From a virus (Duplodnaviria > Caudoviricetes): DNA of 64,000 nt. The notes beneath the pieces were generated by a model, which was not told the DNA's origin, made no database searches, and saw only the letters and a list, made by a program, of their open reading frames with translations. The position numbers and the translations under genes are program-made. Where the stretch lies: IMG/VR virus record IMGVR_UViG_3300044799_000048, positions 228-64,227 of that record; one strand, given 5' to 3'. This document shows, one piece after another, positions 1 through 64,000 of the stretch (its first letter is position 1; the number at the start of each line of letters is the position of its first letter).

Positions 1-1723
1 CCATAGAGGGTTGCCCTTGCGGTGGCATGCCAGGAGAATTTTGTTGAGGACTCGGAGGCGCGCCTTGCGTGACACTCTGTACCAAGGACGGATCAAACTC
101 GCCCATAGCCTCACGGATTGCAGTCTGTCTAAGTGTCTGATCCTGCATGGCGTCTTCTTCAAGTTGCCTCTCTTCTTCCTGTTCTGGATCGTCAACGTCA
201 AGGTAATTCTCCTGAAGTGTCCTGGTAGGTAGAAGGCGACTCTGTTTCAACTGCATAGCGGCGGCAACTTTCCTAGACTCGTCCTGCGGAAACTTAGCGG
301 CGATCTTCACGTCGACGCGAAACCCTTGCATCTGGCTACCCCTGATAGGAAGGGCAAAGGGTTTGTCATGAAGACGACCGTAGACCTGCAAATTGACGTT
401 GGAAGCGAACTGTGCAGTAAGCGAAAGGGCCTTTCGGAAGACCATCGACCAGAACCGTTCCAGATTCTTCTGAAATTGGTTGAGTCGAATCCTTCCACTA
501 TCAGTCAATTGAGAGATTGCGTATCCAGAAGTCGCATTTGCTCCTTCACCGTAGGCAACAGACGGGAATGAACCTTCTTGAATCGAGTTTTCTGCGTTTG
601 TAAGTTCCATTCGCACATCAGGAGGAGTTCCAGGCCACGTTGGGAACCCAAATTCTTCTCCGGTCTCAAGGTGCGTCACATTTCCGAGTATTGCATCGAA
701 AATCGGCTTCTCACGACCGGGATTGGTCCGAATAAATGGCGGAAGTGCAGCATAAAGCATAACTAGACGACGATGTTGGATCAATTGCACTTCGTAGTCA
801 AGAATTGCATTTGCAGTCGGGTAAAGTAGACTCAAACCAGTCTCTTCCGGCTCAACAGAGGTCGTCAAACGCCCACAACCGAATGTAAACGGAAGGTCGT
901 CGTATCCTTCCATGATCTCTGGCTGGCGAATCCACTTGTTATCGGCAATAACAGCGTTTACAACTACTTCCTGGCCAAGTTTCTTGACCTTCGGCTCGTC
1001 TTGAGGACTTTGCGACGTGTCCGGTTCAGAATCGTTAGCAAATTCGAACCCCCAATAGTCAATATAGTCTACTTCTGTCCGTTCTCGGTTCTCATTTGAG
1101 TACCCGAGGTCAACTCCCCACTCGTCTTCGATGTCAGAAATGAGTCTTCGACACGAATAGATGACTTGTTTGTTGCCCCTACGTCCCCCGGTAACCGGAA
1201 AGACGTTCTTGATATCAAGAATTGTGAGGTCAAGCGGCAATTCAGAGAACGTTAGACCCGGTGTTCCCATTTCGCCAGGTGTTTGTGTAGGTTCCGCGTC
1301 ACTGTTCCATGTCTGATAAACCACAACCTGTCCGTCGAGGAGTGCATTGAAGATCGCCTGCACTTCAATATCAGACCCCTGCCGCTCGTCATTGATGTAA
1401 AGCAGACCTCGGAGGAACTTGATAACGTTCTGCGCCTCTTTCTGAGAGTCCTGCGTCTCATCAACAACCCGGTACGCCCGAATCTTCATCGGATTGGACG
1501 AAAGAATACCCACTCCCAAGTCAACGATGTTCGTCGCCTTGTTGGAAGTAATCATCTCCGTCCCCGGAAGAGTAAGAACGTTACCGATGTGCGCCTGGTG
1601 TCTCAGAAAGTACAGATCGCGCATGAAGTCAATCTGATGGTTGCGCGCGCGGAACTTACTCTGAAGATCGCGCTCCAGATTGACAATGTAATTTTTAGCT
1701 TCATCCAAGTCTATTGGAAGCAT
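1..1723 (-). CDS. Portal protein (partial, runs off left edge)
   Basis: ATG at 1723 directly after the terL stop. Reads MLPIDLDEAKNYIVNLERDLQSKFRARNHQIDF... and is still in frame at position 1 with a Pro/Gln-rich tail (PSPQQNSPGMPPQGQPSM). Absent from the ORF track, consistent with no stop in the window. Size (>570 aa) and position after terL fit a portal. Confidence 0.8.
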   Translation of the reverse strand, partial: MLPIDLDEAKNYIVNLERDLQSKFRARNHQIDFMRDLYFLRHQAHIGNVLTLPGTEMITSNKATNIVDLGVGILSSNPMKIRAYRVVDETQDSQKEAQNVIKFLRGLLYINDERQGSDIEVQAIFNALLDGQVVVYQTWNSDAEPTQTPGEMGTPGLTFSELPLDLTILDIKNVFPVTGGRRGNKQVIYSCRRLISDIEDEWGVDLGYSNENRERTEVDYIDYWGFEFANDSEPDTSQSPQDEPKVKKLGQEVVVNAVIADNKWIRQPEIMEGYDDLPFTFGCGRLTTSVEPEETGLSLLYPTANAILDYEVQLIQHRRLVMLYAALPPFIRTNPGREKPIFDAILGNVTHLETGEEFGFPTWPGTPPDVRMELTNAENSIQEGSFPSVAYGEGANATSGYAISQLTDSGRIRLNQFQKNLERFWSMVFRKALSLTAQFASNVNLQVYGRLHDKPFALPIRGSQMQGFRVDVKIAAKFPQDESRKVAAAMQLKQSRLLPTRTLQENYLDVDDPEQEEERQLEEDAMQDQTLRQTAIREAMGEFDPSLVQSVTQGAPPSPQQNSPGMPPQGQPSM

Positions 1724-1724
1724 G

Positions 1725-3176
1725 TCACGTCCTTAACTCAAATGGAAGATTCGATTTAACAGGGGGTTTCCGGAAGGGACTGATGTACCAGACCTGACCC
1801 CTCTTGGAGGGAACGTAACCGAAACGATTCACGAGGAAATAACAAAGTGCCTTTTGCGCGTGATTATTCGCGTCAATCGGAACCTCACTCACATGACGAT
1901 CTTCTTTGGGGAGGCGATACTTGTACTCTCCGTACTCTCGGATGGACTGCTCACATCTGGGAGAATAATAAAGTCGAACCCCACTTCCAGAAGCCAGAAA
2001 ACTTCTGTGTCGCTCAATCCCATCTGCGATAGGAACAAGTTGGCTGGAAAGACTAATCTTTGCCAAGGAAGCCCATATCTCTTCATGCGAATCTAAACCC
2101 TGATGAGTTGTTCCTGCTACGTCAATTACACCCCGCTTGACACGAGGCCACCAAGACCGCCCCCTACACTCATCAATCATCTGCGGAGCTGTCCAACCCT
2201 GTTTGTAGACCTCATCGAAGACGTAAACAATCCCGTCAATGACCATAAGAGCAAGAACTGCATAAGCCCCCGCATACCCCGGATCAACCGCAATCTCTAC
2301 ATCGTAGTCCCACGGAAGATGAATGCACTCTAACTCCTTAGACTCACCGTAAATGAGATCGAACTTGGGATGCATCTCCATTCGTACAACATGTTTAGTC
2401 GCGTCAAACTCTTTGAAAACAAGTGTGGAAGGTTTTGATGGAATGCCGCCAAACCGTTCCATGAAGAGGTCAGGGGGGTATTGTGCTTCGATTTCCTTAA
2501 GACGAGGGTCTTCTCTACCTAATGGGTAGATTGCGGTGTTAGACCAGGTTGGAAGACTGAAACTCTTATGATCTTCCGTTCCAACTTGCCACTCCTCCCA
2601 AAGTCTTGAGTACCAAGCGCCCCCCCTTGAGGCCATCGGCTCGAACGTTCCCGTAGCCATGATGGGAGCATTGTGCTGACCCGCCCTACCAAAAACCATT
2701 AACCACGCGTAGTGGTCTAACTGCGCCACCTCACAAACTAAAATCCCATTAGGACGCCACCCGGCAATCTTCGTCGCATCTTCAGTGGACTTAGACTCAA
2801 CCCGCCCCCACGGAAGAGTTACACTCCACCCCCCCACCTTGGGTGTAGCATCTCGGCACTTAATATCCAGCATGTGCAGGTCGTCTAATAAATAGGAGAA
2901 CTCTGGCCTACACAGATCGTAAGTGGGGCCTACAAGCCACCAGAGACCTTTCTCCTTGACATGAGACTCAGCAGTCGGAACCTCGGTATCTAAACTCTTG
3001 CGACCGTAGTCGAGAATCCACTTGATGATTTCCTTACTTGCAAGTAGGGACTTCCCGGCTCCTTGGCCGCCGCCGACAATGCGTACCCTCTGCGACGAGT
3101 TGTGTATCTCCAATTCTTTCTCTGATGGATGATACCCCAATGACTTCCAGAGGATGTCACGTTTTAACCTGTTCAA
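1725..3176 (-). CDS. terL: Terminase large subunit
   Basis: 483 aa; Walker A GGGQGAGKS, Walker B-like ILVCE, motif III TGT, RNase H-fold nuclease motif AVDPG; next to portal. Confidence 0.9.
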   Translation of the reverse strand: MNRLKRDILWKSLGYHPSEKELEIHNSSQRVRIVGGGQGAGKSLLASKEIIKWILDYGRKSLDTEVPTAESHVKEKGLWWLVGPTYDLCRPEFSYLLDDLHMLDIKCRDATPKVGGWSVTLPWGRVESKSTEDATKIAGWRPNGILVCEVAQLDHYAWLMVFGRAGQHNAPIMATGTFEPMASRGGAWYSRLWEEWQVGTEDHKSFSLPTWSNTAIYPLGREDPRLKEIEAQYPPDLFMERFGGIPSKPSTLVFKEFDATKHVVRMEMHPKFDLIYGESKELECIHLPWDYDVEIAVDPGYAGAYAVLALMVIDGIVYVFDEVYKQGWTAPQMIDECRGRSWWPRVKRGVIDVAGTTHQGLDSHEEIWASLAKISLSSQLVPIADGIERHRSFLASGSGVRLYYSPRCEQSIREYGEYKYRLPKEDRHVSEVPIDANNHAQKALCYFLVNRFGYVPSKRGQVWYISPFRKPPVKSNLPFELRT

Positions 3177-3456
3177 TATCGTTCCTTAATTCAGGATTGT
3201 CTCGGAGTACAGACATAACCCCGCCTGCCAACGCATCTATCAACGCCTCGTCTCCATCTCTACCCGTCATGTACAGAATCCCGTGAATAATCTCATGCCA
3301 CAGGACTAGTCTCTTGAACTGGTCACACGCACCCGCAAGTACCTTGATCGTACAGGGCGAGTAACGAATCCAACCGTCCAGCTTTTTGCCATCATCGTGT
3401 AGCTCTTCACACTCTTCATACTTGAAATCCAGCGGCCCGATTCGGATTGTTTCCAT
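3157..3456 (-). CDS. Small HExxH metallopeptidase-like phage protein (ImmA/IrrE-like)
   Basis: LWHEIIHGI plus downstream E..ALIDALA. Confidence 0.6.
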   Translation of the reverse strand: METIRIGPLDFKYEECEELHDDGKKLDGWIRYSPCTIKVLAGACDQFKRLVLWHEIIHGILYMTGRDGDEALIDALAGGVMSVLRDNPELRNDIEQVKT

Positions 3457-3477
3457 TTTGCCTCCAGTTGTAAACTG

Positions 3478-3765
3478 TTAGTTGACTACTTCTTTTTCAC
3501 GGTAGTATTCGTCAATGTCTTTATCATATACAGGATGCAGACAGTTTTCTAACTCGCTAACCAAATCAACTAACCATGGGATATCATCACGAGCACGGGC
3601 AATGAAAGCGCCGTCCTTTTCGTTTCGCACATCCGCAAGCCATATATCTTCTTTTCCATCTTTACCATAGATAGTGTTTGTATTTTCATAACTCCACGGT
3701 CCCGGAGAGGCAAAAACATAGTAACTAATGATATTAGCTAATCTCTGTTTCTGTTCTTTATTCAT
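3478..3765 (-). CDS. Ead/Ea22-like phage protein
   Basis: ASPGPW ... DGAFIARARDDIPWLV motif common in this family. Confidence 0.55.
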   Translation of the reverse strand: MNKEQKQRLANIISYYVFASPGPWSYENTNTIYGKDGKEDIWLADVRNEKDGAFIARARDDIPWLVDLVSELENCLHPVYDKDIDEYYREKEVVN

Positions 3766-3881
3766 TAATTACTGGACGCCACTTGGATGTATCTACTGGA
3801 GGACATGCTATCCAGTCAAGTTCTTTTTGTAACCCCTCAAGAAATTCTTCCCAAGTTTCATCGTCCTTGTCGGGTTTCATA

Positions 3882-4025
3882 TTATTTCTTCTCCGGTTTC
3901 TTCTTAGTCAATTTCTTCTTGGGAGTACCATTGCCTAACTTACTCTGCGCAATAGCCCACGCCTTATCTTTCGGCATCCCGTTCGCTATCAACTCATCTG
4001 CTAATTTGTGCACCTTGACTGGCAT
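3882..4025 (-). CDS. Small basic protein (47 aa)
   Basis: MPVKVHKLADELIANGMPKDKAWAIAQSKLGNGTPKKKLTKKKPEKK, with GGAGG RBS; below the ORF-track size cutoff. Confidence 0.55.
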   Translation of the reverse strand: MPVKVHKLADELIANGMPKDKAWAIAQSKLGNGTPKKKLTKKKPEKK

Positions 4026-4484
4026 TGTTATTCCTCCAACTTCACACCACAGAACGGACAGAAGTGAATAAAGAAGTCACGGATATTATCCTCTATTTCC
4101 AATAACCATCCGCGAAATTTATCGCCAGTCAATACGACATCAACAAAATCTGGCTGCCCATCACAAAAATGGTACTTATCTGGCATCTAGCCTTCTGTAT
4201 CCTCTACCCCAGATACTACTATCACAAACACCGACTCCCCATCCGATACCATCAGGCAGTCCTCAGTCGTGTCAACAATCGTCCAACTATGAAACTTGCT
4301 TAGGTCAATTGTGTTGCTCATTCTATTACTACCCTTATCTTTCCTATACTTACACCGGAGGTTTCTTCCATCGAACCATCATCATTAAAGACTTCCTCAC
4401 CCTTGGTCTCTATCCAAGGCTCAAGGTTGACTTCAACAATCTCGCCATCAACTATCCCGTCTAGTTTGTACCAACCGTAAATTA

Positions 4485-4742
4485 TCATAGTTTAATCCCG
4501 CAAAACGGACAGTGACGTACAGGGGCACCCCAATCTTTATTAAGACTTCCCATAGTATTGTAAAACCATTCGCCACCACGGTTCTCAATTCTAGCAACAT
4601 CTGGCGTATACTCACACCGGTGCTCGCCTGGCTCTTCCCAACTAATCTCAAACTCGTCAGGAACCTGATCCCACTCTTCATTAATTCCAACGTGATTCCA
4701 GTGTTCCCCCTTATACTTCGTAGCCTTAACCGTTTTCTTCAT
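4485..4742 (-). CDS. Hypothetical protein with C-terminal CPFCG zinc knuckle
   Basis: HRCE...VRHCPFCG; start placed at MKKTVK. Confidence 0.5.
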   Translation of the reverse strand: MKKTVKATKYKGEHWNHVGINEEWDQVPDEFEISWEEPGEHRCEYTPDVARIENRGGEWFYNTMGSLNKDWGAPVRHCPFCGIKL

Positions 4743-4765
4743 GTTACTTTCCCGGAGTTGTTCTC

Positions 4766-5299
4766 CTAAAATATCCACGCATTCTCTACATCAAGATACT
4801 CAGATATGGTCTTGGTATGCATGTGTCTGTTGCAGTTTCCGCACAGACTAACACAGTTGTCAAATGAGGTCGTACCTTCTCTTGAAATCGGAATGTCATG
4901 TGCTAGTTGTATCTCTTCAGAAGAACCACAAATTATACACGGAAATGAAAAAATAATTTCTAGTTGCTCTTTAGTAAGCGTGTCACCAGCATTCTCCTTG
5001 CGAGAACGACGCACAAGTTCATTGCCTTGCTTTATTTCCGGATGTAGTAACTTGTATATCCTGTTAGACTCGGAAAGTTTTTTGGGATTAGCAGCACGCC
5101 AATTGCGTTGGTATCCCGCAAATTTATCGAGATTGCTTCGTCTGTATTTTTCCTTTGACTCTCGTAATGATCCTATACGCCCATGCCTGTATTCTTTGTT
5201 ACATGCCTTACAGTAGTAATCTAATCCGTCAGGCTGGACACGGTTCTTGTAGAACTCGGAAAATGGCTTCTCTATGCCACACCTACTACATATCTTCAT
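4766..5299 (-). CDS. HNH endonuclease with N-terminal zinc finger
   Basis: CSRC..K...EF...CKAC, then CIICG...HDIPISREG...NCVSLCGNCN. Confidence 0.85.
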   Translation of the reverse strand: MKICSRCGIEKPFSEFYKNRVQPDGLDYYCKACNKEYRHGRIGSLRESKEKYRRSNLDKFAGYQRNWRAANPKKLSESNRIYKLLHPEIKQGNELVRRSRKENAGDTLTKEQLEIIFSFPCIICGSSEEIQLAHDIPISREGTTSFDNCVSLCGNCNRHMHTKTISEYLDVENAWIF

Positions 5300-5713
5300 C
5301 TAGCACCTCCTATAGCGCTATCCTATTTTTATTAAGACCCTGCCAAACAGTTAGGACGTCTGTCTTTCGGTAATGAACCTAGGCAGGGTCAGACTACGTG
5401 AAACCTAAATAATTTCAAAAATCCACAGGGGGAGGTGTATGGTGTAGTGACGTGAGGTGATACGGGTCGTACGGGTGTACTGCTATTACATAGCGTGTCC
5501 CCCCATTCATTCTAGTCATCTCATTCATGTGCTATCTGTTCAGCCACGCGTCACGCGCCTGCCCCTCCCCCCTACACTCACGCGCCTGGTCGACCTCGCC
5601 CATCATCAGTAGCACGCGCCCAGTCTGTGGGGAGAGTTTAGCGCATTCAGCTCAGGGTGTACCACTGGTCAGACAAGCACACCTGTCTGCTTGTGATAGC
5701 TGTGCTTTGCCTA

Positions 5714-5742
5714 TTGACTTTAGGGCTCGACTGTGCTATACT
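5714..5742 (+). promoter_or_regulatory. Sigma70-type early promoter
   Basis: TTGACT-17 nt-TATACT with TGn extended -10, upstream of ORF 5803. Confidence 0.75.
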
Positions 5743-5802
5743 AGAATCACGGAGAGGTCAACAAATAGGCCATTCCGTTATGTCAAGTGAGGAGCGTATA
5801 TC

Positions 5803-6372
5803 ATGGATTGCACAGTATGCCCCGTAGTCAACAAGTGTCACGCGTTGAGCGCATGCAATCAACTGCGATTCTGTGAAGCATACCAGAATCCCCAGCTGTA
5901 CGACTGGTCAGATGGGTATGCTGCTGGCGTCGCGTCACAGAACACAGACGACTGGGCCATCGCGCGCGGTCAAGCCGAACGTGCCGCGTACGAAACGGGA
6001 TATCGCGCGGGCGTCGCGTCGGTTGACGTATCATGCTACTACTCACTCGCCGAAGTAGGGGAGCTTAAGGAAACAGCGTACAATCAAGGGCGCGAGACTG
6101 GTAACGCTGTCGGCTTCGAACACGGTTTCGATGCGGGTGTCGCGTCAGTTGACGAAGTGGGTGCCAACGCAGAGGGTTGGCACGATGGATACCGTGCGGC
6201 AGAATCGCACGCACGCATGACAGCCAAACTCAAAAGATTGTACGCGCACGTTTGCACGAGGCGCCATAGCACGCCCATCGTGCGCGTGCGCAATGATAGC
6301 CGATGCTATTACAGCGACCCACCCACATACAGCGGCCCATACGCTACTGTATCAGACGCGTGCTACCAGTAG
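5803..6372 (+). CDS. Cys-rich protein with GYxxG helical repeats
   Basis: GAGGAG RBS; CxxC start; repeated YxxGYxAGVAS units. Confidence 0.65.
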   Translation: MDCTVCPVVNKCHALSACNQLRFCEAYQNPQLYDWSDGYAAGVASQNTDDWAIARGQAERAAYETGYRAGVASVDVSCYYSLAEVGELKETAYNQGRETGNAVGFEHGFDAGVASVDEVGANAEGWHDGYRAAESHARMTAKLKRLYAHVCTRRHSTPIVRVRNDSRCYYSDPPTYSGPYATVSDACYQ

Positions 6373-6641
6373 CACTCACTCGCGCGCCTGCCCGCATTGT
6401 AGGCAGGCAGAGAGGAACACCATGTACACGACATCTCCGAACGACCAGCACCACGCCGAGCAGCAGATGAAGGGCGACGAACGCAAGCGCGCACAGGCTG
6501 ACAATTGCACGCCCGCGATCAGACGCTACACTGCGTGGCGCTGCGCAGACTGCGCCTTGCTTCGCTATTGTGCTCAGGCAAAGAACGTCAAGTAGCACTC
6601 ACTCGCGCGCCTGCCCGCATTGTAGGCAGGCAGAGAGGAAC
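6368..6641 (+). repeat. Two identical 51-bp intergenic direct repeats (6368-6418 and 6591-6641)
   Basis: AGTAGCACTCACTCGCGCGCCTGCCCGCATTGTAGGCAGGCAGAGAGGAAC; contains the upstream TAG stop, a GCCTGCC/GGCAGGC hairpin and the downstream RBS. Confidence 0.95.
6422..6595 (+). CDS. Small Cys-rich hypothetical protein
   Basis: MYTTSPNDQH...CADCALLRYC; lies exactly between the two repeats. Confidence 0.6.
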   Translation: MYTTSPNDQHHAEQQMKGDERKRAQADNCTPAIRRYTAWRCADCALLRYCAQAKNVK

Positions 6642-6645
6642 TACC

Positions 6646-6876
6646 ATGGCAAACCTTAATTGTTGTGGGTGTCGATTCAATCATGAATGCAATGTGCTCC
6701 GTACCATTGGCCCAGCCTTGTCTGACCCATGTGGAGCAGTGTTCGCTGAGGGTATGCGCGTGGGAGCAATGCTATCAGACGACACACACGCAATTCAACA
6801 TGAAGTTGATAAGGTGCTTGCCACTACATACGCAGAAATCGCATACAAGCGCGGCCTTAAGGATGCTAAACTATGA
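6646..6876 (+). CDS. Small Cys-rich hypothetical protein, distant relative of 5803-6372
   Basis: MANLNCCGCRFNHEC..., FAEGMRVG and AYKRG; RBS supplied by the repeat. Confidence 0.6.
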   Translation: MANLNCCGCRFNHECNVLRTIGPALSDPCGAVFAEGMRVGAMLSDDTHAIQHEVDKVLATTYAEIAYKRGLKDAKL

Positions 6877-7250
6877 AGAAGCTTCTAATCGTCGCCATCG
6901 TCATCCTGCTTTGCGTGGTCGCGTTTCAGTTGTACGTGCGCACAATGTCCTACGCCCAGCAGGAACAGTTCGTCCACTTCATGTGCGCTTACGTGATCTG
7001 CCCGTAGACACGCACCGATCTACCATCACTACATGAGCCAGCTCAATCCAGAGCTGGCTTTCCCCTTGCCCCACGTGCGCCCAGGCGCATCAGGAAAGCG
7101 AAATTCTAACCTAAAATACCTAAAACCGCACCCGCTACCCGCGCCATATAATGGAAGGGCTTGCCTCGACTCGGCGTTTTCGGTGCCCCGCGACCTGACC
7201 ACGGCCATAGACTGCGCTTACTACGTTAATTCACTTCGCGAAATGTAACA

Positions 7251-7778
7251 CTACGCGTCATCATCAGCAGCGCCTAAACTTGCCAGTAGCCCCGCGAGTC
7301 CAGCTCCGATAGCCTGCGTCGCATCGGTTTCGTACAGCCCGTGGAGCTTAGCCACATGCGTGCTAGCGTCGAGCGCAAGTCGCCCCTCGACTGGTATCCC
7401 GTCGTTGACATACCTATCGCGTGCTATGTCCTGGATTTCAATGGCACGTAGACTCAATTGCCTACGCAAGGCTTCAATATCCGTTGGCGCCTTCAATAAT
7501 ACTTGTAACGATGCAATGTCATTTGTAGCTGTACGTATATCTATGTCTAAATCTTTGGCTATGTCGGCAGCGCTCATTCCGAACGCGTACCGATCTGCTA
7601 CCTTGCGCATCCTGTCAGTTCGCGCAATTACAGAACTATTGCCTACGCGTGAGGATACATAACTATCTGAGGCATTAATTACCGTGTTTACTGGTGATAT
7701 ATCAGGTGATACAATTAGTTCATTGTCAACAGTGATTACATCATGTGTGCTTTCAGTTAACATATCATCGTCAGTCAT
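7251..7778 (-). CDS. Putative terminase small subunit (HTH)
   Basis: RMRKVADRYAFGMSAADIAKDLDIDIRTATNDI helix-turn-helix followed by helices ending AKLHGL; same strand as terL and upstream of it. Confidence 0.6.
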   Translation of the reverse strand: MTDDDMLTESTHDVITVDNELIVSPDISPVNTVINASDSYVSSRVGNSSVIARTDRMRKVADRYAFGMSAADIAKDLDIDIRTATNDIASLQVLLKAPTDIEALRRQLSLRAIEIQDIARDRYVNDGIPVEGRLALDASTHVAKLHGLYETDATQAIGAGLAGLLASLGAADDDA

Positions 7779-8011
7779 TGTCTATCCAGGTAGCACATAC
7801 GTGCTTATGCGCACTATGTGTTGAGTCATAAGCATGCCAGGATGCATCAGGTTACACGCCATAGGTGTTTTAATAGCACGGGACGTTGGCATACTCAATT
7901 GAAATGGTGGCATTCTAAGGGCCTTGTAGGGCATTCTAGCATTTGATGTACTCAATCGTTTCCTTAACATTCCACAATAGCTATAGACACATTGCTATTT
8001 AGCACGAGTAT

Positions 8012-8040
8012 TTGACTTTTAGCGTGATATCGTCTATACT
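8012..8040 (+). promoter_or_regulatory. Sigma70-type early promoter
   Basis: TTGACT-17 nt-TATACT. Confidence 0.75.
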
Positions 8041-8065
8041 AGATGTAGACTAGCGCACAAGGAGC

Positions 8066-8756
8066 TTGATAATGGTTAACGCAGCATCCGTAATAACGCG
8101 AAACAGAATCAACACATTGTGCAAAGATATCCTACGCAACATTGTGCGAAAGGATTTGCATGCATACAATATTGGCATGGATAATCTTGACACAATCTGT
8201 ACTGCGGTCGAGTCAGTCGCCCCCAAAAGCAAGCTTTACGATACTCTACTCGTATTATGGAGCGAGCTTGGCACAATAGCCTACGTATCACACATAGAAT
8301 AGACAAGGAGATGACGCATGTTAGCATGGCAAGATAGGACGGGCGGATACATTTATCCTATGAAGCGTGAACGCGGTGAAAGCAAGGTAGACTACACGTT
8401 AAGATTCTTTCGTGACATTTGCGGCTTAGGTATGTGCAACATTCTGACAGTCAATGGCAAGTGCACGCGCACGCGTAAGCGCGCTCAAAGAACACAATAA
8501 GGAAAGATCAACCATGGAAAACATACCGCACGACTTTACAGATCATGAACGACGCAAGTATGAAGCCACCATCTGTCTATGCAAGCATGGTTATGTTGAG
8601 ACGTGGGCAGACATGATCCCCAAAGACGCGGTGCCTTATGCTATCGCTATCGCGTCATCCGATGCGAACGACGCACAAGTGGAGACGTTCGCCAAGTTTG
8701 TTACGCGTGGCTTCTTCCCACGTGATGCGTACCGTATGATCTTCGAAAGGAGCTAA
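8066..8756 (+). CDS. Three small early hypothetical genes (about 8066-8302, 8318-8500, 8514-8756)
   Basis: Closely packed ORFs, each with an AAGGA(G) RBS, downstream of a promoter. Confidence 0.55.
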
Positions 8757-9047
8757 CATGGAACGCACTAATATCCACACGCGAGACGATGGCATTATAG
8801 AGCGAAAGTTCTGCGAGACCTGCCGCTATTACGATGGAGTATGCCACGTATACAGTATGCCAGCGCATACTGATCCGCACGACGACTGCGAGAAGTGGGA
8901 AAGCGCAGCCGATGCATAAGTGTATACTGTGTAAACAAGGAGTCGGCCGCGATAGTATGTGTCTTTGGGTATACTCGCGCCGGCATCATCGTATGATGCG
9001 CTATTATCTATGCGCCAATTGTACTACACTAACAAAGCGCTAGACAC

Positions 9048-9079
9048 AAGCCAGCTTACAATAGCTGGCTTTTTTATTT
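9048..9079 (+). terminator. Rho-independent terminator
   Basis: AAGCCAGCT-tacaat-AGCTGGCTT followed by a T-run. Confidence 0.85.
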
Positions 9080-9243
9080 CATTTTATTTCCGGCAGGAAA
9101 GCGACAATCTAATCACAAATCAAATACCTACATCGCGATGACAATGTACAAGGGGTAGTGGCGAACATCCGTGCTACATACGAGGGGTAGTATGCATACT
9201 AGATGTAGTAGCATAAGGAGCTTGACCCCACTATATAAAGGTA

Positions 9244-9272
9244 TTGACTTTTGAAATAGTATCGTCTATACT
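9244..9272 (+). promoter_or_regulatory. Sigma70-type early promoter
   Basis: TTGACT-17 nt-TATACT; shares TTGACTTTT and ATCGTCTATACT with the 8012 promoter. Confidence 0.78.
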
Positions 9273-9436
9273 GATAGTGTAAGATCAAACAGAGGAGATG
9301 ACACCATGAAATGCATAATCTGCGGTCAGAAAACAGCCAGAATAATCAATACACAATCTGCGTCAGGCAAATCTATCACCGTCGCATGCTGCAACAAGTG
9401 CATTAATAAGTTTGCAATCACAAGGAGAGTAACACC

Positions 9437-12400
9437 ATGAAACACTACGTTGTCTATATCGCAGGAAATAATCCAGTTGACTTAGCAGCAAGTAAGGGCA
9501 AGCGCACCGCGGCAATGTTGGCAAGCGATGCAATGGACTATGACGACTTCGACCGCGAACAGATTGACGAACTAGTTAACCGCGGGGAGTGTACTATCTT
9601 CAATCCCCTGACAGGAAACGATATCTACACAATCAAGGTACGCGAGTGCGATTGCCATACAATTGACAATCACTTTGACGATTAAGGAGCTGGCACCATG
9701 AAATTGCACATTGAAATTGACACGGGCAACGCGGCATTTGACGATGACCCGAAAGCAGAATTGCTGAAGGTCTTGTGGCCGAAAGTCTGGTATGCATACT
9801 ATGAATCTCTCACGCAAGAATGCGGCATCTCGCGCAGAATGTTAGACACGAATGGCAACGCAGTCGGAACTATCAAAACAGAATTGGAGCATTAACATGC
9901 GATGTTATCACGTTACTGCAAGGACACGCGAAGAGAATACCATAACTATTGGTGTATGTGCGCTAACACGTATGAACGCAGTATCATTGGCATTTGACCG
10001 CCTTATGGACGCAGGCTTCACTGACATTAACATCGTCGATTGCAAAGACATTAGTGTGTGCCATTGGGCACCCAATACGACCATCATCTACTGAGGAGAA
10101 TAATCATGCAAGCTACACACTGGACTAGGCCGCGGTGGTTTGTTGGTGTCATCAAGGCGGGCATCGTTTACCGCACCGTCATCTTCAAGAGTCTTGTTGA
10201 ACCTACCGAAGAGTCACATGGGCATCTATACACTTTCACATGGGGAGCGTACCGCACGCGCGCATCAGCTATCGAGAGTGCGAACTATCAGGGATGCCAC
10301 ATTATTGAGTAACATATGGGCAGGCTGGTCCCGAAAGGGCAGCGCCTTGAGCGCTGGTTGTTATCAGAGTTCGATTCTCTGAATGCCCACATGATTCTGT
10401 TTTATCACACACTGAGGAGAAACTATCATGGAAAAGAAACAAGGCTTCACAATGCCAGCATCATTACGGAAAGTCGCACTTGAGTACAACACCCGTGCTA
10501 TCATCTGTAACGATGGTGTAGTCATCATTGAACATCGTACTGTCAAGGTTGACACCGTGCACACCGTAGATGTTATCTTTGAACATGTTATCCCATGTGA
10601 GATCATGTTGACAGTAGATCGTCATCGTCGCGACGATGACTGGCGCAAAGAAACGGAACCTACTATCGCATACATCAATGCGCCCGTGGAATCTCTGATT
10701 GATGGTATCACGCGCTTGCACATTGACATTGACTCAACATCTACGCGTGGACGTGAACTAAAAGTATTCCCTACGTCGTATCGGTATGCGTCGCAGTCTG
10801 GTGCAGTACACCGTGCTATGACCGTACCAGATTGTATTTCTTCAGACTGGGAAGCATTGTACACTGACTATGCATATAGCAGCTTTCCGCACTATGCGGA
10901 CAAGGTACGCTCTGTGCACGATGCGGTACATGCTGGTGCCATTCGCATCGAATACATTGACGGCAAGCCAACAAAATAAATATTAATTATTCGGAATCTC
11001 GCGTCGCATTATTTCGGCTGACCTACCCGCGACAACTAAAGACCTATGTCATTGTTGGCATGGGGCTTGCTAGGGATAGCAGGCTAAGGGCGATAGGCCG
11101 GCCTTTCGAAAGGAGAAACACAATGGCAAACTACAATCGATCAATCACATGCACAATAGGATGCGCCCAGGACCTCAGAGAAGATATTCGCGCTGGCTTG
11201 ATCTATGGGCCTTATGCCCAAAAACTAGACGACGGTACGCTACAATTCTTGAGCCGTCGCCAATGGGCAACACTCACGGGACAATGCGTCTATTGTGGCT
11301 CGCCTATGCCCACGCGACGCGTGGCTTGGCTTCGCAAGAATGAGGGGGTATAACATGAAAACGCCAGAAACGAAACTCGAAAGGGTAGTAGCTAAGTGGC
11401 TGCGCTCTACCGGTCGCGACTATGACAACAAGGCACAAGGCGCATACGATGACCTGATGCAAGGCGGCTGTCAGTCTGGCATGGTAGGCGCGATGATCTA
11501 CTACCGCGATACTGTGAAATTCTACAAGAAACACATGGCCGAGATTGACGCCATGCTTCAGGAATCTTGTAGCGAGTGCGGATGCACGCCCGCCGAACTC
11601 TTTGGCGAAAAGTGGGAAGACGGGGATCCGCTTGCACGCGACGATATGAACATGAACCTTCTCGCGTGGTTTGGATTCGAGGAGACGGCGCGTCATCTAA
11701 TGGAAGACTAGCACATATACGGGGGCTGCGCATCCTACAAACGCAGAAGGATTGAACATGAAACATACACCGGGACCATGGGGTATTATGCCCAAAGAAC
11801 TAAACTACGACGAAGACGGAAATTGTATATCCGAGCCGCATCTTGGCACGTACATTTACAATACCAACAACACGTTACCTGGACACTACGGAACAGGTGC
11901 AATCTGCGAACATGTGTGGTGGAACGCAGACGCAAGACTTATCGCCGCCGCACCTGAAATGCTTGCTCTACTGAAACGCTGCCTAAGACACATTGATGTT
12001 GATCTAGGACTGGTCATTGACATTCACGAGTTGATCATGGCAATCGAGGAGAATTAACCTAGTGGTCAGTCTGCCATGATTCTGGGCAAATGCAGAAAAA
12101 GCGAAGACCTAAAAGAAAGGAACTAACATGAAGCCAAGAATCAGTATTAAACTATGGCACAACTTGGAGCTTGGTAAATGGCTGTGGTACACTTATCTCG
12201 ACGAAGTGCTTGTCGAACGGTGCCGCACCAACAATAACGGCGAGGGGCTTTGGACGTGGAGCAAATCTCCTTCTCAATGGTATGCTGACGGCTCCCCGTT
12301 CTATGAATGGCATCAGGTATGCGGCACCTGTCAATTCTGGCTTTCGCCCAATCGTAAGGCGGCTTGGTCAAAGATTCGCCGTCGCTATAATGATGACTGG

Positions 12401-13257
12401 TACCTTGAAATGCTCCAGGATGCTTGCCAAACACAAGAGGAGAATACAAATGAAATACACCAAGGAACTCAAGACGCTTGGCCTCTCAGAGAAGAACTTC
12501 CGTAAAATAGTCCTTCTCTGCAACGTACACGCCCGTGCAATCTACAATCAACAGAAACACGAATACGACGCTAAGGCAATGGCCGATGAAGTCGCCCATG
12601 AGCTAGACAGACAGGACCTGTCCGAAGACCGAACATCGTACTTGTGGATTATCAGCACTCAACTATGCAAGGAATGGGGGAACAATGAACAATTCTAGTG
12701 GCTGCCAGCAGTTTCTTTGGTTTTGCGTCGCGTTGCTCGTTTCCGTGGGACTAGTCATGGTCTACAGCGTGATACTAGGCTTGCAATAGGAGATTAACCA
12801 TGAAGTACAATAAGAACATGCTCAAAGACTACGGGCTTACAAAAGAAGCCTTCAACATCATCTTAAACTTGGCCCGGATTTACGCACCCGCATGTTATGA
12901 CAACCAAACCGGAGAATACAACGCGGGCCTGTTAGCGGAAACAGTGGCGGAAGACCTAATGCACGACGAGTGGCTTGACGATGAACATCCGATCTATGAT
13001 GTTTGCGCCGATATATGCATCACGTTGAAAGGAGCAGTGTAACCATGACCAGACATACACTTCTAAACGTCTACGCGTTCCGATCTATTGGCGAGAATGG
13101 CACGTCTCTTGAAGGTGATGAGTGCACAATCCCCAAGGGGGCTGAAGTAGTGATTGACAAACGAGAAGGAAAGCAACGCGTTCGCGTTGTAGCGGACGTT
13201 AATGGAAAACTCGCCTGGGCCTGGATGGACAAGAGCGAACTAGAAGTAACAGAATGA
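9437..13257 (+). CDS. Early-region array of small hypothetical genes (e.g. 9437-9685, 9698-9895, 10428-10979, 11758-12057, 12128-12505)
   Basis: Co-oriented short ORFs with AGGAG RBSs; 11758-12057 has the common phage HTPGPW...ARLIAAAPEML motif. Confidence 0.6.
10318..10389 (+). ncRNA. Degenerate tRNA-like element
   Basis: Acceptor-like GGGCA/TGCCC, T-arm CAGAG-TTCGATT-CTCTG, arm CAGCG-CCTTGAG-CGCTG; non-canonical D arm and no U33. Confidence 0.55.
11355..11711 (+). CDS. Conserved phage early protein
   Basis: GGCQSGMVGAMIYYRDTVKFY ... NLLAWFGFEE motifs that I recognise from phage early regions; function unknown. Confidence 0.65.
   Translation: MKTPETKLERVVAKWLRSTGRDYDNKAQGAYDDLMQGGCQSGMVGAMIYYRDTVKFYKKHMAEIDAMLQESCSECGCTPAELFGEKWEDGDPLARDDMNMNLLAWFGFEETARHLMED
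12450..13042 (+). CDS. Pair of paralogous small proteins (12450-12698 and 12800-13042)
   Basis: Both read MKY.K..LK..GL....F..I..L....A.A.Y..Q..EY.A...A..VA..L. Confidence 0.65.
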
Positions 13258-13428
13258 GTCGAGTTTCTGGTACGCTATTTACCTTAGCGCTCGAAGCCAT
13301 AGACGAGTGTAACATCCACCAGTTTTGGGAGTTTGTTAAATGCCTTGAGTGCCTTGACGCAACCGAACAAGTCAAGGCACTAAAAAGAATCTGGTACTAC
13401 TCGGATGACTAACACAAGGAGAAACCAA

Positions 13429-13857
13429 ATGAGACGCATTTTAATCGTCGCGTTCTTGCTTGCTCTACTACCTAGCATAGTCCACGCACAAAGACCCGTC
13501 CGTGAGCCACTAGGCATTCACCAAGCCATAGTGTGGTGGGACTATGTATATGCCTGCCCTTGGCATAACTTAGAAGAAGAGATGACAGCGCTCTATCGCA
13601 CCTTCAACTACGAAGACGATACCGTTGTCATGCAGGTGCTCGCCGTCGATGCTACTAAGTTTTCCGAAGGTTGGTTATTGTTTAACATCGCCGTGCTAAT
13701 CACCTTCAAGGACGCTGCGCCACAAAACACATCGGACGTTGACCGCTTCTTATATGACCTGATCGTGGAATCTGGTTACTACGGACACATCACGCGGTCG
13801 GTGATTATCTCACAGGCCTTCGCTCAAAGACCACTTCGCGAAGAAATAGGACGTTAA
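13429..13857 (+). CDS. Secreted hypothetical protein
   Basis: Signal peptide MRRILIVAFLLALLPSIVHA-Q; AAGGAG RBS. Confidence 0.6.
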   Translation: MRRILIVAFLLALLPSIVHAQRPVREPLGIHQAIVWWDYVYACPWHNLEEEMTALYRTFNYEDDTVVMQVLAVDATKFSEGWLLFNIAVLITFKDAAPQNTSDVDRFLYDLIVESGYYGHITRSVIISQAFAQRPLREEIGR

Positions 13858-14906
13858 CTACTCGCCCAGGGCAACACGTACGGTGCGGAGTGCAGATTGT
13901 ACAGCGCTTCGCACCTGTGCTAAGTAAGCGGACTCCGCTTTCAAAGTGCGCCACTCTGGCTCGATCTTCGCAGTGGCTCGACCTACTTCAAGAAGACGGC
14001 CCGCAATAGTCTGAAGCAAGGTCGTCAAGTCTTCAGCATCCATAACACTAACTTCGAGCATCGTTAGATCATCAAGGCTAATTGTCTTCGTCATTCTCTT
14101 CTTCTTCATCCTCTTCTTCGTCTTCAATGCGCCGTTCGATAATATCACATAATGCGTTGTCTAAATCTATGATTGCACGAACGTCAACATTCTCGGCGGC
14201 TTGCAACGCAGCTAGAAAAATAGCACTCTGGACGGGTGTAGTCATCATAATTCATTCCCCTCACTATCGAATAGTATCTTAATAGTAAATCCGTCGTCGT
14301 CGTTTTCGACGATGAAACTTACACCATTTCCGAATATTTCCCGTAAGTCTTTCTGAAATGCAGCAACATTATCTCTATCAAATGGGTTGCCCCACGAAGT
14401 ATAAATCTCTGTTGAAAGAACTTTCTTCATGGTTAGTTCTCCTCAATACCAAGCCGACGTTGGACAACCTTATCTACACACTCCTTAAATTCTATCAATG
14501 GTTCTAGTTGAATTTGTTCAATCACCAACATAGTCAATCGAAGAAGGGGATCATATATACTATCGTGTACTTTTATCCCTATTGGAACATACGCACCCAT
14601 AATGGTTATTCTCCTTCCATATCTTCATGGTTGTTACTCTCTTTCACATACCATATTTGACTATGCGCTCCCAAGGAGTTTCAAGGTTCTCCTCTTCGTC
14701 GTTATTACTGTACTCATCTTCGCCCTCAGAAAAACATCTTTCTGTCAGGATTTCATCAATGGCATCAGAATGATCGAGTAGATCCTCAATGTCAATTACC
14801 TTGAGCAATTCCAGGACCGCATCGAGTAGGGCACGGTCAGGTTGATTCATTAAGACCCCCCTCCGCCATATATTGCGCCCATACACCATCCGTTCTATGA
14901 GTGTAC

Positions 14907-15221
14907 TTAGGCTTGATCCAAATAGGCAGCCCAGGGTGACTGACTGTAGTCGTATCCGTAGCACTCATGTAGGGCCTGAAGGAGCGCCACACGCGCGGGG
15001 CGGGTGTGGGCCTTTTCGTGGCACTCTTGACAAAGACACGCGCGATTACGTATATCGAAGCACAAAGGCAGGCCACGTAAACCGAAATGGCTACGGGGCA
15101 CAATTTCGTGTACTTGACTAGCTTGTCGCTTACAGACGACACATTGGTCATGATCTCTTTGCCTTACCTCATCGCGTGTCTGAGCATCGAGCTTGCGTAG
15201 TAATGCTAACCGCTTGCCCAC
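14907..15221 (-). CDS. HNH endonuclease
   Basis: RDHDQCVVC...VHEIVPRS...NRACLCQECHEKAH. Confidence 0.85.
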   Translation of the reverse strand: MGKRLALLRKLDAQTRDEVRQRDHDQCVVCKRQASQVHEIVPRSHFGLRGLPLCFDIRNRACLCQECHEKAHTRPARVALLQALHECYGYDYSQSPWAAYLDQA

Positions 15222-15610
15222 TACTTGCTAACGTTTTGCTTCTTCTTCTTAAGAGCAGCGCGCTTCTTCGCCGCCGATGCTTTAGTAGTAACAGACACCT
15301 TCTTAACAGGCTTAACAGGCTTCGCTATCTGGTCGAGCATATCCATCGCGCTGGCAGGAACCGGCGGCATTGTATCAGCAGGACTAGGCGGCATTGTGTT
15401 GATCCCAGGAAGACCAGATGGCATCTCAGGAGACATTGAAGGCGGCACCTCAGGCAGCATCGGTGGCACGGCAGGTGTCCTCGAGGCAAACGACTTCTTG
15501 GGAGGAGCAGGCTTGGTCGCGACCTTCTTGACAGGCTTACCTACTTTGCCGTCCTTCTTCTTAGCGACGTACTTGGATGGAGCAGGCTTCTTAGATTTCT
15601 TGACCGCCAT
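15221..15610 (-). CDS. Lys/Pro/Ala-rich basic protein (histone H1-like composition)
   Basis: MAVKKSKKPAPSK...KKRAALKKKKQ. Confidence 0.6.
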   Translation of the reverse strand: MAVKKSKKPAPSKYVAKKKDGKVGKPVKKVATKPAPPKKSFASRTPAVPPMLPEVPPSMSPEMPSGLPGINTMPPSPADTMPPVPASAMDMLDQIAKPVKPVKKVSVTTKASAAKKRAALKKKKQNVSK

Positions 15611-15611
15611 A

Positions 15612-15755
15612 TTACTTCTTTGCTTTCTTCTTATCAGCAACCTTCTGCTCAGCAGCAGTCAAGGGCTTCTTCTTCGCGGACTTCTTGCCAGGCACCGGCT
15701 CTTCTACTTCATCTTTCGGCATCAACCAGGGCGGGAGCTTCTTCTTAACAGCCAT
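15612..15755 (-). CDS. Small Lys-rich protein (47 aa)
   Basis: MAVKKKLPPWLMPKDEVEEPVPGKKSAKKKPLTAAEQKVADKKKAKK; AAGGAG RBS. Confidence 0.55.
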   Translation of the reverse strand: MAVKKKLPPWLMPKDEVEEPVPGKKSAKKKPLTAAEQKVADKKKAKK

Positions 15756-15819
15756 TCTATATTATCTCCTTATGAGTTGAAAGAGTGGTGCGAAACGTAG
15801 TTTCGCCAAACGTAATCTC

Positions 15820-15948
15820 AGTAGTATTCTCAGAATGTAATATTAGTAAGTAGTATTAGTATTGTGCCCTCCAGGGCACGCACCATGTGCCTTCTGGGTC
15901 ACGCACTACGTGTCCTCCGGGGCACGATCCGTTTCCTCCAGGACACGC
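15820..15948. repeat. Putative replication origin: four 18-bp iterons plus AT-rich tract
   Basis: GTGCCCTCCAGGGCACGC (15864), GTGCCTTCTGGGTCACGC (15887), GTGTCCTCCGGGGCACGA (15910), GTTTCCTCCAGGACACGC (15931); adjacent AT-rich TAGTAT repeats; overlaps the 3' end of the initiator gene. Confidence 0.7.
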
Positions 15949-16355
15949 AACCGTTCCATTTCGAGTATTGCGGGGGCATTAAGATCAATAAAAATACATT
16001 TACGCCAACTGTTTTCCGGCGCTGGTTTCCCCCGCTCCTCGATGGTAATGAGATCAGCAGCCTCTAACCTATGTAGCGCCTCGCGTGCTTGTTTACGACT
16101 TAATCCAAATCTATCTTCAATCTGTTTATAAGATAGATGCAACGTTTCGCCAGCAAACTTTTGCTTTAACTCCCTCTCTTCCCTAAAGGGGCGAAACCAA
16201 TATACTATCTCTGATAACAATATGATAGCGTTAAGGTCTGGCTTGCCATTGGGTAATCTGATATGTTCGTACCATGAGTGGGGAATTATATGGCCCGTCA
16301 ATCTTACGTCCTCTAATAAACACGCGTTGTAGTTGCTGTTCTTGTAACCTGGCAC
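15906..16355 (-). CDS. Replication initiator, N-terminal winged-helix domain only
   Basis: TGHIIPHSWY...GKPDLNAIILLSEIVYWFRP...LSYKQIEDRFGLSRKQAREAL.RLE, typical of phage replisome-organiser N-termini; GTG start with GGAGGTG RBS. Confidence 0.7.
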   Translation of the reverse strand: MPGYKNSNYNACLLEDVRLTGHIIPHSWYEHIRLPNGKPDLNAIILLSEIVYWFRPFREERELKQKFAGETLHLSYKQIEDRFGLSRKQAREALHRLEAADLITIEERGKPAPENSWRKCIFIDLNAPAILEMERLRVLEETDRAPEDT

Positions 16356-16894
16356 ATCGTCACCTCCATGACACTTTCTCCACTAAATGATGAACCCGGG
16401 GAAAGGGATTAGTGGAGGCTTATCCCTTTGTCGGTTGCAAGCCTATCCCCGAGCGTGAAACGCGATATGATTATGTTAATAATACTTTGGTACTACGTGG
16501 CTAATTCACGGAGGCCACCTTTCGATGGCCTCGTACCCTTTCGCCGAAGCTATCAGGGGGGATAACGCTAACTGGCAGGAAAGTGAATAATCAAATAATA
16601 ATAAAAAATAGATTCAAGATTCCAGGCCAACTAAAGTACGTGCTGACCCGTCTGCATCTACAATCCGTAGGCCCACGAGTTTAATGCGACTACCGCAGCC
16701 CATCTTCTTAAACTTCTTGTCAACTTGCCTATGAATGAACATGCTTCGATTGCAGTCACAATCATAATTGCCCATTTCATTCCAGCAATACATCATCGCG
16801 TCGTCGCTGTACTCGCCATCATCGCCAGGCTCCCAAGTATCATTGATGGTGTATCGTTTGTCGTCGTATTCGAGTGTCGCAATAGCTGTCTTGC

Positions 16895-17266
16895 TCATAA
16901 TAGGTCAGGCCCGTTAATATCCTCAATCAGAAAGTCGGTATGACCATTGCCAATCTCAAGCCCGATCTTTGGTAGAGAAAGTTCTACCCAATCTGCATCG
17001 TCTTTAACTAACAACCCAACGCGGGCCATCGCATCGATCATTCCCTTCATAAGATAGTTTTGGGGGTCTCTCCTTCCTTGATAATCAAAGAAAACAGAGA
17101 AAGTAACACGACGCTTACCGGCAGCACACGGAATCCCATGAACTTGCATGGCTACCCTGAAGAGTGCCTCCCACTTTCGGCGCAGGATAGCCCTGACTTT
17201 ATAACTAGCTCGTTCAGTTAGATTTAAGCTAGTGGGAACGTCGTTTATCGTGAAGTTGTAGATCAT
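16895..17266 (-). CDS. rusA: RusA-like Holliday junction resolvase
   Basis: PTSLN ... RRDPQNYLMKGMIDAM...GLLVKDD. Confidence 0.75.
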   Translation of the reverse strand: MIYNFTINDVPTSLNLTERASYKVRAILRRKWEALFRVAMQVHGIPCAAGKRRVTFSVFFDYQGRRDPQNYLMKGMIDAMARVGLLVKDDADWVELSLPKIGLEIGNGHTDFLIEDINGPDLL

Positions 17267-17586
17267 AAAGGCACGCCACCAACCAGTTATCTGTGCCGCC
17301 GCCGGGCATATATCATTTAGACCCGGCCTGTTTAGTCTTCGTCTGTTATGTAATCCTCAAACAATTGAAGGGAATGTTTCTCGAACTTGATATCACTTCG
17401 TCGCATCTTAAGATCATAGTCCGTGATACCAAGTAACCATGGGGGCCACATACTAGCATCTCTTCCGTATCGTATCTCACATACAGGACACAAGAAACGC
17501 TTTATTCCCCCCCTAATTAGCTTCCCACATGCTGAACATGAATGCATAGTGCTCCTACTTGTAGGCGTCGAGAATGGCATTATGGC

Positions 17587-17802
17587 CTACTTTTTTTTGC
17601 GTCGGGCTACATTTTTTAAGGTTCTACGCATCATATAAATCTCATATTTCACTTTCCACAATGGTAATCCCATTATAACACATATATCATTGCGCGTCAA
17701 ATCCTCGCTCTGATATAGGGCGATGTTCCATTGTCTCTCAGTCAAGAGATCACTCAGCGCAGTCAACTCCTCGCCTATAACAATAGCGTCTATGATGTCC
17801 AT
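17587..17802 (-). CDS. Sigma70 region-4-like HTH regulator
   Basis: LTERQWNIALYQSEDLTRNDICVIMGL...VKYEI. Confidence 0.55.
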   Translation of the reverse strand: MDIIDAIVIGEELTALSDLLTERQWNIALYQSEDLTRNDICVIMGLPLWKVKYEIYMMRRTLKNVARRKKK

Positions 17803-18195
17803 TCATCGCACCCCTCGCTTAACGTCTGCTTGTGCTTTGTCGAGTGCCCCTTGCATCATATCATCTACGCCAAGAGCATGCGCAAGCACGGAACACACAA
17901 CGATGATGTCTGACAGCTCTCGTCTTGCTTCGTCTGTGCTTGGAAATACTCCACATTCACCATCATCAAATGCTTCACGGGCATCTTTACCAGCTTCGGC
18001 TATCTCATCGCGAGCATTAATAACGGATGTGTTATTCCATAGTTCATCATCATCTGAAAGTTCAGGGCAAAGAACAAGTTCCTTTACTTCCTCGATCAGT
18101 TTCATCACCTGCCTTGCAGCGAGTTGCTCTTTAGTCCATCCTTCCAAGTAGCCACGAGCACGGACTGCTTCTACGATGTCATGTTGAATGCTCAT
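17803..18195 (-). CDS. MazG-like nucleotide pyrophosphohydrolase
   Basis: KLIEEVKEL ... ELSDIIVV acidic motifs. Confidence 0.7.
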   Translation of the reverse strand: MSIQHDIVEAVRARGYLEGWTKEQLAARQVMKLIEEVKELVLCPELSDDDELWNNTSVINARDEIAEAGKDAREAFDDGECGVFPSTDEARRELSDIIVVCSVLAHALGVDDMMQGALDKAQADVKRGVR

Positions 18196-19076
18196 TTTAT
18201 CTTTCGCCTTAGTTGCTCAATCTCAAATGCGATTATCATACTAGAATACAGAATGGCTAACATTGTAGCGGTTTGAATGTCACCCCTAATCCCCGAATAG
18301 ACAATTAGAACAGCCATGATTAAACTACCAATTAGGTATCCCATCTTATTCTTCCTCCAATGTCATATCGTATGCACCCTCAATTTGCCCCTTGTCATTC
18401 ATAATTGTCCAGTTCTTGCAATAGTAGTCTGCATCTGAAATTTTGAATCCTTCTCCGATACATGCGGGACGCCTTACGTTATCCCACGGCATCCAGTCCT
18501 TACATGTGGCACAGATGCGCCCATAAGCTTCTATGATCGCAGCAAGTTTCTTATCCACATCCTTGACTTTTACGTCACACGTCAATGGCTCCATGCTCCT
18601 CCTCTAGTTCTGCTATGCGCGCCCGTAACACTGGCAGTTCTAATATGGCCTGAGCCGCTATGTCAAGATCGTACATACGCAATTGAAACATTACCGCATC
18701 TTCTGTAAACAAGCCATATCTAGTTACTGATTCTGACATATATTTCTTTGTCCATCGTACATTACCAGACGCCCGATCCATTTTATTCCATCCGCGATAT
18801 ATCAGATATGCTTCTCGCAAATCTTGCTCGCTCATTCTCTTCTAAGTCCTTTCTCCACAGTGACCAGGGTACATGAAAACATGCGTCGCAAATGTAGACG
18901 TTGACTTGGAAGCGTCCTACCAATCTGCAATCGCGTAGTTTGGCTCCTGACTTACCACATAGATCACAAACATGTGGATATTCCATATTATTTCCCGTTG
19001 TTAATCTGCGAAGACAACACACACACCGCGACCGCTAACACCGTTGCAATCACGATCACTAGAATCGGAATGGCGA

Positions 19077-19418
19077 TCATGGTGTCCATCCCTTTTGTCT
19101 GAGTAAATCTTCAACCTGTGCCATACATGCTCCAGGATTATTCGTCAGCATACTGCCCGTAAACACCAACAACGGTATGGCCTTGATCACACAGTAGTTA
19201 TGCTTCTTAGCGTCCCTTGTCTGAGCTGCCCATTGTTTGTGAAACAGTTCTTCGTTGATCTCGACACCAACGCCGTAGTCTGGAAACCATCGGTCGATCT
19301 CAAACCACGACTTAGTACCCTCAATAGTAATGTGTAGTTTCTGGCAGAACGGAAGACCAAACTGCCGGCAACGTGTGTCAAATGCAAGTTCTAGTTCTTC
19401 AGTCTTCTGGCGCGTCAT
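19077..19418 (-). CDS. Vsr/DUF559-like PD-(D/E)xK endonuclease
   Basis: FEIDRWFPDYGVGVEINE...RDAKKHN...LLVFTG. Confidence 0.65.
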   Translation of the reverse strand: MTRQKTEELELAFDTRCRQFGLPFCQKLHITIEGTKSWFEIDRWFPDYGVGVEINEELFHKQWAAQTRDAKKHNYCVIKAIPLLVFTGSMLTNNPGACMAQVEDLLRQKGWTP

Positions 19419-20358
19419 CTTCATCCTCCGGTTCTGGCAACTCAACTTTCACAGCGACTTGCATTCCACAGTGGTGGCAAAATATCACACCATTCTCTTT
19501 GGGGCTACCATTCATGAATTGCCACTTCTCACCACACGTCGTATCCCACGAATCAGTGTCTTCGTCGTAAGACCATACACAGAATTTCATGTTCCCCCCT
19601 AAACCACTTGCTACAATTAGGACACACATCTATAATGTCCCCATTTTTATTCAGCCGAACAGTCCATTCAGAAAGACTCTTTCGTGCTCGGTTCAATTCT
19701 GCAAGTTCTTCTACGGCATCCCATCCCTCACGACTGAACTTCTTACCATCAATACTAACTTTCAATCTGAAACTTCCATTTATAAACTGGTGGCAGATGT
19801 CACACTCATAGTTAAATGTTACGTTAATTGATTTAAGCATGTCATATCTCTGGTATCTCAATCTCTATTGTGCGCCTGCCGTCAAGAATATCACGCACCA
19901 TATCTACAATGTGTCGCTTCTTACTCTCTTGAATATTGAGCCAGCTTAACCAGTACGTAAGTTGATCGAAGTCGGCCTCGGCTTCAACCCTTGCCCGTGC
20001 AATTACCGCAGTCCAGTTCTGTTTGGCGGGAGTGTGTCCACAATTGTACTCGCGACGGTATTTAGAACTACCCGCAGCAATTTGGGTTACTCTAATGATG
20101 TCGAATACTTGGGCCGCAGCGAGGGCCGCCATAGGATCAGTCAAAGTCCACCATCTTCTTTAGTTCATCGAATATCTTCAGACTAACTATAGTAAACTCT
20201 CCCTCGCCATGATACGGCGCCTCTACTTCTTTTAGCGTCTTAATAACTACGACGCGCAGTGCGTCGTAGTTTGCCTTCAGGGCGTTGTACTTTGTCGCCA
20301 TCTCTGATTCTAATGCTCCGTGATCGTCATAGTTATTCATACCCGCCTCCATGAGGGA

Positions 20359-20457
20359 AGTATAACACACTCGGGCCGACCTGTCAAGTGCCCTGTAAAG
20401 TTCAGAAGTTATGAACATTGAAAAGGGGCTTGACTTTTTTGCAAACCCGTGTATAAT
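20359..20457. promoter_or_regulatory. Divergent sigma70 promoter pair
   Basis: Minus strand TTGACA(20387-20382)-17-TATACT(20364-20359); plus strand TTGACT(20430)-16-TATAAT(20452); located at the strand switch. Confidence 0.8.
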
Positions 20458-21303
20458 GACAGTATCATCATAAAAACAAGAGGGTAACATGAAAACATAC
20501 GAAAAAATAAAGTTAATCAAACTTGAGATGTCAACGCTAGGCGGACTTGACATGGAGGAGCGGCACATAGAGGCAGACTGGCTGCTGATCTCTATGATTA
20601 AACTACTAGCTGAAGAACTTGAAGAAGATGTATCTGAGTTTATTTCGTATTTTGAAAACTTTCCAAAGTGGTACGCTTAAGGAGGAATCACATGGACAGG
20701 GCAAGGCGCAAGTTCCTAGTAGAACTCGCAGAAGAAAACTTGTTTGACACTAAGGTATGTCAAAGAGGGCCATACACCCACGTCGAGGTACGCATTCGAT
20801 GGAGAAATGAACTCCACGATTACCGAGAATACAACGTAGAAGGCCACGGCTTCAGTAAGTGTCGACCTGGTGACCCCTGGAGCGGTCAGGAGGGTATCAA
20901 CAAGGCACGACCGCGGGCAATCCTAGATGCTGTACAACAGATGAATTTGGTGGAGGTGTAATATGGAAGAAGGACATCAAGTGTTTCATGATGAACTTCG
21001 GGATCATGAACATCGTATCGTTAAACTAGAACGCGACATTACAAAAATTGCGATGGATATGTTTGGACTTCAGACTATGTTCTCGGCACTTAAAATGCAT
21101 GTCCGCCTACTAGATGGTAGCGTTAATAATTTAGAGGACTTCATCTATGGCGACGACGGCAAGGATGACGAGTATGTTCAATTTGAACCAGAGGTGGACG
21201 GTGATGAACTCGATACACTATCGGAGAATGAAAGAGACAAACGCATACGAGAAGAACAAGAACAGGATGCAGAACAAATTGACATATATGGAGGAAACTT
21301 CAA

Positions 21304-22317
21304 ATGACTGAAGCGGTTGTACCTTACGGACATGACACGGCACTTATGCCAACCACATTCGACGGCATGATGCATCAAGCAGAGGTATTGGTCAAATCTG
21401 GATTGTTGCCAACAGAGATCAAGACGGCTGCGGCTGCGGCGGCGATCATGCTGACAGGGCGTGAACTCGGTATCCCAACGATGCAATCATTTCGCGGCAT
21501 CTACGTTGTCAGAGGAAAACCAAGTCTGAGTGCGCAACTAATGGCCGCCCTTATCAGACGTGCTGGTCACGACTTTCATGTAGATCAATTGACTGACACA
21601 TGTTGTCAAATCACCTTCGCTAGGCGTGGCGGAAAACCCTTCGTCCACACATTCACAATAGATGACGCCCAGGCAGCAGGACTCACTACGGGTACTAGCG
21701 CCGAGATGTACCGCAAGTATGCCAAGGCGATGCTATTCAGTCGATGTATGTCTGCTGGCGCTCGCATTGAGATGTCCGATGTTATTGCTGGTATGTACAC
21801 GCCAGAAGAACTAGCCGATCCTAAAGACGTGAGTGTCAATTCAGACGGAGAAGTAGTAGTAACATCTCATATTATTGAATCTCAGCAGGTTTTAGAAGAA
21901 CCAATCCATACCGTTGAGTATAAAGTCATTGAACTGCCAGAAGAACCGGATGACGATGACACCGTATCCGATCCCTTTGAAGATCGTGGACAACCGCTTC
22001 ATGTTGATATGACAAAGAATGTAATCACGCCCCCGCATCTTGAACAGGATAAGACGCCAGAGCAGAAGGTAGTGCTGGATAAGATGACGCTGGTTGGACA
22101 TCGAAATGAAGTTCTGGCGCTGCTCAGAGAAGCAAAATGGAATTCGTACAAGCAAGCGGGCCATATCGCAAAGTGGTTTAAGAAGACACAGTTCTCTGAA
22201 TTGACAGTCGAAGAACTGGTGACGCTAAAGGAACAGATCAGGGAAGATATCGCGGCGCAGAAGAAGCCGAAGGAAAGTAAGATTCCAGAAGAACTTAAGA
22301 TGCCGGAGGGACTATAA
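21304..22317 (+). CDS. RecT-like single-strand annealing protein
   Basis: GRELGIPTMQS...IYVVRGKPSLSAQLMAALI...FTIDDAQAAGL...YAKAMLFSR; directly upstream of ssb. Confidence 0.75.
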   Translation: MTEAVVPYGHDTALMPTTFDGMMHQAEVLVKSGLLPTEIKTAAAAAAIMLTGRELGIPTMQSFRGIYVVRGKPSLSAQLMAALIRRAGHDFHVDQLTDTCCQITFARRGGKPFVHTFTIDDAQAAGLTTGTSAEMYRKYAKAMLFSRCMSAGARIEMSDVIAGMYTPEELADPKDVSVNSDGEVVVTSHIIESQQVLEEPIHTVEYKVIELPEEPDDDDTVSDPFEDRGQPLHVDMTKNVITPPHLEQDKTPEQKVVLDKMTLVGHRNEVLALLREAKWNSYKQAGHIAKWFKKTQFSELTVEELVTLKEQIREDIAAQKKPKESKIPEELKMPEGL

Positions 22318-22679
22318 TGTTTCAACGAGTTTCGATAATTGGACACCTCGGTGCAGATCCCACGATGAAGTACACTGAGGATGGAACACCTGTTACAAGT
22401 TTTTCGGTTGCGACTAGCGAAACCTGGAAGAAGGACGGGGAGAAAAAGCAACGTACAACATGGTTTAGAATCCAGGCATGGGAAAAGTTGGCCGAACCCG
22501 TAAACGAATACCTACACAAGGGATCGAAGGTGTTTGTTGAAGGTGTCCTAACACCCGACCCAGAGACGGGCAGCCCTAGGATGTGGGAGAAGGACGGCGT
22601 AGCACATACGTCTTATGAACTCAGGGCGCAGACAGTTAAGTTCTTAGACAGTAGACAGGAGACACAAGATGGCGAATAA
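22317..22679 (+). CDS. ssb: Single-stranded DNA-binding protein
   Basis: IIGHLGADP...FSVATSE...TTWFRI.AW.KLAE...YLHKGSKVFVEG. Confidence 0.95.
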   Translation: MFQRVSIIGHLGADPTMKYTEDGTPVTSFSVATSETWKKDGEKKQRTTWFRIQAWEKLAEPVNEYLHKGSKVFVEGVLTPDPETGSPRMWEKDGVAHTSYELRAQTVKFLDSRQETQDGE

Positions 22680-22986
22680 GGTGAAACGGGTTGAAGTTGA
22701 GGGTGGCGTATATTCATCGAGGTACACTTATATAATCTGGTTTGATGAGAAGTATGTTGACAAGGTTAAGGCGGTTGAAGGTGTGTCTAAAATATATGCG
22801 TCGCTTTTAAGCGAACGCTACTTCATTGACATTAACCATCTCTATAATCCGCTTGAAGTGATGTTAGAGATTCAATCGGTTGTCACTGACAGCAACATTG
22901 TTCTTGACCCGAAGGATGCAGAAGAGTAACGTGCGATTCCGTTCGTGACCATAAGGATTGTTGCAACTTTGACGGCGGAATGGCGT

Positions 22987-23058
22987 GGGGACGTAGCTTA
23001 AGTATGGTAAGAGCCGTCGGCGTGCTGATAGGTGCGGATTCGAGTTCCGCCGTCCCCA
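22987..23058 (+). ncRNA. tRNA-like RNA with truncated anticodon loop
   Basis: Perfect acceptor GGGGACG/CGTCCCC-A, D arm with TGG, T-arm GCGGA-TTCGAGT-TCCGC; anticodon arm GTCGG-CGTG-CTGAT has only a 4-nt loop. Confidence 0.7.
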
Positions 23059-23571
23059 TTTGCCACCATCTTAGATGGTGAGTATGCCCTTCCCAATAAG
23101 GGCCAAGTTTATTGGGACTGTTCGCTAAGGGTTGTCAGCCACTATCGGTAGGACGCGTTGGCGTAGGGGAACGCAACGTAAGCGGGTAGATAGAACAATG
23201 GGGGCTGCGTTAGTAGGTAGCACAGCCCCCTACATAACTAGAAAGGATTAAAAAATGAAAAAGTGTCTTGAAGTGCTGGTCATGCTTGTGGTCTTGTCGA
23301 TGGTGTTCCCCTTTGTGCTTTATGCACAGGGGCCAATCTGGGAAGAGCACCTCATCGTAGCAGACATGGTGAATTACCAAATCGTTATCGACCGCTTGGA
23401 AACCGCCGGGTGGTCATGGACAGGGCTTATGGAACAGACACCTGCAGGACATATTGTCTTTGTCGTGGGTGCTTGGGTAATACGTGCAGTGAACTCAGTT
23501 CCTATTATCCTGCCTGTTCCGTATTGGCAATTTCAGAATAGGCAACCAGACGTTTGAACTACTAGACAATA

Positions 23572-23645
23572 GCCTACGTAGCTCAATTGGTAGTAGCGCC
23601 GCCTTTGTAACGCGGAGGTTGACCGTTCAAATCGGTCCGTAGGCT
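23572..23645 (+). tRNA. tRNA-Thr (UGU)
   Basis: GCCTACG/CGTAGGC acceptor, anticodon loop TTTGTAA, T-arm GACCG-TTCAAAT-CGGTC; C-C mismatch closing the anticodon stem; no encoded CCA. Confidence 0.85.
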
Positions 23646-24640
23646 CTAATCTAGACTCAATAAGTAGGAGGATACCATGAAATTTACAGAAATCATTGCT
23701 CGGCTAATAATTGCGTTTGTTGTTATCGGTGTGACGGCGGGTGAAGTGTTAGTATTTTTGGATAATATTAAAAAAGAGGGGATCGTTTTTGCTATAATGG
23801 TTCCAATTTTAACACTTATATGCCTTATTCTTATTCTTCTTGGTATTTTATGGGCACTAAAAAACTTGTAGGAGGTACACCATGGACGATAAAGGGGAGG
23901 AGCGCCTTGATAAGATCATCTGGAAATTCTATGACAATGATGAGGTCTTGGATTTAGAAGACACTAGATTTCTAATTGACCTGTGTGTATGGCAGAATGG
24001 ATACATTGAGGGACTGAAATCGCGCATTAAAGATTGGGGGGTTACACTATGAAAACTTGGGCGGGAGTATTCATACTCATGTGTTTTATTCTAACGGGTG
24101 CGTTGTGTATCGTTTATATGAAGAACGGAGACATCATTTCCGTTGCGCTTGGATTATCTTGTGGTACTAGCGTAATGATTGTGCTTAGATGGCTAGAGGA
24201 GGAATGGAAATGGTAAGGCAAGGGTTCTCGAAGTTGACTGAAGACATCGAACGCCAGCAGAATGCTATGTTCCGAGACGCGTTAGTCGGAACTATGATGG
24301 AGCGCGAAGCAACTGCATCAGTTGCACTTTCGCATGATCCTAACTGCCAAACGACGTACGCAGAAGACGCCATTGCTCACAAAGAGTGGGTTGGAAAAGA
24401 TGACGAGTACCGGAAGTGCTCAATCATCGAGTTGCCGAATCTGGGCGCGGTGTTTCGAGTCTCAGATGAAGAGGGCGGATTTATTGAGGGTGGATTAGGC
24501 ATTGTGAACCTTGACGACTACGAGATTAATAAGGTTGCAGAACTAACGTATTATGACGTAGAAGGTGTTGTTTATGTGAGGTATCGGTTTCCTGATGACA
24601 ACGTTTACACATTCTTCTCGACCAATGATAGATGGATCGT

Positions 24641-25201
24641 ATGGCAGTGAAAGAACCTAAACCACGCGAGCGCAACCCCATCTTGGATGCGTGGCACGAT
24701 ACAATGGGAACGTGGCCCAACACAGTTCAGAGACAAGAGTTGGAAACACTTATTACAGACATCCCCTTATTCAAGGAATGCCTGAGGGTGTGGAGACTGC
24801 GTGGATTTAGCCCGATGAATGCAACCGGCGTCATAGAGTGGTACAAAGCAGGTGGGCCACCAAAACACAACGGAAAAGTTACTGTACAGTCTGACTATGG
24901 TGCTGATGTATGCCCGCAATGTCATCGCAGCCCGTGTCACTGCGACGGTGTAGATACACGTTCTGACGATGTTGCGCTCATAAACGCATGGCAATATAAA
25001 CGCTATGAGTTGCAAACAGCGGGTATTATGCCGTTCTTTGAGGGCGCTAAACCCATCGGACGCGATGCTGATGGTCGCCTAATCATTGTACCAACTGATA
25101 CCATGCGCGAGAAGATGACGAATACGCATCCATCTATGTCGGGTCGCATCGCGAATATCTTGAGGACCGCGCAAGAGATGGGCGTTATTGTGGGAGGATG
25201 A
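24641..25201 (+). CDS. Possible replication protein C-terminal-type domain with zinc knuckle
   Basis: W.LRGFSPMNATGVIEWY motif and CPQC..SPCHC; functional call is inference. Confidence 0.4.
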   Translation: MAVKEPKPRERNPILDAWHDTMGTWPNTVQRQELETLITDIPLFKECLRVWRLRGFSPMNATGVIEWYKAGGPPKHNGKVTVQSDYGADVCPQCHRSPCHCDGVDTRSDDVALINAWQYKRYELQTAGIMPFFEGAKPIGRDADGRLIIVPTDTMREKMTNTHPSMSGRIANILRTAQEMGVIVGG

Positions 25202-25419
25202 ACATGGAGAAATCAAAGTGGATTAGCGTAGAAAATGAGTTGCCAACTACCAGCGAAGCCATTTTTATTCTAGACAAATGCGGCTATCAATGTGTTGGTA
25301 GTTTTTATGATGATACGTGGCTAGATTTGATTGGGCCACGTACAAGTGATGGAACCGCAGCAGAGATGGACGATGTAACGCACTGGTCGCCTATCGTGTG
25401 GCCGGAGGATGAAACATGA
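25198..25419 (+). CDS. DUF551-like protein
   Basis: WISVENELP ... VTHWSPI. Confidence 0.7.
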   Translation: MNMEKSKWISVENELPTTSEAIFILDKCGYQCVGSFYDDTWLDLIGPRTSDGTAAEMDDVTHWSPIVWPEDET

Positions 25420-25972
25420 AGATTTATGGAGTAACGTATCGTAGTGATCCTAAATATTGTGTTACATGGGCAGGTGTGTTAAACGAGGCAGAATTTGCTA
25501 TGGCCAGTGGTAAAAGTGTTATTGTTTATGAGTATGAAGTTGATAAAGTTACAGAAGATACTCTATGCAATGCGCTCTCTGGTAATGAATGGTTTGATAA
25601 GAGGATAATAGTAGCAATATTTGAGGCCAATGATGGATGGCGCAAGTACGATTGCCACTTCGATCATACGTATCATGGAGATTATCCTTGATCTACGGCA
25701 TGGATGACCCCAATAGAATGTGCTGCAATTGTGAATACTATCGGCCTGACATTAATCCCGAGACAAAACGAGTTAGACCAAGTAGGATAGGAGCCTGCGG
25801 ATTCAGGATAGAATGGCCCGCTATCCCCGAGGCGTTCCATATCTCGCATTACCGTGACGGAGTATGGCCGGGGTCAGGTACACACTGTCTTACGTTCAAA
25901 CTTAAGTTCAAGATGAAGTCTGAAGTTGATACTGATACGCCGAATATGCTCTAACCTCTCGCAGGGTTACGC

Positions 25973-26010
25973 GAAGAAACCTCGGTATAATCTTCAACCG
26001 AGGTTTCTTC
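25973..26010. terminator. Hairpin at the convergent junction, likely bidirectional terminator
   Basis: GAAGAAACCTCGG / CCGAGGTTTCTTC inverted repeat between plus- and minus-strand gene blocks. Confidence 0.7.
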
Positions 26011-26219
26011 TATTTACAACGCGGGTTGCGCTAGCCGATACGGTGCTGGCCCCGAGGGGTTTGTTACCAGTTGCGACTTTCGGTCATCCCGCGTTATATC
26101 ACAAGATGATGGTGCTGTAGAGCCGGTGCAAGATTCCCTTGCGACTCCCATTCTACCCGCTAATGCAGCATCATTGGATAAAAGCACCTACACTTATACA
26201 TATCTGTAGGTGTATTGTA

Positions 26220-26516
26220 TCAAGACACTGGCAGTTTTGGTTGCGGAACCTTGTCGAGCAGATCATACAGTATGCTCGGCCCCACACCGATGAGCAGCGC
26301 TGTCAGCGCACGCCCGGCCAGTGGCGCGGCGGTGAACACGGGCAGCGCGTTTAGCCCCGTGGCGACTCCGAGCGCGGTCCCGATCACCATCGCGGCGTAG
26401 AATTTGTAGATATTCGGCCAGGCAAACTGTTTCCACAGTGGCCCGAACACCGCCTCAAAAAGCTTCTCCAAAATGATTGCCGCGACGATTGCAGCGGCTA
26501 ATGCAGCGTAGTCCAT
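26220..26516 (-). CDS. Putative holin
   Basis: 98 aa with three hydrophobic segments; lies in the lysis region. Confidence 0.6.
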   Translation of the reverse strand: MDYAALAAAIVAAIILEKLFEAVFGPLWKQFAWPNIYKFYAAMVIGTALGVATGLNALPVFTAAPLAGRALTALLIGVGPSILYDLLDKVPQPKLPVS

Positions 26517-26529
26517 AGTCTTTCTCCTT

Positions 26530-27111
26530 TCAACTAATTGCTTTCCATACTCCAAAGAACGACCAATGCTGGTTGTTCGGCATACCAAGCCCGATCAACT
26601 TTTCTCCATTTAGTGGATACCAAGAGTAAGGCCCTGGCCCCTCAGACGGTTTCCATGCCTGTCCAGACATTGGTAGATTAGACCAACCGTCTGCTTCTGG
26701 TTGTCTACTTGCCGTGCCGCCATTCTGCATCACAAAGTTCTTGCTCATGATGACAGTACCATTTACATCAAGACACATGCCGAAAACATTGTGGTCTCCA
26801 CCAAGTGTATCCAATTGATATTTCTTCGCAAACGCAGGCGGTTCATCAACGCCAGACCACTGCCCGTTTTTTGTCAACCATGCCGCAATCAGAACGTACC
26901 TCGGCCCTTCTGTAGCATCTACGTGGACGCCAATCTCCGTAAGCCTAGCGTCCCACTCTAGGGGATAACCCGCAGGCGGCACTACTGGCGGCGGCAACGT
27001 GCCGTCTAGTTCTGCGAGGAGCGCGTCAAGTTTACTATTAGTCGCTGTGAGTTTAGCGATGGCAACGTCAATGACGACATTGAGTTGTGTCAGTTTGGTC
27101 GTGATTGTCAT
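26530..27111 (-). CDS. Hypothetical protein: coiled coil, Pro linker, globular beta domain
   Basis: MTITTKLTQL...PPPVVPPAG...WDARL..IGV...GLGMPNNQH.SF. Confidence 0.55.
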   Translation of the reverse strand: MTITTKLTQLNVVIDVAIAKLTATNSKLDALLAELDGTLPPPVVPPAGYPLEWDARLTEIGVHVDATEGPRYVLIAAWLTKNGQWSGVDEPPAFAKKYQLDTLGGDHNVFGMCLDVNGTVIMSKNFVMQNGGTASRQPEADGWSNLPMSGQAWKPSEGPGPYSWYPLNGEKLIGLGMPNNQHWSFFGVWKAIS

Positions 27112-27448
27112 TCTTCTTCTCCTTCGCGATCTACCACCTTGTTGATAAGGTCTTGCAAGCACCTGATAACGTAGTCCAAGTCAAACGAATCTTCACGCAT
27201 TTCTTTTTGCATAATATGGTCTATCTTATACAATTCGCTCTGCATTATCTTTCTAGCGCAACGAAGCATCTCTACGTCTAGCATTGGTTATTCTCCTCTA
27301 ACTCCTTAATAAAATCGTCTATTTGTATCATAATATAATTCAGCACAAAACCATTGTGGAACGAACCCTGTGGATCAGAATTGTTGTTTTTGTCAAATTC
27401 ATCTTGCAATATTAATCGTGCTTCTAACAATTTGTTTACGTCTATCAT
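27108..27448 (-). CDS. Two tandem paralogous micro-ORFs (27278-27448 and 27108-27284)
   Basis: MIDVNKLLEARLILQDEFDK...F.LNYI and MLDVEMLRCARKIMQSELYK...F.LDYV; GGAG RBSs. Confidence 0.6.
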
Positions 27449-27488
27449 TGGTTTTTCTCCTTGTAATAGTTTGAGTTAAGATGAACTG

Positions 27489-27986
27489 TTACAGTTTCGA
27501 GTAAACAGCCCACCCAAGTATCGTGAGGGCTGGTCTCAGCATTGCTTTCATGTATCCGTTTTGTGGGTCTACACATGTGAATTTGCCAAAGTATGTCTCA
27601 CTTGGGGGGAGCAATACAACCCAGTGCTCTTGGGTAATCCTACCCTTCCAAGTGTCGACTCTAGTAATAATCGGTAGTCCCCTGTCTCTATAATCCTTGA
27701 TGTCTGTTTCTACGGGTGCTTCCCACGTAGGACACTCAGCAAGAATCTCCAACTTCATTCCGTATATCTCACTGATAGCCGCCCAGATCAGCAAGTTGCT
27801 AGAGGCATATCCGTGAGTATAGGTAAGAATCGCGTTAAGTTCAGCAGGGTTCCACTCAATACCGCCAACGTAGTCACCCACTATTGCCGCACAAGTCAAG
27901 AGGCAACCCGATTCCCCAATTGTCGTATCAGATGTACCTAAACGGCGGGACTTCCAATTACCATTGTTTTGCGAATAGAGTTTCAT
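27489..27986 (-). CDS. C39-like cysteine peptidase (candidate endolysin)
   Basis: YSQNN..W...LG.S.TTIGESGCLLTC ... HWVV ... DP catalytic pattern; near the holin. Confidence 0.7.
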   Translation of the reverse strand: MKLYSQNNGNWKSRRLGTSDTTIGESGCLLTCAAIVGDYVGGIEWNPAELNAILTYTHGYASSNLLIWAAISEIYGMKLEILAECPTWEAPVETDIKDYRDRGLPIITRVDTWKGRITQEHWVVLLPPSETYFGKFTCVDPQNGYMKAMLRPALTILGWAVYSKL

Positions 27987-28347
27987 GTTAGTACCATAGA
28001 TCGAAGAAGTCCTCTACGAGTATCGACAATGCTTGCGGGTACTTCACTTCTGCAAGTTCACCTTTTCCATCATCACTCGCGACGAGTTCAAAGAAATGGC
28101 GCATCTCATTTAGCCTGAAGTCCCATTCTTCTTCCGTGTAACGTGCTGGGTGTCCAGCATATAACACTGGAAGTCCATTCGCAAGAACTCGTGACACGTA
28201 AATATACAACGAGTATGCGTCGTAATCCGAGACGCCATACCAACCGCGTTGGACGAAGTACCGCAGTTCAGCCCAGACATAGCCGAATATGCACCACAGG
28301 CGTCGCCAGTCCATCCATGCCGTGAATGCTACACGCTTCATAGATTT

Positions 28348-29166
28348 CTATATCTCCACGTGAATAGGATTACTTTCCGCACCAGGGGTTATAGTAATTT
28401 TTGCTGTTCCTAAAGAGACAGGCTTAAACCCCTTACGTTCAGCGTAAGTGGTAGCATCATCAAGGGCAGTCTTAAGAAATGATCCGGTACAGATAGAATA
28501 CCTAGTCTTAGAAACGATCTTTCCGCTACGATCAGTACCCAAGTATACCGATGGAAAGCAAATTAGTTTATGCAAATGTCCCATTAGGTACAAATCTGCA
28601 TCATAAGAAGATGATAGCCGCTCTAACTTGAGAGCTACCCCCCCCATTAAATCTCCGCCCGCCCATCCATGGTGCAAGAATATTTTGATTGTTGTTGTGC
28701 CACCATTATCGCATCTGCGAAACTTTAGATTTACCCACCCCGAAAGACCAATGCGTAAATCATGTCCAGTATTGAGCGCCTCCAAAACATCAAGATACAT
28801 ATCTGCTGAAAGGTCTTCTTCTACTGCTAACTCATGGTTCCCCAGTGCCATCCCAATACACTTACTACCTATGGGACTTAGTAGTTGAATTAGCCGATCC
28901 CTCTGAATTTTAAGTATGGGGTTACGCCCAAACAACCATGGTGCAAGTGTTGCTTCTTGATGTCTTTTATCGTGTCGTGATATACAATCTACCATATCTC
29001 CGACGCCAATCCACAGACAATTCTTTGTGTTCTTGATGAAGTCAATCTTCTCTTGAAAGAGCTGCTCGTCGCAGGCCCTTGCCCCTAGGTGAACGTCACC
29101 CAGAGGTACGATTGTGAATACGTCTGACCTAGAATCATACTCAATCACTCTCGTGAGAGATCGCAT
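28348..29166 (-). CDS. Calcineurin-like metallophosphoesterase
   Basis: GDVHLG, GDMVD, GNHE, HHG and GHLH motifs. Confidence 0.9.
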   Translation of the reverse strand: MRSLTRVIEYDSRSDVFTIVPLGDVHLGARACDEQLFQEKIDFIKNTKNCLWIGVGDMVDCISRHDKRHQEATLAPWLFGRNPILKIQRDRLIQLLSPIGSKCIGMALGNHELAVEEDLSADMYLDVLEALNTGHDLRIGLSGWVNLKFRRCDNGGTTTIKIFLHHGWAGGDLMGGVALKLERLSSSYDADLYLMGHLHKLICFPSVYLGTDRSGKIVSKTRYSICTGSFLKTALDDATTYAERKGFKPVSLGTAKITITPGAESNPIHVEI

Positions 29167-29202
29167 TTATCCTCTTTCTGCTATGGTTTTCCCTTGGCAC
29201 AA

Positions 29203-29243
29203 AGTATAACACAACCCTGAAGTATTGTCAAATCAGGGTTGTG
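29203..29243 (-). promoter_or_regulatory. Sigma70 promoter overlapped by an 11-bp inverted repeat
   Basis: TTGACA(29231-29226)-17-TATACT(29208-29203); CACAACCCTGA/TCAGGGTTGTG flanks the -35 box. Confidence 0.7.
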
Positions 29244-29249
29244 CCATTG

Positions 29250-29435
29250 TCAAATTCGAATAGCGCTAAGGTCGGGCAGAATATGGAACACGGTCAGTAG
29301 CCAGAGAACAACCACTACGATCACGACAATGTTGATGATCCGCTTGATAACCGGGTCCATAGGGATGTATGTATTCACCAACCACAAAAGAACCCCCACG
29401 ATAATCAGAAGCACAACCAAACTAATGAGACTCAT
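29250..29435 (-). CDS. Small two-TM membrane protein (Thivi_2564-like)
   Basis: LVVLLIIVGVLLWLVNTYIPMDPVIKRIINIVVIVVVVLWLL. Confidence 0.7.
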   Translation of the reverse strand: MSLISLVVLLIIVGVLLWLVNTYIPMDPVIKRIINIVVIVVVVLWLLTVFHILPDLSAIRI

Positions 29436-29558
29436 CTGTTTCCTCCTTTGATTCTTCTTTCTTTTGCTCTGCGAGAAACTTCAGGATGGCTAGGTACGCG
29501 TCTCGCTGTCCTGCGTGATAACTGGCTTGCTGAATTGCAAAATCTTCTACTTCAATTT

Positions 29559-30089
29559 TCATCTGTTTTCCTTCAGTATATTCAACTCTCGACGCAACTC
29601 CTCATTCTCTTTTTGCATGCGTGTCAATTCGTTTTGCAATGCCTGGTTGTTTTCCTGCAACACTACCACCTGATGCTCAAGCCCCGCGATGCGAGTATCA
29701 CGTTTGATCAGTTCAACCTTTGCCATGTCAATGTCGTTTTGTAGTTCGGCGGTATGGCGTTCCAACTCCTCAATGCGTGCCTCACGTTCCCGCATGTCAG
29801 AGGCCAGAACTTTGGCGTGTTTGCGAACTTCGTTAGCCAAGGCCTCGGCGCGAGCGCGGACGTCAATGGCTAGGGTTTCGGCGTCCCTCTCCTGTTGTTT
29901 GTTGCGCACCTCTAAATCATTCATGCGTTCCATGAGTCTCCCGCTAAGCCTGTCATATCCCTCAATAATGGTATCGGCATCCTCTTTGGTTGCCTTGCGT
30001 CGCCCCAGCAAGGTGTTTACTATGAGCGTTCCTATACTACTGATAGCCGCGACAATTAGAGTGATAAGAGCGATATCGATAGTTGGCAC
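29559..30089 (-). CDS. TM plus coiled-coil protein (lysis-associated candidate)
   Basis: N-terminal hydrophobic helix then long heptad repeats; GTG start with AAGGAG RBS. Confidence 0.55.
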   Translation of the reverse strand: MPTIDIALITLIVAAISSIGTLIVNTLLGRRKATKEDADTIIEGYDRLSGRLMERMNDLEVRNKQQERDAETLAIDVRARAEALANEVRKHAKVLASDMREREARIEELERHTAELQNDIDMAKVELIKRDTRIAGLEHQVVVLQENNQALQNELTRMQKENEELRRELNILKENR

Positions 30090-30099
30090 AATTTCTCCT

Positions 30100-33000
30100 T
30101 TAGGGCGTTGACGTTGATGTCGGTGCTTCTGTTGCCGTTGGTGTTGCTGTAACGGTAGGTGTAGAAAAGATGTTCGTGCTTCCAAAAGAGGGCCATTCAT
30201 TCCAGACAGGTGTCACGCTGAATCCCTCTGGGCGCTGTTCAAATGACCACCCAGCTACGCCAGAAGTAATTGGCTGGACGCTATGGATAAGCGATCCGTG
30301 GTCATCGTAGATCGCGATACGTGCTGTATCGGAAATGTTGTTACGCCACTGGAAGCGCGGCCAAAGTATTAAGTATCCGCCCGCAGCGATGTTTACTCCA
30401 CTTGGAACTGTGAACGTTATTTGCTTACTGTAGTATGGAGTCCCTGTGGGTGTAGGAGTGGATACCGTTCCTGTAGATGTAGCCTTAGGCGTGCGCGTAG
30501 GCGTGGCCGTAGGCGGAGTGCCAGTTGCGGTAGGTGTAAACTTTGTATCTACAACAAGTTTGTATCCAGCAATAGACAACGTGTCCGTGTAACTGCTATA
30601 GATCTCAAGCCACTGATCGTCGATGTCTGCTACCCCATCACCATTCCAGTCGATAGTAGGATTGTACTGAACCTCGCTGACCCAAAGGACATACATAGGG
30701 GTGGGGGTATGAGTAGAGGTTCCCGTTGCAGTCTTAGTCGCCGTAACTGTCTTCGTGCCTGTAGGAATCCATGTAGTCGTACCTGTGGGTGTGGGGGTAC
30801 GCGTGGGAGTTCCTGCAAGAAACGTCGCTGTACTGGTCGCCGTACTAGTTGCCGTCGCGGTGTGAGTACTCGTGCCTGTTGCTGTGGAAGTGCTTGTGTT
30901 TGTAGGCGTTGCCGTTGGCGTCAATGTAAATGTGGGTGTAGCCGATGGAGTCTGAGATGTAGCGGTTGAAGTAGCAGTTGGCGTTATGGTAGGTGTCGCC
31001 GTCGGCATACCCTCGGGGGTAGCATAGACGATGGACAGGTAAGGGACGAGATCAGAAAACGCGGCAATCGTAGCTTTCTCTGTTGAATAGAAGTAAGCAG
31101 CCTCAGAAGATGTCGTAGTTATATCACGGCTTACGAACAAACCATTATTTGTAAAGGTTCCTGAAATCCACTCTCCTACCAAGGACGTAATGTCCCATGA
31201 ATACCACCCTACTGTTGTGAATAGAGTCGTTGTAACATAAGAAGATGATTGGTCAGCATCTCCTCTTCCTGCATCTTCTTCCCATGCAATACCGTCCATT
31301 GCATTGAGATAGGTTGTACCCGTCATCGTGTCGGTGTCTGTCAGGATTCTCCTGACAGTAGTGTCTATGAAGTTCGCCCCCGTGCGCTCATTCATGTACA
31401 TGTACAAAATTGCGCTATAGAGTGTACTTGTTACAGGAACGCTGGAGAAGTCGAACTTAAGGGCCGTCCTCCAGCCCTTTCCATAAAGAGCGTAAGCACC
31501 GATGTTTAAGTGATCTTCATCATAGTGTGCAGTACTTTGAGAGAAGTAGTGCAAGTATGTGTCGTAACTAGGTGTCCAGACTGCAACGGGTACGGTAGGT
31601 GTGGATGTAATCGTGGGGGTTGCGGTTGATGTGACTGTGGGTGTGATCGTGGAAGTCGCAGTTAGTGTAATCGTGGAAGTCGGTGTCGATGTAGGAGCGG
31701 GCGTTGGCGTTGCGTAAACGATGCTCAGATACGGTTGATTTGACGTAGCCTCACTGCTTGTGAAGTTAATCAGTTTTGCGTCAAGTTGGATATTTTGTGG
31801 CTCCAGTATCATGCCATGATTCGAATATGTGTTCGCAAACCATTCAGCTACAAGCGACGTAATATCGAATGTATACCACGTGTTAGTCATATTGACCGTC
31901 GTGGTCACATAGGATGCAGCCGCGCGGTCACTAACCGCGTTTGCGCCGGCCTCCTCCCAGGGGTTGCCATCGGCGGCGTTGGTCCAGGTCGTCGTGGTCA
32001 TGTCCCCAATATCGCGCGCTACCCGTAACACACCAACATTAATTGGTCCAGAAAAACCAACGCTTATTGGATAAATGTGCAATGTTGCGGTGTAGAGTGT
32101 GCTACTGGACGGAATATCATAAAGCCAAAATTTCATCAGGGGTTTATAGGACACTATCGTTAGTGGCGATGGAGTTGTCTGTTTGTATGAGTCAATAGTC
32201 CAGTATTGCTCGCTGGAATAATTGGTATTGGGGGAACCCGAGTAGATGTATGTGTCATAATACGGTGTACGTATTACTGCCGGCCAAGTCGGGGTCGCCG
32301 ATCCCGTGGGCGTAGATGTAGAAGAGGGCGTGGAAGTAGAAGTAGAAGTAGGTGTTGTTGTCGCTGTAGACGTTGGCGTATTGGTTATAGTGGGGGTAGA
32401 TGTTTGTGTGGCCGTTGGCGTGTATGTCGGTATTGTTGTGTTCGTCGGAGTCAGTGTCCGTGTACTTGTTGGAGTGGCGACGGAGACAGTCCACTGGACA
32501 TACAATTTCGGACGATAGCCCGCTGTGTTGGAGTTGGAACTGATGATACCATAGTATGTATTTACAGACCCAGCAGATTGAAGTAGCAGGCCGTAGTTAG
32601 GTGAGCCATCAGACCATGACTGAACTGCGGTCTTTACGTCGATATTAAACCACGCGTTAATACTACCCATCGTCACAGAACCGATGGAAGTTGGACTTAT
32701 GTCACTAGAAGATGTCCCTCCAGCAGTACCCCACGTAGATACTCCAGATGTATTCCACGTCGCGAGTGTAACAGAGATAGGACGCACGATCCGGTATGCA
32801 TTGATGTCTACATTCGCGGCAATACTACGATATGTTGGATAGAACGAGAGCGTTGCGGTGTTGATCGTCGCATGGGCCGGAATCGCAGATAGATCAAATT
32901 TGATGACAGGGTGTACGGTATTAGCATTGTACACGTACACATTTACAGCAGTAGAAAAGTTTATCGTCTTGTCGTAACTACTCAGGTAAGTGTCTTCTGC

Positions 33001-34707
33001 ACCAGTATAACCATCGAGTCCCTGTTGAAAAGTCTTCGCTCCACTACCGGCCGCGCTTGTAGCAGTTGCGGTTGGATTCACAGTTGGAGTTCGTGTCCAC
33101 GTAGCAGCACCAGGAATGGGTGTATTAGTTGGCGTGTGTGTAGGAACTGTAGGTGTGGGAGTGCGCGTGGGAGTGCGCGTAACCGTTGGGCCGGTAGGTG
33201 TTCTGCTTGGTGTATATGTTGGAACGGGCGTATTAGTTGGACCACCAGGGACGTAAGGGATAGCCAGATAGTGATTCCAGTTAGTTGTCAGACCCGCTAG
33301 TAGTTGCGCCCGCGTGTAGGTGTTCATCGGGTAGGTGGTATTGTCGTATAGTGGCTCGCCCGTAAAACAAGCAGCGCTTATCCCCGCATCAATGGCATTT
33401 TTTAATGACCAATAGTTGTGTCCCGCGGCTGCTCCCGTACCAGTACCGCCACCTGTCCACGGCGCTGTCTGACCAGTTTCATACATGGTGCGCGTGAAAT
33501 TCTTGTAGCGCCCAAGTTCCGTGTCAAAACTATAACTCCAACAAACGCGCACGGTCGATCCGAAGAGGCAATCGAAATCTTGTCCACCGGTAGGAAAAGT
33601 ACAGTAACAACTAGCAGCACTTGTATTGCCCCAGCCGTTCTGTTTGAGCCAACCTTCCTTGCCATCTTGATTGACCACGTAATCCGCTACATAACCGGCA
33701 GGCCCATATTGGTTACGAGGATCGTTGACGCCATACCAGATAGCTGTACCTGCCCCAGAAAATCCACTCCCAAGTTGCACTATAACAGGAGTATGGATAA
33801 AATACTTCTTATATATTTCATATAAGCGAATCGTGTTGCGGGCATAGTAGTAGTCCCATCTGACGCGCCAGATTGATCCTGCTCCCCACCAACCAAGCGG
33901 GACTGTCCAGGGACTTGTAACAAGTTCTGCTGGCGTAACAGTTTCATTCCACGTTGCCAATGCCGCGACCATCGCCCGAACTGGCATTGAACTGACATCG
34001 CACACAACAGCCGTAGGGTCAACAGTACAATTTCCGGTCATATAACCCGTATCGCCATTGTAGGGGCGCTGTCCCATCTCGCCCCATTTACCACCAGCCA
34101 TAATCAACACGCCACCTACACGTGGGTCATTATCATACTTTGCCGCCATTGCAGCGACGAGGGGTTCCCACAAAAGATGGAAATTCTTGTCCCATTGTAA
34201 TGCTAACCCAGGGTAAACATCCTTTGCACTACTGTAAGCGTTCTGATTTCCACCCTGAATTCTCATGACATTATTATCACCAGAACCAGTGGTGGCCCAT
34301 GCTGGCACAACACGACTATTCACATCGGCGTTGGCGACTGCTTGCACAAACATCGTATTTGTGCCCGTGGTTACGGTCGAAAGCCGCAAATCAATCGTAC
34401 TCCAGTTATACGTGTGAACACCATTTACGGGCGCGTTCGGCTCGATGGTGTTCCAGTAGGCATCATAACCACTGGGATAACCCCATGTGACAGGTACGCC
34501 GCCATAGGCGTTCCCAAAATTCACTGATTGGCAGAGACCCAATAATCCCGCAGGCGCGTTGAACTTGTCGCCAGATGCGCCTCCTACCAATTCAGGTCCA
34601 GTAGACACGGGTGTAATCTCAGGAGCGCGTAGAATTATAGCGAAGTAACTTACAGTCGCCACAATAGCAATTACTATTACAGACAGAAAGAGGAGTTTTC
34701 TATTCAT
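30100..34707 (-). CDS. Large membrane-anchored or secreted multidomain carbohydrate-active protein
   Basis: Signal/anchor; GH-like domain (WNTIEP...YNWSTID); three DNRLRE/CBM96-like repeats (DTY..S...NF/Y...KFD...IP....ATL...DI..LV..W...NxG); C-terminal lamin-tail-like domain; long Thr/Pro linkers. Confidence 0.75.
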   Translation of the reverse strand: MNRKLLFLSVIVIAIVATVSYFAIILRAPEITPVSTGPELVGGASGDKFNAPAGLLGLCQSVNFGNAYGGVPVTWGYPSGYDAYWNTIEPNAPVNGVHTYNWSTIDLRLSTVTTGTNTMFVQAVANADVNSRVVPAWATTGSGDNNVMRIQGGNQNAYSSAKDVYPGLALQWDKNFHLLWEPLVAAMAAKYDNDPRVGGVLIMAGGKWGEMGQRPYNGDTGYMTGNCTVDPTAVVCDVSSMPVRAMVAALATWNETVTPAELVTSPWTVPLGWWGAGSIWRVRWDYYYARNTIRLYEIYKKYFIHTPVIVQLGSGFSGAGTAIWYGVNDPRNQYGPAGYVADYVVNQDGKEGWLKQNGWGNTSAASCYCTFPTGGQDFDCLFGSTVRVCWSYSFDTELGRYKNFTRTMYETGQTAPWTGGGTGTGAAAGHNYWSLKNAIDAGISAACFTGEPLYDNTTYPMNTYTRAQLLAGLTTNWNHYLAIPYVPGGPTNTPVPTYTPSRTPTGPTVTRTPTRTPTPTVPTHTPTNTPIPGAATWTRTPTVNPTATATSAAGSGAKTFQQGLDGYTGAEDTYLSSYDKTINFSTAVNVYVYNANTVHPVIKFDLSAIPAHATINTATLSFYPTYRSIAANVDINAYRIVRPISVTLATWNTSGVSTWGTAGGTSSSDISPTSIGSVTMGSINAWFNIDVKTAVQSWSDGSPNYGLLLQSAGSVNTYYGIISSNSNTAGYRPKLYVQWTVSVATPTSTRTLTPTNTTIPTYTPTATQTSTPTITNTPTSTATTTPTSTSTSTPSSTSTPTGSATPTWPAVIRTPYYDTYIYSGSPNTNYSSEQYWTIDSYKQTTPSPLTIVSYKPLMKFWLYDIPSSSTLYTATLHIYPISVGFSGPINVGVLRVARDIGDMTTTTWTNAADGNPWEEAGANAVSDRAAASYVTTTVNMTNTWYTFDITSLVAEWFANTYSNHGMILEPQNIQLDAKLINFTSSEATSNQPYLSIVYATPTPAPTSTPTSTITLTATSTITPTVTSTATPTITSTPTVPVAVWTPSYDTYLHYFSQSTAHYDEDHLNIGAYALYGKGWRTALKFDFSSVPVTSTLYSAILYMYMNERTGANFIDTTVRRILTDTDTMTGTTYLNAMDGIAWEEDAGRGDADQSSSYVTTTLFTTVGWYSWDITSLVGEWISGTFTNNGLFVSRDITTTSSEAAYFYSTEKATIAAFSDLVPYLSIVYATPEGMPTATPTITPTATSTATSQTPSATPTFTLTPTATPTNTSTSTATGTSTHTATATSTATSTATFLAGTPTRTPTPTGTTTWIPTGTKTVTATKTATGTSTHTPTPMYVLWVSEVQYNPTIDWNGDGVADIDDQWLEIYSSYTDTLSIAGYKLVVDTKFTPTATGTPPTATPTRTPKATSTGTVSTPTPTGTPYYSKQITFTVPSGVNIAAGGYLILWPRFQWRNNISDTARIAIYDDHGSLIHSVQPITSGVAGWSFEQRPEGFSVTPVWNEWPSFGSTNIFSTPTVTATPTATEAPTSTSTP

Positions 34708-35218
34708 TCAATAGTTCCCGTTTAGGTAGTTGCCCAATCTGTCGAAGCGCGTCGATGTTTCCAACACTTACACGTCCAGATGCGATCAGGTCTTGATTAG
34801 CCTGCCGCGTCAGCCGCTTCTCCCAGTATTCCCGCTGTGCGGCGTTCAGTTCCTCGTGCGTGTATTTGTGTGGAAATGATTTCCAGATGCCATATAGTGC
34901 CTCGAACTCACGTGACGCGCCCAAGTAGGCTCTGTCCTGAATCTCGATGTCGATGCGCTTCAGGGCGGCGTCAATTTGTGAAGTCTCTGTGCCAAGTGCT
35001 TCGAACTCAGCAATCTCAATCTCTAGTTTGCGGCGATGCAATTTGGCCTGGCGGATGACGTCGTATTTGATCTGGAGCTCGAGAACACACTGAGCATAGC
35101 GCGCCGGATCGGTGTCTTTCTCACCGACAACAAAATTCTGAAGAACGTAATCCGAGCGGGGCTGCTGGATCTCGTCGAACGCGCCCTGCATCTCTGCAAT
35201 TGCCTGTGCAAAGTTCAT
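34700..35218 (-). CDS. Helical protein downstream of the repeat tail protein (possible chaperone)
   Basis: MNFAQ...RSDYVLQNFVV...RYAQCVLEL...EYWEKRL.RQA; start corrected to 35218. Confidence 0.55.
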   Translation of the reverse strand: MNFAQAIAEMQGAFDEIQQPRSDYVLQNFVVGEKDTDPARYAQCVLELQIKYDVIRQAKLHRRKLEIEIAEFEALGTETSQIDAALKRIDIEIQDRAYLGASREFEALYGIWKSFPHKYTHEELNAAQREYWEKRLTRQANQDLIASGRVSVGNIDALRQIGQLPKRELLNE

Positions 35219-35220
35219 GT

Positions 35221-37230
35221 CTACCATCCTGTGTCGCTTGCCCCTGCTACCCCATATCGATCCGCGCTCAAATCGGCAGTAACGCAAGCCGCCGTCGCGT
35301 CGGTGGCAAACGTGATCTTGTCCATCGTCACCACGGGGGTACTTTCCGTTGGTGTGCAGCCGCCTCCGAAATATCCCTTCGCGGCACCCCCACTCAGGCC
35401 GGCCAGACCCCACCGCGCCTGACTCAGGTTGGCGGTTGCGCATGCGGATGTCGTATCCGTCGAGAAAACGAGTTTGTCCGCTGTCGCTACTGGAGTGTCG
35501 TAAGCCCCTACGTCGCCGCCGGCGAAATAGCCCTGTGTACTACCATCACTGACGCCTGCCATAAATCCGCGTGCCTGACTCAAATTAGCCGCGGGGCAGG
35601 CAGCAGTCGTATCCGTGGCAAATGCAACCTTGTCCGCCGTGGTTACATATCCCCCAGCGAGAGGTTCCCCGCCAACAAAATAACCCTGCGTGCTACCATT
35701 ACTGATCCCCGCCAGGCCACCCCTCGCCTGACTCAAATTGGCTGTAGCAACAGCGGCGATAGTATCGATAGGAAAGATGATCTTGTCTGCGATAACCACC
35801 TCGGTTGGTGTACCACCCCCGACAAGGTATCCTTTTAGATCACCGTCTCCTAAACCCGCTAGCCAATAACGCGCCTCACTCAAGGCCGCCGTTGCGCATG
35901 CCTCGGTTATCTCTGTCACAAAAGTTAGTTTTTCGGTCGACGCAAAATATACCGGTCCGGTATCCATACCCCCTGATATGAATGCTTTCACCTCTGCCTG
36001 AGCCACACACGCCGGGGCTTCGCGCTGTTGTACCAGATCCGCTGTCGCGCAAGCGGCCGTGACGTCTGTAGAAAAGACGACCCGGTCAGCAATGTACATC
36101 TGTATCGTGAATGGCGGCGCGGGCAGTATATGCACCCCGCCGATGAAAAATCCCTTGGCACCATAATATGGCGCTACTGTTGTCGCAAGTGTTTTGTATT
36201 CTGTACCAGAGTAATATTCATAGACCGAGTTCGTGTAATCCCATCGCATATCACTTGGCAGAGGAACCGTAGCCCTCTCGGTAGGATAGATGGAATTGTA
36301 GAAGTTTACGGGATATCCCCATAGAATATTCCGCACCCCATCAAGGTACATTCCACCCATGCCAACAGATAGAATAAGTCCAGCGGACTCACTTCCGCCA
36401 CCAGTCTTGGTATTCTTTACGGTGGTTATTCCGCTCTCACTTACATCGACAGAATATGTGAACTCTCTATCGTGAGACTTTATTTCAAGAGTACCCGGGC
36501 CGAGTTCTGCAAATACCAAGCCATCTTCGCTAGATAGATAGAGTGTTTGCGCAAACGAACCGTCAGGCGTACTGAATTGCACGCCGGCAGAAACGGCATT
36601 CATCTTAGTGCTGGATATCAACCCAATTATGCCGGTTTCACTACTCTCAGAACTAAATGCCTTTAATGTTAGCCCCGTGTTGCCATACAGATTCGCTATT
36701 TCGATGTTGCCATCACGTAATGTTACATACTCAAAGAATGCTTCAGCACCCCACGTTGTAAATGATCCATCATTGTTCAGGCCAAGAGTTCCTAAACTGA
36801 CAAAGGGAAGGACACCGGTATTCAGGAATATAGCTATGTCATTTTCTACATTTAGTGAACCCACGGGAATAGTAAGTGGTAGGTTACATCTACCATCGAT
36901 CTCTACTTCTTCCGTGACGCCGTTGTAGTCTATTCCAGCATGTTCCGGAAGACCCAGGCGGAAGTAATCCGTGATGTATGTCTCGCGCTTGTAGATGCGG
37001 TTATGTTCGTCATAGTCAAGCATACCGTGATCAATGTCGCTGAACACAATCCTACGTCCAGTAGACTGGCCAAGTTCCATGTCGCCCGCGGTGATATGCC
37101 CGATGTCTGGACTGACATCAGACCATTGTGCGACGTTCAGATTCGCGGGACGCCATTTCAACATGCTGCCCATCGTGTTGTTCTTCAGCATGTTTTCAAG
37201 AGCAGTTAGGCGCTGCTCAACAGTTGGCAT
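35221..37230 (-). CDS. Tail/receptor-binding protein with C-terminal kelch-like repeats
   Basis: About six repeats of GYF.GG...TADK..F.TDT..A...A.LSQAR..LAG. Confidence 0.65.
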   Translation of the reverse strand: MPTVEQRLTALENMLKNNTMGSMLKWRPANLNVAQWSDVSPDIGHITAGDMELGQSTGRRIVFSDIDHGMLDYDEHNRIYKRETYITDYFRLGLPEHAGIDYNGVTEEVEIDGRCNLPLTIPVGSLNVENDIAIFLNTGVLPFVSLGTLGLNNDGSFTTWGAEAFFEYVTLRDGNIEIANLYGNTGLTLKAFSSESSETGIIGLISSTKMNAVSAGVQFSTPDGSFAQTLYLSSEDGLVFAELGPGTLEIKSHDREFTYSVDVSESGITTVKNTKTGGGSESAGLILSVGMGGMYLDGVRNILWGYPVNFYNSIYPTERATVPLPSDMRWDYTNSVYEYYSGTEYKTLATTVAPYYGAKGFFIGGVHILPAPPFTIQMYIADRVVFSTDVTAACATADLVQQREAPACVAQAEVKAFISGGMDTGPVYFASTEKLTFVTEITEACATAALSEARYWLAGLGDGDLKGYLVGGGTPTEVVIADKIIFPIDTIAAVATANLSQARGGLAGISNGSTQGYFVGGEPLAGGYVTTADKVAFATDTTAACPAANLSQARGFMAGVSDGSTQGYFAGGDVGAYDTPVATADKLVFSTDTTSACATANLSQARWGLAGLSGGAAKGYFGGGCTPTESTPVVTMDKITFATDATAACVTADLSADRYGVAGASDTGW

Positions 37231-37871
37231 TAGATGAAGTAACCCGTGACGTAGAAATAAAGATAAACCGATCCGCCAGAATAAGACGGAATAATCTGAT
37301 AGTAACTCGTACCATCAACGGCGGAGATAGGAACGATACCGGATACACAAGTGTAATCTGAATATCCACCAGCCAAGAGAGTCGTAGCGGTAGTATATGC
37401 TTGTAGCGACCATTCTTGTGTAGCTTCTTTGGCCTTAATTTTGAAGATGCCCTGATTAGTGCGAAGAGATGGATTAGAAACGTCATTTATCAGAATAGTC
37501 AATTGAACCGCCCTGGCAGCGGCGGGTACTCCAAAAACCGAATACCAGTTTATCGTACCAGTAGCGGCAGATTTCGCCCCAGCCCAACTTGCAGTTCCTA
37601 GTGGATCAAAGGCTCCGTTATCAAACTTATCCGCTGGGACAAACTGATACACCTGCACCGTGGCCTTTTTTGTGACACTTGCCAAGGCATCGGCGGTCAT
37701 AGAGTTGTAGGTCACGTCCTTGTGATGACCTTCGTGCCCGGACGCGTAATCATGCTCGACGGCCAGGTCGGTGTCGATCTCCTGAAGGGTAGAAAGCAGT
37801 GCTGTCGCGTAACCAGTACCAGCGTCGCCAACGGCGGGTCTGGCCCATCCGTAGTTCGTTGTGTTTGCCAA
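37230..37871 (-). CDS. Tail fiber-like protein
   Basis: TTG start with GGAG RBS; ANTTNYGWARP.VG N-terminus; GVPAAARAV.L...VTGYF C-terminus. Confidence 0.55.
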   Translation of the reverse strand: MANTTNYGWARPAVGDAGTGYATALLSTLQEIDTDLAVEHDYASGHEGHHKDVTYNSMTADALASVTKKATVQVYQFVPADKFDNGAFDPLGTASWAGAKSAATGTINWYSVFGVPAAARAVQLTILINDVSNPSLRTNQGIFKIKAKEATQEWSLQAYTTATTLLAGGYSDYTCVSGIVPISAVDGTSYYQIIPSYSGGSVYLYFYVTGYFI

Positions 37872-37873
37872 AA

Positions 37874-38392
37874 TTAAGTCTCCTTCCGAGGTATAAAACT
37901 GCCAAGATTTCTCATACACCAATCGTTGAAAAGATTCACATTTAATATGGCCCAATCCCAAAAGATCAATACTTCGTAGCCCTTACTCTTTAGGATCGCG
38001 TCTCGCCTTGCGTCTCTTACGTCCGCTACAATTCCAGTGTGCCATGTAAGGCCGTCTACTTCGATGATAGTCATTCTATCCAGGAGGATAAAGTCAACAA
38101 CGATTCCACCGAACTGTTGCCGACCGCCCTGGCTCGAACTCTGAAACGAAAACGGTATGCGTCTGCGTTCCAGTTCTTTATAGAGGATTCGTTCGGGGAG
38201 AGAACCGTATACTTCAGAGATAGGAACTGCCCTTTGTTCTTGTGGGTCTACGCCAACCGTTGGACGGTAGGTAGACCGCGGCCCCTTTCGGTAGATTGGG
38301 CCATGTCTCTTTCTTAACGCCGCGGTCTTGAAGTAATCTGCCCGATTGAACTTAAGGGGACGCCATCTTACGGGGAATTGAAGTGCAGGCAC
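37874..38392 (-). CDS. DUF559-like endonuclease
   Basis: ERILYKEL...VDFIL...IIEVDG..WH...RDARRDAIL...GYEVL. Confidence 0.8.
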   Translation of the reverse strand: MPALQFPVRWRPLKFNRADYFKTAALRKRHGPIYRKGPRSTYRPTVGVDPQEQRAVPISEVYGSLPERILYKELERRRIPFSFQSSSQGGRQQFGGIVVDFILLDRMTIIEVDGLTWHTGIVADVRDARRDAILKSKGYEVLIFWDWAILNVNLFNDWCMRNLGSFIPRKET

Positions 38393-40632
38393 TAGACACC
38401 CTCAGCATTAGCAACCACAAACATTACCCGAACATCCCCCTCAACTTCAATGGGTTCATCTGCTTTTGCTGGCCCTATTACCGATTCAAAGCGCACTGGA
38501 ATCCATGTGAGGGAAGAACAAAATACATAGTGTCCCCTATCCCATTTATCCATAAAGTACATTGGAACCTTTGATGCCCTTGCGTCTTTAAGTACATTGT
38601 AGATTCCCCAGGCCGTAAGCGTTTCGAGTTCACCATCTAACTGTTTAATTGAGTCGGCGTTGATAACATTCATTGTGTAAGAGTAGATTGTGTCTGGACG
38701 CGGAACGTATTGGAGAATCATCTTGAAAAGAACTGGTGTCACGGCCGCTTCAGATGTCTGGAAGTTCAGACGAAACCGAACGCGTTTTGCTACAGAACCA
38801 GCAGTGGAACCAGTCCATCCAAATAAGCCGTCGCCAAACTTGCCATCGCCGAAAAAGCTTTGTACTTTCGGAAAGTAGATCGTCTCTGTTCCAGAAGAGT
38901 CATTGAATGTTCCAAGGTGCCACCATGTACCACCATCGAGCGCATAGTCAACATCTATCCCGCAGTTCTCAGAGAAGTTAGCACCCATGAGTGTGAGAGA
39001 TGCAAAGTATTTGTCAATCGTCGCCAGCATCGCATCAAACTCACTGGTGTAAAGGTAGTGAGTGGACGCGTGGTTAGACGGCATAATTGTGTACAGATTT
39101 CCAGTATCAAACGTGATTACAGAGCCAGATACACAAGTAACCGTATTGGTAGTGTTAGATGCAATCTCACCAATGTTGTCGTCAAGTCCCACTTTCGTCT
39201 GAGACAAATTACGGATTGTATCTCCCACATATTTATTTGCTGTCCACGTCTGAGTAGAATCAGTTAGAACCGCAGCGTCATTGGCTCCTGTATGAGAACC
39301 CTTCTGAACTATATCGTAGTCTGCATAGGACATATTAGACGCAGACTGAAATGGAATATAATAGATCGATCCTGTAGTATCGAAGTGGTTTATACCAACC
39401 CACAACTTATCGTTTGTAGGTGTATAGTTCATCGCAGAAACCATATCGGTATCAGCAGATAGATCTGCTACCTTATGCCAACCCGTTCCGTCTGTGACAA
39501 GAAGAACGTCCCTGGTTTGGGAATATCCGAATAGTCCCCATCCAAACCAGTGGTCTCCAAAAGTAGATGTAGTCCCGAAGTCTTCAGAGGCTATGACGTA
39601 AAGGAATGGGCCGGCAGGAGTGAAGTACCTAAAGTGCCCATATCGCTTGTAGGGGAATGAGAAGTCGATCATGGGAGGAGTGGCATTGATGACCGAATTG
39701 CCACTTAATTTCCATATTTCATTCTTGATCGTAAACCAGAGTGATCCCTGGAAAACCGCGGTCGCCTTGAAGTTGAAAGAATGACGCTCGCTGGTATAAT
39801 TCAGAGCGCGGAATGCGGCACTCTGGTCATCGTCTGGAACCTGCCACATGCCATCCTCGCGGCAGGCGTACAACGCGTTATTGTAACTGATGAGCGCCTT
39901 CATAGGGACGAACCCGGGGCCGATCTTTATCTCCCCGCCGGCTCCAGAAATGTCATTTTCGTGCGAATGCATGTCTGTCCACACATCAGAAGCAAAGTGT
40001 ACATAAGACGATTGCCTGTCATTGGAGAAGATAAATCCCGCAGACATTGCAAACCATTCTAGGTCAGACGTTTCTTCTTGCACCAAGTCCGTCCAAGATG
40101 CACCGTCATATCGTTTTGGACGAGCATCTTTCAGTGTGACGTACAGATATGTTCCATCCGTGATAGCATCAAGGCAATCCCCAGAGTCAAGTCCACACGA
40201 CTCAAACGCCGCGCCAGTCCACTTCCACACGCCCACGTCTGTGAGGCAATATACCTGATCTGCATACTCCACAAATTTAGACGGGACGTAACAGGTAGCA
40301 GGAGAGGCATCGGTTGCCTTGGTCATCATCATAGCCATGTGGGGCCAGCGCGTATCAACTCCGCTCTGAGGAAGTGTTGCATTCGGTTCAGACCCCGAGA
40401 ACGCATATCCCTCTGGGTCTGTCATTTCGCGAAAGCCAAACCCATGCGCCCAGTTTTCCTGCAACAAGGTTTGGTTGATGGTCTGGTCAGTGTACCGCAT
40501 GTCACCCGAGGCCATCTTAGCAGAGAATGAGTTTATATCACTCTCCTGGTACGAATGTGGACGCAACAAGAAGCCGTATGTATTGTTGCCTATAGACAGT
40601 GTAACGTGGTGAGTTACTTGGGCATTAGGCAT
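38392..40632 (-). CDS. Tail tubular B / nozzle-like beta-propeller protein
   Basis: 746 aa, beta-rich, with WAHGFG near the N-terminus; follows the adaptor-like gene. Confidence 0.55.
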   Translation of the reverse strand: MPNAQVTHHVTLSIGNNTYGFLLRPHSYQESDINSFSAKMASGDMRYTDQTINQTLLQENWAHGFGFREMTDPEGYAFSGSEPNATLPQSGVDTRWPHMAMMMTKATDASPATCYVPSKFVEYADQVYCLTDVGVWKWTGAAFESCGLDSGDCLDAITDGTYLYVTLKDARPKRYDGASWTDLVQEETSDLEWFAMSAGFIFSNDRQSSYVHFASDVWTDMHSHENDISGAGGEIKIGPGFVPMKALISYNNALYACREDGMWQVPDDDQSAAFRALNYTSERHSFNFKATAVFQGSLWFTIKNEIWKLSGNSVINATPPMIDFSFPYKRYGHFRYFTPAGPFLYVIASEDFGTTSTFGDHWFGWGLFGYSQTRDVLLVTDGTGWHKVADLSADTDMVSAMNYTPTNDKLWVGINHFDTTGSIYYIPFQSASNMSYADYDIVQKGSHTGANDAAVLTDSTQTWTANKYVGDTIRNLSQTKVGLDDNIGEIASNTTNTVTCVSGSVITFDTGNLYTIMPSNHASTHYLYTSEFDAMLATIDKYFASLTLMGANFSENCGIDVDYALDGGTWWHLGTFNDSSGTETIYFPKVQSFFGDGKFGDGLFGWTGSTAGSVAKRVRFRLNFQTSEAAVTPVLFKMILQYVPRPDTIYSYTMNVINADSIKQLDGELETLTAWGIYNVLKDARASKVPMYFMDKWDRGHYVFCSSLTWIPVRFESVIGPAKADEPIEVEGDVRVMFVVANAEGV

Positions 40633-41487
40633 TTACACCTCAAATGGGTAATCACTGGAAACGTATGATCCGCGCGTCTCACGTTCCATCTTCATTGTCT
40701 CTGTCGGCCAACGCATCGCGTGCCGGGTCTTGAAGTCATCAGAGAGACCCTTGAACATTGTGGCAAGGTTCTGTGCGGGTTCCACTTCATTACCAGGCGC
40801 TTTCCCCATCCTCCAGAACCAAAGCAATCCTGCGGCACAGTTGATGATGTACTCAGCAGGAACGTCTGTATCATCAGTATCCGCGGTTAGGGTTGTTGGC
40901 TCGGTGATGTAATGCAACTTCAGATAGAACCCTGGAGTGTACTGCGCCTTGAGCCACAACTTAGTCGGATTGCGATTCTTGTCTACATTATACGCAAGAA
41001 TCTGTGTGTAGTCCGCGTTCTGGTCTACTACGTTCTTGAGCATATAGTATGATGTTGTATCGGGGGCGACTGTCCAGTTATATCCAGAAGTGGTAAGGGT
41101 TAATGCGGTCGCCGTGTTAGATGTAACAGAGGCGTACTGTCCCGCTCCAGTACCGTCATAGATGACAACATGCCATCCGGCATATTCATTAACCGTCCAA
41201 CTCGCCGCTGAGTCCGTAAGTGACGCATTTGTTCCACTTGTCGCCACCCCGGTAAAGTATTCGCCCGGGCGTTCTAACCACACGCCGATAAGTCTCGTCA
41301 TTGTCGGAAGATTGTAGAACAACTTATCTTCACACACAACAAGTTCATCAGTGAACGTCTCAGTAAACCACGCGGGATACGCGTCTCGAATGGCCGCGTT
41401 GATAGCGCGATCCTTCTCGGCGGGTTGCCAGACATTTGCATTAAGGCGATCAGATAGTTCAGTTCTAAGCGCTAAAAGTGTGGTCAT
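40633..41487 (-). CDS. Head-tail adaptor / tail tubular A-like protein
   Basis: MTTLLALRTEL..RL...AINAAI...Y...P..L.AD.D...VP.EYII..A pattern. Confidence 0.6.
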   Translation of the reverse strand: MTTLLALRTELSDRLNANVWQPAEKDRAINAAIRDAYPAWFTETFTDELVVCEDKLFYNLPTMTRLIGVWLERPGEYFTGVATSGTNASLTDSAASWTVNEYAGWHVVIYDGTGAGQYASVTSNTATALTLTTSGYNWTVAPDTTSYYMLKNVVDQNADYTQILAYNVDKNRNPTKLWLKAQYTPGFYLKLHYITEPTTLTADTDDTDVPAEYIINCAAGLLWFWRMGKAPGNEVEPAQNLATMFKGLSDDFKTRHAMRWPTETMKMERETRGSYVSSDYPFEV

Positions 41488-41546
41488 GTATTATCCTTCA
41501 TGCTCTCATATCCTCATGCCGTTCGGCGAGCCGCGCCGGCGAGACG

Positions 41547-42908
41547 CTATGGGTACTCATGGCACCCCATCGACGGATTGACCGCATTGCGCGGCCGGTG
41601 GAACAGATCATACGCGACCAACCCGCCCAACCCAGACGCCTTGACGCCGGCGGGTGAGCCGACGCTCAATTGGTACTCTGTCGCGTTCGCGAACACAGGG
41701 TCGCCGTTCTCTGCGTGTGTGCCATCATCAGCATCGGTCGGATATATGTTATTATAATCCCTCGTAATCGTCCCGACTCCCCATACCGCCATTTGGACAG
41801 TGTCAGAGTTAGAAAGGATATTGTTCTTTACATTGTATGTCCCGGCTTGACCTATAAGTATGCCACACCCAGGACCAGTGCCGGAATTAGTGATGCCATT
41901 GACCGTGTTGTGGTAAATATCCAATATGCCAGCGGCATGTCCACTGGCAACAATAATCCCAGCAAAATCGTTACTAGTGTTGCTAGACCACACAATCAGA
42001 TTATTGCGAATAACGTTGGCAATTGTAGAGTATGCATCCATGGAAACATAGATGGCACCATAGTCTCCACCACTGCCAATCCAGATATTACCGTCGATAA
42101 CCGTGCCGTTCAGATTAACACATGTCCCCCCTATGTCACCGGGGGTGCAGCGAATGATATTATTACGGAATATCGTGTTAGACGGAAGTTGTTTGCTTAC
42201 CTGACTACTATGCTGAAAGACCTCATCGTGAATAGTGCCAGTAATTAGATTGCTCTCGAATATATTGGAATCCACACTGACCGCGGCATCATCAAGCCAC
42301 TTTTTGATGTACAATGCCTCCTGACCAATGTCGTGTATGTGATTTCGACGAATCACGTTGCGATCGGTTGCCGCGCCGGTGGCGCTTTGATTACTATGTA
42401 CATGTATGCCGACCTGTCCCGCAACGGGGTTATCTGACCAGATTTCATTCGATTCGACCGCACAATCGCTACTCTCACTGACCGTGATCCCCTGCGCGTC
42501 ATTTTGTAACAATATCTCAAATCCGCGGACAGTGACGAAATTGCTCAAGCCAACTTGTAATGCCGTCCATGGACCGGCGCCAGAACAAACCAACTTCACA
42601 CGTTCGCCTGGAAACTCACGAAATACGAACGGAGACAATACACTTCCACCAATACCAACATGCAGGTTGGTTTCTGCATCTGCCGTGATCGAATATGATC
42701 CGCCACGGGAAAACACAGTATACCCCCCCGCAGTATTGTGGATGATGGCAGCGGCTTTGCCCGGCGAGAAAAATGGATTGAGAAACGTCCCGTCGCCCGT
42801 CGTATCGTTGCCCGCCGGCGAGCAGTGAAGCGCCCACGAGTCGAACATCCAGCCGTCGCGCCTCGTCATGCGCTGCGCGTAGATTCGTCCTGCCAATCGT
42901 GGAGCCAT
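41547..42908 (-). CDS. Right-handed beta-helix (pectin lyase-like) protein
   Basis: SPAGND..GDGT..NPF; repeated IRRN/IRNN.I; IYHNT; KNNIL; DP.F...Y.L...SP...PSMGCHE. Confidence 0.8.
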   Translation of the reverse strand: MAPRLAGRIYAQRMTRRDGWMFDSWALHCSPAGNDTTGDGTFLNPFFSPGKAAAIIHNTAGGYTVFSRGGSYSITADAETNLHVGIGGSVLSPFVFREFPGERVKLVCSGAGPWTALQVGLSNFVTVRGFEILLQNDAQGITVSESSDCAVESNEIWSDNPVAGQVGIHVHSNQSATGAATDRNVIRRNHIHDIGQEALYIKKWLDDAAVSVDSNIFESNLITGTIHDEVFQHSSQVSKQLPSNTIFRNNIIRCTPGDIGGTCVNLNGTVIDGNIWIGSGGDYGAIYVSMDAYSTIANVIRNNLIVWSSNTSNDFAGIIVASGHAAGILDIYHNTVNGITNSGTGPGCGILIGQAGTYNVKNNILSNSDTVQMAVWGVGTITRDYNNIYPTDADDGTHAENGDPVFANATEYQLSVGSPAGVKASGLGGLVAYDLFHRPRNAVNPSMGCHEYP

Positions 42909-42910
42909 GG

Positions 42911-43516
42911 CTAACTCTCCCGGCGATACCACGCGTTGAAGTGCAGCGTTTCGTTATGCGCCGCATTGTCATTGAACCCAACCGCGGACGTATGGAACCA
43001 GACGAAATACAAATTCGCAAGCGAGTGAAATGCCATCGGCAGCCCAAGCACTGGCTGCGCCGACGCGCCAGTAGCATCCCCCGCGCCCCAGTCGGCAGCA
43101 GAGATGGGGAATTTCCCGATGACCGTCAACCACTCGGCGGCGGTTATTGCCGCATCCGCGGCGGCTACGGCCGGGTCGGCATCCAGAACATACAACACAC
43201 CGGACGGCTTCAGGATCGCGCCGTCACCATTCTCTCGGTTGATGAGCGTGATCTGCTCGATTGTGCCCGATGCGGTTGTGGCCAACGCCACGCCGATGGA
43301 ACCACCGTATTGATTCTGTGCGACCGCCTCATCCTCGCCAATGAGTTCCGTGACGCCGGTCTCAACCAGCGGCAGGAAGGGTTTCGCAGATACGGTGTTG
43401 ACTTCCCCCGCCGTGCCGATGAGTTGCCCGGGCGACACCCGGGTTGCAGCAGTGCGCGCGGTATTTGCCGCGTTCACATCCACGTCTGTTATAGTCGTTC
43501 CAGTTCCCATTCCCAT
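42911..43516 (-). CDS. Virion structural protein (jelly-roll-like)
   Basis: Located in the tail module; shares NAANTARTxATRV with 45395-46183. Confidence 0.5.
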   Translation of the reverse strand: MGMGTGTTITDVDVNAANTARTAATRVSPGQLIGTAGEVNTVSAKPFLPLVETGVTELIGEDEAVAQNQYGGSIGVALATTASGTIEQITLINRENGDGAILKPSGVLYVLDADPAVAAADAAITAAEWLTVIGKFPISAADWGAGDATGASAQPVLGLPMAFHSLANLYFVWFHTSAVGFNDNAAHNETLHFNAWYRRES

Positions 43517-43615
43517 ATTCTAATCTCCTATCGCGTGGCTTTCACCACGTCGGATGTTTGCTTGCGCGCCATCTGACCAGCGCGATGATGACGATTGCCA
43601 GAACCACGAGCGCTA

Positions 43616-44245
43616 TCATGCGGTCATCGCTCCCCAGAGTTGCGCCGTCGTGTAACCCAGGGCCGCCACGATTGCCAGTATCTGCGTATGCTCCGTCGTC
43701 GCGGCCCGGAGCGCGGTGCTGGACTTGCCCAAACTGTCCAGGTACGTTGCGATGCGATTGCGCCGCGCCAGTGCCTGCGCCGCGGTCATGCCAACCGTCG
43801 CCATAACCGCGGTCGGATAGAATGCCGTCCCGAACGTCTGCACGACGGCCAGAGCGCCAAGCGTAGACGCGGGCGCCATGCCGTACAACTCATTGTGCAA
43901 CGCGATGATGTTGTCGGCCTGTGCGTCAACCTGCCAGAGCGAATAGGCCCCGAAGTCCACGAGATGGTACACCGCGCCGGCGAGTTGCGTCTGCAATCCG
44001 ACAATTACGGTCGGCGCGACGAAGATCGCCTTGACGACGCTGGCGCGTAGGTCTGCGATACCGAGCGCGGCCAGGGCTTGCGGCGCAGTGAGAGACAGAT
44101 TCGCCATGAGATTCGCGGCGTGGCGTGAATCCATCAGTGAGAGTGTGTCCGCCCCGCGAATCAGCGGAAACGCGAGTGCACCGGTCGCCTCAAGGTCTAT
44201 CGTCGCCACCAGTTGGTCGTTACAGATGACGTAGTAAATTGTCAT
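43616..44245 (-). CDS. Ala-rich hypothetical protein
   Basis: Packed ORF with GGGGT RBS within the late operon. Confidence 0.55.
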   Translation of the reverse strand: MTIYYVICNDQLVATIDLEATGALAFPLIRGADTLSLMDSRHAANLMANLSLTAPQALAALGIADLRASVVKAIFVAPTVIVGLQTQLAGAVYHLVDFGAYSLWQVDAQADNIIALHNELYGMAPASTLGALAVVQTFGTAFYPTAVMATVGMTAAQALARRNRIATYLDSLGKSSTALRAATTEHTQILAIVAALGYTTAQLWGAMTA

Positions 44246-44253
44246 ACTACCCC

Positions 44254-45390
44254 CTAGTAGGTAATCACAAAATTAGTGGTGTGATCCGATTGTGGATCGA
44301 CCACAAGTTTGTAGACCATTTCTAGACCTGTCACAGGTGGCGTCGTATTCTGATACACGCCTGACGGATCTGCGTTTGTGCCACCTAACGTGCACGTCAG
44401 CGTTGCGGCGGTATATGCCGCACGTGCGGTATAGAGCGCCAGCACAAGCGCGTCTACCACGGCCTGGGAGAGCGCGTTGTTGGCTACATTGAGTGTCGCC
44501 AACGCGATACATGTACCCACGTCCCACGAGACCGTATTGCTACCAGTAATGAGCAGGTACGTCAGACCCGTCAGGGCCGCTACGCTGCCGGATAACGTAT
44601 TGTTACCAGTGACGGTCATGGTTGTCAGTAATGTCAATCCAGCAAGACTGCCCGATATTGTGTTGGAACCAGTGAGAGCCAAAACCGTCAGCAACGTCAA
44701 TGCCGCAATGCTGCCCGATACCGTGTTGGAACCCTGGACAGTCATGGATGTTAGCAACGTCAGCGCTGCGATGCTGCCAGATACCGTATTAGAACCCGTG
44801 ATGTACAAGAATGTCAGGCCAGTCATCGCCGCGATGCTACCAGATACTGTATTAGAACCCGAAAGGGTCATGGCTGTCAGTAGCGTCAGCGCCGCCACAC
44901 TGCCCGAAAGTGTGTTCGAGCCTGTAACACTTATAAATGTCAAATTTGTCAGTCCGGCCACGCTACCAGAAAGTGTGTTGGAACCCGCGATACTTAGATA
45001 CGTCAGCGCCGTCAGTGCCGCGACACTGCCGGACAATGTATTGCTGCCCGAGACGCTTAGGTACGTTAGACTCGTCCACGTGGACAAGTCTGCGCCCCAG
45101 TTTGCCCAACCGCTGCCGCCTGTGTAGATACTCGTCAGTCGCACGATATTCTGCGCGCCCGAGATCGTGATGGTGCGCGCCGCGGCCGCGGCGTAGGTGT
45201 AAGAGATCGCCGTGTCTACGGTGGACGAGAGCGTGTAGACGTTGGACGAGCCGTCGCCCCACAACACAGTCACGACTTGTCCCGTTATGCGCGACCTTAC
45301 GTTGATCTGGAACAGCAACGTAGACGCCGGATTCGTGAAAGTCCAGACCGTCGGCATTTTGTTGCGGAAGAAACGCTTGATTACGCTCAT
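44254..45390 (-). CDS. Leucine-rich-repeat protein
   Basis: About nine 22-aa repeats LTxLTxLxxxGSNTxSGSxAx. Confidence 0.8.
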   Translation of the reverse strand: MSVIKRFFRNKMPTVWTFTNPASTLLFQINVRSRITGQVVTVLWGDGSSNVYTLSSTVDTAISYTYAAAAARTITISGAQNIVRLTSIYTGGSGWANWGADLSTWTSLTYLSVSGSNTLSGSVAALTALTYLSIAGSNTLSGSVAGLTNLTFISVTGSNTLSGSVAALTLLTAMTLSGSNTVSGSIAAMTGLTFLYITGSNTVSGSIAALTLLTSMTVQGSNTVSGSIAALTLLTVLALTGSNTISGSLAGLTLLTTMTVTGNNTLSGSVAALTGLTYLLITGSNTVSWDVGTCIALATLNVANNALSQAVVDALVLALYTARAAYTAATLTCTLGGTNADPSGVYQNTTPPVTGLEMVYKLVVDPQSDHTTNFVITY

Positions 45391-45394
45391 GCTA

Positions 45395-46183
45395 CTACGT
45401 CCACGCGATGATTTCGGCCACGACGCCGGCCTGCGCGCTGGCCAGGTACACGGTCAGAGACGACATGTTCGCGTCAGATTCGTTGTACGGCGCGCCCGCA
45501 TTGATGGTCGCCCAGGGCGATGTCGGACCCGCAACCTTGCCAGTCTCGAACGAAAACTCCATATCGAAAGCCGTCCGGCACTTAATGGTGAGTTTGTGGC
45601 ACGTCGCCGGGAGCGCCTGACTATATTGGGTGCGCGCGTTGGTCAGCGTGACGTTGTACATGGTTGGTACAGAGGCCGCTGTCATGAGCGCAAGCATGGT
45701 GTCAAGAGAGATCGTGCCGTCCGCGGAAATGGGCTGAGTAGGTATCACGCGCGTCGCCGTGGTGCGCGCCGTGTTGGCAGCGTTCATGTCCGCAATGGCG
45801 CCGGTGGCGATTGCTCCACTGGAAACGGCTCCAGATGCAATTGCACCGCTGGCCACCGCCCCCGATGCTATGCCACCAGATGCGACGGCGGCATTTGTAT
45901 ACAACCTCCCGTTAGCATCTGTCAGTAGGGTAGTATAGTCCCCCGCAGCAGCAGTGGCCGTAGCAGTATCGGAACGCACGGCGAGCGCGAGCGCACCGAG
46001 GTCACCAGATACATGAGCAGCATCCTCGGCATACCCCCCGCCACCACCAAGGGATGTAACCTCAGTGCCAGTTCCATTGACCAGAGTAACAGCAACACTC
46101 TTACTCGCGAATGTGTCAGTGTTACTATGATTGAACAACCCAATACGATGACTCCAAAGCGTGAAATAATCTGCGATTGCCAT
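45395..46183 (-). CDS. Virion structural protein with GA(I/V)AS pentapeptide repeats
   Basis: YAEDAAHVSGD.G..ALAVR; GAVASGAIASGAVSSGAIATGAIA. Confidence 0.55.
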   Translation of the reverse strand: MAIADYFTLWSHRIGLFNHSNTDTFASKSVAVTLVNGTGTEVTSLGGGGGYAEDAAHVSGDLGALALAVRSDTATATAAAGDYTTLLTDANGRLYTNAAVASGGIASGAVASGAIASGAVSSGAIATGAIADMNAANTARTTATRVIPTQPISADGTISLDTMLALMTAASVPTMYNVTLTNARTQYSQALPATCHKLTIKCRTAFDMEFSFETGKVAGPTSPWATINAGAPYNESDANMSSLTVYLASAQAGVVAEIIAWT

Positions 46184-46212
46184 GATACTTAACCTCCAAA
46201 ACGGTTATAACT

Positions 46213-46737
46213 TTATGATTCTCTTAGACTCTCAACTTGCGCCGCAACGTCCCCGACGCCTTGTACCCTATTACCCTGACTCATATAGAAAGCGCGTACG
46301 TTTTTCTCTAAGAGGATTGCCTTCTTGTATCCATCATACGCTTCCTTAACGGGAGTGGGAACACTATTCATCACGCCACTTTTAATTATGAACCGCTGAT
46401 TATTGATTACAAATGGGATGTCCTCAAGCGTGTCCCCAAACACCTCAACAATAGGAGCCGCGTTCATGGCCTTCTGCTTAACGCCCCGCCTATCCACAAT
46501 CGTCTGTCTCAATTGTGTAAGTTTGCGTTCGGACTCTTCTTTTGTCTCGCCTTGCGTTTTCTTGACGGATTCGAGTTCAGTCTGGACGTCCTTCAGTTGT
46601 TCCTGCATCGAACGAAGCACTTCGAGCACAACGTTATCCATGTGTTCCTTGCCGACTCGGACGTGGAACCGGGTATTGTGCGCCTTAAGCGCAGATTTCG
46701 TTTTGACTTCCTTGCCGCAGATTTCGCACTTTTCCAT
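46213..46737 (-). CDS. C2H2 zinc-finger / coiled-coil protein
   Basis: CEICGKEVKTKSALKAHNTRFH; C-terminal VINNQRFIIKSG...VPTPV. Confidence 0.65.
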   Translation of the reverse strand: MEKCEICGKEVKTKSALKAHNTRFHVRVGKEHMDNVVLEVLRSMQEQLKDVQTELESVKKTQGETKEESERKLTQLRQTIVDRRGVKQKAMNAAPIVEVFGDTLEDIPFVINNQRFIIKSGVMNSVPTPVKEAYDGYKKAILLEKNVRAFYMSQGNRVQGVGDVAAQVESLRES

Positions 46738-46749
46738 TGCTGTTACTCC

Positions 46750-47430
46750 TCATGTTTGTCTACTTACTGCAATCAATTCTTCACACTCACGGACGCTCTT
46801 CGATAAGAGTTCCTCGGGAAGATAATGGGCGCGATACTCTGTGCCAGAACCAGCCCCGGGGCGAATCGTGTCGTAATGCTTCACTAACTGCTCACGTTCC
46901 CCTCTTGATTTCAAAAGTAGGTTTAGGTGAAATAGGTGAACACTTTCAAGTTCGCACGTTTCGCCGTATATAGCAGGCGTTGTATGGATAACTGGCGCTT
47001 GGTTTAAAGAGTTTTTCCGAAATAAACGCACCTGATAATCCGGGTATAATGGCCAGGTAGACAAATAGTGATTCATTTCGGCTCCGACCACATTATATCT
47101 TGGAAGCCAACACGCCGCCTGTGGCAAGTCAAGTATTTCCTGTTTCATTTCTACAAATCTGGTTCCTAAAAGCTCGTCGTCGTCTACGCGTAAGCACCAA
47201 GGATAATGCGCCAGCGAGTAAGCATAGTTCAAGACTGGTTCAACATAACCCGGTGTCTCTATAAACTCAACACGATTAGCGTACTGCTTACAAATGTCGT
47301 AAGTGTTGTCGCTAGATGCGCGGTCAACCAAAATAATAAGTTCGTCCGCATAGAGTTGTGTCTGAAGAAGCAATCTCTCTACCCAACGGGAGGAGTCTTT
47401 TGTGATGATAACAACACTGAGCTTCTTCAT
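46750..47430 (-). CDS. Glycosyltransferase family 2
   Basis: LSVVIITKD...ADELIILVD..SSDNT...WCLRVDDDE...YPDYQVRLFR. Confidence 0.9.
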   Translation of the reverse strand: MKKLSVVIITKDSSRWVERLLLQTQLYADELIILVDRASSDNTYDICKQYANRVEFIETPGYVEPVLNYAYSLAHYPWCLRVDDDELLGTRFVEMKQEILDLPQAACWLPRYNVVGAEMNHYLSTWPLYPDYQVRLFRKNSLNQAPVIHTTPAIYGETCELESVHLFHLNLLLKSRGEREQLVKHYDTIRPGAGSGTEYRAHYLPEELLSKSVRECEELIAVSRQT

Positions 47431-47434
47431 AGGT

Positions 47435-48835
47435 TCAATAACTACTAAAGCAACGTTTACACAATGGCAGTTCCTTCTTCTTACCTGCTATATGCTTTGC
47501 TCTCAGTTTCTCAAAAAGACGCCCACGCCAAACTTGGGAAACGTTGTTCTCAAACACATTGCCAAGCGTCATTTCTGCATTCCAATCTTGACAACACATT
47601 ACCACCTGCCCGTCGGTGTGGACTATTAAATTTTTGAACGGTTGGTGACACGGAAGATCGTCGCTCGCATCCATGAGAGCACCCTTGCCATCTCTGTTCT
47701 CACGCGGAACCCAAGTAAGAAGCACTCCATTTCCGCCCCACACTTTAGGCATCAACGGTATTTCGTGAATGTTCTCAGCTTGGGCAACCATATGTATTCT
47801 GACTTCACACTTGCCCCCCGCTTCTTCAATGAATCCGTGGACGTTCCTATAAGTCTGATCGAAGTTCAACCCAAGGCGAATTTTCTCATACGTCTCTTTA
47901 GTAGCGCCATCAATACTGAAAGCAATAGACTTCAACCCTGCATCAAGTAGTCCCCTTGCGCGCTCCCTAGTCATCAATGAACCGTTAGTAAAGAAAAACG
48001 CATTCGCACCATGTTTAGTTATATACTCGACACGTTCTTCCAAACACTTGTCAATCAGGGGTTCGCCGTATTGGGCCAGATTGAAGAACCTTGTGCCCAT
48101 ATCAACCGCCTCATCTACCACCCGTTGAAAGTTAAGTTGTGGCATATAGGATAGACGGGAGATTCGCTCGTGCGGGCACATGATGCAACGTGCATTGCAT
48201 AGGCTTGTAACTTCACAGTTAACAGATTCAAGTTCTACCTTGGTGTCAAACACCTTCGCCGTATTTGCCGGGATAAGTTTAGCGATATCAAGATCGCTGA
48301 ATCCCTTCACAAATACTACGATGTTATTCTTGTAGTAGTTCGCCGCGATGCTGATGTGCCCTATCCTAGATCGCAGGCAATCTACTAACTCAAATCCATG
48401 TTTCTCGAAACGTTCTTTCCAGTAAGAAAGAGGTTGTAGGTTGATGTGGTTCTCACCGACTTGCCCTGGGGGAGCAGCGGAAAATACAATAACATTCGAC
48501 GCGTTACAAAGAATAGACACCAACTGCTCCCCCGCCGACTCAGATAGATGCTCTGCTGTTTCCAGAGACATCGCCATATCAAATTTACGGTCAAGTGTGA
48601 ATGGTTGTTCAAGGTCTGCAAGGATGTGCGGAACGATTGGTTTTGCCCACGGCCCATCTATCCCAAGTACATCTATTCCACCTTGCATGAAAACTTGTAA
48701 CCATAGTCCCTGTCCACAACCAACATCCAAAATAGAAGACGGGTGGAAAAGTTTCACAATAATAGGAACGATCGCTTGCGCCGAACAGAACGAGTCCCCC
48801 GCATTTTCTCCATAGAACTGTTTGTCATAACTCAT
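47435..48835 (-). CDS. SAM methyltransferase fused to a radical SAM / SPASM(Twitch) domain
   Basis: ILDVGCGQG...SLETAEH; CNARCIMC (CxxxCxxC), YGEP, TNG, SIDG; CHQPF...DGQVVMCCQD...CKRC. Confidence 0.9.
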   Translation of the reverse strand: MSYDKQFYGENAGDSFCSAQAIVPIIVKLFHPSSILDVGCGQGLWLQVFMQGGIDVLGIDGPWAKPIVPHILADLEQPFTLDRKFDMAMSLETAEHLSESAGEQLVSILCNASNVIVFSAAPPGQVGENHINLQPLSYWKERFEKHGFELVDCLRSRIGHISIAANYYKNNIVVFVKGFSDLDIAKLIPANTAKVFDTKVELESVNCEVTSLCNARCIMCPHERISRLSYMPQLNFQRVVDEAVDMGTRFFNLAQYGEPLIDKCLEERVEYITKHGANAFFFTNGSLMTRERARGLLDAGLKSIAFSIDGATKETYEKIRLGLNFDQTYRNVHGFIEEAGGKCEVRIHMVAQAENIHEIPLMPKVWGGNGVLLTWVPRENRDGKGALMDASDDLPCHQPFKNLIVHTDGQVVMCCQDWNAEMTLGNVFENNVSQVWRGRLFEKLRAKHIAGKKKELPLCKRCFSSY

Positions 48836-49302
48836 GGGATTTTCCTGAGAAGAAAGTGAAGGCCATGCTCAAGAACCGCTTCTGATTTTATGATGTGAAA
48901 CCGGCACGATGAATAGTGAGGCAATAACTGGCACAGGAGTCTGTCGGGATCAAAGTAGTCCATCGAGAGATAGGTGAAGAACATAGTATGTGTCGGGTCT
49001 ACAAAAGCCTGGGCGGTCGTGGCGTCTGGAACTTGACAGGCAAACTGTCCGTTGGGAACTAAGACACGCCAAACCTCTTCCATCACTTCAATGAAAGAAC
49101 CAGATGTAAGATGCTCAAGACTATCGCGCATAACAATCGCTTCTGCTGTACTGTCAAGCCAAGGCCAGGGTTTCTTGTTAAGATCGCATTGAAGAAAGTC
49201 CTTGCCCTCGACGCGTTCTGGAAACCTAACTCTTATATCTACCTTGTCAACGTTGAGAAAGTCATCCAGAAGAAGAATGCCACATCCAAGATTAAGTTTC
49301 AT
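48832..49302 (-). CDS. Class I SAM-dependent methyltransferase
   Basis: KLNLGCG...NVD...LEHL...MEEVWRVL.PNG...DPTH. Confidence 0.9.
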   Translation of the reverse strand: MKLNLGCGILLLDDFLNVDKVDIRVRFPERVEGKDFLQCDLNKKPWPWLDSTAEAIVMRDSLEHLTSGSFIEVMEEVWRVLVPNGQFACQVPDATTAQAFVDPTHTMFFTYLSMDYFDPDRLLCQLLPHYSSCRFHIIKSEAVLEHGLHFLLRKIP

Positions 49303-49625
49303 GAAAGTTTCACTTCATTCACATGAAATGGGGCGTGTTCAGGACAATAACACCTGGCGTTATCATCACATTCAAGATCGCCACCTTCTGAGTCCTCAAT
49401 ATCAAAAAAGCCCCACTTTAAATCAGGCCAGAGTATAAGTTTGGGGGTCACGCGTTTTCCCATACCATCAATGAATAACCAATCTTCCCATTTGCTAGCA
49501 TCTTCTTCGTCGTAACTAGTAAGATTGTCGATGAAATCTGGATATGGCCCGCACCTATCATCATCGCAAACCCAAGTATCAGTGTCTTCATCATCACTGC
49601 CACCAGAACTCCAACCATGTCCCAT
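49299..49625 (-). CDS. Acidic Cys-containing hypothetical protein
   Basis: CDDDRC ... CYCPEH; AAGGAG RBS. Confidence 0.55.
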   Translation of the reverse strand: MGHGWSSGGSDDEDTDTWVCDDDRCGPYPDFIDNLTSYDEEDASKWEDWLFIDGMGKRVTPKLILWPDLKWGFFDIEDSEGGDLECDDNARCYCPEHAPFHVNEVKLS

Positions 49626-49636
49626 GTTATTCTCCT

Positions 49637-50836
49637 TTAACTCAACCAGCGTTCTGTTTCAGATTCGGAGTCAATCTTCTCTTGAAGAAGTGCGAGGGCC
49701 GGCACCCACGATTCCATTACGACTTTATCCGCATCCCAATTTAGGGCGTGTTCGCGAGTCTCTACTTTCATCTGCTCCCACACCGAATTGGCATTCTCTT
49801 TTAGATAATATGCTTCAAGAATCTTATCGGCTAGTTGTTCATCACTCACAACCGCTTGATAGGAGTGGTCATCTGGACAAATTACACGACTCACTGGTTC
49901 GAGAAGCCAACCATAGGTAATCTCAGTCATCGCCGTGTAGTTGGTTGCAATAACCGGAACGCCACACGCATTCGCCTCAAGGATAGGAAGTCCAAACCCC
50001 TCACCGCCGCTTGGCAGAATGAGAATGTCCATTGCGTTGTAGAGTTGAGCCATCTCCTCGCGCTGGAACCCAAGATGAAAGTTCTTAGGGCTTGTCATCG
50101 AAACGAAGTCGGCAACCCCGTTCTGCGTAATGAGGAACTCAAGGTTCAGTCCAGTAGGTGTTACTTTCGGAGCATGGAGTAGGAGTTTAATTTCAGGAAT
50201 CTTATCTTTCAAAAGCGCAATGGCATGGAAGGCCCGCTCGATTCCCTTACGGTAGTCCATATTTGCCGCGACCATTCCCACGACAAACTTGCCATCAACA
50301 CCCAGATTCTTCTTGATGATGTCTTTGTCACATGGAGTTCCATCGGGAAGAACGGTAAGCGGTTTGAAAATATTCGTGTCAGTACAAAGCGGGACAACGG
50401 TTAGGTTGTGAAATCCCTTATCTTCAAGGGCTTTCTTGGCATCTTGACACCACGGCCACAACCAGTAGGCAGTCTTGATAGAACTCGCAACCCTAACAGA
50501 GAGTGGGTGGCGGTCAATCGGAAACCACGGAACCCACCTGACACCCTTGCGAATACCGAAGGATGCAGGGATAGGCCATGCATCCCAATGAGTGATAACA
50601 ATGTCGGGGTGAAGCATGTCGGTATAGAACTCAATCACCGAATCACAGGACTGATCGAAGTCAGACCGATGCCAGCAGTCGAAATTTTCCCAAGTAGCCT
50701 TGGCACCCTCGACCCCATAATTACAGAGAAAGGTAATTTTATGTCCCAATTCCCTAAGACGCGGGGCTACAAACGAAGGAGTGGTTGCGTAGGAGCCGCT
50801 ACTCCACGGCGAATTACACACTAAAAGCAGGTTCAT
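49637..50836 (-). CDS. Glycosyltransferase family 4 (GT-B fold)
   Basis: NSPW..GSY; AANMDYRKG; LYNAMDILILPSGGEGFGLPILEANACGVPVI. Confidence 0.92.
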   Translation of the reverse strand: MNLLLVCNSPWSSGSYATTPSFVAPRLRELGHKITFLCNYGVEGAKATWENFDCWHRSDFDQSCDSVIEFYTDMLHPDIVITHWDAWPIPASFGIRKGVRWVPWFPIDRHPLSVRVASSIKTAYWLWPWCQDAKKALEDKGFHNLTVVPLCTDTNIFKPLTVLPDGTPCDKDIIKKNLGVDGKFVVGMVAANMDYRKGIERAFHAIALLKDKIPEIKLLLHAPKVTPTGLNLEFLITQNGVADFVSMTSPKNFHLGFQREEMAQLYNAMDILILPSGGEGFGLPILEANACGVPVIATNYTAMTEITYGWLLEPVSRVICPDDHSYQAVVSDEQLADKILEAYYLKENANSVWEQMKVETREHALNWDADKVVMESWVPALALLQEKIDSESETERWLS

Positions 50837-50893
50837 ATTTATTCTCTTTCTCTATGTTTTTATTGGGAGGGACTTACGCCCCTCCCCGGTGTT

Positions 50894-51508
50894 TCAGTCA
50901 GAAACAGTCCACGTGAAGGCGACGAGCGCGTCCGAGATTGTAGTTCCGCCAGCATTGGTACTTTTCTTTGCCATGACCCAATCACCAGAAGCGAGTGTGC
51001 CACCAGTGATAGTACCCCACGACAATGGGGTCAATGCAAGCAATGTTCCAGCCGTTCCACTATTCACAGAGCAGATTGTTCCAGCGAGCGTGGTTCCGCC
51101 AGTGTACTTCGTCAGCATCAGTGTGTTGTTATCAGCGGCACCGCCAATAATCGCAGCACTGGACATGAAGTACGCAGCAGATACGACGCCAGCACCAGGA
51201 GCCTTGAAAACAGGACTCTCGATATTAGCAGCAACACTAGCATGAATCCACTTTGTTGCAACGGGATGCACCTTAGCAGCCGTAACTAGAAGCGCCGCAG
51301 TAATACTGCCAGCCAATTTAGCAGCAGTGATACTGCCGTTTGTAAGACCGCCGACGGGAATAAGTGTCCCATCAGGAGCGCCCGTATGAGTATGACCGTT
51401 GTCAAACGCAACCATCGCTACGAGGTTGGTGTAACCGGCCTTCATCCATTCGCCTACGCCTTGCTGTAGTCGTTTCGACCAAGTAGCAAGGGCCGTTGTG
51501 ATAGCCAT
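50894..51508 (-). CDS. Virion structural / decoration protein
   Basis: ATG 51508 with GGAGGT RBS; GHTHTG; GSITAAKL repeats; Thr/Gly-rich beta domain. Confidence 0.6.
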   Translation of the reverse strand: MAITTALATWSKRLQQGVGEWMKAGYTNLVAMVAFDNGHTHTGAPDGTLIPVGGLTNGSITAAKLAGSITAALLVTAAKVHPVATKWIHASVAANIESPVFKAPGAGVVSAAYFMSSAAIIGGAADNNTLMLTKYTGGTTLAGTICSVNSGTAGTLLALTPLSWGTITGGTLASGDWVMAKKSTNAGGTTISDALVAFTWTVSD

Positions 51509-51589
51509 TTGTACCTCCATGAGCGCGCGTTTCCACGCGCAATCGGTGATGAAGGGAGGACTTATCCAGTCCTCCCCCATTGAGTAAGT

Positions 51590-52120
51590 CTAGTACGTGT
51601 ATTCCAGTGTCAACATCATGACAGGAACCAACGTGCCAGAGGTCGCTGTGCTTCGGTTGAAGAACAGCGGATACGTAGCGGGAACAGTCCCCAGAGGAGT
51701 CACCGTACTGATGGAACCCATGCTCGTCTTAACGCCACCGACCAAGGTGCCGGCTGTACCAGTGTATGTGAACGGTGTCCCATAGGGAGTAACCGTTCCA
51801 GCAGTAGTACACGTCACTAGATCGTAAGCGTTGTACGACACGGCCGCACTAACGACGTTAGATGCAGCGGTGAGATAGGCGCCGGTCAGTACAATGGCCT
51901 TCGGTTTGACAAACAACGGAAGTCCAAGAACTCCCGCCGCGCCACTCGGAATGTAGAACTGTTCCGTGACCTTGTTGTTCGAGACTGTCTCCCCACCAGC
52001 TTCTAGGATTGCCTTGATTTCAGCGAGGTGTTGGTCAGCACAGACGTGCGGGCCAGTCCCACTGAATTCGTAGCCTAGAACCTTGGCGGTGATTGTCCCG
52101 GAGGTTGTGAAAGTTGCCAT
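51590..52120 (-). CDS. Capsid decoration-like protein, paralog B
   Basis: Downstream of the capsid gene; near-identical N-terminus to 52129-52662. Confidence 0.65.
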   Translation of the reverse strand: MATFTTSGTITAKVLGYEFSGTGPHVCADQHLAEIKAILEAGGETVSNNKVTEQFYIPSGAAGVLGLPLFVKPKAIVLTGAYLTAASNVVSAAVSYNAYDLVTCTTAGTVTPYGTPFTYTGTAGTLVGGVKTSMGSISTVTPLGTVPATYPLFFNRSTATSGTLVPVMMLTLEYTY

Positions 52121-52128
52121 GTTACCTC

Positions 52129-52662
52129 CTAGTAAGTGTACTCCAAAGTCAACAGGATGTTGGAGGTAGTTACGCCCGAACCAGCCGTACCCTTCTGATA
52201 AAACAGGGGATACGTCGCGGGAACGGTGCCCAATGGAGTCACTGTGTTCAACGAACCCATCGAGGTCTTTACCCCACCAACCAACGTGCCCGCAGTCCCG
52301 CCCGTATAAGAGAACGGTGTCCCATACGGCGTAACAGTTCCAGCCGTAGTGAACGTCACAAGACTGTGAGTGCAGTAGTTGTCAGCGTGCCCAACGATAT
52401 TGGCCGCGGCCGTGATGTAAGCGCCGGTCAACACGATAGCATGGGGTTTGACAAAGAGGGGTTGACCGATGTTAGCAGCAGCCTGGCCAAGAACGTAGAA
52501 CTGTTCAGTCACCTTGTTAGCCGAAACGGTTTCGCCACCGGCCTCCAAGATAGCCTTGATCTCAGCCATGTGCTGATCGCCACACACATGCGGCCCCGTG
52601 CCAGAAAACTCGTAACCAAGAATCTTAGCTGTGATCGTTCCAGAGGTAGTAAATGTAGCCAT
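52129..52662 (-). CDS. Capsid decoration-like protein, paralog A
   Basis: Immediately after the capsid stop; MATFTTSGTITAK.LGYEFSGTGPHVC. Confidence 0.65.
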   Translation of the reverse strand: MATFTTSGTITAKILGYEFSGTGPHVCGDQHMAEIKAILEAGGETVSANKVTEQFYVLGQAAANIGQPLFVKPHAIVLTGAYITAAANIVGHADNYCTHSLVTFTTAGTVTPYGTPFSYTGGTAGTLVGGVKTSMGSLNTVTPLGTVPATYPLFYQKGTAGSGVTTSNILLTLEYTY

Positions 52663-52673
52663 TATACCACCCC

Positions 52674-55308
52674 CTATCCCAGACTAACGCCGTGGCGAAT
52701 CGCAACCATGAAGTCCTGGTTGAGAATCTTTGCCACGAACGTAGTCTTCCAGCCGATGCTTCCGCGCTGATTCAAGGGATCCTCAGCGCCGCCGCCACCG
52801 ACCGGTTTGATAATCATCGACACGGGATTGACCTTCTTGCCAGTGCCAGACGAATCGCCGCCAGCCGTTGTAGCTGGAACCGACCCGAACATGTCACCAG
52901 CGAGACCGCCGATACCGTAGGCATTCTTGCCCAGGATCAACGTGGTCATCACACGTTCCGAAGATGTATTCGCCACAAGACCCAAGTCAGTCGCCCGACT
53001 CGACACGTACCAGTCAACTCCAAGCCACGTCGCAAACTTGTACGTCGCGAGAGGATTGTTCTTGCCAGGCTCGGTCGCATACAGGGCCGTGTTGATGAAT
53101 GTACTGTCCTGCATGAGGTCAAATTTTGTCTTCGGATGTATGATTCCCACGTAGTTCGCGCCCTGGATCGGACGCGCGTTGTTGGTTTCCAACGTAGACA
53201 ATGCTTCCATTACTTCAGCCGCCGTCAGCGTCATCGTTCCACGAAGTGTATCGTTCGTGGTGGCGGTGGAGGCGTACTGAATTGTGGTCGCCGCGGCTAG
53301 GATGGCGCGAGTCAGTTCGTCTACTGTTAAACCAGCCTGCTCCGACCTGTTACTTTCTAACCATCGTGATTTGACAAGATTTGAGTTCTATGATATACTT
53401 GGTGATAATACATTATGGAGGTGTTTCATGAACGTGTATGGGCGTCCAAGAAAGTGGCATATCCCCACGCGAGAACAATTGTATCAGGATTATCTTGTTG
53501 ATCGTCTGTCTATTGATGAACTAAGAGATAAGTGGGGTTGCTATGAAAGTTGGGTAAAGAAATTGGGAATTCCCCTTCGGGGGTATCCAGTGAAAGATGT
53601 ACAACGCAAACGATTTACACCCTCACAACTACAAATTGTGTATGGTGTCGTTCTTGGTGACGGTTATCTAAACATCCCCAAGGGATGTAGGTGGCCGCAA
53701 CTTTCCATAGAACACTCTGTATTACAAGAAGAGTATGTTATCTGGTTAAGAGAAAAACTCGAACCATTCTCTGGAAAGTTAGAACGATATGCCGCACGCC
53801 AAAATGTGTATAAAGGAAGAACCATCTTTGGTAAGGGGTCTGTTAGGTTTAGAACGTGTGCCCATCCGGAACTATTACCAATCTATGAAGAATGTTATCC
53901 GAATAAAGTACGTCATATTACCGCGGAACACTTAGAAAAGATGGATGCGCCGGCAGTTGCGGTTCTATTCATGGATGACGGATGTAATAGCGATCTAAAT
54001 AAGGGTATTTGTTTTTCAACCGGAGAACATCCTATTGAAGAACAACGTATCCTATCAGATTGGTTTCTTTCTCAGTGGGGCCTTGTTAATACTATTAGAC
54101 ACCAAAAAGAATGCGGGTATCGCATTACATTCTATGGGAAAAGTGCAAGGGGACTATTAAGTTTGATTGAGCCATACATAGCACCAAGTATGCTATACAA
54201 ATTACACGGTGGCGGGTAGTCAATTTCTGCTACCTCTTACAGTTCGTTTCCTGTAAGTCCAGATCATCGTTTCACCTTACGGTGTCTTCTCGCTTGATCG
54301 TTGCTGCTGCACGCTTTCGCTGCTTGCATCGGGTAACCATCACAGGCGTTCCCGTTATTCAGAGAAGATTTAGGCTCGGCAAATTAGTTTATTCGGCTAC
54401 CGAGCAACTCACTCTCCTCGGTCACAATAGGATCGATGGACAGTTTGTCGATCAGGTCACTGTGCTGAATCCACGCGCCGTACTGATCTACGGTAGCGGT
54501 GATCGCGGTCGGGCTGATACTCACGCCGATGGGGGTCACGCCTTCGGAAAGGGGCGTGGTCGCGACCGCGAGAGAACCAAACTTCAATCTGTTACTTTAG
54601 GATTTGCATATTCTCAAGAATTGTGTTATGATAGTCAATCAATGGAGGTGTTTATGGTTTCAGAAACTTATTTTGTCATAACGTGTAAAAACTGCGGACA
54701 CGAGGCCCACAAACCAATGGGTAGTTGGCACGATGCAGAAGTATCCGTAGAACGAGGCGGCTGGAAATTTGTCCGTGGTGCTAAATCCCTTACTGGTGAT
54801 TGGTATTGTACCAATTGTCTAAGGGAGGCGGATTCTGCTGAAGATTATGCCATTCGGTGTGGATGGATGAAACCGCCGCGCCCATCATTCTGGAAACGTA
54901 TCGGTGCAGTCTTTTTTGATTGAATATGCAAACGGGTAGCCATTTCTGCTACCTCTCCACCTTCAAATGTTATACGTGGAGTTCAGAGCACATCATCATC
55001 CTTACGGATGTCTCGTCTATGCTCGTTACGCACTTCCCTTTCGGGGTTGGTTCGGTATTGCCCACTCCTGGGTGTCCACCGAGTTAGCGAGATTTTCAGA
55101 TACCGTTTCCGGTATAGGCCGCTAGTTATTAACGGAAGTTAACTGTAAGACCCTGATGGTCGGGAATCTGGAAGGAGCGGCCCTTCTGACCGAACTGGGC
55201 ATGAACCAAGTTCGGAAGGGCACGTTCCAAGAGAGTCTTGTCATAAAACGCTGCTACCTGTTCGGCACTCCAGCCTGAAGCGCCATAGGTCTGTGTAGTT
55301 GTTGCCAT
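52674..55308 (-). CDS. Major capsid protein, N4-gp56-like; three exons 55308-55132, 54584-54399 and 53342-52674 (343 aa spliced)
   Basis: In-frame joins give ...YDKTLLERALPNLVHAQFGQ...TVNFR|KFGSLAVATTPLSEGVTP...QYG...SELLG|EQAGLTVDELTR...HP....DL...DPLNQRGSIGWK; exons of 177, 186 and 669 nt; GGAGG RBS; follows the scaffold gene. Confidence 0.92.
53371..53399 (+). promoter_or_regulatory. Antisense sigma70 promoter inside intron 2
   Basis: TTGACA-17 nt-TATACT with TGn extension; GGAGGTG RBS before ATG 53428. Confidence 0.8.
53428..54219 (+). CDS. LAGLIDADG homing endonuclease, antisense to its intron
   Basis: QIVYGVVLGDGYL and AVAVLFMDDG motifs; HTH-like N-terminus; 263 aa from the RBS-supported ATG. 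Confidence 0.9.
   Translation: MNVYGRPRKWHIPTREQLYQDYLVDRLSIDELRDKWGCYESWVKKLGIPLRGYPVKDVQRKRFTPSQLQIVYGVVLGDGYLNIPKGCRWPQLSIEHSVLQEEYVIWLREKLEPFSGKLERYAARQNVYKGRTIFGKGSVRFRTCAHPELLPIYEECYPNKVRHITAEHLEKMDAPAVAVLFMDDGCNSDLNKGICFSTGEHPIEEQRILSDWFLSQWGLVNTIRHQKECGYRITFYGKSARGLLSLIEPYIAPSMLYKLHGGG
54604..54632 (+). promoter_or_regulatory. Antisense sigma70 promoter inside intron 1
   Basis: TTGCAT-17 nt-TATGAT with TGn extension; GGAGGTG RBS before ATG 54654. Confidence 0.65.
54654..54923 (+). CDS. Small zinc-finger protein (89 aa), antisense cargo of intron 1
   Basis: CKNC...GW...WYCTNC; strong RBS; no LAGLIDADG, HNH or GIY-YIG motif visible. Confidence 0.75.
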   Translation: MVSETYFVITCKNCGHEAHKPMGSWHDAEVSVERGGWKFVRGAKSLTGDWYCTNCLREADSAEDYAIRCGWMKPPRPSFWKRIGAVFFD

Positions 55309-55317
55309 GAAATCCTC

Positions 55318-56013
55318 CTAGAGGTCAGAGGCAGGCAACCCCCCTTGTTTTCCACGTTGAATCACGAGGTCGCGTTCTTCGTGTGTCATACTGTCCCACT
55401 TTGCCATAATGCCAGAAGCGGGTGCCCCCTGTCTGTTAAGTGAAACCTTGGGGGCCTGCGGAGGTGCCTGCGTGCGTAGTCTGTTTGATTCGCGCATGTA
55501 TTCTGTAATGAACCGCCCCAACTCCTGCGGGCTTGAAGCGTGTGACTCTGCTTCTGCACGAGAGATACCGACGGACATGGCGGCCTGAATAGACCGCTGT
55601 TGTTCTTCGTATCCCCTGCGCTCAGCTTCCTGGGCCTGCATTCGCTGATTCAGTTGTGCAATTTCATTGTCGCGTTTCTGTAATTCGAGTTGAAAGTCGT
55701 ATGCCTTCTTCTGATCCGGCTCCATACCGGCCGTTTCAAGTTTGTACAACTTCTCCTTATCAGCAAGCATTTCCTGATTCATCTGCTGGATATAGGCGTT
55801 GTACTGTGCCTGAAGATCGGCTTGACGGCGCTGTTCAGAAGCGCGAACGGCGTCCAAGTCCTTACGCGGGACAAGCGGCTCATCGCTAGGCGTAACGGCG
55901 GGCGTCGGTTCTACAACCCCACCTCCCTGATCGGGCGTCGTCTCTACAACCGGTTCTTCTACTGGCGCTTCTACAACCCCGGGGGCACCTGCAACTGCAT
56001 TTGTATCTACCAT
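55318..56013 (-). CDS. Capsid scaffolding protein
   Basis: Acidic Pro-rich N-terminus and coiled coil; immediately upstream of the capsid gene. Confidence 0.7.
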   Translation of the reverse strand: MVDTNAVAGAPGVVEAPVEEPVVETTPDQGGGVVEPTPAVTPSDEPLVPRKDLDAVRASEQRRQADLQAQYNAYIQQMNQEMLADKEKLYKLETAGMEPDQKKAYDFQLELQKRDNEIAQLNQRMQAQEAERRGYEEQQRSIQAAMSVGISRAEAESHASSPQELGRFITEYMRESNRLRTQAPPQAPKVSLNRQGAPASGIMAKWDSMTHEERDLVIQRGKQGGLPASDL

Positions 56014-56028
56014 TGTATTGTTCTCCTT

Positions 56029-56232
56029 CTATCTCTTCGTACTTAGTTCTGCCAACTTACTGTTCAGATAGGGCATGTCAAGTTTCAATGTCTCGCGAAA
56101 CTCAACTAGGCCAATTGCCTTGCCCTCTTCGATTCTAATCGAGCAGTTTCCATACCAAATATCCGACAAACGAGAAACTTCATTGAGAACCGCTGCCCAT
56201 TGCAGAAGCTTCTTTTCATCCATTGCGTCCAT
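56029..56232 (-). CDS. Small DUF2292-like protein
   Basis: YGNCSIRIEEGK...ETLKL; GAGGA RBS. Confidence 0.45.
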   Translation of the reverse strand: MDAMDEKKLLQWAAVLNEVSRLSDIWYGNCSIRIEEGKAIGLVEFRETLKLDMPYLNSKLAELSTKR

Positions 56233-56253
56233 ATTTTATCCTCTTCTTTAGAT

Positions 56254-59200
56254 TTATTGCCATCCCTGAGAATAGGAACGGCCATGTGATACGTAAGGCG
56301 CCGCTGCTTTCGTTAGTGCCACTGTTGCCGCCGGGTCCTTGCCCCATCCGAGTTTACTTATCTCTGGGTTTGCGGCTTGAAATGCATGTAAGTAATCCCA
56401 ATAACTCTTCAGGTTCTTCGAAGCCGTGACTGGTTTACCTGCATCCTTCAGATCGTAATATCTCGTCTGTTCATCGTAGATATTCTTACCAAACTTGACG
56501 GGGACGGATGTCATAAAATCGGCATACTTCTTGGCGATCTCCGGTGTGACTTGTTCTAGTTGTGTCTTTCCAGGACGGAAGGTCGGCACGCCTTCTTTGA
56601 ATGCCGGGGGCATGGGAGGACCGCCAGGCTCTCCTGTCGCGAGTGTTGGTAGTTCTACTCCAATCGCATCGGCCAGTTTTGCGAGTTGTTCTGTAGTCGC
56701 AGTTCCAGCGTAGAAGGCTTTCATCTCATCGGGATATGCGGTTGCAATTTGTTTGCGATCCAATGTAGGAAGATCATAGAGTGCGCTCGTGAGATAGGCA
56801 GAGTAACGTTCGCCAGGTAATTTGCCGATTTGGTTTTTTACATAGTCCTCGTGCATTTTCCACCAGTTTGAAATCGCAGTCTTGTCGCCCGCTTCATAGA
56901 GTTTGCCTATCTCAACCATCAACTTACGCTGGTTTTCTTCGCCCGTCGGATAGATTTTCTGACGCCCGGGAAGTAACATTCCAACACCAGACTCGGCACG
57001 CGACCTTGCAACGGCCAAGTCCCATGCCGGTCCTGCGTGTTCGAGAAGGGCCTTGCTTCCAATAGCAGCGGTGATCGTTCCATCCCCTACCATGTTACTA
57101 ACCATACGTTCTGTCAGGTAAGTGTCGAACTCACCACCAAGTGGAAGGTTCGTTCCGAGTGTCCTATTAGCAACACCACGTAACGCACCGCTAACATCTA
57201 CGCCTTGTTTACCTGTTACAAGCGCAGAGACGTTCCTTAAGAAACCCGCCCCTGGAATTATTGGTGGCTGCGGTTTCCCCTGCACCAAGTTAGATACAAG
57301 TTGCACCCACAACGGAACACTTGTAAGAACTCCCATGTAGTCCATCATGTCACGGCCAGACGCTTCCTTGAGGGCCGTGCGAATCTCTGCAATCTGTTCA
57401 GGGGTTCCGCCGTTCTTAGTGGCGTTGTCTAGTTTACTCTGTAGGGACTGTTGTGTCGTCTGATAGAAGAGGTTGTTGATTCCATACAGGAAGTTTTCAA
57501 GAGGAAGTCCACTTGTCGTCAGTGGATCAACGAATACATCCCCCATCCAGTCAGGAAGGAATGGCATTTCAAGTTTAATCATTCCCTTTAGACGAGCGGG
57601 GAACGACGCATCACTCTCCGTTTTGTAGAGGTCGTTACGCATTCTCGCATACTGTGTAGCAAGGGCAGGCGTTTCAAGGAACTTCCTACCCCAGTTTCGA
57701 AGACTACTTGTAAACCAGAACTCATACGGCATGAAGTAACCAAGTACCGTGTTGAGACCGTACCTATTGTCATAGTTCAACATGGCCTGGTCGCGATACC
57801 ACTCACCTACCTTTGTCGCAGCGAGTTTCGTTTCGTCCTGTTCGCTTGCAACTTTCTTGAGCCACGCGGTCAACATGTCTCGCGTTGCTTTTTGTTCCGC
57901 CGCGCCAAGTTGTGTGAAGTTGCCAGGTTTACCGATGTCGAACTGTAACCCATCTGCAAGTGCAGCAAGCACCTTCTGAATGCTACTGACTGCGTTGGAG
58001 TTGATGTCTAGTACGTCAGGAAATGCGCCAGACAGGTCTGTGACAACAGGAGCAGCTGCTTGTGCTACGGGTTTGACTGCACCAGTAACTACTTGTGCGA
58101 TTGGGGTCGCGGCTTGTGCAACAGCAGGAGCGACTTCTTCTGGCTGAATCAAACTACTAATTGCACTGGCATCTTTACGTAGAGAGATCGGCGTCAGTTC
58201 GGGGATAATGTTAGGATTTACTTTGTTTAACTTACGTAGACCGACATAATCCTTGCCGGCTTTCTCAAGCGCATCAACTAGGTTCGCGTCTGCCAGCCAT
58301 CCCGTCGCCATCTGCATAAACGGGTATTCTTCTGGTTGCGCCGCCATGTCTTCTACGACCTTGCGTACATCTCTATACTTCTTGCGTAGATCGCCTTCTG
58401 GAGTAAAGAATTTCTGGAACTCCTTACTATTCATCACGCCGCGCCCCTGTCTTACATCACGTTGTGCGGCGGGAAGAAGTCCTGCATTGGCATTCCCAAG
58501 AATCGCATCTTTGATTGCCTGCACGTTACTTGTATCTACTCCCGCTAAATTATGGGCTTCGATTAGTTTGTCAGGATCAATCGCTCCGATTTGTTTTATG
58601 TAATCGTTTACAAGTTGATTAGCAAGTTCAGGACTCATATTCTTAGGGAGTTCAGGGACGGTCTTCCCAGTTACCCCTGTTAGAACCTTGCGATAGTTTT
58701 CTACTACGTCGCGTTCCATATCTGCAACGATGGTACTTGGTTTTGCTGAAACCCTTGCGGCACGTGCAGTTTTATCGGCGATAACTCTTTCGGCAGCGGC
58801 ATACACATCTGGATCACTAAAGTCTATCTTACTCTTTTTGGTGATCTTCCTAAGAATACTAATGCCGCCGTCTTTTGCTCCCGTTACTCTTGCAAGTTCC
58901 GTCCCAATCTTGGCGATTTCTTCTGGCGTCTTCGGAATTGTGGGTATCGCCGCTTTTATCTCGGCGGGGACAAGCGCCGCAATCTCTTGCATCTTGGATT
59001 TACTTGCAGCGTGGTATAAAGCTTGGTGATCTTGTCTGACTTTATCAAGAGAACGAAGAGCCGCTTCTCGTTTATCTCCAAACGCCATCACGTTAATTGC
59101 CTTGTGGCCCTCAGAAAGAATCTCGGCATCTTTATCGTGCCAAGTCTTACGCATTCCCATAAAGTCATCAATCAAAGTCTTAGCAGAAGGATTGTTCTTT

Positions 59201-61788
59201 GAGGCGTGATCTAGTACCGTGCGCCATGCCTTGTCATTGTAACTGGCATACGCAGTTCTGTACCCATCCCATAATGGAGAGACTTTTCCGTTGAATTCTT
59301 GAAGAGCAGCAGTTCTTGCTTCTTCGGGCAACTTGAAGATTTTACCCATTTCTTTTTCTGTGAAGACACGAATCTTCTCGTTCTGTTTGATGAGGTCTTC
59401 AAACCCCTCAATCTTGATTCCGTACTTTTCAAGAAGTTTATTATTCTGAAGGCTTCGCCCCATCGCTTCCTTGAAGTGTCTGGTAATCTCGCTACTGATA
59501 GAGGAATAGGGTTGCCCTGTAGCATGTTGCATCGCAAGAAGTTGGTCACGTTTCGCAAATGCGTAGTTGATGTATCCGTCATTTACACCGAGTACATACG
59601 GGGCGGCCCACTCCCCACCGGTTGCCATTCTCTGTGCAAGTTCAGTAGCGTCATTCTCCAATACTTTTGTATAAAGAGCACTGTGTTCATCCAGGAAGTC
59701 ATTCGCTAGTTTGAGAAGGCCCTTGCGTTGTGCAACGGGGTCGAGGTCTTTTAGTGGTTGAAGAGCGGGTGCAATCACGGACTGATAGAAGTGTTCGTCT
59801 ACACTGTTGAGTGTTTTGCTTTCCATAAGACCATGAAAGATTTCGTCAAGGCTGTTCTTGTTAGAGAACACGCGCGTTAACATCTCTTCTTTGTTCATAC
59901 TAGACCGAACAGCGCGAAGAACGTCGTTCGGATTAACACCAATGGTGGAAAGCGCGGCCTTAAGTCCCACGTCCATATCGGTAAATCCGACACCGGGTCG
60001 CCAGGACTTCATCCAATACCGCACCGTTCCCATCATCGTTGCACCCTTGGAGGCATTCGACTCAGCTAAACTAGACGCCTTCGCAAATACAGCAGTCTTC
60101 TGAAACTGGTTAAGTCCACGCTTTACTTTTGCCATCAACCCAGTCGCCTCTGGTTCTGTCGCCACTCTCATGCCGCGCTCCACTGCGCCGTATACTTCCT
60201 GTCCAACTTTTGCAGCACCAGAAAGCGCAAGTTCGGCAGGGCCGACTCCGGCGTACATACGAATAGGGGCGATGCCAAGTCTATTAAATGTTGGTTCTAC
60301 CATGCGACTCATAAAAGCAGGAACGCCGTACACCATAGTGGTCGCCATGTTGTTGATCCAGTTGTTCATGAAGAACATAGGGTTCCATCCGAGGAACGGG
60401 ACGGACTGCGCTCCCTTCAGAACTTGATGGATGCGTTGTATCTGACTTGTCTCTTTAACGCCGAACGCTTTAACGGCGTTTGCGATAGAAGTATCAACAA
60501 GTTTAAACTGGATTTGTCCCTTAAGTTCTGCGAGTGTTCTTGGAAACTTAGACGCAGTGTCAAGAAGTTTCTTCGCTTCTGGGGCAAGGGTCTTCAGGTC
60601 CGTCTTAGCAAGGAAATCAGTCACGCCGGCTTCATCCGCCACTCCGACTATTCGCGCAAAGTCTCCCCAAAGTGTACGCGATTCGTTAAATCCGCTGACA
60701 AGTCCTCTCACTTCAGGGGCGGCTCCAGAAAGCAGGTAGGATGTTCTCTGCCCCGCCTTGCTCATGAAAGCGCCGCCCTTTTCGACAAGAGACTTGCCAC
60801 CTTCCAGAAGGGGGTCGAGCCACTTCATCATATCTATGGTGTTGTCAGTCAGGGCAACACCGGCCCCAGCAAAGTCAATGGCGTTTACCGTATTGATGAT
60901 TGCCTTAGACTTGGGTTCAAGGCGAAGGAGATTCGTAACCCTAGCCAAAATACCAGTGGGGTTCTCCCTTAGGCCGAGAGATGCTGCTTTCGCAATACCC
61001 TTGAGCGGCTTGGAGTATTCCGCGGCCTTCATCGCCTCACGTGAAAGGCCGAAGGGTTTTAGAACCGGCCCGCCGATTACGTTTATTGGGTCGCCGCCAA
61101 ACCGCGTGAGATTCTTCATCCATTCAGGAGAACGTTCCCATGCCTGGTAGGACTTGTTCTTCATGATGTCGCCAAGTTCAGACACGGGAGTTACGGCCTC
61201 GGGATGTTCCACTCCAGCCTTCAGATAGGCGCCTGCTCCGGCTGCGTATTTTCCAAATGCATTGGGAATCGCAGTAAGCCAGTCTGCCGTATCCTTAACC
61301 GCATGAAGCGCCCACGGATCGTCAGGATTCTGTTTGGTATATGGAATCGGTTCTACCGCATTCATTTTATCCATAACGTACTTTTTGTACGCTGGGTTCT
61401 GTTCTGCCATAGCTTGTGGCATACCAAAGAGTGGCCGCAGTCCCGTCTCCCAGGGCGTGAACAGTCCGCCTAGAATGGCATCGGGAACACTATAGAGACT
61501 TTGTAGAAACTTGCCAGACTCGCCCGCGCGAACTCTCGGGAAGATCGTCGCATCTGTACTGGGACGCTTAATCCAGTCCTTCATGTAGTGGAGAGGATCA
61601 AAGGCGTAGTTCTCGTCGGGCATTGCAGGTATTGTGGCCGCGGTAGAATGGGGAACTAAGCCCGCGAAGGGATCACTCGTAGGAGATGAACCCCTAGAGG
61701 TAGGAACCAGGTCCGCAAAAGTATCATTCTTAGGCGCGACATCTGGTGTAGTATTATGAGGAACTAGATTGGCAAATGGATCAGACAT
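56254..61788 (-). CDS. Large internal virion / DNA ejection-type protein (1844 aa)
   Basis: DPFAxLVP N-terminal repeats, helical composition, AMLNY...FMPYEFW motif; located between the portal block and the scaffold. Confidence 0.6.
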   Translation of the reverse strand: MSDPFANLVPHNTTPDVAPKNDTFADLVPTSRGSSPTSDPFAGLVPHSTAATIPAMPDENYAFDPLHYMKDWIKRPSTDATIFPRVRAGESGKFLQSLYSVPDAILGGLFTPWETGLRPLFGMPQAMAEQNPAYKKYVMDKMNAVEPIPYTKQNPDDPWALHAVKDTADWLTAIPNAFGKYAAGAGAYLKAGVEHPEAVTPVSELGDIMKNKSYQAWERSPEWMKNLTRFGGDPINVIGGPVLKPFGLSREAMKAAEYSKPLKGIAKAASLGLRENPTGILARVTNLLRLEPKSKAIINTVNAIDFAGAGVALTDNTIDMMKWLDPLLEGGKSLVEKGGAFMSKAGQRTSYLLSGAAPEVRGLVSGFNESRTLWGDFARIVGVADEAGVTDFLAKTDLKTLAPEAKKLLDTASKFPRTLAELKGQIQFKLVDTSIANAVKAFGVKETSQIQRIHQVLKGAQSVPFLGWNPMFFMNNWINNMATTMVYGVPAFMSRMVEPTFNRLGIAPIRMYAGVGPAELALSGAAKVGQEVYGAVERGMRVATEPEATGLMAKVKRGLNQFQKTAVFAKASSLAESNASKGATMMGTVRYWMKSWRPGVGFTDMDVGLKAALSTIGVNPNDVLRAVRSSMNKEEMLTRVFSNKNSLDEIFHGLMESKTLNSVDEHFYQSVIAPALQPLKDLDPVAQRKGLLKLANDFLDEHSALYTKVLENDATELAQRMATGGEWAAPYVLGVNDGYINYAFAKRDQLLAMQHATGQPYSSISSEITRHFKEAMGRSLQNNKLLEKYGIKIEGFEDLIKQNEKIRVFTEKEMGKIFKLPEEARTAALQEFNGKVSPLWDGYRTAYASYNDKAWRTVLDHASKNNPSAKTLIDDFMGMRKTWHDKDAEILSEGHKAINVMAFGDKREAALRSLDKVRQDHQALYHAASKSKMQEIAALVPAEIKAAIPTIPKTPEEIAKIGTELARVTGAKDGGISILRKITKKSKIDFSDPDVYAAAERVIADKTARAARVSAKPSTIVADMERDVVENYRKVLTGVTGKTVPELPKNMSPELANQLVNDYIKQIGAIDPDKLIEAHNLAGVDTSNVQAIKDAILGNANAGLLPAAQRDVRQGRGVMNSKEFQKFFTPEGDLRKKYRDVRKVVEDMAAQPEEYPFMQMATGWLADANLVDALEKAGKDYVGLRKLNKVNPNIIPELTPISLRKDASAISSLIQPEEVAPAVAQAATPIAQVVTGAVKPVAQAAAPVVTDLSGAFPDVLDINSNAVSSIQKVLAALADGLQFDIGKPGNFTQLGAAEQKATRDMLTAWLKKVASEQDETKLAATKVGEWYRDQAMLNYDNRYGLNTVLGYFMPYEFWFTSSLRNWGRKFLETPALATQYARMRNDLYKTESDASFPARLKGMIKLEMPFLPDWMGDVFVDPLTTSGLPLENFLYGINNLFYQTTQQSLQSKLDNATKNGGTPEQIAEIRTALKEASGRDMMDYMGVLTSVPLWVQLVSNLVQGKPQPPIIPGAGFLRNVSALVTGKQGVDVSGALRGVANRTLGTNLPLGGEFDTYLTERMVSNMVGDGTITAAIGSKALLEHAGPAWDLAVARSRAESGVGMLLPGRQKIYPTGEENQRKLMVEIGKLYEAGDKTAISNWWKMHEDYVKNQIGKLPGERYSAYLTSALYDLPTLDRKQIATAYPDEMKAFYAGTATTEQLAKLADAIGVELPTLATGEPGGPPMPPAFKEGVPTFRPGKTQLEQVTPEIAKKYADFMTSVPVKFGKNIYDEQTRYYDLKDAGKPVTASKNLKSYWDYLHAFQAANPEISKLGWGKDPAATVALTKAAAPYVSHGRSYSQGWQ

Positions 61789-62759
61789 TAACCACCCGGT
61801 TGTACACCACGCCTCTTAAGTGCTTCTCGTTGTTGATAACTACCTTCCCACGCTGCTTGATCTGGCGCTCTGCCATAAGTACGAAGGTACTGATCGCCCC
61901 ACGCCCTATCCCACTCAGCAGACTGTAAAGACTGTTCTGGTGTTCTCTGCCAATCCCTAGGAGCATAGTTGTTTCCCTGTCCTACACTAGAACCAGATGA
62001 TCCATAGTCAGAGATTGGATCACGCCCGCCATGTTGTGCCTGATATGCAGTAACCCAAGACGGGTCTACACGATATCGCGAGTAGACACTGGCATAGGGA
62101 TTTTCATAGGAAGGCCCACTAGAACCTCCCGTAGTACCAGAAGTAATACCAGAAGTAGTATCAGAAGTAGCATTTTCTTGCTGAATGATTAGTGCCTGAA
62201 TTTTTGCAAAGTTTGTTGGATCACTCGCAGCCATATTAAACTCTGCCTCTGTTCCTGGTCCACCCTGCTTAACATAACGTTGATACCACGAAGAAGTACT
62301 ACCAGATGTAGTTCCCACTGTAGTTCCAGGTGTAGTACTAGACCACGGTTTAATCGGTTGTGCCAGAGGACCACCAGGTAAAATATTACTAGTAGATTGT
62401 TTTATCCATCCTGAACCAACGCGTTCAGATGGAGAAGCAGAAATAGTAGAACCACCACCGCCAATTCCAAACACCTGTTTTAAGAGTTGCCACGCATTTC
62501 CAAGATTACCATAATTCTGTTGTCCAGCACTCCACGGATTTCCCTTGTCGGTAGAAGAATAAGTTTGATTCCACAACCTTGAGGGAGACTGAACACTTCC
62601 TACCATTCCAGGAAGCGTAGGAGGAGAAGCGGGGGTTCTATTCTCATACGGATAGGACGCGGGAAGGGCAATCCCCCCGCCGCCGCCAGAAAAATTTGGC
62701 ATCGGAGTAACTTGTGGGCGAATCCATGGGTTGTATTGATTTTCGTTAGGCCATGCCAT
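61788..62759 (-). CDS. Gly/Ser/Pro-rich putative internal virion protein
   Basis: Low-complexity ORF coupled to its neighbours by TAATG overlaps. Confidence 0.5.
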   Translation of the reverse strand: MAWPNENQYNPWIRPQVTPMPNFSGGGGGIALPASYPYENRTPASPPTLPGMVGSVQSPSRLWNQTYSSTDKGNPWSAGQQNYGNLGNAWQLLKQVFGIGGGGSTISASPSERVGSGWIKQSTSNILPGGPLAQPIKPWSSTTPGTTVGTTSGSTSSWYQRYVKQGGPGTEAEFNMAASDPTNFAKIQALIIQQENATSDTTSGITSGTTGGSSGPSYENPYASVYSRYRVDPSWVTAYQAQHGGRDPISDYGSSGSSVGQGNNYAPRDWQRTPEQSLQSAEWDRAWGDQYLRTYGRAPDQAAWEGSYQQREALKRRGVQPGG

Positions 62760-63847
62760 TAGTAGTACCCTTGATTTCCGTACGCGTACTTCGTACTAGA
62801 CCCCCTAGTGTTCTGCGCCGGTCCACCGATAGCGGTGGTCAACTGCGGTGTAGACACGGTAGGACTGAGTAATGACATTAACGTAGCAGCAAACGGATCG
62901 TCAGGATGACTGTCTGCGTAGGTGTTAGCACGGTTCCAGAAGTCCCTGCGTTCCTGACGACTCATGGGGCGGTCTTGACTCCAAACACCCTGAGTGTTCA
63001 TTCCGCCGGGGCCACCGCCACCACCGACAAGTGTAGTCAGAAGGTCAATCATATCCTGACTCCACTTTTCTTGATTACTCAGGTCGGAAGGAGTGCCATT
63101 GAGGTCAGTAGGGGCACCAGTTGTCGCGCGAAGAATCTCACGCAAGCGATCCCTGTCACCATAGTCGGTCCCGGTAGTATTCCACTGTCCCTCTTTCGCA
63201 TTAGCCCCAGCTCGAAGCATGTCCCTGAAGTAAGCAACGGCAGCAGGATCGTCCAGTGAGTCAAGAGACATCTCTACCTGTTGACCATAGGTAGCACGGT
63301 CTGCCGGAGAGAGCATCGGAAGAATCTGGTTAAACCAATTCAAGTAGTTAGCAGACTGAATCTTCGACTCAGAAGTGGGATCATTGGGATTAACGAGGGG
63401 AATATTTACCTTGAAGTTAGGGTCCCACGAAAGTCCCTGAAGCGCGCCGTACCCGCCTTGAGGATTCCACAACTCAAAGCGCGGTTGCCCCCCACCCCAA
63501 TTACCCGCGCCAGAGACCGATTGAACCGGGGGGGTAACAGGTTGCGCGGGACTAGGAAACAACGGGGTAAGTCCCTGCCGCGTATCCATCGGGGGAACTC
63601 CAAACGGTAGTCCAGTACGAGTGCTAGGAGTTTCTCCACCATAACCGAATATCGGTTTGTCAAGAGGAGGAACATTTGCCCCATACCCATACTCATCCCC
63701 CCCTCCTCTAATGGGTTTTTCATACGGATTTGCCCAATTTGTATTCCATGTACTAGGGGCGGTATTACCCCCTGTGGTTCCAGACCATGGACCTCCCCAA
63801 AGTCCACCACCACCAAACCCCTTAATTCTACTTCCCCAATTTGGCAT
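62759..63847 (-). CDS. Gly/Pro-rich putative internal virion protein
   Basis: Low-complexity ORF coupled by TAATG overlaps. Confidence 0.5.
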   Translation of the reverse strand: MPNWGSRIKGFGGGGLWGGPWSGTTGGNTAPSTWNTNWANPYEKPIRGGGDEYGYGANVPPLDKPIFGYGGETPSTRTGLPFGVPPMDTRQGLTPLFPSPAQPVTPPVQSVSGAGNWGGGQPRFELWNPQGGYGALQGLSWDPNFKVNIPLVNPNDPTSESKIQSANYLNWFNQILPMLSPADRATYGQQVEMSLDSLDDPAAVAYFRDMLRAGANAKEGQWNTTGTDYGDRDRLREILRATTGAPTDLNGTPSDLSNQEKWSQDMIDLLTTLVGGGGGPGGMNTQGVWSQDRPMSRQERRDFWNRANTYADSHPDDPFAATLMSLLSPTVSTPQLTTAIGGPAQNTRGSSTKYAYGNQGYY

Positions 63848-64000
63848 TATCTAATCCACCCTTTCCACAATTCTTGTTTTGCTGGTTTTGCGGGTGGTTC
63901 TTTCTTCTCCGTCAATACCTTGTTCCATTTATTCCACGCGGAACCAATTGCTTGATTCCACTTTAGTTGCGGTTTGATTCCCCAGGTCACATTCCACCAC
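63847..64000 (-). CDS. 3' end of an upstream gene (partial)
   Basis: ...WWNVTWGIKPQLKW...ELWKGWIR* with its TAA overlapping the next ATG. Confidence 0.45.
   Translation of the reverse strand, partial: WWNVTWGIKPQLKWNQAIGSAWNKWNKVLTEKKEPPAKPAKQELWKGWIR

What the first reader, a model, noticed from the sequence alone, without database searches (positions are those of the whole stretch)
52674..55308. Major capsid gene split by two related group I introns, each with a self-promoted antisense gene
Seen in sequence: the capsid ORF breaks at 55132 and 54399. Both breaks follow a U paired to G in a P1 helix and resume after a terminal G. Removing the 547-nt and 1056-nt segments restores a contiguous 343-aa N4-gp56-like capsid. 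The introns share 3' architecture (P8 GUAA hairpin, GAGGUAGCAGAAAU..CUACCCG, AAAGUAACAG). In both, the last P9 loop holds an ORF on the opposite strand, with a TTG-17-TAT promoter and the shared RBS block ATGGAGGTGTTT. Established: phage group I introns mostly sit in DNA-metabolism genes (td, nrdB, nrdD, pol), and their endonuclease ORFs are usually, though not always, in the same sense as the intron. Inference: this is an intron family with an exchangeable antisense expression cassette. It could express cargo early from host-type promoters, independently of the late capsid transcript, while capsid production requires two splicing events.
Basis: partly seen in the sequence, partly recalled or inferred. 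Interest (0 to 1): 0.88.

Follow-up and report, generated by a model that had tools for sequence, protein, structure and literature searches.

The report
Capsid gene with two backwards-cargo introns
A phage coat-protein gene is interrupted by two related self-splicing introns, each with a gene on the opposite strand; this layout is already known from mycobacteriophage LittleE and many uncultured phages, so it is a well-documented example rather than a new kind of element.

Summary
Removing 55131..54585 (547 nt) and 54398..53343 (1056 nt) joins three minus-strand exons into a 343-aa N4-gp56-type capsid protein. This aligns without gaps across both joins with 12 intronless homologues.

Rfam's group I model does not hit the window. 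However, both inserts belong to a group I intron family found in 38 viral contigs:
- Its core (P3-P9, with the P3/P7 pseudoknot) has strong covariation: 95% of cells paired, 33 of 42 pairs with compensatory change.
- An ORF-less close relative of intron 1 passes RF00028.
- A model built without the window's introns finds both.
- The family model also finds the LittleE capsid intron, which has been shown to splice.

Intron 2 carries an antisense LAGLIDADG gene. Intron 1 carries an antisense 89-aa zinc-ribbon orphan. Both have sigma-70-like promoters and share a 5' leader. In the family, 16 of 16 ORFs in this loop are antisense LAGLIDADG genes with a conserved promoter.

This scan has noted the same layout before, in at least 36 other genomes. 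There is no RNA evidence. Verdict: new member of a known kind; the orphan cargo is the only unusual part.

The parts
55132..55308 (-). Capsid exon 1 (59 codons, ends ...VNFR)
   Evidence: An in-frame TAA follows directly in the intron.
54585..55131 (-). Intron 1, group I, 547 nt. P1 to P9.1 lie at 55131..54931, then P9.2 with its cargo, then the tail AAAGUAACAGAUUG.
   Evidence: Hand fold. Model R1 scores 76.7 bits. Leave-out model R2 scores 47.8 bits, E 1e-12. Its homologue L024 passes RF00028 at 56.2 bits.
54931..55097 (-). Intron 1 catalytic core, P3 to P9.1. P7 is GAGCA/UGCUC, a compensated variant of the family's GACUA/UAGUC.
54603..54932 (.). Intron 1 P9.2: an 11-bp perfect stem (54603-54613 with 54922-54932) that encloses the antisense cassette
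54603..54632 (+). Sigma-70-like promoter of the intron 1 cargo (TTTGCA-18-TATGAT, or TTGCAT-17-TATGAT, with TG before the -10)
   Evidence: 9 of 12. On its own it is weak: 63 of 500 shuffles reach the same score.
54642..54653 (+). Shared leader/RBS block ATGGAGGTGTTT before the intron 1 ORF
54654..54923 (+). Antisense 89-aa ORF, CxxC...CxxC zinc-ribbon-like, orphan
   Evidence: (only sub-threshold zinc-ribbon hits).
54399..54584 (-). Capsid exon 2 (62 codons, KFGSL...ELLG)
53343..54398 (-). Intron 2, group I, 1056 nt. P1 to P9.1 lie at 54398..54211, then P9.2 with the endonuclease gene, then the tail AAAGUAACAGGUCG.
   Evidence: R1 scores 126.4 bits. Leave-out R2 scores 92 bits, E 6e-26. The MFE fold recovers P1, P3, P4/5, P6, P8, P9 and P9.1.
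54211..54373 (-). Intron 2 catalytic core, P3 to P9.1. P7 is GAUCA/UGAUC.
53428..54219 (+). Antisense double-motif LAGLIDADG homing endonuclease gene (263 aa). Its stop codon lies inside the 3' strand of P9.1.
   Evidence: Pfam LAGLIDADG_2, 1.2e-21. phrog_11023, 8e-13. The motifs VVLGDGYL and LFMDDGC both keep their acidic residue.
53371..53399 (+). Sigma-70-like promoter of the endonuclease gene (TTGACA-17-TATACT, TG before the -10)
   Evidence: 11 of 12. 0 of 500 shuffles reach this score.
53415..53426 (+). Shared leader/RBS block ATGGAGGTGTTT before the endonuclease ORF
52674..53342 (-). Capsid exon 3 (222 codons plus stop)
   Evidence: phrog_1357 major head protein, 1.8e-25. Homologues are named N4-gp56 family and carry PF25209.

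Best explanation
The major capsid gene (N4-gp56 / Phage_capsid_4 type, minus strand) carries two group I self-splicing introns. Both belong to the RNA family that includes the capsid intron of mycobacteriophage LittleE. They sit in phase 0 at two of the most conserved capsid motifs (NFR|KF and LLG|EQ).

Inferred splicing: the late capsid pre-mRNA folds each ribozyme. An in-frame stop 0 or 4 codons into each intron keeps ribosomes out. Guanosine attacks after the U of the P1 U.G pair, the exons are ligated after the terminal G, and two such events give the 343-codon mRNA.

Inferred cargo expression: each intron holds a plus-strand gene in the P9.2 loop. That gene is read from its own sigma-70-type promoter and a shared GGAGG leader, independently of capsid transcription.
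- Intron 2's gene is a double-motif LAGLIDADG endonuclease. It presumably cuts intronless capsid alleles of co-infecting phages and drives homing.
- Intron 1's gene is an 89-aa zinc-ribbon orphan of unknown role. It is either cargo that replaced a nuclease gene or a remnant.

Shown here: the exon joins, family membership, covariation of the core, the identity of the LAGLIDADG gene, and conservation of the antisense promoter layout in relatives.

Inferred only: splicing itself, promoter use, timing, homing, and that the 89-aa ORF is expressed.
For: Exon joins
- The joined product has 343 aa and shows no gap at either join against 12 of 12 aligned homologues (homologues).

Family and structure
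- The P9.1 motif is found in 38 viral contigs.
- In a MAFFT alignment of 29 cores (A1), RNAalifold finds P3, P4, P5, P6, P8, P9 and P9.1, with compensatory change in 30 of 39 pairs.
- With P7 added, 95.1% of 1212 cells pair, against 34-44% when the partner is slid. 33 of 42 pairs change on both sides, and 0 of 500 shuffles reach this.
- The P7 closing pair covaries CG 16 / GC 9 / AU 4. Introns 1 and 2 carry compensated P7 variants.
- RF00028 passes its gathering score on L024/L041, the ORF-less close homologue of intron 1, with the same P1 to P9 assignment (2 of 20 loci hit).
- Model R2, built without the window's introns, finds both over its full length and nothing else in 64 kb.
- Model R1 finds the LittleE capsid intron at 56.8 bits, E 8e-16. 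Splicing of that intron was shown by RT-PCR and N-terminal protein sequencing, and it has a bottom-strand LAGLIDADG-like ORF (Pope 2013, PMC3706429, passages read; record checked).

Cargo
- Intron 2's ORF is LAGLIDADG_2, 1.2e-21.
- 16 of 16 related P9.2 ORFs are antisense. 16 of the 18 ORFs in alignment A2 match LAGLIDADG_1 (A2 = those 16, the window's ORF and one L012 ORF).
- 0 of 8 sense-strand shadow ORFs tested has a Pfam hit.

Promoters
- All 16 relatives have a site scoring 9 of 12 or better. The -10 ends 6 nt (12 cases) or 7 nt (2 cases) before the ATG, while the spacers vary.
- The window's two sites score 11 of 12 and 9 of 12.
- The two leaders share the RBS 12-mer and a CAAGAnTTGnGTT..TATGATA block.

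Intronless alleles
- Full-length intronless homologues exist (P0007, P0009, P0010).
- P0006 appears broken at the intron 1 site only.
Against: - Rfam RF00028 gives no hit on the window at the gathering score, at E up to 10, or in the whole 64-kb record. It hit only 2 of 20 family loci.
- No splicing was observed.
- Part of the R2 score, above all for intron 1 (47.8 bits), comes from the 21-nt P9.1 motif that was used to collect the family. That part is not independent.
- The A1 structure was derived from the same alignment, and many rows are close kin. The shuffle and slide controls therefore overstate significance.
- Intron 1's P1 has only four exon pairs. A P10 is weak for intron 1 and not evident for intron 2.
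- Promoter matches are consensus matches only. The region has no excess of them. Intron 1's site is reached by 63 of 500 shuffles.
- The -35 element overlaps an RNA segment (AGUCAA) that ORF-less relatives L034 and L040 also keep. Its conservation may therefore serve the RNA rather than the promoter.
- The 89-aa ORF has no homologue among 5.8 billion or 1.84 billion proteins, and its model is poor (pLDDT 55).
Confidence: 0.85

Rival explanations
1. The 89-aa ORF in intron 1 is not a gene. It would be a chance open frame, or the decayed remnant of a lost endonuclease cassette whose promoter and leader survive.
For: - No homologue other than itself was found. The five other hits are long repeat proteins matched over short stretches.
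- No PHROG matches, and Pfam gives only sub-threshold zinc-ribbon hits.
- The structure model is of low confidence.
- The I1-like relatives seen have only a short ORF-less P9.2 hairpin (L024, L097, L080).
- The promoter match is individually weak.
Against: - The intact 89-codon frame begins at an ATG 5 nt after a GGAGG, within a 12-nt block identical to that of the bona fide endonuclease gene.
- It stops exactly at the closing stem.
- It has two CxxC pairs 37 residues apart, and the predicted beta hairpins fit a zinc ribbon.
- The language-model 'recognition' value is in the range of real proteins. That tool states this value does not prove a gene.
Confidence: 0.35
2. The inserts no longer splice, or never did. 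The capsid gene would then be dead, or made as separate pieces, in a defective phage.
For: - There is no Rfam hit on the window.
- There is no RNA evidence.
- The record is estimated to be 59% complete.
Against: - All core helices are intact in both introns, with compensated P7 variants.
- The exons remain in frame and conserved.
- Close relatives at 84-90% identity appear to keep the same break (P0002 to P0004 start at the same internal Met).
- A family member splices efficiently in vivo.
Confidence: 0.05
3. The main role of the antisense units is regulatory. Plus-strand transcripts would run on into the ribozyme cores and exon 2, pair with the capsid pre-mRNA, and delay or throttle splicing and capsid synthesis until late.
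For: - No plus-strand terminator-like site was found after either ORF in 52400-56200, so read-through into the antisense of the core and exon 2 is possible.
- The endonuclease ORF overlaps P9.2 and P9.1.
- Antisense orientation is kept throughout the family.
Against: - This is inference only. The terminator scan is a simple pattern search.
- Antisense orientation is equally explained by uncoupling endonuclease expression from a very highly expressed late gene, and by keeping ribosomes off the ribozyme.
- LittleE makes abundant capsid protein despite having the same layout.
Confidence: 0.1

Closest known systems
Mycobacteriophage LittleE major capsid gene intron with gene 14 (Pope et al. 2013, PMC3706429; record JF937101)
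   Same: - It belongs to the same RNA family: model R1 scores 56.8 bits, E 8e-16, over the full length.
- It has the same CAGAAAUGA P9.1 loop and AGUAACA tail.
- It sits in a major capsid gene.
- It carries a LAGLIDADG-type ORF on the opposite strand after P9.1.
   Different: - LittleE has one intron, the window has two.
- Its capsid protein is not detectably related.
- Its ORF is LAGLIDADG_3, single-motif size at 177 aa, whereas intron 2's is LAGLIDADG_2 at 263 aa.
- No non-nuclease cargo is reported for it.
- Splicing is shown for LittleE and not for the window.
Capsid-gene group I introns of uncultured phages with antisense LAGLIDADG_1 genes
   Same: - The core and the P9.1 motif are the same.
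- The capsid family is the same, Phage_capsid_4 type (below cut-off).
- The antisense ORF sits in P9.2 with a sigma-70-like promoter next to the intron tail.
   Different: - They sit at a third site in the capsid gene (after ..NG, before DNP..).
- Their mRNAs look leaderless: the -10 ends 6-7 nt before the ATG in 14 of 16. The window's two genes have 21-28-nt leaders with GGAGG.
- Their sense strand carries a long shadow ORF, which the window's introns lack.
MCP introns of crAss-like Delta/Zeta phages (Yutin et al. 2021, PMC7886860)
   Same: They have several group I introns with endonuclease domains in one major capsid gene, up to five gene fragments (passages read).
   Different: They are a different phage group. 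The passages read do not describe RNA family or ORF orientation, and I made no comparison.
[quoted passage not shown] 2010, PMC2988022)
   Same: They are phage group I introns whose endonuclease ORFs sit in peripheral loops and are read from their own promoters (passage read).
   Different: Their ORFs are in the sense orientation, belong to the GIY-YIG or HNH families, sit in nucleotide-metabolism genes, and use phage middle and late promoters.
Didymium iridis rDNA intron with I-DirII, and L2066 nuclear rDNA introns
   Same: The homing endonuclease gene is antisense to the group I intron and is driven by its own promoter (Edgell 2011, PMC3073962, passage read; PMC9548176, listing only).
   Different: They are eukaryotic nuclear rDNA introns with His-Cys box enzymes, Pol II promoters, spliceosomal introns and polyadenylation.

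Membership tests
Group I intron | 5' splice site after a U that forms a U.G wobble pair in P1 with an internal guide sequence | tested here: met
   Intron 1: CCGU|UA pairs with UAGCGG. Intron 2: GCUCGGU|A pairs with UGCCGAGC. The MFE fold recovers intron 2's P1. Rfam draws the same P1 for intron 1's homologue L024.
Group I intron | Intron ends in G (omega G) and removal restores the reading frame | tested here: met
   Both introns are in phase 0. Each junction can slide by 1 nt without changing the protein.
Group I intron | Conserved core P3-P4-P5-P6-P7-P8-P9 with a P3/P7 pseudoknot, supported by covariation | tested here: met
   33 of 42 pairs have a change on both sides, and 95.1% of cells pair against 34-44% when slid. 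Caveat: the structure was derived from the same alignment and the rows are related.
Group I intron | G-binding site: a G-C pair in P7 next to a bulged nucleotide | tested here: inconclusive
   All 29 rows have G108-C163 after a single unpaired base (A in most, C in introns 1 and 2 and in L024), flanked by the covarying pair 106-164. Function was not tested.
Group I intron | Match to Rfam RF00028 at its gathering score | tested here: not met
   There is no hit on the window at the gathering score or at E up to 10. The score is met by L024/L041 at 56.2 bits. The experimentally spliced LittleE intron scores 30.7 bits against the 50-bit cut-off, so the model is insensitive to this family.
Group I intron | Guanosine-dependent self-splicing | not testable with these tools
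   No RNA run holds the stretch. Family member LittleE splices in vivo (paper).
LAGLIDADG homing endonuclease (intron 2 ORF) | Two LAGLIDADG motifs with the catalytic acidic residue, and a profile match above the cut-off | tested here: met
   PF03161 scores 77.9 bits against a cut-off of 25. The motifs ..LGDGY.. and ..FMDDGC.. align with the motif columns of the 17 other ORFs in A2.
LAGLIDADG homing endonuclease (intron 2 ORF) | Cleaves the intronless allele at or near the insertion site | not testable with these tools
Intronless homologues exist.
LittleE-type capsid intron with antisense endonuclease gene | Same ribozyme family, with an ORF after P9.1 on the opposite strand | tested here: met
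   for the RNA. for the position and strand of the ORFs.
N4-gp56 / Phage_capsid_4 major capsid protein | Full-length alignment to family members and a profile match | tested here: met
   One search gives the alignment. Exon 3 matches phrog_1357 at 1.8e-25. Homologues carry PF25209 and the source name 'N4-gp56 family major capsid protein'. The separate exons give no Pfam hit above the cut-off. The joined protein was not scanned.
HNH or other known nuclease (intron 1 ORF) | Profile match or catalytic motif | tested here: not met
   Pfam gives only zinc-ribbon hits below the cut-off. No PHROG matches. There is no similarity to intron 2's protein.

The most novel reading that the evidence does not exclude
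The P9.2 loop of this intron family would be a portable antisense expression site with its own promoter, whose cargo can be exchanged. In intron 1 it would have been re-used, with the same leader as the neighbouring endonuclease gene, for a non-nuclease zinc-ribbon protein. A capsid intron would then act as a vehicle for an accessory (moron-like) gene read by the host polymerase, possibly one that binds nucleic acid and affects homing, splicing or the host.
Probability: 0.25. Interest if true: 0.6.

Novelty: new member of a known kind. Interest (0 to 1): 0.4.

Why it matters
- Annotation: gene callers report this capsid gene as a 186-aa fragment (P0001). Relatives are truncated in the same way. 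Rfam misses the family, including its experimentally proven member. A family-specific covariance model such as R1 would repair capsid annotation in many uncultured phages.
- Biology: the window adds a case of two family-related introns in a single capsid gene. It also adds the first cargo I saw in this slot that is not a recognisable nuclease. That bears on how intron-borne cassettes are exchanged, and on why the antisense orientation with its own promoter is kept.
- Limit: the general layout is already in print (LittleE) and was noted repeatedly by this scan, so the finding extends a known kind and does not open a new one.

Tried and rejected
Searches that gave nothing useful
- Rfam on the window: gathering score, E up to 10 on 52400-55600, and RF00028 over the whole record gave no group I hit. 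I reject this as a refutation because the proven LittleE intron is also below the cut-off.
- blastn of the whole region against the phage records: no match.
- The search for related loci with exon 3: viral contigs and metagenome contigs gave only 38-39% identical capsids. Genome contigs gave none. The close relatives P0002 to P0006 could therefore not be read as DNA. What I say about their breaks is inferred from protein ends alone.
- 89-aa ORF: Pfam, PHROGs, word-index search, atlas, exhaustive HMMER, comparison with intron 2's protein and a single-sequence AlphaFold model (pLDDT 55). None gave a family. I ran no fold search because the model is too poor.
- Search for the tail-plus-RBS cassette in viral contigs: one chance hit inside a coding region, with no intron model match there.
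- tblastn of the intron 2 endonuclease against phage records: 9 distant hits at 27-34% identity, none in a capsid gene by annotation. I did not follow these up.

Sequencing runs
- No RNA holder is listed.
- Laying the two DNA runs showed one contig identical to the window (X1, which may be its source) and a 225-nt piece over exon 3 (X2). No contig joined across either insert. This says nothing on expression or on intronless alleles.

Literature
- Six searches were run.
- They produced no paper describing antisense endonuclease genes in phage introns, and the Hausner 2014 review has none of the words antisense, orientation, opposite or capsid.
I then checked it in the paper and in the GenBank record.
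- Supplementary files of papers were not consulted.

Readings considered and rejected
- Inteins: rejected because stop codons lie in all frames of the inserts.
- Group II introns: rejected because there is no reverse transcriptase and the sizes and core do not fit.
- A mirror ORF on the sense strand, as in the relatives: absent in the window.


Full report
WHAT IS THERE

On the minus strand, a capsid reading frame starts at 55308 and stops at a TAA directly after 55132. It resumes at 54584, runs to 54399 and stops four codons later. It resumes again at 53342 and ends at 52674.

Joining the three pieces in a script gives 343 codons with no internal stop. I aligned this product with 12 full-length homologues picked from the 55 hits of a search with exon 3. 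It shows no gap at either join (VNFR|KFGSL and ELLG|EQAGL); the closest intronless proteins, P0007, P0009 and P0010, are about 50% identical over exon 3. Exon 3 matches the PHROG 'major head protein' phrog_1357 at 1.8e-25. The homologues carry PF25209, and where a source names them they are called 'N4-gp56 family major capsid protein'.

ARE THE INSERTS GROUP I INTRONS?

Rfam says nothing. There is no RF00028 hit at the gathering score, at E up to 10, or over the whole 64,227-base virus record that the window comes from.

Hand folding of both inserts gives the group I order of helices:
- P1 has the splice-site U opposite a G (intron 1: CCGU|UA with UAGCGG; intron 2: GCUCGGU|A with UGCCGAGC).
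- Then follow P3, P4-P5, P6, P7, the 3' strand of P3, P8 with a GUAA loop, the 3' strand of P7, P9, P9.1, a long P9.2, and a tail AAAGUAACAG plus four bases ending in G.
- An unconstrained fold of the 5' 213 nt of intron 2 recovers P1, P3, P4/5, P6, P8, P9 and P9.1 (z = -2.3).
- The fold of intron 1 recovers P2, P4, P5, P6, P8, P9 and P9.1, but not P3 (z = -3.4).

The P9.1 motif shared by the two introns occurs in 38 viral contigs, and the flanks show an obvious family. I removed 5 duplicate rows. I also removed 7 rows in which other sequence lies upstream of P7. I then aligned the remaining 27 cores together with introns 1 and 2 using MAFFT (A1).
- RNAalifold predicts P3, P4, P5, P6, P8, P9 and P9.1, and 30 of its 39 pairs show compensatory change.
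- With the P7 pseudoknot added by hand, 95.1% of 1212 cells form standard pairs, against 34-44% when the partner is slid by 1-3 columns. 33 of 42 pairs change on both sides, and none of 500 shuffles reaches the observed values.
- The pair that closes P7 next to a single bulged base covaries as CG 16, GC 9 and AU 4.
- Intron 1 has GAGCA/UGCUC and intron 2 has GAUCA/UGAUC where the family has GACUA/UAGUC. This probably explains why Rfam, which scores P7 by sequence only, misses them.

Caveats: the structure came from the same alignment, many rows are close kin, and P9.1 is invariant because it was the search pattern.

Three further links tie the window's inserts to established introns.
1. L024 (identical to L038 and L041) is an ORF-less intron of about 290 nt. 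It matches intron 1 helix for helix, with the same P1 and P4 and fully compensated P2, P3, P7 and P9. It passes RF00028 at 56.2 bits against a cut-off of 50. Only 2 of the 20 family loci scanned were hit, and both carry this same sequence.
2. A covariance model built without introns 1 and 2 (R2) finds exactly these two places in the window over its full length: 92 bits (E 6e-26) and 47.8 bits (E 1e-12). Part of that score, which matters most for intron 1, is the shared P9.1 motif.
3. The family model R1 finds the major capsid intron of mycobacteriophage LittleE at 56.8 bits, E 8e-16, over its full length. Pope et al. 2013 (PMC3706429; passages read) showed by RT-PCR and N-terminal sequencing that this intron is spliced out in vivo. 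Rfam gives the same intron only 30.7 bits, so a miss by RF00028 carries little weight for this family.

A second pattern, taken from intron 1's P4-P5, occurs in 98 viral stretches. Among them is L097, which shares intron 1's unusual P7.

I conclude that both inserts are group I introns of one family. Splicing itself was not observed.

THE GENES ON THE OTHER STRAND

Intron 2 holds a plus-strand ORF at 53428..54219. It matches LAGLIDADG_2 at 1.2e-21 and a PHROG of LAGLIDADG homing endonucleases at 8e-13. Both motifs keep their acidic residue. Its stop codon lies inside the 3' strand of P9.1.

Intron 1 holds a plus-strand ORF at 54654..54923. It encodes 89 residues with two CxxC pairs, and an 11-bp perfect stem encloses the whole cassette. 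This protein has no relative:
- A word-index search of 5.8 billion proteins found only itself.
- An exhaustive HMMER search of 1.84 billion representatives found only itself plus five weak hits to long proteins, matched over short stretches; the two I scanned with Pfam (P0057, P0059) are repeat or low-complexity proteins.
- Pfam gave only sub-threshold zinc-ribbon hits, and PHROGs gave nothing.
- A single-sequence model has pLDDT 55, with two beta hairpins that fit a zinc ribbon.

I rate it about two in three that this is a real gene. The reasons are an intact frame, an ATG 5 nt after GGAGG, and a stop at the edge of the stem.

IS THE ANTISENSE LAYOUT AN ACCIDENT OF THIS GENOME?

It is not. 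In 16 distinct family loci the loop after P9.1 holds an ORF of about 270-415 codons on the antisense strand, with AGY(I/L)DGDGCF and LAGFIDAECC motifs.
- 16 of the 18 ORFs in alignment A2 match LAGLIDADG_1. A2 consists of those 16, the window's ORF and one ORF from L012.
- Of the equally long sense-strand frames I scanned 8 of 16, and none has a Pfam hit.
- I saw no Pfam-supported sense ORF in P9.2. The two sense LAGLIDADG ORFs, in L018 and L033, begin beyond the tail of the first intron.
- LittleE's bottom-strand gene 14 matches LAGLIDADG_3.

The same slot and orientation therefore hold at least three LAGLIDADG Pfam families and one non-nuclease orphan.

PROMOTERS

The scan tool reports TTGACA-17-TATACT at 53371-53399 (11 of 12, with TG before the -10) and TTTGCA-18-TATGAT at 54603-54632 (9 of 12, with TG). 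Both are on the plus strand, 28 and 21 nt before the start codons. The region as a whole shows no excess of such sites: 6 found against 4.2 +/- 1.7.

The comparative evidence is stronger.
- All 16 relatives have a site scoring 9 of 12 or better between the intron tail and the ATG.
- The -10 ends 6 nt before the ATG in 12 cases and 7 nt before it in 2.
- One case has a second ATG 6 nt further on, and one has a 17-nt leader with an SD-like element.
- The hexamers are kept while the spacers differ.

This looks like a conserved promoter for leaderless mRNAs. Per-sequence shuffles are not impressive: 0 to 63 of 500 reach the same score. The -35 element also overlaps an RNA segment that ORF-less relatives keep, so part of the conservation may serve the ribozyme.

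In the window the two genes instead have leaders with GGAGG. The 12-mer ATGGAGGTGTTT occurs only at these two places in 64 kb, where 0.21 occurrences are expected. The two leaders also share a CAAGAnTTGnGTT..TATGATA block, although the proteins are unrelated. A search for tail plus RBS block in viral contigs gave only a chance hit, so this leader is known from this genome alone.

HOW IT MOST LIKELY WORKS

Steps that are shown:
- the exon joins;
- membership of the intron family;
- the identity of the endonuclease gene;
- the conserved antisense layout.

Steps that are inferred:
1. The late capsid transcript folds both ribozymes.
2. Ribosomes stop at the TAA that lies 0 and 4 codons into the introns.
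3. Two guanosine-initiated splicing reactions give the capsid mRNA.
4. The host polymerase reads the plus-strand genes from their own promoters, independently of late transcription.
5. The LAGLIDADG enzyme cuts intronless capsid alleles of co-infecting phages at the conserved LLG|EQ coding sequence, and repair copies intron 2 into them.
6. Intron 1 has no recognisable nuclease of its own.

Evidence consistent with mobility:
- Intronless homologues exist.
- P0006 begins exactly at the intron 1 site and runs through the intron 2 site.
- P0002 to P0004 (84-89% identical over exon 3) begin at the same internal Met as the window's truncated product.

All three points are inferred from protein ends only.

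WHAT IS KNOWN, AND NOVELTY
- Capsid-gene introns are in print for LittleE, which also cites Tuc2009, and for crAss-like phages, with up to five fragments of one MCP gene (Yutin 2021).
- An antisense LAGLIDADG ORF in such an intron is described for LittleE.
- Antisense endonuclease genes with their own promoter are known in nuclear rDNA introns of Didymium (Edgell 2011).
- Intron ORFs with their own promoters, in the sense orientation, are known in T4.
- This scan has already noted the same layout in 42 findings from at least 36 genomes. One of those notes gave me the LittleE lead, which I then checked myself.

The window is therefore a new member of a known kind. Its particular points are:
- two family-related introns in one capsid gene;
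- a shared leader on unrelated cargo;
- an orphan zinc-ribbon ORF where relatives carry a nuclease gene or nothing.

LIMITS
- There is no RNA evidence of any kind.
- E-values from my models are rough.
- Supplements of the cited papers were not seen.

Noticed in passing
window 51590-52120 and 52129-52662 (minus strand): Directly downstream of the capsid gene lie two tandem paralogous genes of 176 and 177 aa. Both begin MATFTTSGTITAK and are Thr/Gly-rich. The one scanned (52129-52662) gave only a weak PHROG hit of unknown function. They may be decoration or fibre proteins.
   Followed up: no
proteins P0003 and P0004 (close relatives of exon 3): Their sequences follow the window's capsid up to ..QRG(S/T)IG and then diverge into unrelated residues that the two share (..LADVKLPKFGETL..). 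This looks like read-through into a further insertion at a site that is uninterrupted in the window.
   Followed up: no
protein P0006: This 50%-identical capsid homologue is called from MKFAPLAV.., exactly at the intron 1 insertion site. It runs uninterrupted through the intron 2 site. This suggests independent presence or absence of the two introns among relatives.
   Followed up: partly
loci L007, L010, L013, L015, L019, L032, L036, L043 (intron P9.2 regions): Opposite the antisense LAGLIDADG genes, the intron-sense strand stays open for about 280-320 codons with no Pfam hit. Earlier notes of this scan report the same 'mirror frame'. The window's two introns do not have it.
   Followed up: partly
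L051 and L122 (and L076): Other introns that share intron 1's P4-P5 motif carry, in the P6 region, a sense-strand TTGACA-17-TATAAT-like site followed by AGGAG and an ATG. These would be sense-oriented intron ORFs with their own promoter.
   Followed up: no
L024 / L038 / L041: The ORF-less closest homologue of intron 1 sits after ..DSP (TCCGT|) in a gene whose downstream part weakly resembles Phage_cap_E (E 0.004). The same intron subfamily, with the same guide sequence, therefore seems to occupy an unrelated capsid family.
   Followed up: partly
L144 (LittleE genes 15-18) and window 46750-50836: LittleE has glycosyltransferase and methyltransferase genes right after its intron-bearing capsid gene. 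I did not examine it.
   Followed up: no
window 53428-53620 (plus strand): The intron 2 endonuclease has an N-terminal extension of about 65 aa before the LAGLIDADG_2 domain, which starts at residue 69. The extension has no family match.
   Followed up: no

What the first reader, a model, noticed from the sequence alone, without database searches (positions are those of the whole stretch)
54603..54932. Intron 1 carries a non-nuclease zinc-finger cargo enclosed by an 11-bp inverted repeat
Seen: TTTGCATATTC (54603-54613) and GAATATGCAAA (54922-54932) form a perfect stem. Its loop contains the rest of the promoter, the RBS and an intact 89-aa CxxC...CxxC ORF. The -35 box lies in one arm and the stop codon overlaps the edge of the other. 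The protein has no recognisable homing-endonuclease motif and does not look like a LAGLIDADG remnant; it resembles small phage zinc-finger proteins (compare 19553-19861 and 49299-49625). Inference: the intron acts as a vehicle for a passenger gene (anti-defence, regulator or splicing factor), and may spread by co-conversion when the intron-2 endonuclease cuts about 186 nt away in an intronless allele.
Basis: partly seen in the sequence, partly recalled or inferred. Interest (0 to 1): 0.78.

Follow-up and report, generated by a model that had tools for sequence, protein, structure and literature searches.

The report
Capsid intron carrying orphan zinc-finger gene
The inverted repeat is an ordinary stem of a self-splicing intron in a phage capsid gene, closing the loop where related introns carry a backwards DNA-cutting enzyme gene; here that loop holds a small zinc-finger gene with no known relatives and no known function.

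Summary
The 11-bp repeat, the 89-aa 2xCxxC ORF, the -35 box in one arm and the stop codon touching the other are all at the stated coordinates.

The repeat is not a cargo boundary. It is helix P9.2 of a group I intron (54585-55131, minus strand) in an N4-gp56-type major capsid gene. I found 96 further copies of this intron family (68 distinct). P9.2 is either a short hairpin or closes a 660-950-nt loop. All 17 such loop ORFs scanned are LAGLIDADG genes antisense to the intron. In 12 of the 15 checked, the promoter's -35 box sits at the 3' arm of the stem.

Intron 1 uses the same slot, orientation and promoter position, but holds an orphan. It looks coding: best of six frames, and 2 CxxC in 1% of random ORFs. 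Its function is unresolved.

Spread by the neighbouring intron-2 LAGLIDADG enzyme, 186 nt away, is plausible and has a T4 precedent, but is untested.

This scan had already noted backwards LAGLIDADG capsid introns in other genomes, and one backwards zinc-finger cargo in a giant-virus capsid intron.

The parts
55132..55308 (-). Major capsid gene exon 1 (59 codons, ends ...VNFR, last base U)
   Evidence: tblastn of intact 336-aa N4-gp56-type homologues P0002 and P0003; sequence
54585..55131 (-). Group I intron 1 (547 nt). It starts with TAATAA, in-frame stops right after the 5' splice site, and ends with G at 54585.
   Evidence: Exon junctions from homologues. Rfam Intron_gpI over the full model length, 20.5 bits, E 0.0026 in a 251-nt search, below the gathering score of 50. 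Family alignment and covariation. MFE fold z -2.91.
54933..55131 (-). Ribozyme core P1-P9.1. P7 is kept by compensatory changes (GAGCA/UGCUC against the family's GACUA/UAGUC). The P9.1 hairpin lies at 54935-54953.
54922..54932 (-). P9.2 5' arm in the intron RNA (the GAATATGCAAA arm on the plus strand). It overlaps the ORF's TGA stop.
54603..54613 (-). P9.2 3' arm in the intron RNA (the TTTGCATATTC arm on the plus strand). It contains the -35 box of the antisense promoter.
54585..54602 (-). 3' tail of the intron (UCCUAAAGUAACAGAUUG), family-conserved AGUAAYAR + 3 nt + G, ending in the terminal G
54603..54632 (+). Sigma-70-like promoter of the cargo ORF (TTTGCA/TTGCAT ... TATGAT, TG-extended)
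   Evidence: the same position relative to the stem as in 12 of 15 LAGLIDADG cassettes of the family
54642..54653 (+). ATGGAGGTGTTT block containing the GGAGG ribosome-binding site (54644-48). The only other copy in the window precedes the intron-2 LAGLIDADG start (53415-26). Its ATG at 54642 is an in-frame alternative start giving the 93-aa gene call P0001.
54654..54923 (+). Orphan 89-aa ORF with C11xxC14 and C52xxC55, antisense to the intron, filling loop L9.2
54399..54584 (-). Capsid exon 2 (62 codons, 186 nt)
53343..54398 (-). Group I intron 2 (1056 nt), same family but a different sub-lineage. Its P9.2 arms are 54205-54212 and 53361-53368 (7 of 8 pairs).
53428..54219 (+). Intron-2 cargo: 263-aa LAGLIDADG_2 homing endonuclease gene, antisense, with promoter TTGACA-17-TATACT at 53371-53399
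   Evidence: Pfam E 1.2e-21; PHROG 11023; promoter 11 of 12 matches
52677..53342 (-). Capsid exon 3 (222 codons; stop at 52674-52676)

Best explanation
The window is a 64-kb phage genome. Its N4-gp56-type major capsid gene, on the minus strand, is split by two group I introns of one family.

The 11-bp inverted repeat is helix P9.2 of intron 1. In the intron RNA it pairs the two ends of a 308-nt insert. This keeps the 18-nt 3' tail, with its terminal G, next to the catalytic core.

In this intron family the P9.2 loop is the standard slot for a gene cassette that reads backwards, antisense to the intron. The cassette carries its own bacterial-type promoter, whose -35 box sits at the 3' arm of the stem. 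Its ORF runs to the other arm. Normally the gene is a LAGLIDADG homing endonuclease.

In intron 1 the same slot, orientation and promoter layout are kept, but the gene is an orphan 89-aa protein with two CxxC pairs. I take it to be a real, expressed, zinc-binding small protein without nuclease activity. This step is inferred.

Having no endonuclease of its own, intron 1 would persist by vertical inheritance. It could also be carried into intron-less capsid alleles by repair co-conversion, when the intron-2 LAGLIDADG enzyme cuts 186 bp away. This step is also inferred.

Sub-confidences: repeat = P9.2 stem of a group I intron, about 0.9. ORF is a real protein-coding gene, about 0.6. ORF is not a nuclease, about 0.6 given that it is real. 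Spread by co-conversion, about 0.4.
For: Exon structure:
- Intact 336-aa homologues align to three exons. The junctions lie after U and after G, and splicing restores ...VNFR|KFGSL... and ...ELLG|EQAG....

Intron identity:
- Rfam Intron_gpI aligns over its full length to intron 1 on the minus strand (20.5 bits, E 0.0026).
- The closest relative, L097 (69% core identity), passes the curated threshold (56.2 against 50 bits).
- RNAalifold on 8 relatives plus the two window introns gives P7, P8, P9 and P9.1. Of 28 pairs, 15 carry compensatory changes, including P7 in both window introns.
- The 11-bp stem forms in both the MFE and the centroid fold.

Family:
- The P9.1 motif finds 33 IMG/VR loci, 62 metagenome loci and 2 MAG contigs.
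- In loci L081-L175 there are 96 copies, 68 of them distinct.
- P9.2 follows the motif directly. It has a 3-50-nt loop in 35 copies and a 660-950-nt loop in 23. Ten are unresolved (see the full report for the correction of L084 and L085).
- No copy has a loop of 51-659 nt.
- All 17 of 17 long-loop IMG/VR copies carry an antisense LAGLIDADG_1 ORF.
- In 12 of 15, the best promoter match has its -35 at the tail/3'-arm junction and its -10 6-7 nt before the ATG.

ORF:
- Its coding score is 0.029 in frame, against -0.24 to -0.75 in the other five frames. That is similar to the neighbouring LAGLIDADG gene (-0.001).
- Only 1% of off-frame windows of phage genes score as high.
- An ORF of 89 codons or more arises in 117 of 5000 shuffles of the loop.
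- Two CxxC motifs arise in 1961 of 200000 random ORFs of the same composition.
- The 12-mer holding the ribosome-binding site occurs only before the two intron ORFs.
- No nuclease signal was found.

Precedents:
- Exon co-conversion accompanies homing, and T4 mobE mobilises the endonuclease-defective nrdB intron (PMC2988022, passages).
Against: - The ORF is a singleton. Only itself was found among 5.8 billion clusters and 1.84 billion representatives. The other five hits there were repeat proteins with unrelated domains. So there is no conservation evidence and dN/dS cannot be computed.
- Its codon usage is far from the phage's core genes. Only 2% of core-gene windows score as low.
- The AlphaFold model is poor (pLDDT 55.4), and no fold match was found. 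'Zinc ribbon' therefore rests on the CxxC pattern alone.
- Sub-threshold Pfam zinc-ribbon hits reach at best 17.4 bits against a cut-off of 25.7.
- Absence of a recognised motif does not exclude a new or very diverged nuclease.
- The window's own intron 1 is below the Rfam gathering score, and intron 2 gave no Rfam hit.
- There are no data on transcription, splicing or homing.
Confidence: 0.5

Rival explanations
1. The ORF is not a functional gene. It is a leftover or chance reading frame in an endonuclease-less intron whose P9.2 loop has not yet shrunk to the short hairpin seen in most family members.
For: - It has no relative anywhere.
- 35 of the 58 resolved family copies have lost, or never had, a loop gene, so loss is common.
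- An ORF this long arises in 2.3% of shuffles, which is not negligible.
- Its codon usage is unlike the phage core genes.
- The structure model is poor.
Against: - The ORF runs exactly from a GGAGG-ATG just past the promoter to the far arm, filling the loop.
- It scores best of the six frames.
- Two CxxC pairs occur by chance in about 1% of random ORFs.
- There is no trace of a decayed LAGLIDADG or HNH gene in the loop (best tblastn E 0.12).
- No other family copy has a loop of intermediate size.
Confidence: 0.28
2. The ORF is a new or extremely diverged small endonuclease, for example a His-Me/HNH-like zinc-stabilised finger acting as a dimer, that homes intron 1 into the 59|60 site by itself.
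For: - It sits in the exact slot, orientation and promoter context that the family uses for homing endonucleases.
- The order CxxC - His26-Asp27 - Gly35-Gly36 - Asp49 - CxxC loosely recalls zinc-HNH spacing. This is my reading of the sequence, not a test.
- Intron 1 sits at a capsid site (59|60) where no other family copy could be placed from the approximate exon-HSP ends, so something moved it there.
Against: - No HNH family appears among the Pfam hits at E<=1.
- hhalign against four zinc-HNH proteins from the fetched loci gives probability 1.4%.
- No histidine lies at the canonical end of the first strand of the predicted beta-beta-alpha unit, though the model is low in confidence.
- 89 aa is smaller than the homing endonucleases I can recall.
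- The promoter region shows no similarity to the target junction.
Confidence: 0.15
3. The inverted repeat marks the ends of an independently mobile cassette, a terminal-inverted-repeat element or hairpin-targeted insertion, that landed in the intron.
For: A perfect 11-bp repeat flanks promoter and ORF exactly. Such a repeat anywhere in the intron arises in only 2.1% of shuffles.
Against: - A stem at exactly this position, directly after the P9.1 motif and directly before the conserved 3' tail, is present in the 58 family copies that could be parsed. Its sequences differ but stay complementary, whether or not the loop holds a gene.
- Each arm occurs only once in the 64-kb genome.
- No transposase or target-site duplication is present.
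- The -35 box at the 3' arm is a family trait.
Confidence: 0.03

Closest known systems
Mycobacteriophage LittleE major capsid gene group I intron with gp14 (Pope et al. 2013, PMC3706429; passages read)
   Same: It is a phage capsid gene split by a group I intron, with U before the 5' splice site and G at the intron end. The intron's ORF is on the bottom strand, transcribed opposite to the capsid gene. Splicing was shown by RT-PCR. A related ORF-less intron sits in tail genes of sister phages.
   Different: The LittleE ORF is a LAGLIDADG-type nuclease; here it is an orphan 2xCxxC protein. I did not test whether the LittleE intron belongs to the same RNA family. blastn of the whole region against the phage collection found nothing.
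Uncultured-phage capsid-intron family with antisense LAGLIDADG_1 in loop L9.2
   Same: They share the P9.1 motif, the P9.2 slot, the 3' tail, the antisense orientation, the promoter at the 3' arm and the host gene family (N4-gp56-type capsid).
   Different: The cargo is 270-320-aa LAGLIDADG_1 in a 660-950-nt loop, mostly with a leaderless start, and the sense strand is kept free of stops. Intron 1 has a 308-nt loop, an 89-aa orphan with a Shine-Dalgarno start, stops on the sense strand, and capsid site 59|60, where I could place no other family copy from the approximate exon-HSP ends.
Phage T4 nrdB intron with the deleted, inactive I-TevIII ORF, mobilised in trans by free-standing mobE (Edgell, Gibb and Belfort 2010, PMC2988022; passages read)
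   Same: Both are group I introns whose own ORF cannot home them, and which are carried along when a nearby endonuclease cuts the intron-less allele and repair co-converts flanking DNA.
   Different: The T4 ORF is a recognisable HNH remnant on the sense strand. Here no remnant is detectable, and the proposed helper is the endonuclease of a second intron 186 bp away. Mobility here is untested.
Nuclear rDNA group I introns with antisense His-Cys box endonuclease genes (PMC9548176; search listing and start of abstract only)
   Same: The protein gene is on the strand opposite to the intron.
   Different: Those are eukaryotic rDNA hosts with His-Cys box nucleases and spliceosomal introns in the gene. 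They are not phage and do not use bacterial promoters.
Fungal mitochondrial rnl group I intron that encodes ribosomal protein Rps3
   Same: It is a group I intron loop carrying a gene that is not a homing endonuclease.
   Different: It is an organellar, sense-strand gene that is conserved and essential. Here the gene is an orphan of unknown function in a phage.

Membership tests
Group I self-splicing intron (Rfam RF00028) | Removal restores an uninterrupted host reading frame colinear with intact homologues | tested here: met
   tblastn of P0002, P0003 and P0004 gives three exons. The spliced product is 343 aa, with ...VNFRKFGSL... and ...ELLGEQAG... matching the homologues.
Group I self-splicing intron (Rfam RF00028) | U as the last exon base (U.G in P1) and G as the last intron base | tested here: met
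   CGU|UAAUAA at 55132|55131 and ...AUUG|AAG at 54585|54584. GCGG downstream can pair with CCGU.
Group I self-splicing intron (Rfam RF00028) | Conserved core helices (P3-P9) supported by covariation | tested here: met
   Rfam aligns over the full model length. P7, P8, P9 and P9.1 appear in RNAalifold with compensatory changes in 15 of 28 pairs, including P7 of both window introns. The MFE fold shows the same hairpins.
Group I self-splicing intron (Rfam RF00028) | Score at or above the curated gathering threshold (50 bits) | tested here: inconclusive
   Intron 1 scores 20.5 bits when only its 5' 251 nt are searched, and is not detected in the 4.5-kb search. Intron 2 gives no hit. The model cannot span the 308-nt and 835-nt loop inserts. 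The closest relative, L097, scores 56.2 bits.
Group I self-splicing intron (Rfam RF00028) | Self-splicing activity | not testable with these tools
   No RNA run holds the sequence.
Capsid-intron family with antisense cassette in L9.2 (unnamed; defined here) | P9.1 motif AGAGGTAGCAGAAAT-N1-4-CTACCCG, followed directly by a stem and then the tail AGTAAYAR-NNN-G | tested here: met
   Exact motif at 54933-54956 on the minus strand, the 11-bp stem, and the tail AAAGTAACAGATTG.
Capsid-intron family with antisense cassette in L9.2 (unnamed; defined here) | Loop gene antisense to the intron, promoter -35 at the 3' arm of P9.2 | tested here: met
   Unlike 12 of 15 relatives, the start is not 6-7 nt after the -10 (9 nt to the ATG at 54642, 21 nt to the ATG at 54654).
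Homing endonuclease (LAGLIDADG, HNH, GIY-YIG, His-Cys box and others) | Match to a nuclease family profile or its catalytic motif | tested here: not met
   Among Pfam hits at E<=1 there are only sub-threshold zinc-finger families and no nuclease family. PHROGs gives nothing below E 0.03. hhalign against 4 zinc-HNH proteins gives probability 1.4%. tblastn of 18 LAGLIDADG and 4 HNH proteins against the intron gives best E 0.12.
Homing endonuclease (LAGLIDADG, HNH, GIY-YIG, His-Cys box and others) | Site-specific cleavage of the intron-less allele | not testable with these tools
   Needs a cleavage assay.
Zinc ribbon / treble-clef zinc finger | Four zinc ligands in two knuckles (CxxC ... CxxC) | tested here: met
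   C11xxC14 and C52xxC55. Two such motifs occur in 1961 of 200000 random ORFs of the same composition.
Zinc ribbon / treble-clef zinc finger | Match to a curated zinc-ribbon family above its threshold | tested here: not met
   The best is Zn_ribbon_LapB, 17.4 bits against a cut-off of 25.7. All 15 Pfam hits are below their cut-offs.
Zinc ribbon / treble-clef zinc finger | Fold: two beta-hairpins carrying the knuckles | tested here: inconclusive
   The single-sequence AlphaFold model has pLDDT 55.4 and strands at 6-10, 17-21, 37-41 and 48-52, with the second CxxC at a helix start. Foldseek finds no match at E<=0.001. VIA-align's best Z is 2.1. The Atlas's nearest clusters are small viral hypothetical proteins, score 0.92.

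The most novel reading that the evidence does not exclude
In this phage a self-splicing capsid intron has had its homing-endonuclease slot taken over by an unrelated, newly arisen or very fast-evolving zinc-finger gene. The gene would be expressed from the slot's built-in backwards promoter and kept because it does something useful: for the intron (a new minimal DNA-targeting or nicking protein) or for the phage (a regulator or counter-defence factor). That would make this intron family a carrier of non-nuclease cargo in phages. It would parallel the backwards zinc-finger gene this scan noted in a giant-virus capsid intron.
Probability: 0.25. Interest if true: 0.7.

Novelty: new variant of a known kind. 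Interest (0 to 1): 0.45.

Why it matters
[quoted passage not shown] A non-nuclease gene in the endonuclease slot would show that these introns can ferry other genes between phages.

The family context found here gives a clean comparative frame for testing that idea. It comprises a capsid-gene-specialised intron, a fixed loop slot, and a backwards cassette with a promoter built into the stem.

If the ORF is only a decaying or chance frame, the case is ordinary. It would then be an endonuclease-less intron beside an endonuclease-bearing one. The inverted repeat itself is ordinary ribozyme structure.

Tried and rejected
- **blastn against phages.** The whole region 52600-55400 against the phage collection gave no match.
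- **Rfam.** The 4.5-kb search gave only a chance lncRNA hit. Intron 2's 5' part gave nothing relevant.
- **Homologues of the ORF.** The word-indexed search found only the ORF itself. The full HMMER search returned itself plus five long repeat proteins; Pfam on four of them gave RanBP zinc-finger repeats, MBG repeats, NHL repeats and only sub-threshold fragments for P0008, and I treat all five as repeat-inflated chance hits. Back-translated scanning of viral contigs confirmed none. The PDB sequence search gave only Nup153 RanBP2-type fingers, at E 0.26 and 2.3.
- **Structure.** Foldseek against the PDB gave no match at E<=0.001; the top rows were zinc-bearing MCM N-domains at E above 1. VIA-align wide gave a best Z of 2.1. 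With the 93-aa gene call it listed small viral hypothetical clusters at score 0.92, a level that shuffled proteins reach 4-10 times in 100.
- **HNH hypothesis.** hhalign gave probability 1.4%.
- **HEG-remnant hypothesis.** tblastn gave a best E of 0.12.
- **Paralogue hypothesis (19553-19861, 49299-49625).** No hit at E<=10.
- **Operator hypothesis.** The promoters show no resemblance to the homing-site junctions: 949 of 1000 shuffles score as well for ORF1 and junction 1, and 351 of 1000 for ORF2 and junction 2.
- **Capsid relatives in IMG/VR.** The best 80 of 499 confirmed hits are at most 40% identical, and all give contiguous matches, meaning no intron. They were therefore of no use for cargo comparison.
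- **Expression and splicing.** No RNA holder is listed. The contigs laid were the likely source run, identical across the stretch, and a 225-nt fragment of exon 3 from another run. No joints were seen.
- **Earlier scan notes.** Nothing for this genome or this protein sequence.
- **Not attempted.** I built no covariance model, because the full intron exceeds the size the tool calibrates in time. I sent no complex prediction, because I make no binding claim.
Full report
**What is there**

The window is almost the whole of a 64,227-bp contig, with phage structural genes. On the minus strand, an N4-gp56-type major capsid gene is in three pieces. Exon 3 alone finds intact 328-336-aa homologues carrying Pfam PF25209, one of them named 'N4-gp56 family major capsid protein' by its source.

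tblastn of those homologues onto the window places the exons as follows:
- residues 1-56 at 55308-55132;
- residues 57-119 at about 54584-54396;
- residues 120 to the end at 53342-52677.

Reading the sequence at the borders gives these coordinates:
- exon 1: 55308-55132, ending CGU;
- intron 1: 55131-54585, 547 nt, ending G;
- exon 2: 54584-54399, 186 nt, ending GGU;
- intron 2: 54398-53343, 1056 nt, ending G;
- exon 3: from 53342.

The joined product is 343 aa and reads ...VNFRKFGSL... and ...ELLGEQAG..., as the homologues do. In-frame stops follow each 5' splice site: TAATAA directly in intron 1, and TAA five codons into intron 2.

**The observation**

- The arms are 54603-54613 and 54922-54932, 11 of 11 complementary, with 308 nt between them.
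- A promoter-like site lies at TTTGCA(18)/TTGCAT(17)-TATGAT, 54603-54632. It scores 9 of 12, with TG before the -10.
- GGAGG lies at 54644-48.
- The 89-aa ORF runs 54654-54923 on the plus strand, and its TGA overlaps the arm.

Promoter-like sites are not enriched in the region as a whole: 5 found against 3.3 expected. The promoter call therefore rests on its position, not on statistics. A perfect repeat of 11 nt or more somewhere in the intron appears in 105 of 5000 shuffles.

**What the repeat is**

Intron 1 is a group I intron on the minus strand.
- Rfam's Intron_gpI model aligns over its whole length to 55141-54955. The score is 20.5 bits, E 0.0026 for that 251-nt search, below the gathering score of 50.
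- The alignment places P8 at CAUCC-GUAA-GGAUG, the P7 3' strand just after it, and P9 at CUCCAC...GUGGAG.
- A hairpin GGUAGC-AGAAAUG-GCUACC follows (P9.1). Then come the 11-nt arm, the 308-nt loop, the other arm, and 18 nt ending in the terminal G.
- The MFE and centroid folds of the whole intron form all of these elements, including the 11-bp stem (z -2.91, 0 of 100 shuffles fold as well).

Intron 2 has the same P9.1 motif and the same tail, AAAGUAACAG-NNN-G. An 8-nt stem with one mismatch closes the loop that holds its LAGLIDADG gene.

**The family**

The motif AGAGGTAGCAGAAAT-N1-4-CTACCCG occurs in 33 IMG/VR loci, 62 metagenome loci and 2 MAG contigs.

Loci L081-L175 hold 96 copies. They collapse to 68 distinct copies when keyed on 100 nt upstream and 60 nt downstream. 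That script scored them as follows:
- 37 with a short P9.2 (loop of 3-50 nt);
- 21 with a 660-950-nt loop;
- 10 unresolved: 7 near a contig end, and 3 with a longer branched stem that my parser missed.

The script wrongly put L084 and L085 among the short ones. Searches show a 7-bp stem and a 929-nt loop for both. The corrected counts are 35 short and 23 long. No copy has a loop of 51-659 nt.

The stems differ in sequence but stay complementary. Examples are CCUA/UAGG, CCAC/GUGG, CUUAAAUG/CAUUUAAG and CUUACGGUUUU/AAGACCGUAAG.

One compact relative, L097, is the closest to intron 1 at 69% core identity. It passes Rfam's curated threshold at 56.2 bits. The other six compact relatives searched there gave no hit at that threshold. 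L087's hit is a different neighbouring intron.

RNAalifold on 8 relatives plus the 5' parts of the two window introns recovers P7, P8, P9 and P9.1. Of 28 pairs, 15 carry compensatory changes. In P7, both window introns changed both sides and kept the pairs.

The repeat is therefore the ribozyme's P9.2 helix. It is not the boundary of an inserted element.

**The slot**

In all 17 long-loop IMG/VR copies, the large loop ORF that matches a protein family lies antisense to the intron. All 17 match Pfam LAGLIDADG_1, best E 3.6e-15. I did not run Pfam on the seven further long-loop copies from the metagenome scan. A LAGLIDADG motif regex flagged four of them.

In 12 of the 15 cassettes examined, the best sigma-70-type match behaves the same way. 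Its -35 (TTGACT or one mismatch) straddles the junction of the intron's 3' tail and the P9.2 3' arm. Its -10 ends 6-7 nt before the ATG, which implies a leaderless mRNA. The other three differ: L093 and L103 have no good match in that place, and L105 has 17 nt between the -10 and the ATG.

The window's intron 2 follows the same plan with a different enzyme subfamily:
- LAGLIDADG_2, E 1.2e-21;
- promoter TTGACA-17-TATACT next to the arm, 11 of 12;
- a Shine-Dalgarno start.

A published precedent for a backwards LAGLIDADG gene in a phage capsid intron is mycobacteriophage LittleE, where splicing was shown by RT-PCR (PMC3706429, passages). Earlier notes of this scan describe the same layout in other genomes. 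I treated them as leads and checked the claims on my own loci.

**The cargo of intron 1**

The slot, orientation and promoter position are kept, but the gene is different.

The ORF is an orphan.
- It found only itself in the 5.8-billion-cluster search.
- It found only itself plus five repeat-protein chance hits in the 1.84-billion HMMER search.
- Nothing turned up in viral contigs or in the 113 loci and the window itself at E<=10.

That last result means it is not a paralogue of 19553-19861 or 49299-49625. The first of those has two CxxC pairs with a different spacing. The second has none.

No nuclease family appears.
- Pfam at E<=1 lists 15 sub-threshold, mostly zinc-finger families.
- PHROGs gives nothing better than E 0.03.
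- hhalign against four zinc-HNH proteins taken from the loci gives probability 1.4%.
- 18 LAGLIDADG and 4 HNH proteins find no remnant in the intron, best E 0.12.

The single-sequence AlphaFold model is weak (pLDDT 55.4). It has two beta-hairpins, with the first CxxC in a hairpin turn and the second at the start of a helix. It matches nothing.

Evidence for a real gene:
- The in-frame coding score is 0.029, against -0.24 to -0.75 in the other five frames. It is close to the neighbouring LAGLIDADG gene (-0.001) and well below the core genes (0.229 +/- 0.088).
- 1% of off-frame windows score as high, and 2% of true windows score as low.
- GC3 is low (0.38), like the LAGLIDADG gene (0.34).
- An ORF this long arises in 117 of 5000 shuffles of the loop.
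- Two CxxC motifs arise in 1961 of 200000 random ORFs.
- The 12-mer ATGGAGGTGTTT occurs only twice in the window, each time just before one of the two intron ORFs. At least two matches arise in 2 of 100 shuffles.

Evidence against a real gene is the lack of any conservation, the small size and the poor model.

**How it most likely works**

Shown or directly read:
- the exon-intron structure;
- the group I features;
- the repeat as P9.2;
- the family slot and its promoter layout;
- the ORF's intactness and orphan status.

Inferred:
- The stem holds the 3' tail by the core, so splicing tolerates the insert.
- The cargo is transcribed from the plus-strand promoter independently of the capsid transcript.
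- The protein binds zinc and is not a nuclease.

Intron 1 lacks a homing enzyme, so it is inherited vertically. It could also be copied into intron-less alleles when the intron-2 enzyme cuts 186 bp away and repair co-converts the flank. Exon co-conversion during homing, and trans-mobilisation of the endonuclease-defective T4 nrdB intron by mobE, are documented (PMC2988022, passages).

The two window introns are not recent duplicates. Their cores are 54% identical to each other. Intron 1 is 69% identical to L097, and intron 2 is 72% identical to L094b. blastn between them finds only short blocks.

**Context**

52 of the 95 loci L081-L175 have an N4-gp56-type capsid tblastn hit (E<=0.01) beside the motif on the same strand. 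The nearest exon HSP ends cluster in four places:
- near window-residue 17: L094 first copy, L120, L124, L135, L162;
- at 103|104: L094 second copy, read directly from its 3' exon IDK...;
- around 158-164: most LAGLIDADG_1 carriers;
- near 305: L081 and L136.

From these approximate HSP ends, no family copy can be placed at 59|60 or 121|122. Seven loci have an upstream HSP ending at residue 121. There the distance to the motif (255-275 nt) and the downstream start at 160 fit a single intron near 160 with an unaligned stretch.

The family is thus specialised on this capsid gene family and has colonised several sites. Both window sites appear to be new for the family, as far as this HSP-based placement can show.

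**Verdict**

The repeat is ordinary ribozyme structure, and the backwards self-promoted cassette is a known layout, though sparsely published. The unusual part is the cargo. An orphan two-CxxC ORF sits where the 17 long-loop relatives I scanned carry a LAGLIDADG gene; the other long-loop copies have loops of the same size, but I did not scan them all.

Whether it is a functional passenger, a new nuclease or a transient frame cannot be settled without experiments or closer relatives.

Noticed in passing
L082-L113 (15 LAGLIDADG_1 cassettes, e.g. L082:4261-5193, L113:6708-7622): The backwards LAGLIDADG_1 genes avoid the codons TTA, CTA and TCA: 24 in 4472 codons, or 5.4 per 1000. In 36 other long ORFs of the same contigs the figure is 20-100 per 1000. 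As a result, the intron-sense strand is open for about 270-320 codons in the codon-aligned frame, with 0-3 stops against 9-43 in the other antisense frames. The window's own two cassettes do not share this: 3 stops in 89 codons and 19 in 263. This may reflect selection for translation, or against Rho termination, across the insert in the capsid pre-mRNA.
   Followed up: partly
L082-L113, upstream of the LAGLIDADG_1 starts: In 12 of 15 cassettes the -10 box ends 6-7 nt before the ATG, which implies leaderless mRNAs. The -35 box overlaps the intron's 3' tail and P9.2 arm, so those bases serve both the ribozyme and the promoter.
   Followed up: partly
window 53415-53426 and 54642-54653: The 12-mer ATGGAGGTGTTT occurs only twice in the window, each time immediately upstream of an intron ORF start. 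This suggests that the two otherwise unrelated cassettes exchanged or share a translation-initiation block.
   Followed up: partly
L094 (two motif copies, 517-540 and 1002-1025, minus strand): Another uncultured phage has two introns of this family in one N4-gp56-type capsid gene, near residue 17 and at 103|104 in window numbering. Neither carries a loop gene.
   Followed up: partly
L095:1332-1742 (-): A family member with a short P9.2 carries a sense-strand zinc-HNH ORF (137 aa) in an upstream part of the intron. The family therefore hosts more than one endonuclease type at more than one position.
   Followed up: no
L087:3186-3440 (-): A second, different group I intron (Rfam 82.8 bits) lies about 230 nt downstream of the family copy at L087:3669-3924.
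   Followed up: no
window 51590-52120 and 52129-52662 (-): Two tandem paralogous genes of 176 and 177 aa, both starting MATFTTSGTITAK..., lie directly downstream of the capsid gene. They may be duplicated decoration or minor capsid proteins.
   Followed up: no
window 47435-48835 and 49637-50836 (-): A methyltransferase, radical SAM and SPASM fusion protein (466 aa) and a family-1/4 glycosyltransferase (399 aa) sit among the structural genes.
   Followed up: no
window 54692-54712 (-): A terminator-like hairpin followed by a T run lies on the intron-sense strand inside loop L9.2, antisense to the orphan ORF. Such sites are no more frequent here than in shuffles: 2 found, 2.2 expected.
   Followed up: no
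L176, L177: Among one genome per prokaryote species, the motif occurs only in two MAG contigs of 37-40 kb, labelled Patescibacteria and Dehalococcoidia. These are probably binned phage contigs, so they give no host assignment.
   Followed up: no
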